DNA of 23,507 nucleotides, from positions 1-23,507 of the forward strand of contig JAEOTB010000041.1 in the NCBI GenBank assembly GCA_016840065.1, given 5' to 3'. This stretch comes from Candidatus Hermodarchaeota archaeon. Lineage in GTDB: Archaea; Asgardarchaeota; Hermodarchaeia; Hermodarchaeales; Hermodarchaeaceae. Below the pieces are notes generated by a model that was given only the letters and a program-made list of their open reading frames with translations, searched no databases and was not told the DNA's origin. The translations under genes and the position numbers were made by a program. Shown one piece after another: positions 1 to 23,507 of this stretch (within the stretch, counting starts at the first letter, position 1; the number at the start of each line of letters is the position of its first letter).

Positions 1-851
1 CGGTTTTCGTATGTAAGGACTCCACCGAATGTTAAGGGAAGCCTAGGCTTGCCCACGCGGACCCCCATCATCTTCAGACCTGCCTTGACACCAGCTCCAC
101 CTGAACCCACTATCAACCGGGCTAGTTTCTGCACCTTCAGCTGCAGCGCAGACGCCTTATCGAACTTTCCCTTCTGCACTAGCGTTAGCATATCAACCCA
201 TACATCACCGATGAGCTGAGCACTAGCCAAGATCATTCCTGAGCAACCAGAGGCCAACGCAGGAAATACAACTTCATCGTGCCCGCAAAGAACCTTGATT
301 TCATGTCCCACCTTCTCTAGGACAGCAAGTATGAGCTTTAATTGACCACTAGAATCCTTGATTCCAACGATGTTATCTAGCTCAGCTAGGTCCTCAACGA
401 TTTGCCACGGCATTTCCAATCCTGTGCATTGGGGAATATTGTAGAGTAGAATAGGGATTCCCACTTCCGCTACTTGCCGGTAATGCTCATAGAGCCCACG
501 CATTGTTGGACGTAAGAAAAAGGGTGTAACCACCAGGCAAGCATCAGCACCAACCTTGTCAGCGTGTTTGACCAGCTCCAACGTTATCTTGGTATTACTA
601 GCACCCGCGCCAGCAATAACAGGCACTTTGCCCGCCGCCTCTTCAACAGCAATCTGCACAACTTGCTTGTGCTCCTTGACACTAAGGCTCGTGAACTCGC
701 CTGTTGTTCCTGCTGGAACAAGTCCTGATACACCCAATGTATCGATACAATGGCGTATAAGGCGGCGGAATGCGACTTCGTCAACCTTCCCGCCACCTTT
801 AACAAACGGTGTAACAAGTGCGGGGTTCACGCCACTTGGTTCATATGTCAT
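1..851 (-). CDS. DHDPS/NAL-family class I aldolase (DapA-like), 3' end beyond the window edge
   Basis: Not in the ORF track because it has no stop in the window. Manual translation from ATG at 851 gives MTYEPSGVNPALVTPF...VPAGTTGEF...VIAGAG...VVTPFF...LYNIPQCTG...GIKDSSG...GHDEVVFPAL. It has the GTTGE, YNIP and Schiff-base GIKDS motifs, with GAGGT upstream as RBS. Confidence 0.92.
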   Translation of the reverse strand, partial: MTYEPSGVNPALVTPFVKGGGKVDEVAFRRLIRHCIDTLGVSGLVPAGTTGEFTSLSVKEHKQVVQIAVEEAAGKVPVIAGAGASNTKITLELVKHADKVGADACLVVTPFFLRPTMRGLYEHYRQVAEVGIPILLYNIPQCTGLEMPWQIVEDLAELDNIVGIKDSSGQLKLILAVLEKVGHEIKVLCGHDEVVFPALASGCSGMILASAQLIGDVWVDMLTLVQKGKFDKASALQLKVQKLARLIVGSGGAGVKAGLKMMGVRVGKPRLPLTFGGVLTYEN

Positions 852-879
852 AGATCGTGCAACCTCTATGTTCTATTTT

Positions 880-1827
880 CTAGGGTTTGGGTATAGCTAG
901 GTCCTTGGCTCCTAGCTTGGACATTTTACCATCAGGGTAATGGTCTTGCACTAGTTTGTGAATCGTTTGACCCCATTTGACTTTCTCGCGAGCGAGTTGG
1001 CAAAGCATTGGTGTTGATGCCCAGGGAGTATAAATCGCCATACTTGGTCCCGGTTCAATCTTGAAGTACATTGGCTGCAGACAGCGAACCATTTCAGGGG
1101 CTTCATAGATTCGGTTGTATCCTCCGAAGCTTTGGAAGAGCATTATGTGGATGTCAATGGGGATGTCGATGGCTTGACGAATTGATGCTAGTTGGGGTAA
1201 GGCCATATCGGCTACTGGATTGAAGCTGCCTGCCCCTAGCTCTTCAAGGAGTTTTCCGCCTCCGGGAGATGCGTGCCCAGCAAAGATGCTGACTTTGAAA
1301 GTGACATCCTTGGGGATTTCACCAATTTCTTTGAGCTTGTTGAGTGTCCAGAGGAGGCCTTCATCGATGACAAGAAATCCTTTGAAACCAAGGTCGATAC
1401 CTCGTTTGATGTCGGTAATGACTTCGACGAGTTTGTCGGTGCCGCGGAATCGCATTCCTGATAGTGCACCTTCAGGGGTCGCGATTTGTCGACCAATTCC
1501 CCAGCTAACACGGGGGCCTGGTGTAAGGATAACCTCCATTTTGGCGTCGTGGGCGAGTTGAGCAAAACGGGTTAACTCTTTGTCGTCTAGAAGGGTAGCG
1601 CCCATAACGACGCTGATTAGACGGTGAACGGGCATGTCCCGTTTTTCCGACTCGTCAATAAGTGCTTCGAGAACTTCAGGTCTTTCGACACCAGAGATTT
1701 CTATTCGGTATCCTGCTCCATCTGGAAACCGTTTATCGCTGGTCGGTAGATCATATGCGTCTTGTCCGGGTAGACCGATTTTCTGTAGGGCTTTCCGGAC
1801 CTTTTGATAAGATTTCAGGCTCACCAT
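880..1827 (-). CDS. Uncharacterised TIM-barrel protein, peptidase U32-like family
   Basis: Long ORF. The start is moved from 1935 to ATG 1827 (MVSLKSYQ) because GAGGGT lies just upstream. The N-terminal LPGQDAYDLPTSDKRFPDGAGYRIEI, LVIDEGLL, KVSIFAGH, GAGSFNP and PIDIH segments fit the U32-like barrel family as I recall it. No Cys cluster motif. Confidence 0.6.
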   Translation of the reverse strand: MVSLKSYQKVRKALQKIGLPGQDAYDLPTSDKRFPDGAGYRIEISGVERPEVLEALIDESEKRDMPVHRLISVVMGATLLDDKELTRFAQLAHDAKMEVILTPGPRVSWGIGRQIATPEGALSGMRFRGTDKLVEVITDIKRGIDLGFKGFLVIDEGLLWTLNKLKEIGEIPKDVTFKVSIFAGHASPGGGKLLEELGAGSFNPVADMALPQLASIRQAIDIPIDIHIMLFQSFGGYNRIYEAPEMVRCLQPMYFKIEPGPSMAIYTPWASTPMLCQLAREKVKWGQTIHKLVQDHYPDGKMSKLGAKDLAIPKP

Positions 1828-1914
1828 AATGTAACCCTCGAGCTGGCTGCACTTGGCGGTATCGCTTACAAAAAGGTTGCAGTTGTTAGAGGTCTCAGCA
1901 CGAATGAGCGCATA

Positions 1915-1930
1915 GAGAAGGATTTTATCA
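1915..1930 (+). promoter_or_regulatory. BRE/TATA promoter for the predicted sRNA (and possibly the downstream operon)
   Basis: Purine-rich GAGAAGGA followed by TTTTATCA (1923-1930), about 25 nt before the first base of the hairpin at 1955. Confidence 0.6.
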
Positions 1931-1954
1931 ACCAACTGGACCTACATCTTACTT

Positions 1955-2046
1955 GGCCCCGCTTCATTTTGGCTATCATTAATCCACCGAGGCCTCCGAT
2001 GCGGAGTAGCGAGGAAAGTGGGTTCAGTCGGGGCGGGGCCACAAAT
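1955..2046 (+). ncRNA. Box H/ACA pseudouridylation guide RNA (single hairpin, archaeal type)
   Basis: Lower stem GGCCCCGCT(TC) 1955-1965 pairs with (GG)GGCGGGGCC 2030-2040 and is followed directly by ACA (2041-2043). There is an internal pocket, an upper stem AATCCAC/GTGGGTT, K-turn-like CCGA (1987-1990) / GCGAGGA (2009-2015) and an apical CTCCG-atg-CGGAG hairpin. The top of the pocket is 16 nt from ACA. G-U pairs favour the + strand. Confidence 0.75.
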
Positions 2047-2081
2047 CTCCTCTCTAACGTGGTGGCTAATGGTTTTGGTCA

Positions 2082-3236
2082 ATGATGTATGTTGATGAAA
2101 TAGCAACTCCGGCACTGCTTGTTGACCGAATGAAATTACTTCAAAACATAGGCTTGATGGCTGAAAAGGCGCGACAAAACAATGTGGAGCTTCGTCCACA
2201 CATTAAGACTCACAAGTGCCTTGAAATCGGACGCCTACAGAGAGGGGAGGGTGCTAAAGGAATCACTGTATCCACTCCCGGTGAAGCGCACGCGTTCATC
2301 GATGGAGGGTTCTCTGACATCACTTTGGCTTTTCCTCCAACACCTGATAAAATCCCGGTCCTTCTCGATATCGCTGAACAAGCCTCATTGAAGATTATCG
2401 TTGACAACGCAAGTGTTGTGGCAGAGCTGGATTCAAGATGCTCAGAAGCTAAAACGGAGCTAGATGTGCTGCTCAAGGTTGATTGTGGTTATCATCGATG
2501 TGGGGTCAACCCAACCAAGAGAGTTGCGCTATCTTTAGCTCGGAAAATCAGTAAGGCACAGCATTTACATTTTCGTGGAATTCTTACTCACGCAGGTCAT
2601 GCCTATGATGCAACAACAGTAGAAGAAATCGCCAAGGTCGCCAAGGAAGAACAGGAAACAATGATCAAGTTCGCTGACTTGTTGCTTGAAAATAGTCTTA
2701 CACCAGAGGTTGTCTCTATTGGGTCAACTCCAACGTGTATGATAGCTGAGGGTTTCATGAAAGGCATCACGGAAATACGTCCAGGAAATTATGTCTTTTT
2801 TGACGCGACTCAAGTCGCCCTAGGATTATGTAGGCTAGCCGATTGTGCACTTACTGTACTTGCTAGTGTTGTTAGTGTACAGAAAAATCATGTAGTGATA
2901 GATGCGGGGGCCACCGCGTTTTCACAAGACACCGGTGCGACCCACATCATTCCAGAAAAGACCTTCGGAGTTGTTTTGGCAGACCAGAGTACCAGTTCAC
3001 CTGCCAAAGGAGTTCAGATTGTTAGTCTTTCACAAGAACACGGAAAAATACGCTTTAGTGGGAAGTCAGATTTGGAACCCTTCAAACTGGGCGACCGCCT
3101 TCGCATCATACCCAATCATTCCTGCCTCACAGCGAACTTGTTTAGCCAGTACTTCGTTGTTGAGGGAGGTCAAGCTAAAACGGTTTGGCCAATTCAGCGC
3201 CACCGCTTCTCCAATAAAATGAATAATTCCCAATAG
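2082..3236 (+). CDS. DSD1-family fold-type III PLP enzyme (D-serine dehydratase / D-threonine aldolase-like)
   Basis: RPHIKTHK (PLP lysine), GYHRCG, THAGH, IGSTPT, EIRPGNYVFFD, SQEHG and IPNHSC (metal His/Cys). Confidence 0.9.
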   Translation: MMYVDEIATPALLVDRMKLLQNIGLMAEKARQNNVELRPHIKTHKCLEIGRLQRGEGAKGITVSTPGEAHAFIDGGFSDITLAFPPTPDKIPVLLDIAEQASLKIIVDNASVVAELDSRCSEAKTELDVLLKVDCGYHRCGVNPTKRVALSLARKISKAQHLHFRGILTHAGHAYDATTVEEIAKVAKEEQETMIKFADLLLENSLTPEVVSIGSTPTCMIAEGFMKGITEIRPGNYVFFDATQVALGLCRLADCALTVLASVVSVQKNHVVIDAGATAFSQDTGATHIIPEKTFGVVLADQSTSSPAKGVQIVSLSQEHGKIRFSGKSDLEPFKLGDRLRIIPNHSCLTANLFSQYFVVEGGQAKTVWPIQRHRFSNKMNNSQ

Positions 3237-3252
3237 AACCGGGTTACTAGAA

Positions 3253-4191
3253 ATGTTGGATATTCATAGCCTTCCAAAAGCCTTTCTTGAGCGCTTTAGC
3301 TCTCTTCTAGGAGACGAGTTCGACCAGTTCATCAGTAACCTTACCCTACCATCTCAGCATTTCGTACGTGTTAACACGCTAAAAATCCCCCTGAAGGATG
3401 GGCAAGATAGCCTAGCAGAAATGAATATTGAAGCACAACCCCTCCCCTATTACCCAGCAGGACTCCGTATTAAGAAGGGACACGATCTTATTCCGAAAAG
3501 TGTTGAATACGCTCTGGGATACTACTATTTTCAAGAAGGGGCCAGCATGGTTCCACCAATATCCTTGGCTCCTGAACCTAATCATCTTGTCTTGGATATG
3601 TGCGCTGCACCAGGGTCAAAAACTACTCAGATAGCCCAGATGATGGGGAATCAAGGGGTAATAATCGCGAATGACCGTACTTACCGACGAATCACGAGTC
3701 TAGGTCATAACCTCCAGTTCTGCGGCGCTATCAACACAGTTGTTTTACATGAGGATGGGCGGCAGCTTCCACAGAGACTTTCTCTCGAGTTTGATCGAAT
3801 CCTCGTAGATGCACCCTGTTCAGCCTCTGGTCATCTAAGAGGAAAATCACCCCAATTCGAAGCGCCCAATCCCAAACGGCTTCTAGGACTTCAAGCTCTT
3901 CAGAAAGGTTTGCTAAAATCAGGTTTCCGGCTCCTAAAACCTCGGGGGCGTCTTGTCTATTCAACTTGTAGTCTACACCCAGAAGAGAATGAAGATGTTA
4001 TTCAACATCTCTTGAATCACTTTCCAGAAGCTAGATTGGTACCAAACAACATTTCTGGATTAGTAAGCCATTCAGGTCTAACCGCATGGGAAAACAATCA
4101 ATATGATGATATGATGCGGCACTGTTTACGAGTCTACCCCCACGACAACGATACCGATGGCTTCTTCATAGCCACTATTCGGAGGTCCTGA
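3253..4191 (+). CDS. RsmB/NOP2/RsmF-family RNA m5C methyltransferase
   Basis: RVNTLK, YFQEGAS, LDMCAAPGSKT, ILVDAPCSASG (motif IV Cys), VYSTCSLHPEENE (motif VI Cys) and DGFFIA. Confidence 0.95.
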   Translation: MLDIHSLPKAFLERFSSLLGDEFDQFISNLTLPSQHFVRVNTLKIPLKDGQDSLAEMNIEAQPLPYYPAGLRIKKGHDLIPKSVEYALGYYYFQEGASMVPPISLAPEPNHLVLDMCAAPGSKTTQIAQMMGNQGVIIANDRTYRRITSLGHNLQFCGAINTVVLHEDGRQLPQRLSLEFDRILVDAPCSASGHLRGKSPQFEAPNPKRLLGLQALQKGLLKSGFRLLKPRGRLVYSTCSLHPEENEDVIQHLLNHFPEARLVPNNISGLVSHSGLTAWENNQYDDMMRHCLRVYPHDNDTDGFFIATIRRS

Positions 4192-4192
4192 A

Positions 4193-4654
4193 ATGAAATC
4201 AAAACCCACAGTCTCTCTCATTATAGACGATGAGTGGGAAAAATCGGTGTGGGGGCTGCTCCACAACCAGTACGGTGTCTCTCAATTTTCTGGCTACCGC
4301 CTTCTTCGCTCAGGACGGAAGCGAATAAGGATAATCAGCGAGGCGGCATTCAAACTAATCACTCAAGTACCCTGCGCAGGACCTGCTGGCCTATATTTCG
4401 GTGAATATCGACCCCATGTGATACGCCCTTCAATGGATGGTGCTCAACTAATCGGACCCTACGCAACCAAAGGAGTAATCACAATCACAAAAGAACAAAC
4501 AAAGAATTGGCTACAAGGACAATCAATTGAAACTGCGGATGAACAGCGGGGGTATGTCATTGTTTCAGATGGCCACAGGTTCCTCGGATGCGGCAGCCTT
4601 TCCAAAGGAATCCTACTAAGTTTTGTACCAAAAGTCCGAAGACCAAATAAATAA
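4193..4654 (+). CDS. NIP7-like / RsmF C-terminal PUA-domain protein
   Basis: Starts 1 nt after the methyltransferase stop. Contains GLYFG, RPSMDGAQLIG, WLQGQSI, GYVIV...FLGCG and SFVPK, typical of the archaeal PUA partner of NOP2-type methylases. Confidence 0.75.
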   Translation: MKSKPTVSLIIDDEWEKSVWGLLHNQYGVSQFSGYRLLRSGRKRIRIISEAAFKLITQVPCAGPAGLYFGEYRPHVIRPSMDGAQLIGPYATKGVITITKEQTKNWLQGQSIETADEQRGYVIVSDGHRFLGCGSLSKGILLSFVPKVRRPNK

Positions 4655-4687
4655 TGACAACACATTACTGAAGAGGCAGTGAATCGA

Positions 4688-6052
4688 ATGACAGTAACAA
4701 TAACAGTTCATGGCGGCGCCGAAGAAATCGGGTCAAGTAAAATCCTTGTCGAAGATAAGGGTCATGATGTTAAGTTCTTTCTTGACTTTGGGAAGAACTT
4801 TGAAGCGATGCGCCAATATTACGACTTCCCTGTCCAACCAGGAAGTCTAGAGGAGCTCCTCCGCATCGAGGCTACACCAGATCTTCCTGGGCTCTATCAT
4901 CTCCCCGAGAGCAAGGAACAACCTAAAACAGATGTTGACGCAGTTCTTCTAACTCACGCCCACACAGATCACTGTGGATATATTCCATTATTAAACAGGT
5001 CTATCAAGATGTACATGGGTGAGTGTACTCGTCGAGTTTTCGAAGCTCGGATAGAGGGTAGTCGGAAGAGATTTGACACAAACATAGAGGGTCTTGAGAT
5101 AGAGACATTCAAAACGGGAAAGACATTCAAGGTAGGTGGTGTTGAGGTTCAACCAGTTCACGTGGACCACAGTATCCCTGGTGCCTATGGCTTCGTCATT
5201 CATCTCTCAGAGGGTATACTCGTTTATACTGGGGATTTCCGTAGGCACGGCACTAGACCTCAACTAACTCAAGACTTCATTGATGCAATACAGCAAGCTG
5301 GTCCTCCAGATATTGTCCTAAGTGAGGGGACAAATATCGGAAAAGCCGAACTCACCAAAGAGGCAGAAGTTCGTAGGCAGATTGAGGCGACTATTAAGAA
5401 GTGTCGTGGTCTTGCCATTGTAGACTTCTCAGAGGTCGATTTTGACCGTTTCCGCACTATGCATGGCGTTGCTAAAGCAACCAACCGAGAACTCGTCATT
5501 GAGCCCCGCCGGATGTGGATGCTTGACACGTTAAACAAGTGTAGTGAGCTTTCAACACCCAGCATCACTAAAGATACCACAATTCGGCGTTACGCCCCTG
5601 AGAAGAAACGACTCTCGTCCTATGAAAAACTCCTTAGCGAATCAAAACCTCCACTGAAGGACTATGAAGGTCGCGGTGTTAAACCCGCCGAACTCCGCGC
5701 TAATCCTCGTCGTTACCTTCTAGCCACAAGCTTTGGTAACATCTCCCTCCTCCAGCGGGTCAAACCTACTTCCGGAATTTATCTATTAAGCGCCTCAGAA
5801 CCATTCAATGAAGAAAGTGAAATCAGCTTCGATAAGCTGCTAAACTGGTTAACCCTCTCGGGTCTTGCAATGTACACGGCCCACTGTTCTGGTCACGTCG
5901 ACCCTCTGGGGCTTCGCCAGACTCTTGAGGAAATGAAGCCAAAATCCATTTATCCTATTCATACCGAGAATCCTCGGCTCTTCAAACGTTTCCTAGAACC
6001 TAGCGGTCTTAGCATAGTAATTCCTAAACAAGGCGTTCCATTCAAACTATAG
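4688..6052 (+). CDS. Metallo-beta-lactamase / beta-CASP ribonuclease (RNase J-like)
   Basis: GGAEEIG, LDFG, THAHTDH, VDHSIPGA, YTGDFR, SEGT, HCSGH and PIHTE motifs. The start is ATG 4688 or GTG 4679. Confidence 0.88.
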   Translation: MTVTITVHGGAEEIGSSKILVEDKGHDVKFFLDFGKNFEAMRQYYDFPVQPGSLEELLRIEATPDLPGLYHLPESKEQPKTDVDAVLLTHAHTDHCGYIPLLNRSIKMYMGECTRRVFEARIEGSRKRFDTNIEGLEIETFKTGKTFKVGGVEVQPVHVDHSIPGAYGFVIHLSEGILVYTGDFRRHGTRPQLTQDFIDAIQQAGPPDIVLSEGTNIGKAELTKEAEVRRQIEATIKKCRGLAIVDFSEVDFDRFRTMHGVAKATNRELVIEPRRMWMLDTLNKCSELSTPSITKDTTIRRYAPEKKRLSSYEKLLSESKPPLKDYEGRGVKPAELRANPRRYLLATSFGNISLLQRVKPTSGIYLLSASEPFNEESEISFDKLLNWLTLSGLAMYTAHCSGHVDPLGLRQTLEEMKPKSIYPIHTENPRLFKRFLEPSGLSIVIPKQGVPFKL

Positions 6053-6120
6053 CGGAGCGCAACGTGAAGGGTGCTGTCATCCCGAAAGGGTTATAGTTAG
6101 AAGGGTAAAAGAGCCCCACT

Positions 6121-7395
6121 ATGTCCTTTCTGAAAGGGCTTCGTGGAGACCCTGAAAAATCTGCAGCCAAACATGAAACACGTGCTACCCAATTTGAAAA
6201 GCGGGAAGAGGAAGCACGAGCTGCTGCAGAGTGGGTTGCTGCAGCCAAAGATTATACGAAAATTCCTGATTTGAAACGGGCAAGAGACTGTTATTTGCGG
6301 GCTGCCCAGCTTTTCCAAGTTAGTGGCGATTCCTCTGATGAAGAAGCATCACTCTGGAAAGCTAGCAATCTTGCCCTTGAGGAGGAGGACTACGAAACAA
6401 CATCAGAGATCTTTGATCGCCTGATTCACCTAGCTACTCGTCTCAAGAATAATCATCTTCTCTTCAGGACCTTGGCTCTTAAGACATTGGCATTGATTGC
6501 CGCTAATAAGCTCTCAAAGGCAAAGGCAACCTTTAACCTAGTGAATAAGGTCAAGGAAAGGCTAGGCAGTAAAGAATCAAAGAATCCCCTCTTTGTGATA
6601 GCCCAAGCACTGGTTAAGCGGTTTATCGATGGTGAAGCAGCTCCGATATCTAAGATCCCAGAAAAAGTACCTGAATCAGATACTGTTAATCAACTGATAA
6701 CTAGGCTAATCACCACTTATAGAGCTACTGAGGATGCTTCACTATCTCTCTCGCTTCAAAAGGTGAAAACTCCGATTAGAGGAACAATTACTGGGCAATG
6801 TAAACTGAAATCGTCTGTTGCCCTTAGCCTCTTGGAAACAAATCTGCTGACTCCATCTAGTATTTCCTTAACGCAGCCCTTACTCTTCAAGGAGAAATCT
6901 GGCACAAAACTCAATGCCACCTTCGCCCTTGAAGCAAATCTTCCTGGTGAGTTCCAAATAGGACCAGCTTATGTGGTGCTAGAGTTAGAGAATCAACGGT
7001 TTCAACTCAAATCCAATTCCGCACCTTTGAGTGTTGCCGCTGCCAAACCTCGTATATATGCGGAAGTGCAGACCTCATCTGAAATTTACTCGCAGGAGGA
7101 ATTCGAACTCGTCCTTCGAGTGAAAAATGAAAGTCACGGTGATGCATCAGAAGTCACTCTCCGTGTTATACTACCACCTAGTCTTAGGCTACAAACAGGA
7201 ACTTTGGAAAAACGAATTGTTACTCTGCCTTCTCAGCAAGAGGTGCATTTTCCTCTCTTTCTTATAGCTTCAAAGATTGGTGCGCATGAAGGTTCGATCG
7301 ATTTGGAGTACAAAGGTGCGAGTCGAAGACGCCGCAAGGAAACTAACCCATTTACAGTTACAGTTAAACGCCGAAAACGAAAACATAAGAATTAA
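6121..7395 (+). CDS. Hypothetical protein: SNAP/TPR-like helical repeats, two Ig-like (BatD/CARDB-like) domains, polybasic C-terminus
   Basis: 424-aa ORF with an Ala-rich helical N-half showing A-x2/3-[WY]-x2-AA repeats and a beta-rich C-half (GEFQIGPAYV; FELVLRVKNESHGDASEVTLRVILPPSL). Ends in RRRRK...KRRKRKHKN. No signal peptide or TM segment. Confidence 0.7.
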   Translation: MSFLKGLRGDPEKSAAKHETRATQFEKREEEARAAAEWVAAAKDYTKIPDLKRARDCYLRAAQLFQVSGDSSDEEASLWKASNLALEEEDYETTSEIFDRLIHLATRLKNNHLLFRTLALKTLALIAANKLSKAKATFNLVNKVKERLGSKESKNPLFVIAQALVKRFIDGEAAPISKIPEKVPESDTVNQLITRLITTYRATEDASLSLSLQKVKTPIRGTITGQCKLKSSVALSLLETNLLTPSSISLTQPLLFKEKSGTKLNATFALEANLPGEFQIGPAYVVLELENQRFQLKSNSAPLSVAAAKPRIYAEVQTSSEIYSQEEFELVLRVKNESHGDASEVTLRVILPPSLRLQTGTLEKRIVTLPSQQEVHFPLFLIASKIGAHEGSIDLEYKGASRRRRKETNPFTVTVKRRKRKHKN

Positions 7396-7423
7396 TTCAT
7401 ACGGTTTGGAGTTATTTAATACA

Positions 7424-8701
7424 ATGCGCGCACTTCTCTTAGCTGGAAGCCAGAGCACTAGGATGTGGCCCCTTGTTGAAACCCGCCCAAAACCCCTACT
7501 CAGTATTGGCGGTAAACCTATCATTCAATGGATGATAGAGGATTTGAAGGCGGCAGGAATCCGAAATATCGTTGTCTCCATCGGATATCTTGGCGAACAG
7601 ATCAGCGATTTCCTTGGGCGAGGACACGGTCTGGGTGTAAAAATTGATTATGTTACTCAAGAGGAAGAACGCGGCGTAGCCGAATCCATTTTAATCGCTA
7701 AGGAGGAGTTCGAAGACGATGAATCCTTCCTTGTAGCGAATGCTGATATTCTTGCTGGACCTAAAATCATCCGCCGAGCCCTCAGTCATTACAAAGATTT
7801 AGCTGCAGAAGCAGTGGTAAGCCTTACCCTCACGAATACCCCTCAATTTTACGGAATTGCTGAAATCGATGAACGTGCAAGGATTCGCCGAGTAGTGGAA
7901 AAACCTCAACCTGGTGAAATCCAGAGCCGGTACGCGGTTGCCGGTATCTACGTATTCCGACCCACAATCTTCGAGCAGCTGAGAAAGTCAGGGGATTTAA
8001 CCAAGACCATTCAAAAGCTAATAGATGAGGAAGATAAGGTCTATGGTTCTGTTTGGGAACGAGAATGGGTTGAGGTGTCCTACCCATGGGATCTAGTTCA
8101 GGCGAACCGGTTCGTATTGGATAAGCAGCTAAAAGGGAAAGGGTCGTTCATCGCAGAATCCGCCGATATCCAACAGCCAAGCCGCATAGAGGGATCTGTA
8201 CACATTGGAGATGGAGTTGTTGTACGTCCCCACACTACCATCAGAGGACCGGTTTACATTGGTCCCAACACCTACATTGGGAATAACTCACTAATCCGTG
8301 AATACACTTCTCTTGGAGCAAATGTCATTGTTGGCTTTGGATGCGAGATTAAGGAGAGTATTATCTACGATTCCACCAAGATTGGACGCTTAAGCTTTGT
8401 AGGCGACAGTATCGTGGGTCAAAACGTCGATATCGGCGCTGGAGTGCAACTTGTAAACCATCCGCTCGCGGGTAAAACCATAACCTCCACAATTTCAGGC
8501 CAAACAGAAATCGTACCCAGAAAGAAGTTCGGTGGAGTAATAGGGGACGACACTATCTTGAGTCCTAACGTCTCGGTATTTCCCGGTGTTAAAATTGGTA
8601 CCAGTTCCATAGTACTCCCTGGTACAGTCCTCGATGAGGATGTTCCATCACGCACTGAAGCCCGGCTTCACCAAAAGGTTGATTTGCGCCCCTTAGACTA
8701 A
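7424..8701 (+). CDS. GlmU-like sugar-phosphate nucleotidyltransferase with left-handed beta-helix domain; catalytic motifs degenerate
   Basis: Start moved to ATG 7424 (MRALLLAG), which removes the overlap with the upstream gene. Contains TRMWPL, RPKPLL, YVTQ, YG, VEKP, AGIYVF, YPWDL, hexapeptide repeats and KFGGVIGD. Confidence 0.88.
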   Translation: MRALLLAGSQSTRMWPLVETRPKPLLSIGGKPIIQWMIEDLKAAGIRNIVVSIGYLGEQISDFLGRGHGLGVKIDYVTQEEERGVAESILIAKEEFEDDESFLVANADILAGPKIIRRALSHYKDLAAEAVVSLTLTNTPQFYGIAEIDERARIRRVVEKPQPGEIQSRYAVAGIYVFRPTIFEQLRKSGDLTKTIQKLIDEEDKVYGSVWEREWVEVSYPWDLVQANRFVLDKQLKGKGSFIAESADIQQPSRIEGSVHIGDGVVVRPHTTIRGPVYIGPNTYIGNNSLIREYTSLGANVIVGFGCEIKESIIYDSTKIGRLSFVGDSIVGQNVDIGAGVQLVNHPLAGKTITSTISGQTEIVPRKKFGGVIGDDTILSPNVSVFPGVKIGTSSIVLPGTVLDEDVPSRTEARLHQKVDLRPLD

Positions 8702-8709
8702 AAAGGTCA

Positions 8710-8752
8710 GAAATGTTTTAAAGGACTATTCATCTCCCTCCTTCATTGGTGA
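8710..8752 (+). promoter_or_regulatory. TATA box and RBS of the Lrp RAM-domain gene
   Basis: GAAATG-TTTTAAAG (TATA at 8716-8723) and GGTGA at 8748-8752 before TTG 8759. Confidence 0.5.
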
Positions 8753-8758
8753 CTCAGA

Positions 8759-8989
8759 TTGGCAGTTGTCCTAGCATATATTCTGATTTTAGCGAAATCT
8801 GGTCGAGAAAACGAAATTATAGACGCCCTAAAAGAATTCAAACAGGTCACAGAAGCGCGAACCACTCTCGGCTCTTGGGACATCATCGCAGCAGTCGAGT
8901 CTGAATCGATGGACAGCTTGTACGTTCTTGTCGAACGAATCCGCCGATTAAGATATGTTGAGCGCACCTCAACTCTAATCACCCGCTAG
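8759..8989 (+). CDS. Stand-alone Lrp/AsnC ligand-binding (RAM) domain protein
   Basis: 76 aa with AYILI...G.E.EI...L...V.EA...G.WDII..VE...IR....V..TSTLI and no HTH. TTG start with GGTGA RBS. Confidence 0.88.
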   Translation: MAVVLAYILILAKSGRENEIIDALKEFKQVTEARTTLGSWDIIAAVESESMDSLYVLVERIRRLRYVERTSTLITR

Positions 8990-9096
8990 CTCCTAGGGGT
9001 GGCGAAAAACTCTTTAGTGAAAAAGACAAGCGATTGGCGTCACACACAAGAACCAATTCTCAAGTTCCTAGAGAGCGGATGAAGGACGTTCAAGAA

Positions 9097-11808
9097 ATGA
9101 CAGAAAAATGGGTATATCTATTCAGTGAAGGCAACAGGGATATGCGCAACCTCCTAGGAGGAAAAGGCGCAAACCTAGCCGAAATGACCAACGCAGGAAT
9201 CCCAGTCCCACCTGGATTCACTATAACAACGGAAGCCTGTAATGCCTACTTCAAGGGTGGAAAACAATTCCCCAAAGGTATGTGGGAGCAAGTATTGGGT
9301 GCCCTAAAGGCAATAGAAAAACAAACAGACAAACGCCTAGGAGATCCCTCCAACCCGCTGCTCGTATCCTGCCGCTCAGGAGCAAGAGTAAGCATGCCAG
9401 GGATGATGGACACCGTACTCAATATTGGTCTGAATCCGACTGTTTTGGAGGGCTTTGCGAAGCTAACTGGAAACGAGCGTACTGCTTGGGATGCCTATCG
9501 TCGTTTGATTCAGATGTTTGGTAATATTGTAAAGGGGATGGATCGCCACGCTTTCGAGGCTATTCTTGATAAGTACAAGGAAAAGACTGGGGGCGGCAAG
9601 GACACGGACTTGACTGTAGATATGTTGAAGGACTTGGTTAGGGATTTCAAGGCTTTGTACGAAAAGGAACTTGGCGAGACGTTTCCCGATGAGCCGCATG
9701 ATCAGATTAAGCAGGCAATCGCCGCTGTCTTTGAGTCATGGTTCGGAGCTCCTGCTACAGCTTATCGTAATGCCGAAGGACTTCCCCACGATTGGGGCAC
9801 GGCAGTGAATGTGCAAACCATGGTCTTTGGAAACATGGGTGAGGGGAGTGGGACCGGTGTTGCATTCACTCGGAATCCAGCTAACGGTGAAAGAGTAGTG
9901 TGGGGTGAGTATCTGCTTAACGCTCAAGGAGAAGATGTAGTTGCTGGTATCCGAACTCCGCAACCCATCTCGAGATTGGCAGATGATATGCCTGAAATAT
10001 ATAAGGAATTCCTTGAGATATGCGAACGCCTTGAGCTGCATTACCGCGATACACAAGATGTTGAATTTACTATTGAGCGTGGTAAGCTTTGGATGCTCCA
10101 AACCCGAACTGGAAAACGTACTGCTTTTGCCGCTGTGAAGATAGCGGTTGATATGGTCAGGGAGAAGCTTATCAAGAAGAATGAAGCGCTACTTCGCGTG
10201 AATCCAAATCAGATTAACCAGTTTCTTCACCCTCGCTTTGACCCTGTAGCTGTTCAGAAAGCCAAAGCCGAGGGAAGACTACTAGCTCAGGGACTCAATG
10301 CTTCGCCAGGTGCCGCCACTGGAATTGCCATCTTTGATGCTGACAGAGCCGAAGAGAGAGGAGAATCCGGGGAAGCAATAATCTTGGTACGACCTGAAAC
10401 CAATCCAGAAGATGTCCACGGGATGGTTCTAGCCCAAGGGATCCTAACCCAGAAAGGAGGAATGACCTCACATGCCGCTGTGGTAGCAAGAGGCTGGGGG
10501 AAGCCCTGTATAGCAGGCTGTGAAGAGATTGATATTGACCTCGATTCCCGTCAGCTCACAGTGAATGGTCAAGTGATTAAGGAAGGCGATCAAATCTCAC
10601 TTAATGGTACAACTGGTGAAATGTTCGCTGGTGAGATCGCTACTGTTGAGGCTAGCTTTGAGAAAGAACACGATTTAGTAACATTACTTGGCTGGGCAGA
10701 TGAAATCAGACAACTGGGTGTATGGACAAACTCGGACACTCCAGATGACGCAGCACGTGCTCGCGCCTTCGGTGCGGAAGGAATTGGTCTTTGTCGAACG
10801 GAGCACATGTTCTTTGGAGAAGAACGGCGCCCAATTGTTGTAAAAATGATAATGTCTGATAACCCAGACGAGCGTATAGAGCTGCTGAATCAATTGCTGC
10901 CATTTCAACGCGAAGATTTTGAGGAAATTTTCCGGAAGATGGACGGTCTTCCAGTTATTATCCGACTCATTGATCCTCCGATGCATGAATTCTTACCTCC
11001 TCTTGAGGAACTACTGGTAACAATTAACCAGCTGGAACTTGAACTGAAAAACAAACCATCATCTACTAAGGCAAAGGAGTTGAAGAGTGCTCTAGAGGAA
11101 CAAAAACGTGTACTCAAGGTAGTACGCAGTATGTGGGAGGTCAACCCCATGATGGGTCTGCGTGGGTGCCGCGCTGGCATCATGTACCAAGGCCTAACAG
11201 AGATGCAGACCCGAGCTATCTTCGAAGCAGCCTGCAACGTCACCAAAGAAGGCATCGAAACACACCCAGAAATAATGATACCCCTGATTAGCCACGTCAA
11301 TGAACTTAAACTGGAAAGATCCAAACTGGAAAAAGTCGCGAAAGAAGTAATGGCTGAAAGTGGTGAAGAAGTAGATTACAAATTTGGAACTATGATTGAA
11401 ATCCCTAGAGCAGCTATTACCGCAGAAAAAGTCGCCAAATATGCTGACTTCTTTTCCTTTGGTACAAACGACTTGACGCAAATGACATATGGTGTCAGCC
11501 GTGATGATGCTGAAGGGAAGTTCCTACGACAATACGTGGGTTTAGGCATTCTAGAAGCAAATCCCTTTGAAGTCCTAGACAGAGAGGGAGTGGGTGTGCT
11601 AATGCGGATGGCTGTTGAAAAGGGTAGAAGCGCAAAGCCAGATTTGGAGATTGGCGGATGTGGTGAGCACTTTGGAGAACCTAACTCGATAGAGTTCTCA
11701 CACATAATTGGTTTGAACTATGTCAGTTGCTCTCCTTTTCGTGTTCCTATCGCACGTCTCGCAGCAGCTCAGGCTGCTCTAAGGCATAAGTATGGGCGCA
11801 AAAGCTAG
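9097..11808 (+). CDS. ppdK: Pyruvate, phosphate dikinase
   Basis: LLGGKGANLAEM, VPPGFTITTEAC, PLLVSCRSGA, MPGMMDT, GGMTSHAAVVARG (phospho-His), GIGLCRTEHMF, FSFGTNDLTQ and CGEH. The start is probably ATG 9097 (MTEKWVYLF); 9079 is an alternative. Confidence 0.97.
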   Translation: MTEKWVYLFSEGNRDMRNLLGGKGANLAEMTNAGIPVPPGFTITTEACNAYFKGGKQFPKGMWEQVLGALKAIEKQTDKRLGDPSNPLLVSCRSGARVSMPGMMDTVLNIGLNPTVLEGFAKLTGNERTAWDAYRRLIQMFGNIVKGMDRHAFEAILDKYKEKTGGGKDTDLTVDMLKDLVRDFKALYEKELGETFPDEPHDQIKQAIAAVFESWFGAPATAYRNAEGLPHDWGTAVNVQTMVFGNMGEGSGTGVAFTRNPANGERVVWGEYLLNAQGEDVVAGIRTPQPISRLADDMPEIYKEFLEICERLELHYRDTQDVEFTIERGKLWMLQTRTGKRTAFAAVKIAVDMVREKLIKKNEALLRVNPNQINQFLHPRFDPVAVQKAKAEGRLLAQGLNASPGAATGIAIFDADRAEERGESGEAIILVRPETNPEDVHGMVLAQGILTQKGGMTSHAAVVARGWGKPCIAGCEEIDIDLDSRQLTVNGQVIKEGDQISLNGTTGEMFAGEIATVEASFEKEHDLVTLLGWADEIRQLGVWTNSDTPDDAARARAFGAEGIGLCRTEHMFFGEERRPIVVKMIMSDNPDERIELLNQLLPFQREDFEEIFRKMDGLPVIIRLIDPPMHEFLPPLEELLVTINQLELELKNKPSSTKAKELKSALEEQKRVLKVVRSMWEVNPMMGLRGCRAGIMYQGLTEMQTRAIFEAACNVTKEGIETHPEIMIPLISHVNELKLERSKLEKVAKEVMAESGEEVDYKFGTMIEIPRAAITAEKVAKYADFFSFGTNDLTQMTYGVSRDDAEGKFLRQYVGLGILEANPFEVLDREGVGVLMRMAVEKGRSAKPDLEIGGCGEHFGEPNSIEFSHIIGLNYVSCSPFRVPIARLAAAQAALRHKYGRKS

Positions 11809-11850
11809 CGCGTTACTATCCTTGAAAGTCGGAGCTAGTGCTGAAACGCA

Positions 11851-12513
11851 TTATCTTAACTGAAAGAGATAGAGAGTTTCAAGGAAACCAAGGAGCCTCC
11901 CCGTTGCTAGAATTTCTAGCTGGAAGTTCGATTGCTCAATCATATGTAGTATCTCTTGAAGTGGAGCAACCGAACTAAAGAGGATTTGAATCCTCCCCTT
12001 CTTTGTTAGATTTCGTGGTGCCTCAACAAGGAACCGATAAATCAGTTTGCATTGGGGTCCAGCATACCAGGCTTGTGCTAATAGGTCTCTAGGTTTTCCT
12101 GTTAGATATGGTGGATTGAAAAGAATTAGATCAAATCGCTGCCTTTGTACTGGTTCGAAAAGGTTTCCTTGTTTTACGTCTACAACGCTTTCAAGGCGGT
12201 TTAGGCGTATTGTTTCTTTAGCGCATTTTACTGAATATGGGTTTATGTCTGTGGCAACAACTCGCTTAGCGTAGCGTGCAGCAAAGGCGGCTATGGCACC
12301 AGTTCCTGTCCCTAATTCTAGAACCCTTGAGCCTCGGGGAATAATCATATGACGTATGAAAAAACGTGTAGTTCCGCTAACCAGTGGGTTGAATACGTGG
12401 GGGCAAATCTGAATTCTCACACCTTCTAGAACAGACGTTCGAGGTCGAAGTCTCCGATGAAGAAGCTCCAATACCCATGGAATGATTCTAGTATGTGGTT
12501 TTGTGGTAGCCAT
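11851..12513 (-). CDS. HemK/PrmC/MTQ2-like SAM-dependent methyltransferase
   Basis: VLELGTGTGAIA, ATDINP, GNLFEP and ILFNPPYL. Confidence 0.88.
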   Translation of the reverse strand: MATTKPHTRIIPWVLELLHRRLRPRTSVLEGVRIQICPHVFNPLVSGTTRFFIRHMIIPRGSRVLELGTGTGAIAAFAARYAKRVVATDINPYSVKCAKETIRLNRLESVVDVKQGNLFEPVQRQRFDLILFNPPYLTGKPRDLLAQAWYAGPQCKLIYRFLVEAPRNLTKKGRIQILFSSVAPLQEILHMIEQSNFQLEILATGRLLGFLETLYLFQLR

Positions 12514-12577
12514 TCCCTTGTCATCTCTTGAATTGAAGTTTAGCTCATTTCTTTGGTGTGAAGTATTTTTTTATGCC

Positions 12578-12592
12578 GCAAGGTTTTAAGGT
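12578..12592 (+). promoter_or_regulatory. BRE/TATA-like promoter of the 12622 gene
   Basis: GCAAGG-TTTTAAGG about 30 nt upstream of ATG 12622 in a divergent intergenic gap. Confidence 0.45.
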
Positions 12593-12621
12593 TTGGAATC
12601 TAAAGAGAGATTTGAATAAGA

Positions 12622-13119
12622 ATGAGTCTATTAGAAGGATTTGACTTCCTTTCTGCTGAAAAAGACATGGAAAAGAAGATTGAGGAACTTGCGAATGTTG
12701 TGGAACGTGTCGCTACAATCTTCCTGAATGGTGTTGGTTCTCTGGAAGAGCAGATTAAGGGACTAAGCCAACAGCTGAGTGTGTTAGGTAGCCGCATTAG
12801 CAAGGCAGAGACTCAGGTAGAAACTGTTCTCAGAATGGGTGTCTCCCGTCCCGCTGCTAAGGGTCAAACAAGCCCTACTGCTCCTGGCCCAGCTAGTCCT
12901 AGTGGACCGATGCCTACGACTGATGCAGCAAGCCCCGATCATACCACTCCCCCCGGTCCTCGTACAGCTCCAAAGCTCACTGAGGTCGAACAAAGAACTC
13001 CCACTTCGCCAATGGGTGGACAAGTGAGTGTTCAAGCCGAGATGCGTGGCGAACTCAAGAGTTTCCTGGCTCGTCGCCGGGCAGCTCTTGAAGCCCGTAT
13101 GAAAGAAGAAGGTGGCTAG
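12622..13119 (+). CDS. Hypothetical protein: N-terminal coiled coil, Pro/Thr/Ser-rich linker, C-terminal amphipathic basic helix (WASH/VASP-like layout)
   Basis: 165-aa ORF filling the gap between two minus-strand genes. Heptad pattern at about aa 15-70, Pro-rich aa 77-131, and C-terminal EMRGELKSFLARRRAALE. Confidence 0.8.
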   Translation: MSLLEGFDFLSAEKDMEKKIEELANVVERVATIFLNGVGSLEEQIKGLSQQLSVLGSRISKAETQVETVLRMGVSRPAAKGQTSPTAPGPASPSGPMPTTDAASPDHTTPPGPRTAPKLTEVEQRTPTSPMGGQVSVQAEMRGELKSFLARRRAALEARMKEEGG

Positions 13120-13147
13120 AGAACAACCTGTTAGCCTAGTCTTTCTG

Positions 13148-13771
13148 CTAGGGTCTGGAGAAATCATTCAGGCGGCGCTGCTTTTCCCTGATTGGCGTTG
13201 CCTGTCCAGTTTTTTCGTCAAGAAGTGATTTCAGTTTTAGCATGTCTTTCTCCATTGTTGGTATCAGCCTTCTGGTATACAATCCTGCAGCAGGGTGGTA
13301 GATTACATAGTATGTCTGTCCCTCTCGCTCATATTCTCTTCCATGCATGGCTGACATACTCGCACTTGTGTCGAGGATTGTTTCTGCTGGCACTCGACCT
13401 GCAAGACATACAATTTTAGGTTTTATCAGTAACAGCTGACGTTGCAGGAATGGAGAACATATTTCCCTTTCTCTAGGTGCTGGTGGTCGGTTTTCTGGTG
13501 GGCGACACTTGACAGTATTTGTGATAAAAACAGTCGATCGATTGATGCCTGCTCCAGCCAGCAACTCTGTTAGTAACTTGCCAGCTGCACCTACAAAAGG
13601 ACGTCCCTGGAGGTCCTCATTCCGTCCCGGCGCTTCTCCCAAGATGACTAGGTTTGCCTTCTGAGGACCTTCACCTGGTACAGCTTGAGTTCGGGTTTCT
13701 GAAAGAGGACACTGCTGGCATTCCAGTATTTCTTGACGTAGTATGTTCCAAGCATCTTCGTTTGAACACAT
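13148..13771 (-). CDS. udg: Family-4 uracil-DNA glycosylase (4Fe-4S) with C-terminal PIP-like motif
   Basis: CQQCPL, GEAPG, GRPFVG, TNTVKCRPPENR, C.PFL and YHPAA. C-terminal QRRLNDFS. Confidence 0.95.
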   Translation of the reverse strand: MCSNEDAWNILRQEILECQQCPLSETRTQAVPGEGPQKANLVILGEAPGRNEDLQGRPFVGAAGKLLTELLAGAGINRSTVFITNTVKCRPPENRPPAPREREICSPFLQRQLLLIKPKIVCLAGRVPAETILDTSASMSAMHGREYEREGQTYYVIYHPAAGLYTRRLIPTMEKDMLKLKSLLDEKTGQATPIREKQRRLNDFSRP

Positions 13772-13820
13772 TGCTACCTAGTCTCCGATTAACAGATTAG
13801 AAGCTCTTTCTGATACAAAT

Positions 13821-14648
13821 CTAACCTGAGGTTCCACGCATACGCTTTCTCTTACGTAGAGCGTAGAAGACGACAAGAACTTCAAAGATGGCAATGGGGA
13901 GGATGATGGCAAACACTTTGTTCAAGAGTAGCATATCCACTGGGATTATTGCGATTTCACTTCCAACGACTTCTCCTGCGTAGCTCAATGAAAGATTCAC
14001 GATTGACATGCCAAAATCATAGATGTGGGATGCTTCATGTTGGATGACAAGCGCTAATGTGTTGTTACCAGGAGCCAACTCGACCTCTTCTGATGCGTTT
14101 GCAAAGCTTCTTCCAAAGAACTCCAGTTGTACAGTTCTAATGCTGTTGACACGGTTCTCAATAGTGGCAATTATGATACCTGGCTGGTTTTGAGAGAACA
14201 CGGTGCCTGTTGTAAGACTGACAATCGCTGCGGCAGGGATTACTTCGATTTGGTATTGCTCATAGAGGAATGAATACGCACCGATGTTAATTTCGAATGT
14301 CACATTGTGATATCCTATCGTTGCGTTTTCAGCAACCTCGAATTGGACCGTGATGTTTTTTTCTTCCTCGAAGTCAATTGAGAAATTAGTAAATGTACAT
14401 GTGATTTCGCCACTTTCATCTGTGAACTGGGCAAAACCATCATCAAAGGTCTGGTTAATCGTATTGTATACTGTTGCAGTAACTTGACCTTGGTGAGCTT
14501 GTGGCACTTGATCCTGTACTACAACGTTACTAATTTCAATGGGCGTGGTTTGTGCCTGAGCTAGTTGAGCACCTCCACTCGGTCCGAAGAGTGTAATGAA
14601 CATCAATACTGTGACCAGCAGAACGCCGGTACGAATGGTCGGCCGCAC
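13821..14648 (-). CDS. Single-pass cell-surface glycoprotein with Ig-like/CARDB-like domains
   Basis: Start moved to GTG 14648 (AGGTGA RBS upstream). Signal peptide, acidic beta-rich ectodomain with many N-x-S/T sequons (NQT, NFS, NIT, NAT, NVT, NAS, NNT, NLS), C-terminal TM helix and RKRKRMR tail. Confidence 0.75.
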   Translation of the reverse strand: MRPTIRTGVLLVTVLMFITLFGPSGGAQLAQAQTTPIEISNVVVQDQVPQAHQGQVTATVYNTINQTFDDGFAQFTDESGEITCTFTNFSIDFEEEKNITVQFEVAENATIGYHNVTFEINIGAYSFLYEQYQIEVIPAAAIVSLTTGTVFSQNQPGIIIATIENRVNSIRTVQLEFFGRSFANASEEVELAPGNNTLALVIQHEASHIYDFGMSIVNLSLSYAGEVVGSEIAIIPVDMLLLNKVFAIILPIAIFEVLVVFYALRKRKRMRGTSG

Positions 14649-14803
14649 GAGCAACTCACCTTTTCCTTTTCGGGTGTGGAGTGCCAATTGATAGTGCGAT
14701 TTTAAAGTCTTTCTGCATTGACAAAAAATGAAGAGTTCCAACAAGGGTCAATGGTAGTTTGAATTTCCTGGCGATTGGGGGGTTCAGCTTGTAATGTCGA
14801 TGA

Positions 14804-14855
14804 GTTTAAATACTGTGTTGTTACTACAATGCATGGCTATCTATAGTGTAGCTAT
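14804..14855 (+). promoter_or_regulatory. TATA box and putative operator of the padR-cdc48 operon
   Basis: TTTAAATA at 14804-14811. An imperfect inverted repeat ATGGCTAT-ctatagt-GTAGCTAT at 14833-14855 covers the expected transcription start. Confidence 0.5.
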
Positions 14856-14858
14856 ATA

Positions 14859-15299
14859 ATGTCTATGGCGTTGTTCATGACGGACCAACAACCTGAAAAA
14901 ACAATTGTCAAGTTGCGCGAGTGGTCACGAGAAATAAACCGAGGTTTCATAGAATTCTGGGTACTTTCGCTACTAAGGAGAGAAAGCCTCTACGGCGCTC
15001 GCATATCGAATCTACTAGACGATTTAACCGAAGGTCGTATACAACTCGAACCCGGCACAATCTACCCACTTCTTCGTCGACTCGCTGAAAGTGGATGGAT
15101 AGTCAGTGACATTCGCGTAAGAAGCGTGGGTCGCGGACCAATGCGCCGCTACTACCGGCTAACCAAAGAAGGGAAGCAGTTACATAGTAGAATGGTAGAG
15201 CATTATTTAGGGAGTTTCGAGGAGCTATTGAAAATGATGGTGATTGACTTCAGGTCCGTTCGCGAACGCTTAATTCATTTAATGAAGGAGATAGAATAA
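14859..15299 (+). CDS. PadR-family transcriptional regulator
   Basis: RGFIEFWVLSLL, LYG, PGTIYPLLRRL...GWI and RRYYRLTKEG. The start could be ATG 14877. Confidence 0.92.
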   Translation: MSMALFMTDQQPEKTIVKLREWSREINRGFIEFWVLSLLRRESLYGARISNLLDDLTEGRIQLEPGTIYPLLRRLAESGWIVSDIRVRSVGRGPMRRYYRLTKEGKQLHSRMVEHYLGSFEELLKMMVIDFRSVRERLIHLMKEIE

Positions 15300-17552
15300 A
15301 TGACAAAACCAATTCGACTAAGAGTAGTTTCGCTACCCAGCGATGAAGCAGGTCGCGGCATAGTCCGAATCGATCCAAAAGCTATGGAACACTTAGGTGT
15401 AACATCTGGTGATATTATTGAGGTACGCGGAAAGAAAACTACAGGAGCAAGAGTATGGCGTGGACAGTCCATCCAATCGGGTAGTGGAAAAATATTCATG
15501 GATGGATTGGTGCGAAGTAATGCAGGAGCAGGAATCGGAGATTTCGTCGATATCAGGAGAATAAATCCAGCTCCCGCTAAGCGAGTGGTACTTTCACCCG
15601 CTCAACGAGGCGTTCGAATCGTAGCTGATGGTAGGGCAGTTCGGCCTAGCTTAAACCAACGGCCAGTCATTGTGGGTGACATCATCAGTACAGCAAGCGC
15701 AGGACCATACCGAAGTAGTGGTTTCTCCCTCTTTGAGGCAGTAATACGCCAAGCTGGGGCACCGTTCGCTCTTGGTGAAATAAAATTCATTGTGACCCAA
15801 ACTTCACCAAAGGGAATCGTGAAAATATCTGAGGAGACAATCATCGAAATTAATCCCGAGGCAGTAGAAGAAGCCCAAAAAGCTCCCCTTGTAACCTATG
15901 AGGATATTGGAGGATTAGGTGAAGCAGTAGATAGGGTACGTGAGATGATAGAACTTCCACTGAAACACCCCGAGCTTTTCGACCGTTTAGGCATCGATCC
16001 ACCAAAGGGAGTTCTCCTTTACGGTCCTCCTGGAACAGGAAAAACCCTCCTCGCTCGTGCTGTTGCCAATGAATCAGACGCCCATTTCATAACGATAAAC
16101 GGTCCAGAAATAATGAGTAAATTCTATGGAGAATCCGAGAAGCGGCTTCGTGAGATATTCCAAAAAGCTGAACAACAAGCACCTAGCATAGTGTTCATAG
16201 ATGAAATTGACAGCATAGCACCAAAACGAGAAGACGTACAAGGAGAAGTAGAACGGCGCGTGGTCGCTCAGCTCCTTGCCTTAATGGATGGACTCCAAGG
16301 TCGAGGAAAGGTCATTGTCATCGCAGCGACGAACCGTCCAGAAGCCCTCGACCCCGCGCTGCGGCGTCCCGGACGCTTTGACAGAGAAATAGAGCTTCCA
16401 GTCCCTAATAGAAGTGGCCGCAAGGAAATTCTCCTTATTCACACACGTGGTATGCCTTTAACTAAAGATGTTGATCTTGACAAACTGGCTGACTCAACAC
16501 ATGGACACGTGGGTGCTGATCTCGCAGCCATAGCACGCGAAGCTGCCATGAACACTCTACGCAGGATTCTACCAAAGATAAAACTAGATGAGGATGTACC
16601 CCTTCCCCCTGCTCTATTGGAAGACCTCGAAGTCACCTCCGAAGACTTTGAAGAAGCCCTTCGAAGAGCTGAACCCTCTGCCATGCGTGAGGTATACTTG
16701 GAAATCCCCAAGGTATCCTGGGCTGATGTTGGAGGGCTCGAAGATGTAAAAGGCGAGCTTCGCGAAGCAGTGGAGTGGCCCCTGAAATACCCTGAGAAAT
16801 TCGATAAAGTAGGTGTCAGACCTCCAAAGGGGATACTTCTCATAGGACCACCAGGATGTGGTAAAACACTACTAGCTAAGGCTACGGCTACAGAAAGTGA
16901 GGCAAACTTCATCGCTATCCGTGGACCTGAAATCTTTAGTAAATGGGTTGGCGAGTCTGAGAAAGCAATTCGTAAGATTTTCCGTAAAGCACGGCAAGTG
17001 GCACCAAGCATAGTTTTCTTTGATGAATTAGATAGCCTTGCGCCTAAGCGTGGGCTATGGCAGGGCAGTCACGTTTACGAGTCTACTGTAAACCAATTAC
17101 TCGCGGAATTAGATGGAATGGAAGAGCTTCGCAACGTCGTTGTCATTGGTGCTACGAACAGACCCGAAATCATCGACCAAGCGCTGCTTCGACCTGGTCG
17201 ATTTGACATAATCATTCTGGTACCTCCACCGGATAAGCAGGCCCGTCTAGAGGTTCTCCGAGTTCACACCCGTGACATGCCTTTAGACAAGGATGTCGAC
17301 TTGGACAAAATCGCTAAAGAGACTGAAGAATACTCTGGTGCTGACCTTGCAAACCTCGTTCGCGAAGCAGGTATGGCAGCAATTCGCACCGAGAAAACCT
17401 TGACCAAGGTAAGAGCAAAGCACTTTGAAGCAGCTCTTGGAAAAATCCGTCCAAGCATCACATCTGAAATGATGAAGGCATATCAAGAAATGATCTCGAA
17501 GATGTCCACCCAACGAGATGCCATCGAAACCACTCCAAGCCCTTATACGTAG
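15300..17552 (+). CDS. cdc48: Cdc48/p97/VAT AAA+ ATPase
   Basis: N-domain ([14 protein letters not shown]). D1 has [22 protein letters not shown] and D2 has [19 protein letters not shown]. The C-terminal PYT has a penultimate Tyr (HbYX-like). Confidence 0.97.
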
Positions 17553-17561
17553 AATTCCCGA

Positions 17562-17598
17562 GACCGGCTTGTTTTGAGCCGGTCCACCCATCTTTTTT
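17562..17598 (+). terminator. Hairpin plus T-tract terminator after cdc48
   Basis: GACCGGCTT-gtttt-GAGCCGGTC (17562-17584), then TTTTTT at 17593-17598. Confidence 0.6.
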
Positions 17599-17622
17599 CG
17601 ACGCGCTTCTGCTGTTCTGTGG

Positions 17623-17729
17623 TTATATAAAGTTTATAAAGACAGACCTCTCTTATGGAGTCAGCCTTTTAAATGATTTAAAAAGCTTATAAGCGCATCG
17701 AGAAGTAACGCGCCACCTGGAGGACCTCC
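17623..17729 (+). promoter_or_regulatory. tbp upstream region with several TATA-like boxes and RBS
   Basis: TTATATAA 17623, TTTATAAA 17633, TTTTAAAT 17667, TTTAAAAA 17677, CTTATAAG 17686 and GGAGGA 17719. Confidence 0.55.
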
Positions 17730-17730
17730 C

Positions 17731-18282
17731 ATGCCACAGCGGCCGAAATACAAAATTGAGAATGTTGTAGCGTCGGTTGAAGTCGACGCAAAAATCGACT
17801 TGAACCTACTAGCTCGAAAACAGAGAGACGCCGAATACAATCCAGAGCAGTTCCCTGGGTTGATGCTCCGAGTAAAGAATCCAAAGGCCACAATCCTTGT
17901 ATTCAATTCGGGTCGGATGGTCATCACTGGGCTCCGTAGGGAAAGCGAGGCGGAACGGGCTGTTGAAACAGTTATCGAAAAAATCCGAGCAGCTGGTATT
18001 ACTGTCTCAGGTGTACCAAAGATAACAATACAGAACATCGTAGCAAGCGGGGATCTCCACAGCCGTGTTGATCTAGATATGGCGCAGATGTCCCTCGAGA
18101 GATGCCTCTACGAACCTGAGGTATTTCCAGGTCTTATTTACAGAATGAGGGACCCAAAGGCAGTCTTTCTAATTTTCAGTAGTGGCAGGATAGTCTGTGC
18201 AGGCACCAACAAAGAGTCAATAACTCGGAAAGCAATCTTCCTCTTAGCCAAGCATATGAGGTCACTGGGTCTCATAGAGTAG
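17731..18282 (+). CDS. tbp: TATA-box-binding protein
   Basis: Two TBP repeats: IENVVAS...EYNPEQFPGL...LVFNSGRMVITG and IQNIVAS...YEPEVFPGLIYRM...LIFSSGRIVCAG. Confidence 0.98.
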   Translation: MPQRPKYKIENVVASVEVDAKIDLNLLARKQRDAEYNPEQFPGLMLRVKNPKATILVFNSGRMVITGLRRESEAERAVETVIEKIRAAGITVSGVPKITIQNIVASGDLHSRVDLDMAQMSLERCLYEPEVFPGLIYRMRDPKAVFLIFSSGRIVCAGTNKESITRKAIFLLAKHMRSLGLIE

Positions 18283-18442
18283 AAGCACCAATTGCCCTAC
18301 CGTGTGGGGCGGCAAGACTGAACAACTTCAACATCATCTAAAAACCAACCCTTTGCCTGCAGCCTAATAACAACTGATTCACATGAAATAGTTGCCACTA
18401 GGGAATCGCTGAACACGCTATCTGGTCCCAAGACTGAGTTCG

Positions 18443-18814
18443 CTATTCCTTAGGGTCCTCAGAGACAACTATCTGACCCTTTGGAGTGAAGCAGGCTAGC
18501 TCGAACTCGGTAGTGAATTCGATGGCCTTTGCAGGACAATGGGCTTCACAAGTACCACAGAAAATGCACCGACTAAGGTCAAACTCTGGTTTCTTCTTGG
18601 TCTTAGTCTTGGTCGATGGAATCATTTCAATGGCGGCGGCGGGGCAGTCTTTCTTACACAGACTGCAGCCTCTGCATTTCTCAATGTCATGCTTCATCTT
18701 ACCCCGCACACGCTCTGGCCTGACTGCCGGCTCGAAGGGGTAGCGGATAGTAGCGGTCTTGCGGCTTAGAACCGTCCTAAGAACTTCTCCTTGCATTGCA
18801 CCTGGTCGTGGCAT
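18443..18814 (-). CDS. NuoI-like 2x[4Fe-4S] subunit of complex I-like / group 4 hydrogenase
   Basis: ATIRYPFE, RG, CRGCSLCKKDCP, CIFCGTCEAHCP and EFELA. The start is likely ATG 18814, 1 nt after the nuoH-like stop; 18829 is an alternative. Confidence 0.9.
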   Translation of the reverse strand: MPRPGAMQGEVLRTVLSRKTATIRYPFEPAVRPERVRGKMKHDIEKCRGCSLCKKDCPAAAIEMIPSTKTKTKKKPEFDLSRCIFCGTCEAHCPAKAIEFTTEFELACFTPKGQIVVSEDPKE

Positions 18815-18815
18815 A

Positions 18816-19919
18816 TTAAATCCATCCAATTATTGTTAGTATTTGTGGCCATAGCGCTACTAGGACCAGCATTAGAAGGCTGAAGGGAATCACCCATTTC
18901 CAGCTAGTTCGTACCACTTGGTCAATTCGCCAGCGGGCGACCAACGCTTTCATATTGGACAATAGAAGTACAATGAAAGTCGTTTTTAGCAAGAACCAGA
19001 AGGTGTAGTAGAGGACTGTTGGGATGTTGTAGAGGAGATATGGGAGCCCCAGTGGAATAGTTAGGAAGAACAGTGGTGTGCTACCGATGACAGTTGCGTA
19101 GTCAAGGCCTGTGAGAGCAACTAGGAGCATCTCGGGTCCAAGAGGGCCTCCAAGGAAGACGGCGCTGGCTAATCCTGCTCCCAGCAGGACCTCAAGGTTG
19201 TTTGCTAGGCGGAAGAAGGCGAATTTCTTACCAGAGTACTCAGTTTCCCAGCCTGCCACAATCTCTGTCTCGGCGATGGGTGTATCGAAGGGAAGGCGCT
19301 CGGCTTCAGCTTGAACAGCAATCAGAAAGACAACAAAGAGACCCATGAAGGGCAGACAGAATATGAGGGGGATTCCAAGAGTCATCTGATAGATAACGAC
19401 CCCAGAAAGGCTTAGACTACCAGCAACTATACCCGCTGCAAAAAGGGCGAGTAGAAGGGGAATCTCATAGGCAAGCATCTGAATGACGCCACGAACCGCC
19501 CCGGTAAAACCGAACCGGTTAGATGAGGCCCAACCCGCCAGGAAAAGAGTCATCGAAAAAATCGTGCTCATGAAACCAATAATCAGAAGGTCACCTTCAA
19601 AGAACAGGACCCCAGTGACACCCATAATAGGTACCAGCATCAAGGTCAAGAAGGGAATGGTCAACGCAAGGATTGGGGTCATAGTGAACCCAATCTTATC
19701 AGCGGCAGCAGGTGTCACGTCCTCCTTCGCCATCAACTTAACAAAGTCAGCGAAGGGCTGCAGGATTCCCCGCCATCCAGTGTGGATGGGACCTAAGCGG
19801 TGTTGCTGGTCAGCATAGAATTTGCGGTCCACCCACTCAAGATAGAAGGAATAGAACATCAGGAATAGGATTCCTGGGAAAATAAGAACCATCAGGATAA
19901 ACGTAATCAGATCAAGCAC
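18816..19919 (-). CDS. NuoH/ND1-like membrane subunit of complex I-like / group 4 hydrogenase
   Basis: WVDRKFYA..QHRLGP, GILQPFADFVKLMAKE, GWASSNRF, YEIP, ERLPFD, AETEIVAGWETEYSG and RWRIDQ, with multiple TM helices. Confidence 0.94.
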   Translation of the reverse strand: MLDLITFILMVLIFPGILFLMFYSFYLEWVDRKFYADQQHRLGPIHTGWRGILQPFADFVKLMAKEDVTPAAADKIGFTMTPILALTIPFLTLMLVPIMGVTGVLFFEGDLLIIGFMSTIFSMTLFLAGWASSNRFGFTGAVRGVIQMLAYEIPLLLALFAAGIVAGSLSLSGVVIYQMTLGIPLIFCLPFMGLFVVFLIAVQAEAERLPFDTPIAETEIVAGWETEYSGKKFAFFRLANNLEVLLGAGLASAVFLGGPLGPEMLLVALTGLDYATVIGSTPLFFLTIPLGLPYLLYNIPTVLYYTFWFLLKTTFIVLLLSNMKALVARWRIDQVVRTSWKWVIPFSLLMLVLVALWPQILTIIGWI

Positions 19920-20083
19920 TGTTGCGCACTTCCTTAGAGATACAACTATGCTGAACTTCTTCTAAAAAAAGCTTTTACCTCGGTCAAAAAAAGGCGCTAA
20001 CTGACTTGGAGAAGCACCGAACCTTGAAAATAACCATAATTGAAGCCAAGCCTTATGTGCCAGAATTGAGTAATTAAGAACCT

Positions 20084-21649
20084 ATGAGCTTCGTAGAAGC
20101 GGCTGCGAAGATCGCCTATGAGAGATTGTGTAAACCCTTTTTGAAGAGGCTAGAGGACCCCCCAGCCGCTCAAGAGGAGTGCCTGCTGAAAATCCTGAAA
20201 CGATGCAAAGGAACGGTTTTCGGCAAGCGTCACGGCTTTGCTGACATTAAAACAATCGAGGAATACCAGCGCAGGGTGCCAGTCAGCACCTATGAAGACA
20301 TGGAGCCCTACATTGCCCGATGTATGAAGGGAGAGCAAAATATCCTGTTCCCTGACAGAATTATGTATTTCGTACAATCTTCCGGAACCACAGCGGACAG
20401 AAAGTATTATCCTCTAGGCGAATATCGTGCAAGGCAGCACGGGAGTGAAATAATCAGGAGGAGACTCTTCTACACAGTACATGGAAATTATTATGATTTA
20501 GGAGACGGTGCAACCGTTACTCTACACGAGCCACCATTATCAGGAGATAAGTGCGGCATCTATGATGTGATAAATGGAACACATGTCGCAACAATGGAAC
20601 TGCAGACACAGCGCTTTGGAGGCTCTAGAGCAGTAGAAGATAGACTAACCATCCCGCCCCCTGAAGTCATTGCACTACGCGATTGGGAAGAGAAAACCTA
20701 TCTCGCCGCGCGCCATGCGGTCGCAGCCGATGTCCGGAGAATTATCGGGGTGTCCTCCCTCATGTCCTCATTTCTCAGAAAAATCAGCCTCCACTTCTAT
20801 GATAGGCTAATGGCAGACCCAGAACTGGATAATAGGACCAAGAACAGGCTCCAGCGAGTATCCAAGAACGGAGTCATCAATCTCAGTGAACTGTGGCCCA
20901 ACTTCACCATCTTTTGTGGCGGCGGGGTATCCATCACCCCTTACAGACGAATCATCCGCAACCTCTTGGGAGATATCGAAATCTGGAACATATACGGGGC
21001 AATCGAAGCAACAATGGGGGACCAACTCTACCCTAACGGAGGAATCGTACCAGCAATTGACCTAACCTTCCTCGAATTCCAACCAGAAGGCAAAGATACC
21101 GAGCCTGTACCACTCAGCGACGTCAAAATCAACACACCCTACCGAGTCCTAGTCACAAACCACGCCGGCTTCTACCGCTACGAACTCGGCGACATAGTCA
21201 CTCTTGCCGCCCTGGACCCCCCCGAATACGGAGAAATCACACGACTAAAAACACTAGTCAACATCGTCGGCGAACGAACACGAGAGGAAATGCTCCTCCG
21301 TGCCCTCGACCACGCCTGCGAGAAACAGCACACCACCTACACCGAATTCGCCCTACTACCAGAGGTCACCACAACGATCACCCGCTACCAACTATTCATC
21401 GAATTCACCCAAATCCCCACCGACCTCGAAAAACTCGCCAACGACATCGACACCCACCTAAGAAGCCTCGGCATCTACTACGACTACTTCCGACAAAACG
21501 GCACCCTCTCACCCCCCCACATAGTACCCGTCAAACCAGGAGGCTTCCAAACCCTACTACAAAAACTCGGAAAAGACCCCCTACACAGCAAAGTCCCCCG
21601 CATCCTAACCCCCCAAACCAGCCAACTAATCCCACAATCCACTGCCTAA
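20084..21649 (+). CDS. GH3-family acyl-acid amido synthetase-like adenylating enzyme
   Basis: QEECLLKIL, TVFG, VPVSTYED, SSGTT, YGAIEA, FLEF, GFYRYELGD and KVPR. Confidence 0.9.
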   Translation: MSFVEAAAKIAYERLCKPFLKRLEDPPAAQEECLLKILKRCKGTVFGKRHGFADIKTIEEYQRRVPVSTYEDMEPYIARCMKGEQNILFPDRIMYFVQSSGTTADRKYYPLGEYRARQHGSEIIRRRLFYTVHGNYYDLGDGATVTLHEPPLSGDKCGIYDVINGTHVATMELQTQRFGGSRAVEDRLTIPPPEVIALRDWEEKTYLAARHAVAADVRRIIGVSSLMSSFLRKISLHFYDRLMADPELDNRTKNRLQRVSKNGVINLSELWPNFTIFCGGGVSITPYRRIIRNLLGDIEIWNIYGAIEATMGDQLYPNGGIVPAIDLTFLEFQPEGKDTEPVPLSDVKINTPYRVLVTNHAGFYRYELGDIVTLAALDPPEYGEITRLKTLVNIVGERTREEMLLRALDHACEKQHTTYTEFALLPEVTTTITRYQLFIEFTQIPTDLEKLANDIDTHLRSLGIYYDYFRQNGTLSPPHIVPVKPGGFQTLLQKLGKDPLHSKVPRILTPQTSQLIPQSTA

Positions 21650-21654
21650 CAAAC

Positions 21655-21674
21655 GAGTGAGAAACAACTCACCC
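21655..21674 (-). terminator. Hairpin with T-rich tail ending minus-strand transcription
   Basis: The minus strand reads GGGTGAG-ttgttt-CTCACTC followed by GTTTGTT, between convergent genes. Confidence 0.35.
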
Positions 21675-21852
21675 AAACAGGTCAAGACAACCAGCTAACG
21701 ACGCCACGCCTTCTCAGCAAACCGCCGCTCACGACTCTCCGCACTAAACTTCTCCCAACTAATCTCTTCACGACGACCACGAGCATCAGTAAGGATAGCC
21801 CTATCAGTCCACGAAAAACAGGAGAATAGAAGAATCCAGCCAATTTAATTCG

Positions 21853-23409
21853 TTACGAATGCTCACTTTCCGTGTCTTCACGTATCCTCTCTAAGGCTCT
21901 TGTTGCTGCCCGTCGAACCGACTCGTTTTCATCCTTTGACGCTATAACTATTCGCGCAATTACCTGTTCATCTCGAGTTCTACATAGGGCTGCTTCAACA
22001 AAAGAACCGAACTCTTCGTCTTCACGTACTAGGTCAAAAAGCGCCTCTACTAGTTCAACACTAATAGTGAAGGTCTTGCCTACATATTCGATAATCTCAA
22101 AGCTGGCAGGAGTATCACGTTCTCTCATCCCCAGCTCGAATGCTACTAGTTCACGGATGCGAAGATTTGAACCTGCTAAGCAACGAATTAGATGGGGCAG
22201 CAGCCTCTCAAACCCAATATCCACAGGAAAATACTCATCAAGGGGTTTCTCTTCAGAAAGCGTAATCTTAACTAGAAACCCGATCAGACGCTTCTCCAGA
22301 TTTTTGTCTTTGATTTCCCGTTTCTTGACAATCAAGGAGAGGATGTTTATTATTGCTGACCGACGACTTGGACTCTCCCAGGTTAGGCTGCTTCCTTCAG
22401 CAACATCTAGGAGCGCTTCTGCTGCAGGTTCACCGATAGACACCAGTCCATCTATTATTATATTCTCAGCCATTTGTGAACTGTATTCAACGGCTTCATA
22501 TACCCGGTCCAGCACTTCGATGAGAGTGTCAATCGCCGGTACGCCAATGCTGACCAGCGCGCGTACCGCCTCGTCTCGAGTTTGGCGACCGAGACGGGCA
22601 TCCTGAGGTTCAAAACGTCTATGCGACACTACAAGGGGCGTATCCACCGCCCTCGCCAAAGCATCGATGGCAGCTTCCCCTAAAAGCGAGGCTTCTTCCC
22701 ACTTATGCGCTGCGACATACCACAACGCGCGCTCCGCATCTCCTTTTGGCTTCCACCCCAACCGATGCAGCGCTGTAGCCGCTTTCAATCGAGTGCCTTC
22801 ATCCCGGCTTTGCAAGGAGGGTCTAATCAGTTCCACAGCCCGTTTATCACCGATTAATCCCATCACTTCTATCAAGACGGTTTTTAGAACCCGACTCTCC
22901 GTATTCTTGAAGGCTTCGAGAAGTAAATCAACATCATCCCCACGCGCGGCACTCAAAATATCCACCACAAAAGCAACACGTGTCCCCTCCATCACTGCCC
23001 TGAGGGTAGCTCTCACAGCAGGAGACCCAAACGACTTGAACACCTCCACCGCCCAACGCCGCTCCTCCTCCCCTGAAAACTCAGGGTCCTCCTCCCCATA
23101 CGGGTACCCCCGTACACTCGGCGCCTCCCAAGAGATCAACACTAAAAACGAATCCACCGCAGCGTCCACGCCCCCCTCAATCATCCCCAACGCATCCACA
23201 ACACTATCCAGAACACCCCCAGACCGGCCAATCTCCTTCAACGCTTCAACAAGCACCTCGACCGCCTGACCTGTACCCAACTCCCCCAACGCCCGAGCCG
23301 CCGCCCCACGCACCACCAAGTCATCCCGGAAACACAGCGCCCGACCCAAACCCCTGTAATCCTTCGACGCCTTCAACGCACCCACATCAGGAGACTCCCG
23401 AGAACTCAT
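21853..23409 (-). CDS. HEAT-repeat (PBS lyase-like) protein
   Basis: Repeated VRxxAAxALGxxG...AVxxLxxAL units (VRGAAARALGELG, TRLKAATALHRLG, TRDEAVRALVSIG, VRRAATRAL). Confidence 0.88.
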   Translation of the reverse strand: MSSRESPDVGALKASKDYRGLGRALCFRDDLVVRGAAARALGELGTGQAVEVLVEALKEIGRSGGVLDSVVDALGMIEGGVDAAVDSFLVLISWEAPSVRGYPYGEEDPEFSGEEERRWAVEVFKSFGSPAVRATLRAVMEGTRVAFVVDILSAARGDDVDLLLEAFKNTESRVLKTVLIEVMGLIGDKRAVELIRPSLQSRDEGTRLKAATALHRLGWKPKGDAERALWYVAAHKWEEASLLGEAAIDALARAVDTPLVVSHRRFEPQDARLGRQTRDEAVRALVSIGVPAIDTLIEVLDRVYEAVEYSSQMAENIIIDGLVSIGEPAAEALLDVAEGSSLTWESPSRRSAIINILSLIVKKREIKDKNLEKRLIGFLVKITLSEEKPLDEYFPVDIGFERLLPHLIRCLAGSNLRIRELVAFELGMRERDTPASFEIIEYVGKTFTISVELVEALFDLVREDEEFGSFVEAALCRTRDEQVIARIVIASKDENESVRRAATRALERIREDTESEHS

Positions 23410-23507
23410 ACAATCACCCCAACCACTACCCTACCACCCGATAAAAGAATTCTGCCCAACCAGAGCGACAGCTACCCCACAAAGAGGAAAGGAGCAAGGG
23501 CAACAAC

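Follow-up and report, generated by a model that had tools for sequence, protein, structure and literature searches.

A putative single-hairpin box H/ACA guide RNA of Hermodarchaeia with a predicted target in helix 69 of the large subunit rRNA

The layout of archaeal box H/ACA guide RNAs has been described (PMC2377435, PMC7991803, PMC11077068). In Pyrococcus, only distances of 14–15 nt between the ACA box and the target U were functional and a distance of 17 nt failed; a format with UNN unpaired also works (PMC2377435). Other archaeal systems tolerate pockets that leave UVUN unpaired and distances of 17–19 nt, and "NU" formats are functional there too (PMC7075261). Stem-loop 2 of sR-h45 in H. 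volcanii has natural distances of 17 and 19 nt and accommodates UVUN, the most 5' unpaired U being taken, and in the same system a terminal paired U can breathe and become modified (PMC7075261). In S. islandicus, an atypical RNA, sR148, guides modification of 23S U2060 and U2066; U2066 is a Cbf5-dependent pseudouridine and is equivalent to yeast psi2266 (PMC11077068). This psi2266-equivalent site is modified in yeast and humans, and yeast psi2258 and psi2260 correspond to E. coli 1915 and 1917 (PMC2794176). By this alignment, the four U's of ACUAUGACUCUC are the equivalents of yeast 2258, 2260, 2264 and 2266. No reports on guide RNAs of Asgard archaea were found in the literature searched.

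The window, i.e., the whole stretch of 23,507 nt that was analyzed, is contig C15 of a metagenome-assembled genome of Candidatus Hermodarchaeota that has 131 contigs and is 83.9% complete. An H/ACA-like RNA gene is located in a 254-nt gap (positions 1828–2081) that separates two divergent genes. The gene on the minus strand (880–1827) encodes 315 aa, with its ATG read from the sequence, and the open reading frame on the plus strand (2082–3236) has matches to the Ala_racemase_N and D-Ser dehydratase domains. Sequence comparison and structural modeling suggest, with a probability that we put at about 60%, that positions ~1951–2046 of the plus strand encode an archaeal box H/ACA guide sRNA of the classic single-hairpin type, which is specific to Hermodarchaeia and is aimed at helix 69 of the large subunit (LSU) rRNA. 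The RNA is unannotated, has a length of ~90 nt and is a further example of a well-known kind of RNA.

On the plus strand, positions 1955–2043 fold into a hairpin in which a pocket separates the lower from the upper stem; the apex is K-turn-like, and the hairpin is followed by an ACA box. The lower stem, P1, consists of a 5' strand at 1955–1965 and a 3' strand at 2031–2040, as determined by covariation and RNAalifold. In it GGCCCCGC (1955–1962) pairs with GCGGGGCC (2033–2040) in eight G-C pairs, and the stem can be extended to 11 bp by U1963-G2032, U1964-G2031 and C1965-G2030. P1 is 9–11 bp in length; the lower stem of an archaeal box H/ACA guide sRNA is expected to have at least 7 bp. The 5' pocket strand (1966–1981) is long, at 16–19 nt, and has an antisense element at 1968–1981 with the core GGCUAUC at 1971–1977. 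The upper stem, P2, pairs 1982–1987 with 2018–2023, again as determined by covariation and RNAalifold, and has 5–7 bp with outer limits at 1981/1983–1987 and 2018–2022/2024. The 3' pocket strand (2024–2030) has the antisense element RGUC(R) at 2026–2030, and the ACA box (2041–2043) is found directly after the lower stem. Sixteen nt (2025–2040) separate U2024 from the ACA. A first-pass annotation of this DNA had described a GC-rich basal stem that ends at the ACA, a pocket and an upper stem, the 16-nt spacing from the top of the pocket to the ACA, the K-turn-like elements CCGA (1987–1990) and GCGAGGA (2009–2015), the pocket strands CAGUCGG (2025–2031) and AUUA (1978–1981) and a TATA box upstream, and all of these are present. 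It had also called the long 5' pocket strand and an imperfect K-turn atypical, and both descriptions hold.

The fold of the single sequence is unremarkable. It has a delta G of -38 kcal/mol and is only modestly better than its shuffles (z = -1.74), and it is the comparative data that place the hairpin beyond chance. BLAST finds the RNA in 15 relatives that span both genera of the class, and conservation stops exactly at the ACA, which is invariant in 16/16 complete orthologues. In an alignment of 15 sequences the stem cells are paired at 99%, vs 27–42% when the partners are slid. The same 15 sequences show the covariation that was looked for in related genomes, i.e., compensatory changes on both sides of six of the ten lower-stem pairs and of one upper-stem pair, the P2 pair 1983–2022, which is present as C-G, U-G and U-A. 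RNAalifold independently returns identical helices. The open reading frames that overlap the RNA have no coding role, since species differ by indels of 1–2 nt. In the pocket, GGCUAUC (1971–1977) is invariant in 17/17 sequences, as is the GUC of the 3' pocket strand among the orthologues, with either A or G at position 2026. In the free RNA, GGCU (1971–1974) is able to pair with RGUC (2026–2029) and so close the pocket, and part of the invariance of these blocks could thus be structural; AUC (1975–1977) is without a partner inside the RNA.

With a covariance model derived from the alignment, the RNA is detected as a single copy in 17 of the 19 species genomes, from two genera, that make up the class; the other two genomes have a completeness of 80% and 86%. 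When the search was made in 150 genomes of the phylum, the RNA was not found in the 132 other genomes. A pattern scan shows that the named genomes that carry it are exclusively metagenome-assembled genomes labeled Candidatus Hermodarchaeota, Ca. Hermodarchaeum yapensis or Promethearchaeota.

The K-turn-like apex is at positions 1988–2017. In the register that puts every invariant base at a critical position, it has two candidate tandem sheared pairs (G2014-A1990 and A2015-G1989), a 3-nt loop (R2011-A2012-G2013), a C-stem with G1991-C2010 as the closing pair and C1993-G2009, and a cap hairpin of 4 bp formed by 1994–1997 with 2003–2006. Both GA dinucleotides (1989–1990 and 2014–2015) and the G1991-C2010 pair are invariant among orthologues, and variation in the apex is confined to positions 1992, 1999–2002, 2007–2008, 2011 (G/A) and 2016 (A/C/U). 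Such positions of K-turns (L1, 3b) are known to tolerate change. The register is similar to that of Kt-7 and is placed 5–6 bp above the pocket. N1992 and A2017 must bulge, which makes the K-turn irregular. The apex is a K-turn-like candidate for L7Ae binding, and is the weakest defining feature of the H/ACA assignment.

The host genome encodes Cbf5 (TruB_N), Nop10, Gar1 and two L7Ae-family proteins, all above Pfam cut-offs. The conserved covarying hairpin and invariant ACA, together with the genes for these four kinds of protein, support the assignment as an H/ACA guide RNA, and with the T-rich box discussed below they bear out the first-pass proposal of an unannotated guide with its own promoter. 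From these features we infer transcription, RNP assembly and the modification itself. In Rfam, no family matches any part of the window at gathering score and no H/ACA family matches within 1800–2120 at E ≤ 10; the only hits, to fiv_FSE and sR47, are noise. Two descriptor scans of the genome for hairpins with GA/GA that terminate in ACA or ANA return this RNA once, and the other hits are implausible. The best-looking of these, a hairpin on contig C66, is inside a long open frame and is probably coding. The RNA offers a concrete and testable H/ACA guide for Hermodarchaeia; beyond that, such an RNA is to be expected wherever an archaeon has Cbf5, Nop10, Gar1 and L7Ae.

A promoter-like element at 1915–1929 (plus strand) consists of a purine-rich stretch followed by the TATA-like box ATTTTATC (1922–1929), which is ~30 nt before the lower stem. 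A T-rich box is at an equal distance before the stem in all relatives, e.g., GAGCTTTTTTCA in genus 2 and AGGGTTTTATCA in one further genome (G002). The usual archaeal spacing from TATA box to start is ~26 nt, from which a transcription start at ~1950–1953 is predicted. Since every orthologue has the T-rich box, the RNA may well have an archaeal promoter of its own that starts transcription near 1951. Downstream of the ACA is a short pyrimidine-rich 3' tail (2044–2050, plus strand), with the pattern ACA-N-C-U-Y in relatives, which may represent a 3' end or termination region. In both genera a separate segment, AAAAAGGTTGCAGTTGT (1862–1886), is conserved further upstream than the TATA box of the RNA, and its minus strand yields the TATA-like CCTTTTTGTAA ~40 nt before the ATG at 1827; this is probably the promoter of the divergent 315-aa gene, which would make the gap a bidirectional promoter region.

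The two conserved blocks of the pocket, GGCUAUC (1971–1977) and RGUC (2026–2029), are complementary to 5'-UGACU-CUC-UUAAGGUAGCC-3' in LSU rRNA. The order is that of H/ACA guides, in that the 5' block of the target faces the 3' strand of the pocket. The target is the 3' strand of helix 69 and is seen in three relatives (G003, G007 and G012); neither LSU nor SSU rRNA is assembled in the genome of the window, whose own assembly was searched. The target can be extended to 5'-UGACU-CUC-UUAAGGUAGCC(AAA)-3', and the complementarity to helix 69 is bipartite, as expected of an H/ACA guide. The 5' pocket strand is complementary to LSU UUAAGGUAGCCAAA, the GGUAGCC(AAA) part well and UUAA less well. The 3' arm, RGUC(R) at 2026–2030, is predicted to pair with (U)GACU, leaving U2024 and C2025 unpaired, and the A/G variation at 2026 faces the target U. 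The target bases C-U-C stay unpaired (three bases instead of two, or four with the terminal U-R pair open), so that the pairing is non-canonical.

In guides of genus 2, 11–12 contiguous base pairs, one of them a G-U, join the 5' arm to the whole of UUAAGGUAGCC(A), and the 3' arm has 5 bp with UGACU. The score of these guides is 15.5–16.5 at the helix 69 site vs 8.5–9 at the next site; shuffled pocket arms have a mean of 9.9 (sd 1.8), and 16 was reached in 1/300. In a register-free scan of duplex energies, which covered partial rRNA pieces of relatives, the helix 69 site ranks first of ~7,600 rRNA positions when the mean of 15 orthologous guides is taken. It has -21.05 kcal/mol, the next site has -18.96 and the background is -7.42 ± 2.81. 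For the guide of the window the site is also first, narrowly (-19.2 vs -19.0 for the next site), with two mismatches, A1978 and U1980, in the pocket-proximal part of the 5' arm. Proximal pairs are lost in genus 1 and distal pairs are gained, with UUU (1968–1970) pairing to the AAA after GGUAGCC. Complementarity to the helix 69 segment is thus maintained in a different manner in the two genera.

Other candidate sites were rejected. A strict canonical scan, with U-N unpaired and contiguous arms, gave only non-conserved hits; one of these, LSU ACCG[UA]UAAGGUGG, works only for guides with CGGUC. At SSU 1203 and 1610, which share GGUAGCC, and at SSU GACUGAA-AC-UUAA, the arms are weaker or non-conserved, or there is no unpaired U. 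A search with a strict antisense pattern found no independent guide with equal antisense in 400 Asgard genomes, and its few hits either cannot be folded as H/ACA hairpins or are in frames where stops are scarce. When the genome was scanned for looser antisense matches (5-mers), the 480 hits were those expected by chance and carried no information. The target is most likely helix 69 of LSU rRNA, as judged by complementarity, and not the site that was proposed earlier.

The best of the alternatives accepts the H/ACA-type RNP and disputes the substrate: the RNA could be an orphan, a guide for another RNA that the assemblies lack, or a non-modifying chaperone that pairs with rRNA in the manner of snR30/U17. 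The non-canonical pairing with its 17-nt spacing and the proximal mismatches in the guide of the window are in keeping with such a role, as is the finding that the strongest pairing in genus 1 is away from the top of the pocket, as in snR30 (PMC7991803), and the scans covered only the partial rRNAs and 15 tRNAs. The first rank of helix 69 over 15 guides argues for the opposite view, as does the match of both invariant guide blocks in the correct order, and the site is a documented Cbf5 target in Sulfolobus. Sites in tRNAs, which were considered as targets, are weaker (-15.5 and -13.7 kcal/mol). A substrate other than helix 69 is therefore considered unlikely, though still worth serious thought, and guidance to helix 69 is the preferred reading.

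In the proposed mechanism for helix 69, Cbf5 would dock on the ACA box and lower stem by means of its PUA domain, L7Ae would bind the K-turn-like apex, and Nop10 and Gar1 would complete the particle. The substrate of the pocket strands would be 5'-UGACU-CUC-UUAAGGUAGCCAAA-3', which comprises the 3' strand of helix 69 and the beginning of the LSU segment after it, the 3' pocket strand pairing (2026–2030) with UGACU and the 5' pocket strand (1968–1981) with UUAAGGUAGCCAAA. Cbf5 would then receive the U of the unpaired CUC and turn it into pseudouridine. The modified position would be the equivalent of E. coli 1923, yeast psi2266, human psi3749 and S. islandicus psi2066, and the LSU rRNA of the organism itself would be expected to contain UGACUCUCUUAAGGUAGCC.

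The unpaired C-U-C places the psi2266-equivalent U one base before the helix of the 5' arm, which is the canonical position for that arm. The last pair of the 3' arm (R2026) is 15 nt from the ACA. Since one target C and two guide bases (C2025 and U2024) are unpaired, the predicted U is ~17 nt from the ACA, compared with the expected 14–16 nt. Spacing of the 17-nt type is outside the Pyrococcus range (PMC2377435) and within the functional range of the H. volcanii and M. jannaschii systems (PMC7075261). The psi2266 equivalent is proven in Sulfolobus islandicus, and the predicted site is therefore plausible and not new for archaea. That this site in the helix 69 stem is shared with yeast, humans and Sulfolobus fits a modification site older than eukaryotes. 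The RNA represents a natural atypical pocket, with a long 5' arm, 3–4 unpaired target bases and 17-nt spacing, and can be used to test rules of guide-target recognition.

The neighboring U (E. coli 1921, yeast psi2264) might be modified as well if the terminal U-R pair opens and leaves UCUC unpaired. UCUC is a UVUN motif, and the psi2264 equivalent may thus be a second substrate. A more specific proposal is that a single classic H/ACA pocket leaves UCUC unpaired and installs two stem pseudouridines of the eukaryotic type, the equivalents of psi2264 and psi2266, in an Asgard archaeon, and that in the sister genus the RNA could act only on spliced rRNA or could help to keep the exons together. 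We regard this as speculative and doubtful. The predicted pairing of the sister-genus guide runs across the junctions at which LSU introns are spliced out, those that follow GACUCU and UUAAGGU.

These introns of the sister genus interrupt the predicted target of the guide; GACUCU and CUUAAGG flank one of them, and another follows UUAAGGU. Intron-bearing LSU loci are L025 (contig C60 of G012, ~440–1165), L023 (contig C17 of G012) and L024 (contig C20 of G007). The SSU gene of G012 spans 3.6 kb and thus also carries introns. The overlap of the LSU fragments L023 and L025 has an identity of just 88–98%, and their introns differ; this divergence suggests two rRNA operons, a strain mixture or contamination.

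The gene order around the RNA is conserved: the 315-aa protein gene on the opposite strand, the RNA, a D-Ser dehydratase-like gene in some genomes only, an RsmB/F-like methyltransferase gene and a PUA open reading frame. The 315-aa protein has ~80% identity between the two genera and its gene is always divergent from the RNA. No sequence match to it was found in Pfam, NCBIfam or PDB. Its language-model features resemble Peptidase_U32 clusters (score 0.98), and its AlphaFold model has a pLDDT of 44.6, too poor for a query in a fold search. The Peptidase_U32 family includes RNA hydroxylases. In the window the methyltransferase gene (3253–4191, plus strand) is followed by a separate open reading frame of 153 aa with an RsmF-type PUA domain (4193–4654, plus strand). 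The same two-frame layout is present in relatives (L036:59–1455, minus strand; L048:1638–3067, plus strand), and hence it has the appearance of a conserved split and not of a sequencing error. After the PUA frame, positions 4679–6052 (plus strand) encode a 457-aa protein of the metallo-beta-lactamase/beta-CASP type with a weak RMMBL match. It is probably an RNA-processing nuclease, which would add to the RNA-metabolism flavor of the neighborhood.

This arrangement is the basis for another explanation, in which the RNA is the structured 5' leader of the downstream operon (D-Ser dehydratase-like where present, RsmB/F-like and PUA genes), e.g., an L7Ae-binding K-turn regulator. The RNA is always 38–45 nt upstream of the next co-directional gene, close enough for co-transcription to be possible, and no clear TATA box is seen in this gap; the RsmB/F-like and PUA genes keep their synteny with the RNA, which has a K-turn-like motif. 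A leader would need neither a covarying 10-bp stem that is followed at once by an invariant ACA nor a pocket with invariant rRNA-antisense blocks, and since it leaves both without explanation we consider a leader function improbable. The first downstream gene also varies, with the D-Ser dehydratase-like gene missing in two genomes (G006 and G004), and co-transcription with a downstream gene is compatible with processing into a guide RNA.

The first-pass annotation had placed the modification in CCGACUGUUUAAU of helix 64/65, at the first U that follows GACUG (near E. coli U1777). This motif is arithmetically complementary to CAGUCGG and AUUA, but the proposal is hardly tenable, since CCGACUGUUUAAU is found nowhere in the rRNA pieces available and is absent as rRNA from the genome's own assembly, the homologous stretch in LSU rRNA of the same genus (G003) and of the sister genus (G012) reads CCCAUCUGUUCAAUAC (in a longer reading, CCCAUCUGUUCAAUACAAAC), AUUA is replaced by AUAA or UUUA in other species of the genus, which has three, and by UUAA in genus 2, and the GG of CAGUCGG is not conserved among orthologues.

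With helix 69 as the preferred target, the Hermodarchaeia RNA can be compared with the described systems. It is similar to the classic archaeal sRNAs Pab91 and Pab160/Pf9 of Pyrococcus and sR115 and sR435 of S. islandicus in having a lower stem, a pocket, an upper stem of 5–6 bp and an ACA 3' of the lower stem. Those RNAs have a K-turn or K-loop with tandem G-A pairs (PMC2377435, PMC11077068), whereas the apex here is only K-turn-like. They are single-copy and have Cbf5, Nop10, L7Ae and Gar1 as partners (PMC2377435, PMC11077068); the Hermodarchaeia RNA is likewise single-copy and the partners are encoded in the genome. It has no detectable sequence or Rfam similarity to the classic sRNAs, its 5' pocket strand is 16–19 nt compared with 5–11 nt in the Pyrococcus descriptor, its K-turn would need two bulged bases, and it is predicted to leave 3–4 target bases unpaired and to have its U ~17 nt from the ACA.

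The RNA with the same LSU position is sR148 of S. islandicus (23S U2066, the yeast psi2266 equivalent), although its target is genetically validated and that of the Hermodarchaeia RNA is predicted; sR148 also guides a second helix 69 U (PMC11077068). The two differ in architecture. sR148 is without a lower stem or ACA and uses only a 3' guide in a 6-bp duplex, whereas the Hermodarchaeia RNA has a classic hairpin and two guide arms with a long 5' arm; no evidence of common descent was found between them. Stem-loop 2 of H. volcanii sR-h45 is also an H/ACA hairpin aimed at helix 69, as is predicted here. It leaves four target bases (UVUN) unpaired, with U's at 17 and 19 nt from the ACA, and the ACA is needed for this atypical mode (PMC7075261). 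It differs in that it targets U's of the loop (E. coli 1915 and 1917) and not of the stem, and in that the RNA it belongs to has two hairpins. In yeast, psi2266 and psi2264 of the same helix 69 stem sequence are made with snR84 and snR3 as guides, and counterparts of these RNAs serve human 3749 and 3747 (PMC2794176). All of them are eukaryotic two-hairpin H/ACA snoRNAs without a K-turn, and what they share with the Hermodarchaeia RNA is the predicted target site.

Follow-up and report, generated by a model that had tools for sequence, protein, structure and literature searches.

The window, the whole stretch of 23,507 nt analysed here, carries an ordinary archaeal housekeeping gene set. The gene under study has 424 codons and is present as a single copy in its own genome, which is 83.9% complete. 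Upstream of it lie genes for an RsmB/F methyltransferase, a PUA protein and a metallo-β-lactamase RNase, and downstream are genes for an NTP-transferase/hexapeptide (LbH) protein, an AsnC-type protein and PPDK. The features discussed below are positioned as follows.

6090–6099, + strand: TATA-like element GTTATAGTTA with a purine-rich stretch ahead of it, 22–31 nt before the ATG, as read from the sequence
6121–7395, + strand: whole gene, 424 codons followed by a TAA stop
6121–6150, + strand: disordered N-terminal motif MSFLKGLRGD (pLDDT below 50 for residues 1–7)
6151–6732, + strand: SNAP-like helical domain, residues 11–204, matching SNAP residues from about 85 to 290
6736–7041, + strand: Ig-like β-sandwich 1, residues 206–307, with strands in the model and the invariant G281–P282
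7048–7368, + strand: Ig-like β-sandwich 2, residues 310–416, of the CARDB/DUF11/TRAP-beta type
7324–7338, + strand: basic cluster RRRRK, residues 402–406, in the loop before the last strand, variable among homologues
7366–7392, + strand: polybasic C-terminal tail KRRKRKHKN, residues 416–424, with low pLDDT at the end
14859–17552: PadR–Cdc48, with cdc48 itself at 15300–17552 and TBP next

The ORF is real and encodes a protein of 424 aa. We detected 38 close homologues, mostly 422–426 aa in length, two of which are shorter fragments. The start codon is set by the N-terminus (MSFLKG...), which is kept across 37 homologues. The closest relatives, at 72–77% identity, come from MAGs labelled Hermodarchaeota, and remoter ones, at 41–52% identity, carry the labels Thor-, Promethe- or Hodarchaeota. 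Searches with the single 424-aa sequence gave no match in NCBIfam or in the PDB. The position of the TATA-like element suggests transcription from a promoter of the gene's own, giving an mRNA with little or no leader.

The AlphaFold2 model, for which 37 homologues were used (pLDDT 92.2, pTM 0.76), begins with a short motif, continues with paired helices over about 195 residues and ends with two β-sandwiches and a basic tail. Ten helices are distributed across residues 11–202, and the sandwiches occupy residues 207–306 and 312–416. Neither a signal peptide nor a membrane helix is present in the model of the 424-aa protein, in agreement with the original prediction, made from the sequence, of two β-sandwich domains and no export signal. 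The protein is soluble and non-enzymatic and is predicted to be cytoplasmic.

The helical domain, residues 11–204, consists of seven helices of 17–18 residues with a hairpin period of 40 residues, plus a C-terminal helical cap. The SNAP family is likewise all-helical, with the same helix length, hairpin period and cap. A full SNAP has about 290 aa, arranged as a nine-helix twisted sheet and a C-terminal bundle, whereas the domain described here has 10 helices in residues 11–204 and corresponds to the last two thirds of a SNAP; roughly the first four SNAP helices are missing, and with them the hydrophobic loop in its native place. The SNAP family also has no fused Ig-like domains, while this protein carries two.

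Structure searches placed the domain with SNAPs. When the whole model was compared with 48,161 PDB representatives by VIA-align, the top three matches were SNAP-family chains, and the helical domain superposed on gamma-SNAP 83–275 and Sec17 86–289 at 2.8–3.5 Å across 187–196 residues. In Foldseek, ranks 1–19 were all SNAP-family chains, with TM-scores up to 0.74 and rmsd values of 3.8–4.9 Å, and the best TPR protein, LGN, reached a TM-score of 0.59 with an rmsd of 8.6 Å. Part of the fold score is class-level, since a repeat of about 40 residues is common to SNAP, LGN, KLC and Rap proteins.

Sequence profiles gave the same family. A broad profile, constructed from an alignment of 30 diverse members and run against all PDB sequences, matched alpha-SNAP at E = 3.4e-14 (55.8 bits), Sec17 at 1.7e-12 and gamma-SNAP at 9e-10. 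The best-scoring chain outside the SNAP family was an engineered consensus TPR at 1.1e-7, and no natural TPR protein scored better than TTC29 at 3.5e-5. The best stretch (E = 9e-7) aligned profile positions 23–204 with residues from about 108 to 286 of alpha-SNAP; it spans the non-repeat C-terminal cap and has the register of the structural superposition. HMMER alignments of a close-family profile placed positions 35–115 on alpha-SNAP 121–199 and positions 50–158 on Sec17 132–241, and a profile of the Thor/Hermod-like clade alone matched Sec17 only at E = 0.0036. The original prediction had aligned residues 50–101 with alpha-SNAP without gaps; HMMER recovered the same register, and this similarity is above chance.

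The Pfam SNAP family (PF14938) was matched by the 424-aa protein at 26.2 bits against a cut-off of 25, and by 26 of the 30 family members at E ≤ 1, more than any other Pfam family. This model is unspecific, matching 18 places in the protein's own genome and also ringing in the Bacillus subtilis and Deinococcus control genomes, and it gives 56–88 bits on bacterial STAND-TPR proteins. Because of this promiscuity, the Pfam match alone proves nothing. The TPR_n Pfam models did not match the 424-aa protein at E ≤ 10, its repeat being 40 residues and not the canonical 34, and some distant family members show weak TPR_2 or TPR_12 matches. A profile of the N-domain, searched against 5.8 billion proteins of 111–363 aa, retrieved two fragments of the same family only; no free-standing relative and no eukaryotic SNAP appeared in that set.

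These comparisons bear on whether the protein is simply a generic TPR-plus-Ig protein, with a likeness to SNAP that arose by convergence among TPRs with 40-residue repeats and not from a common origin. We consider this unlikely. SNAP chains rank first in both structure searches, at about half the rmsd that TPR proteins give, their alignments span the whole helical domain with its non-repeat cap included, and the profile E-values of alpha-SNAP and the best non-SNAP chain differ by about seven orders of magnitude. The choice between SNAP and generic TPR, which had been proposed as a check on the original prediction, thus falls to SNAP in the structure searches and in the profile search. The helical domain is specifically SNAP-like, by fold and by profile, with four independent lines of evidence in accord.

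With SNAP as its nearest known fold and sequence family, the protein might be a working proto-SNAP: using its N-terminal tip and basic tail at a membrane, it would engage a SNARE-like coiled-coil complex there and recruit Cdc48, an NSF relative, for disassembly. In favour of such a role, alpha-SNAP without 160 N-terminal residues is reported to stimulate NSF still (PMC2139964). The residues through which SNAPs act are a different matter. Sec17 K159 contacts the SNARE zero layer (PMC5643095). In our HMMER alignments the column of Sec17 K159 and alpha-SNAP K163 is not basic, with A76 in this protein and A, T, E, S, D or N in the homologues. The zero-layer lysine is likewise missing from gamma-SNAP (PMC5643095). 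At the other end, Sec17 L291 and L292 form a free C-terminal Leu tail that activates Sec18, as examined with the LALA mutant (PMC5643095). In the model, the last helix (residues 187–202) runs on into the first strand of Ig1; the domain end is continuous with Ig1 and offers no free, acidic Leu-Leu C-terminus. The columns of alpha-SNAP E252/E253, residues of the NSF-binding acidic patch, hold K166/R167 in an alignment of low confidence at that point.

The N-terminal motif and the basic tail would fit a role at the membrane. The membrane loop of SNAPs lies between their first two helices, with F21, M22, L24 and F25 in Sec17 (PMC5643095). This protein has its hydrophobic motif at the N-terminal tip of the solenoid, which is also the end that bears the loop in SNAPs, but the two positions are not homologous. 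The motif has the clade consensus MSFLKG-[ILV]-[FL]-x-G-D-P, and M1, F3 and P11 are invariant among the 37 homologues. Only the Thor/Hermod-like clade has it, whereas Loki-type and other distant members do not; the subclade to which the window belongs has lost one of the hydrophobic residues and carries Arg in place of another. When the PDB was searched with a profile of the first 33 residues, no SNAP chain came up at E ≤ 10, and the best matches, spherulin 3A and PEX5, are chance ones. The resemblance of SFLKGLRG to the SNAP membrane loop, on which the original prediction had drawn, could not be shown to exceed chance.

The two terminal basic clusters that had been noted before, RRRRK and KRRKRKHKN, were found at residues 402–406 and 416–424. 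Together with their surroundings they make the protein's end strongly basic, the net charge of the last 23 residues being +11. Tail charges of +8 to +11 occur only in the four closest sequences, the present protein included. Most homologues have +1 to +2, and distant members terminate directly after the last strand. Both the motif and the tail are thus lineage-specific.

Gene context provides the remaining argument for a link with an NSF-type ATPase. Within the window, Cdc48 is the only NSF-like ATPase seen. Its gene begins about 8 kb downstream, with several genes on both strands in between; the original prediction had likewise placed cdc48 outside the operon of this gene. In one GTDB family the whole neighbourhood is syntenic in 15 of 15 loci, and wherever a locus reaches far enough, PadR–Cdc48 is found about 6–8 kb downstream. 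Within that family the gene itself evolves faster than its neighbours (41–45% versus 57–83% identity). Among 12 loci from eight other Asgard families no neighbour from the window recurs, and Cdc48 is absent within 7 kb in all 12. Because the proximity is limited to one GTDB family, it reflects inherited gene order and not a functional link. The suggestion that the protein serves as a cofactor of an NSF/Cdc48-type ATPase loses its footing with it. Gene context was likewise rejected as a clue to partners, since the synteny is gone in the other families. Only a nucleoside-phosphorylase-like gene, in Loki-type genomes, recurs as a neighbour in two families, and we read this as lineage synteny. The gene appears to stand alone, with no neighbour conserved across families.

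A search for SNARE domains in the protein's own genome (83.9% complete) gave no match. The protein thus differs from SNAPs also in its setting, in archaeal hosts with no detected SNARE domain and with Cdc48 as the sole NSF-like ATPase seen. As judged from its residues, the protein is not a working SNAP, because it has not kept the residues that SNAPs direct at SNAREs and NSF and its genome yielded no SNARE domain; we regard a proto-SNAP acting through Cdc48 as improbable. A SNAP-like protein cannot simply be taken as evidence for SNARE-type fusion in Asgard archaea.

The C-terminal half of the protein belongs to a different group of folds. Both domains share the β-sandwich of CARDB, DUF11, BatD, TRAP-beta and transglutaminase-C domains. 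Those domains are usually extracellular or luminal, whereas here they are cytoplasmic, have no signal peptide ahead of them and are joined to a SNAP-like domain. The tandem pair aligns to the C-terminal pair of transglutaminase and to the MG domains of alpha-2-macroglobulin, and Ig2 superposes on TRAP-beta at about 2 Å. The 424-aa protein matches Pfam BatD at E = 0.004, in the region of Ig1. Across the 30 members, further Pfam matches were to DUF11 (12 members), TRAP_beta (9), BatD (9), Alpha_adaptinC2 (6), Transglut_C (5) and CARDB (3), alongside TRAPPC13_C (15), which is discussed below. By language-model features, the Ig pair alone falls among the CARDB, NPCBM_assoc, DUF11 and Transglut_C clusters. 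Ig2 also contains the N-x-G ... L-P ... G pattern typical of CARDB/DUF11. Both Ig domains are prokaryote-type, of the CARDB/DUF11/TRAP-beta kind.

The residues that are invariant family-wide are G281–P282, N336, P352, G360–T361 and K364. They fit the CARDB/DUF11 pattern and so seem to determine the fold of the Ig domains and not to form an active site. Because the residues conserved across the family are of this kind, no functional site can be located from conservation.

A helical solenoid followed by Ig-like domains is also the plan of the large TRAPP subunits, as the original prediction had pointed out, and of TRAPPC13. If the likeness reflected kinship, the protein would be a miniature relative of TRAPPC8/9/10/11 or TRAPPC13 and would act as a tether or as a regulator of a GTPase exchange factor. 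The Foldseek list for the whole model is in fact headed by 7u05_A, a large subunit of yeast TRAPPII, over 476 columns, but with a TM-score of 0.25 and an rmsd of 16 Å; on re-ranking, 7u05_A fell outside the top 50 and no TRAPP chain was left. Language-model features scored 0.80 for the TRAPPC11 cluster and 0.79 for the TRAPPC8 cluster, values that serve as a lead only, and the isolated Ig pair sorts instead with CARDB, DUF11 and Transglut_C. TRAPPC13_C is matched by the 424-aa protein at E = 0.12 and weakly by the 15 members counted above, below the cut-off wherever a bit score was seen, and one family fragment exceeds the cut-off of TRAPPC13_N. The Ig domains match CARDB/DUF11, TRAP-beta and transglutaminase-C at least as well as TRAPPC13. 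A Pfam search for Foie-gras and Gryzun gave no match, and the protein, which has none of that signal, is at most a third as large as the big TRAPP subunits. The TRAPP core domain (PF04051) was not matched in the protein's own genome (84% complete), in a search that rang in no control genome either.

One further observation could be connected to a GTPase-directed function. A Gtr1/RagA-like GTPase gene directly adjoins a family member in one Loki-type locus and is nearby in another. Direct adjacency is limited to this one locus of the 12, and Asgard genomes are rich in Gtr1/RagA-type GTPases (PMC10307638), for which reason we rejected the adjacency as functional evidence. Taking these results together with the poor superposition on 7u05_A, we hold descent from TRAPP subunits to be highly improbable, and we read the TRAPP likeness as a common plan, solenoid plus Ig domains, and not as kinship.

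The distribution of the family was determined by a scan of 400 Asgard genomes, with a match threshold of E ≤ 1e-5 and with E < 1e-30 defining full-length strength. Matches at the threshold were present in 382 of the 400 genomes and in 86 of the 90 high-quality genomes. Full-length-strength matches occurred in about 273 of the 400 genomes, in 16 of 33 GTDB families. In the two largest GTDB families, such members were found in about 123 of 135 and 80 of 86 genomes. Weak scan matches (E from 1e-6 to 1e-17) were excluded as members, and in the one genome checked they corresponded to the TPR part of short ORFs only. The protein family is absent from one GTDB family of four small genomes (1.3–1.4 Mb). 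Most Asgard lineages have the protein.

When 1.84 billion representatives were searched exhaustively with phmmer, 29 proteins matched at E ≤ 0.001. About twenty of these are 410–446 aa long, of which about half align across most of their length; the remaining matches are fragments or generic TPR or CARDB proteins. Among the 1.84 billion representatives, no full-length relative came from a named non-Asgard source, with 5 of the 10 looked-up clusters being named.

From these results we conclude that the protein is probably a cytoplasmic, non-enzymatic adaptor or scaffold, composed of a truncated SNAP-fold homologue and two CARDB/DUF11/TRAP-beta Ig domains, in a family that is probably restricted to Asgard archaea. 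An adaptor is a reasonable reading because the protein is cytoplasmic and non-enzymatic. The original prediction of a cytoplasmic, membrane-associated adaptor is retained in its first and last terms. Its membrane association, taken as a trait of the whole family, is not, as only the Thor/Hermod-like clade has the N-terminal motif and only the four closest sequences have the charged tail.

The architecture suggests how such an adaptor might operate. The first 204 residues would represent a truncated SNAP fold, retaining the last five or so hairpins and the C-terminal helical cap. In the manner of SNAP and HAP40, this SNAP-like solenoid may bind a partner, helical or extended, along its groove or edge, and the rigidly joined Ig pair may bind a second partner or drive self-association. 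Judged by architecture alone, two components would be bridged in the cytoplasm. In this genus, the added hydrophobic N-terminal tip and the +11 C-terminal tail could confer a weak affinity for acidic membranes or nucleic acid. HAP40 is itself a SNAP derivative, and the protein would, like HAP40, be a SNAP fold that serves a purpose other than SNARE disassembly.

SNAPs are considered components of the vesicle-fusion cycle that only eukaryotes possess. Where the NSF–SNAP–SNARE machinery came from is an open point in accounts of how the eukaryotic endomembrane system emerged. A SNAP-like protein in about two thirds of the scanned Asgard genomes is a concrete archaeal candidate for the root of the SNAP fold. 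We tentatively raise the possibility that its helical domain is the archaeal progenitor of eukaryotic SNAPs or else their nearest living kin among archaea. If this were so, SNAP would join the eukaryotic signature proteins with an Asgard root, and recruitment to NSF and SNAREs would have come only after loss of the Ig domains and gain of the N-terminal helices.

Full-text literature searches gave no description of an Asgard SNAP-like protein or of the present family. SNAP is not mentioned by Eme et al. 2023, and neither NSF nor SNAP is mentioned in the Heimdallarchaeota SNARE preprint. New here are the broad-profile match to alpha-SNAP at E 3e-14, the phylum-wide count of full-length members, the residue-level tests of SNAP functional sites and the finding that tip, tail and proximity to Cdc48 are all lineage-specific. 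The protein is a tractable target, being small and confidently predicted to be well folded, and its partners could be sought in cultured Asgard archaea.

The SNAP-like gene (window 6121-7395) shares 41-45% identity with its counterparts at the syntenic loci of the same GTDB family (L003-L015), compared with 57-83% for the flanking genes, and by this measure it is changing markedly faster than its neighbourhood. Directly downstream lies a gene whose conservation across the syntenic genomes, at 69-88% identity, is far above that of the SNAP-like gene, and whose product also matches the eIF2B-epsilon LbH and GMPPB_C models.

Window 7424-8701, + strand, NTP-transferase with hexapeptide beta-helix

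In one Asgard family (f31), the full-length family gene adjoins a second gene on the opposite strand, the two being direct neighbours in convergent orientation, with their ends facing.

Locus L025, 6199-6942, + strand, 247-aa SNAP/TPR-like protein
Locus L026, 6202-6942, + strand, 247-aa SNAP/TPR-like protein

The 247-aa protein, near SNAP in size, consists solely of a SNAP/TPR-like domain, scores 22.5 bits against Pfam SNAP and aligns with family-profile positions 6-201. This protein appears to be a paralogue of the family's helical domain that stands on its own.

The window's own genome holds further matches on two contigs.

C116, 42-329, + strand, Pfam SNAP match
C116, 4093-4479, + strand, Pfam SNAP match
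C116, 5047-5436, + strand, Pfam SNAP match
C116, 11600-11869, + strand, Pfam SNAP match
C56, 21688-22320, + strand, 689-aa ORF, family-profile match

The four C116 ORFs, of 245-330 aa, each match Pfam SNAP (best E 6.5e-8) and form a predicted cluster of SNAP-sized TPR proteins. The C56 ORF matches family-profile positions 43-235, covering the helical domain into the start of Ig1.

Gtr1/RagA-like GTPase genes accompany family members at two loci from different Asgard families.

Locus L029 (a Loki-type genome), 8435-9379, - strand, Gtr1/RagA-like small GTPase (PF04670, E 1.5e-27)
Locus L034, 2836-5430, + strand, two Gtr1/RagA-related genes

The family member is directly downstream of the GTPase gene in L029, and lies ~1.5 kb from the upstream pair in L034. 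This proximity may be due to chance, because it is seen in only 2 of the 12 loci.

Two family members found in the phylum scan each carry one in-frame TGA, which could reflect sequencing error, a pseudogene or recoding.

Genome G297, contig C8, 4466-5725, family member with in-frame TGA
Genome G232, contig C23, 1326-2642, family member with in-frame TGA

Follow-up and report, generated by a model that had tools for sequence, protein, structure and literature searches.

P0001, a 165-residue protein encoded on the plus strand by a complete open reading frame (ORF), stop codon included, at positions 12622 to 13119 of the window (the whole 23,507-nucleotide stretch of DNA that was analyzed), is a genuine member of a previously undescribed and unannotated family of small proteins. 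As far as names show, it occurs only in Asgard archaea, where it is close to universal. The family is new and Asgard-specific, possibly Ena/VASP-like in its way of working, and not shown to be related to WASH, WAVE, or VASP.

Neither Pfam nor NCBIfam holds a model for the family. Scans of P0001 and of 27 plus 8 relatives gave only sub-threshold coiled-coil noise, no description of the family was found in the literature searched, and the ESM Atlas returned unnamed archaeal clusters only. A homologue search with P0001 retrieved 66 proteins, with E-values down to 1e-65. The six matches of an exhaustive single-sequence HMMER search comprised close relatives, remoter family-sized proteins, a short fragment, and one low-complexity protein. 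A second match of alignment A2 in the window's genome, C122, proved to be an unrelated coiled-coil protein and was not counted as a member. With a broad family profile, members were detected in 245 of the 301 genomes of the phylum, mostly as a single copy, in 79 of 90 high-quality genomes, and in 58 of 70 genera. All named matches were Prometh-, Hod-, Loki-, Thor-, or Jordarchaeal. PMC13716822 reports the same distribution for the Asgard set of actin, profilin, and gelsolin. In the window's genome there are genes for gelsolin-domain proteins and for a candidate profilin.

Members are usually 135 to 200 residues long and consist of an acidic-aromatic N-cap, a coiled coil of about 60 residues, a disordered linker of 50 to 110 residues that is usually Pro-rich, and a family-specific C-terminal helix (C-helix). 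The first-pass annotation of P0001 had read a coiled coil, a Pro-rich linker, and a C-terminal helix in that order, and both the intact ORF, whose start codon is consistent with the conserved N-terminus of the homologues (alignment A1), and the structure prediction bear this out. In an AlphaFold2 model built on a 33-sequence alignment, residues 3 to 74 form a single helix (pLDDT 88 to 97), residues 76 to 132 have pLDDT values below 50 and are read as disordered, and residues 135 to 164 form a second helix (pLDDT about 90). A globular domain was not found in P0001: in the model one helix spans the entire N-terminal half, and Pfam gave no match.

The N-cap (residues 1 to 16; 12622 to 12669) carries four acidic residues and one basic residue. 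Its G-F-D-F-L type is almost invariant within the window's taxonomic family, and an acidic-plus-aromatic equivalent is found at the same position in all remaining clades (alignments A1, A2, and A7). The coiled-coil domain that follows (residues 17 to 74; 12670 to 12843) has a conserved buried Asn, a G-x-G break, and some conserved surface residues (A1). It contains a one-heptad insertion at about residues 43 to 49 (12748 to 12768), whose exact placement is ambiguous within residues 43 to 57. The insertion is limited to the window's subclade, appearing in A1 as a gap in all members outside P0001-P0006. The disordered linker (residues 75 to 132; 12844 to 13017) is rich in Pro, Thr, Ala, and Ser, with 14 Pro among 58 residues but never three or more in a row. 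It includes the unconserved KLTEVEQR and ends in a conserved T-P-T-S-P-M N-cap. Linker sequence differs between clades (A1 and A2), and one clade lacks a Pro-rich linker entirely. The C-terminal signature helix (residues 133 to 156, core 141 to 153; 13018 to 13089) is followed by a short, mostly acidic tail (residues 157 to 165; 13090 to 13116; A1 and A2), which the window's taxonomic family shares with a lineage designated f4 and which the Hodarchaeales-like clade lacks. P0001 has no poly-Pro run, LKKV-type motif, acidic-aromatic tail, or tail Trp, in keeping with the earlier remark that an acidic-Trp tail and a long pure polyproline run are lacking. All of these features lie on the plus strand.

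The C-helix is the most distinctive element. It was found in 149 of 149 collected members. A hydrophobic patch in it precedes a basic cluster, and E144 and L145 are invariant family-wide. Its hydrophobic moment is low overall (0.06 to 0.39). This combination of hydrophobic patch, basic cluster, and low moment is more in line with a helix that docks on a protein than with a membrane helix. When a profile of the C-helix alone was run on five genomes, it retrieved exactly one gene per genome (E-values of 1e-7 to 1e-12), which suggests a specific, conserved partner. The same result ruled out the C-helix as a module common to other proteins. Loss of this helix in homologues and wide occurrence in actin-less prokaryotes had been named in the first-pass annotation as observations that would speak against its proposal of an actin regulator. 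The helix is kept in all homologues and the named matches are all Asgard, so neither observation was made.

To judge from its heptads, the coiled coil (residues 17 to 74) probably forms a parallel trimer. Profiles of the N-terminal domain searched against the Protein Data Bank (PDB) retrieved trimeric coiled coils, e.g., reovirus sigma1 (E = 1e-11), HA2, trimeric adhesin stalks, and designed trimers. These matches reflect generic trimer heptad patterns.

By analogy, the family may work like Ena/VASP, with the actin system as its partner, and we tentatively prefer this reading. The two share an oligomerizing coiled coil, a Pro-rich linker, and a short helix in which a hydrophobic patch precedes a basic cluster. 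Canonical [G/A/L/S]-P5 motifs, of the kind used by VASP for profilin, were present in 52 of 65 members of the Hod-like clade versus one of 66 in the window's clade, and a Leu-Ala-Arg-Arg-Arg piece is common to the window's clade and the VASP F-actin-binding motif (FAB). The family differs from Ena/VASP in that it has no EVH1 (WH1) domain, that its coiled coil is N-terminal and trimer-like rather than a C-terminal tetramer (VASP_tetra had no match in a Pfam scan of 27 members), and that an LKKV-type GAB is missing in most clades; P0001 itself, lacking poly-Pro, contains no GP5 motif.

Burkholderia BimA, a trimeric autotransporter of the bacterial outer membrane that mimics Ena/VASP, shows that such a minimal layout suffices for actin polymerase activity. 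The family resembles it in its putative layout, in which a trimeric coiled coil would display Pro-rich motifs and short motifs that bind actin. The two are not homologous: the Pro-rich linker reached 12 to 15 bits with the NCBIfam BimA model, whose cut-off is 600. There is also a likeness to nucleation-promoting factors of the WASP family, in the order of helix, Pro-rich region, amphipathic or basic helix, and short acidic tail; in the f4 lineage this order is extended by two WH2-like blocks and by an acidic run with a final Phe. The differences are the absence of matches to WH2, WAHD, and WHD models and of a Trp in the tail. Gelsolins and profilins are known Asgard actin regulators (PMC9433394, PMC8410842, and PMC13716822). 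The family has the same phylum-wide distribution, but the folds are unrelated and the family has no globular domain.

If the analogy holds, the trimer would present three flexible arms, each tipped with a peptide-like docking helix, and the partner of the arms would be a protein conserved throughout the phylum. The C-helix may dock in the barbed-face cleft of actin, as do WH2, FAB, C, or DAD-type helices, and in clades that bear GP5 motifs the linker may recruit profilin-actin. The trimer could then serve as a multivalent actin tether, an elongation factor, or a nucleation aid, possibly under the control of a Rab-like GTPase. PMC13716822 regards formins, Ena/VASP, and similar filament polymerases as additions made in eukaryotes. 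A small protein that occurs across the phylum and is laid out like a minimal Ena/VASP-type polymerase is a concrete candidate to supply the activity that is missing, the promotion of filament assembly. Actin binding, if true, would bear directly on the origin of regulated actin assembly before eukaryogenesis. If it is false, the family would still be among the most widely conserved uncharacterized Asgard-specific proteins, and its unique C-terminal docking helix would point to another partner conserved in the phylum. A published Lokiactin co-immunoprecipitation names profilins, gelsolins, an ARF GTPase, and BAR proteins, and no protein of this kind (bioRxiv 10.1101/2025.11.30.690169); its supplementary table uses in-house tags without sequences and is not mappable to the family. 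A far-reaching version of the proposal makes the family the missing Asgard actin assembly factor, which would bind actin through WH2- or C-like helices and, in Hodarchaeales, profilin-actin through GP5 motifs, would promote nucleation or elongation under Rab-like GTPase control, and would have supplied, in its f4-type form, the stock from which eukaryotic WH2 and VCA modules came. We regard this version as unlikely.

Gene fusions provide a further hint of an actin role. P0135, a 438-residue protein found on three JGI contigs, comprises a Rab-like GTPase, the family coiled coil, and a gelsolin-homology domain, in that order. Its coiled coil is 61% identical to Hod-clade members over 64 residues (E = 8e-24), and its gelsolin domain was recognized by hhalign with a probability of 94% (E = 9e-8). 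L139, an independent contig, contains the same three modules in another order. The L139 domain is predicted to fold as gelsolin, and the top PDB match was the Thorarchaeota ProGel-actin complex 7C2F (target TM-score of 0.90, rmsd of 1.6 Å). A gelsolin domain is fused to the family coiled coil in both P0135 and L139. In the fusions it takes the place of the family linker and C-helix, an indication that the C-terminal part is an effector that can be swapped. Against an actin role, a coiled coil can be reused purely as an oligomerization module, and the gelsolin fusions come from one small sublineage, accounting for two of 160 loci of the P0135-type GTPase, and a general link of this GTPase to actin regulators was ruled out on that count.

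The same fusions bear on a second reading, in which the protein is an effector or scaffold of small GTPases. Its coiled coil or C-helix would bind a Rab- or Arf-like GTPase in membrane trafficking or remodeling, and any link to actin would be indirect. The coiled coil is fused to a Rab-like GTPase in P0135. In L141, L168, and L212, a GTPase of this type is immediately preceded by a short family member, with an in-frame run-on in L212; this linkage counts toward the actin-system reading as well. A Ras-family GTPase was also found within two to four genes of the family gene in seven of 21 neighborhoods. These neighboring GTPases are, however, different paralogues (32 to 40% identical), and the window's genome has at least 17 Ras-like ORFs, so that chance proximity is plausible. 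Moreover, at 80 genome loci of the P0135-type GTPase there was no family gene within 4 kb. On balance we consider the GTPase-effector reading rather doubtful. It is compatible with the actin-system reading.

A third explanation dispenses with actin. In a self-associating scaffold, the C-helix would pack on the grooves of its own or a neighboring trimer, as in a six-helix bundle of the HR1/HR2 type, or the molecules would form a head-to-tail network, with the Pro-rich region as a spacer. In the head-to-tail variant, the acidic N-cap would contact the basic helix. The resemblance of the N-domain profiles to central trimers of class-I fusion proteins and to adhesin stalks, the opposite charges of the two ends (acidic N-cap and basic C-helix), and the conserved surface of the coiled coil are consistent with such an assembly. 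Nevertheless, the AlphaFold2 monomer of P0001 shows two helices without confident packing (pTM of 0.31), the PDB matches are generic, and the swap of linker and C-helix for a gelsolin domain suggests an effector that can be exchanged. We think this explanation improbable.

Actin, profilin, and gelsolin genes were found in none of 21 neighborhoods from many taxonomic families. The recurrent VTT/DedA, UbiA, PGM, CDC48, and Ras-like neighbors were judged weak or clade-specific. Some of them would suit a membrane or envelope factor whose basic C-helix binds anionic lipid and which acts alongside proteins of lipid or glycan biosynthesis or scramblases. In three taxonomic families the gene immediately upstream, in the same orientation, encodes a membrane protein with a VTT/DedA domain; in the window's family such a gene is one gene away. 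UbiA prenyltransferase, PGM/PMM, PIG-L, and GT4 genes recur nearby. Against this, intergenic gaps of 60 to 300 nucleotides suggest that the family gene has its own promoter, the neighbors vary between clades, and the low hydrophobic moment and invariant Glu-Leu pair are unusual for a lipid-binding amphipathic helix. We consider a membrane role quite unlikely.

The proposal of the first-pass annotation, that P0001 is a precursor or true homologue of the WASH and WAVE N-terminal helices, of CCDC53 or BRK1, and of WH2/VCA modules, fared worse, and we now hold it to be very unlikely. Common descent of the family from WASH, WAVE, or VASP is not supported by the sequence comparisons; the profile tests (WH2 on 10 genomes, PDB, and hmmscan at E ≤ 10) were all negative or noise. 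The gapless alignment to the WASH N-terminal helix could be reproduced pairwise, with seven identities in 50 positions and a raw BLOSUM62 score of 52; none of 352,982 windows from the genome's ORFs scored above 37. It does not extend to the family profile. The alignment crosses the seven-residue insertion confined to the window's subclade, and the WASH string scored only 7.0 to 7.9 bits against the N-domain profiles, a level equaled by 15 to 18 of the genome's 2,682 ORFs and reached by four to 10 of 2,000 shuffles. WAHD had no match in P0001 at E ≤ 10 and was absent from the 25 families listed for 27 members.

The claimed likeness to BRK1/HSPC300 and CCDC53 was not sustained at the family level. 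Like CCDC53, BRK1, and HSBP1, the family has a coiled coil about 60 residues long whose heptads are of the trimer type, but those proteins lack its linker and C-helix. In the Pfam scan of 27 members, CCDC53 matched six and HSBP1 four, all below threshold (best E = 0.02) and amid many generic coiled-coil families; P0001 itself matched neither (hmmscan). CCDC53 was the top Pfam match on one f4 member, and this was the best CCDC53 match in that genome (E = 5e-4), yet its 21.0 bits fell short of the curated cut-off of 24.6. Chains of BRK1, HSBP1, WAVE, and WASH were missing from the top 60 of 456 PDB matches of the N-domain profile, and whole-protein and N-domain profiles retrieved no actin-regulator chains from the PDB. 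Generic trimeric coiled coils alone, an outcome that the annotation had itself counted against its proposal, were thus what the N-domain searches returned.

The C-helix had been likened to the WASH C helix and to the VASP FAB. Its conservation stands, as described above, but the comparisons are less firm. The family C-helix HMM scored 1.2 bits on the WASH-C string, which is chance level (reached by 103 of 2,000 shuffles). On the VASP-FAB string it gave a weak 7.0 bits with eight residues aligned, a score reached by seven of 2,000 shuffles and one other ORF of 2,682. A similarity of 7 bits over eight residues does not permit a claim of homology, and motifs of this kind are too short to infer it. 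Against all PDB chains, the C-helix profile retrieved no actin regulator and no WASP or WAVE. KLTEVEQR, taken earlier as an echo of a WH2 tail, is confined to P0001-P0005, and the sister genus has an unrelated Pro-rich stretch in its place. With membership defined as Pfam PF02205 at or above 23.1 bits, hmmscan found no WH2 match at E ≤ 10 in the 27 members, nor in f4 and f21 members. In PF02205 scans of 10 Asgard genomes, the family gene was never matched; the best matches lay elsewhere (E of 0.04 or weaker, none above the cut-off), and the model also matched in bacterial control genomes.

The layout of the f4 lineage (27 of 31 genomes) speaks for an actin role as well as for homology. Two conserved WH2-like blocks ending in L-K/T-K-V are inserted there, followed by a C-like basic helix and then an acidic stretch with Phe at its end; the WH2-like and C/A-like character of these blocks was judged by eye only. 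The WH2-like blocks end in L-T-K-V or L-K-K-V, with a shorter spacer than canonical WH2. Profiles of these blocks and of the "VCA-like" region retrieved no WH2 or actin-regulator chain from the PDB, and the f4 region had no match in the ESM Atlas.

Least probable of all is a role as an AAA+ ATPase adaptor, with the C-helix binding the MIT domain of Vps4 in the manner of a MIM, or CDC48 in the manner of a VIM or VBM. In ESCRT-III MIM1, a C-terminal helix carries Leu and Arg residues at the extreme C-terminus, and the family helix is similarly placed. When A2, A3, and 57 non-redundant C-helices were inspected, however, the MIM1 pattern (an acidic residue, then Leu-x-x-Arg-Leu-x-x-Leu-Lys/Arg) proved not to be kept, the final Leu and the Arg-Leu pair being unconserved across clades, and VIM/VBM spacing is unsuited. 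MIM1, VIM, and VBM readings were ruled out on motif spacing, and ESCRT genes occurred in no neighborhood examined. A CDC48-like gene does lie two to four genes away in three taxonomic families, including in the window, where it occupies positions 15300 to 17552.

The target open reading frame is intact in the window (12622-13119, + strand) and encodes a 165-aa protein, P0001, whose N-terminus agrees with that of its homologues, indicating that the start codon is correct. The structure was predicted with AlphaFold2 using a 33-sequence alignment. Residues 3-74 formed a single long helix (pLDDT 88-97), residues 76-132 had pLDDT values below 50, and residues 135-164 formed a second helix (pLDDT ~90). 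The middle segment contains 14 prolines in 58 residues, with no run of three. The three modules described in the first-pass annotation, a coiled coil, a Pro-rich linker, and a C-terminal helix, are thus real.

P0001 matched no family in Pfam or NCBIfam. A word-indexed search returned 66 proteins, each 136-165 aa long and either unnamed or labeled "hypothetical"; the named ones among them came from "Promethearchaeota" MAGs. A narrow profile detected close relatives in 17 of 18 genomes from the window's taxonomic family, with weaker matches dispersed through the phylum. In all 19 distant relatives retrieved from these matches, an acidic-aromatic N-cap precedes a conserved coiled coil, which a variable linker joins to a C-terminal helix. 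With a profile built from a broad alignment that includes distant relatives (A2), the family was detected in 245 of the 301 genomes sampled across the phylum, mostly as a single copy per genome. Coverage was 79 of 90 among high-quality genomes and 58 of 70 at the level of genera. In a 5.8-billion-protein collection, the named matches were all Asgard (Prometh-, Hod-, Loki-, or Thorarchaeota); one clade is Jordarchaeales, and ESM Atlas neighbors were unnamed archaeal clusters. No description of the family was found in the libraries and papers searched, and the Asgard actin regulators in those papers were profilins and gelsolins only, with no mention of a protein of this kind. The family is new, Asgard-specific, and nearly universal in the phylum, and it combines a conserved coiled coil with a unique C-terminal docking helix. 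Its sequence places it in no known family, and its architecture is a new form of the "oligomerizer + Pro-rich linker + short actin-binding helix" type. In addition to a canonical member (L223, L224), the large f21 genomes (4.9-5.9 Mb) encode a paralogue of 215-232 aa (L222:1339-1983:- and L225:1441-2136:+). This paralogue combines a related coiled coil with a P6-8 run, an acidic block, and a C-helix of variant type.

The C-helix was present in 149 of 149 collected members. Only E144 and L145 (P0001 numbering) are invariant family-wide, and the C-helix core reads aliphatic, x, small, Glu-Leu-Lys/Gln, x, two hydrophobic, x, two basic; only the window's taxonomic family has the triple Arg. In each of five genomes of different taxonomic families, a C-helix-only profile matched one gene and no other (E 1e-7 to 1e-12); the helix is a signature of the family and not a shared module. 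Profiles of the N-domain matched nearly only trimeric coiled coils in the PDB (reovirus sigma1, influenza HA2, trimeric adhesin stalks, and designed trimers), from which we infer a parallel trimer. The linker varies by clade: in the window's clade it shows at most three prolines in a row, 52 of the 65 members of the Hodarchaeales-like clade carry canonical [G/A/L/S]-P5 motifs, and one clade lacks a Pro-rich linker altogether. Such a trimer would present three flexible arms and could act as a multivalent actin-binding or actin-assembly factor, perhaps coupled to a Rab-like GTPase. By analogy with Ena/VASP and its bacterial mimic BimA, this is the function we tentatively favor. Whether Asgard archaea possess an actin assembly-promoting factor beyond profilin and gelsolin is a long-standing question, which the family makes directly testable by standard actin biochemistry.

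A search for longer family forms identified P0135, a 438-aa fusion protein on three JGI contigs. Its Rab-like GTPase (Pfam Ras, 1e-36) is followed by the family coiled coil, which shares 61% identity with Hod-clade members over 64 residues (E 8e-24), and then by a gelsolin-homology domain (Pfam E 0.008; hhalign probability 94% against the window genome's own gelsolin domains) and a Zn-ribbon tail. An independent contig, L139, encodes the GTPase, gelsolin, and family coiled coil in an order unlike that of P0135 and has a frameshift. The predicted structure of its gelsolin domain has the gelsolin fold, with the caveat that genuine gelsolin domains were present in the folding alignment; the Thorarchaeota ProGel-actin complex (7C2F) ranked first among its PDB matches, ahead of gelsolin, villin, and adseverin. 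In three metagenome contigs, short, divergent family members immediately precede a P0135-type GTPase. Ras-like neighbors of the family gene in genomes are other paralogues, and gelsolin and profilin linkage of the P0135-type GTPase was seen at only 2 of 160 loci. A role of the family protein as a GTPase effector is a less likely alternative.

At L080:3983-6203 (JBHLLT010000041.1, Promethearchaeota MAG DZ1S.179), a compact cluster encodes a Rab-like GTPase and, after it, a profilin-like ORF that has Zn ribbons on either side and is 37% identical to the profilin candidate of the window's genome (E 2e-12). The opposite strand encodes a Zn-ribbon protein with two gelsolin-like domains by eye, for which Pfam found Zn ribbons only. 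The profilin-like ORF has in common with the P0135 and L139 fusions a Phe/Tyr/Pro-rich motif that leads into a Zn-ribbon tail. On metagenome contig SDBS01011089.1 (L212:3-1598), the second of two short tandem members continues in frame into a Rab-like GTPase broken by a stop codon, which would fit a fusion in decay, a sequencing error, or read-through.

In the f4 lineage, the protein is ~300 aa long in 27 of 31 genomes. Its insert between the coiled coil and terminal helix comprises a pair of conserved WH2-like blocks, a basic helix that corresponds to the family C-helix, and an acidic stretch whose last residue is Phe. The resemblance to a WH2-WH2-C-A layout is by eye only, and profile tests of the region left it unconfirmed. 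The f4 members (L229-L254, e.g., L229:1501-2457:-) also have two to four short repeats of the Ala-Pro-Asn-Leu-Ser type, located after the coiled coil and before the WH2-like blocks.

The first-pass annotation had proposed P0001 as a candidate precursor of WASH/WAVE/VASP regulators. Its gapless alignment to the WASH N-terminal helix is numerically real, with a pairwise score of 52 versus at most 37 in all 352,982 windows of the genome's ORFs, but family N-domain profiles gave the WASH string only 7-8 bits, equalled by 15-18 of 2,682 genome ORFs and 4-10 of 2,000 shuffles. The alignment spans a heptad insertion present in the window's subclade only, and we read it as a chance pairwise match of two coiled coils. 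As for the suggested kinship with BRK1 and CCDC53, sub-threshold matches to CCDC53 and HSBP1 were seen in 6 and 4 of 27 members, respectively, among DUF7310, FlaC, P10, BLOC1_2, and others. BRK1, HSBP1, WAVE, and WASH chains were absent from the best 60 PDB matches of the N-domain profile. The best CCDC53 match, an f4 member (E 5e-4; 21.0 bits versus a cut-off of 24.6), was also the genome-wide best in that genome. This signal is no more than suggestive, and heptad patterns shared among trimers would be compatible with it. For the proposed C-helix matches, the family C-helix HMM gave WASH-C 1.2 bits (reached by 103 of 2,000 shuffles) and the VASP F-actin-binding motif 7.0 bits over eight residues (7 of 2,000), and the C-helix profile retrieved no WASP, WAVE, VASP, or formin chain from the PDB. 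KLTEVEQR, likened to a WH2 tail, is confined to P0001-P0005, and the Pfam WH2 model never fell on the family gene in ten genomes. Homology to WASH, WAVE, VASP, or WH2 is not supported, and common descent is highly improbable.

The C-helix has a short hydrophobic patch and a basic cluster, and its overall hydrophobic moment is low. It is unlikely that the family protein is a self-packing scaffold; a role as a membrane factor is improbable, and one as an AAA+ adaptor is very improbable. Neighbors of P0001 in the window are a pyruvate phosphate dikinase (9034-11808, +, by eye), an MTS-type methyltransferase (11851-12513, -), a UDG-superfamily glycosylase (13148-13771, -), a PadR regulator (14859-15299, +, Pfam), and a CDC48-like double-AAA ATPase (15300-17552, +, by eye). 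The 21 genomic neighborhoods of the family gene comprised housekeeping, lipid, glycan, and redox genes, with no actin-system genes among them.

The order of the window neighbors is kept in the sister genus (L039, L040), where a VTT/DedA gene also lies one gene away from the family gene. In three distant taxonomic families (f18, f2, and f20; L042, L047, and L052, respectively), a VTT/DedA-domain membrane protein gene, often adjoined by a UbiA prenyltransferase, lies directly upstream on the same strand; this proximity may reflect either ancient synteny or a link in function. The Pfam Actin model matched a single locus (G000:C69:26773-27756, L001) in the window's genome, which is 84% complete. 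The match scored only 113 bits, within a frame of 343 aa, and no canonical high-scoring Lokiactin was seen; the Lokiactin may be unassembled, or the match may be a divergent actin-fold protein. The window contains no tRNA genes. Its GC skew falls sharply, reaching -0.39 at 21-22 kb; at 22-23 kb, a part overlapped by a minus-strand ORF of 518 aa (21853-23409), the value is still -0.20.
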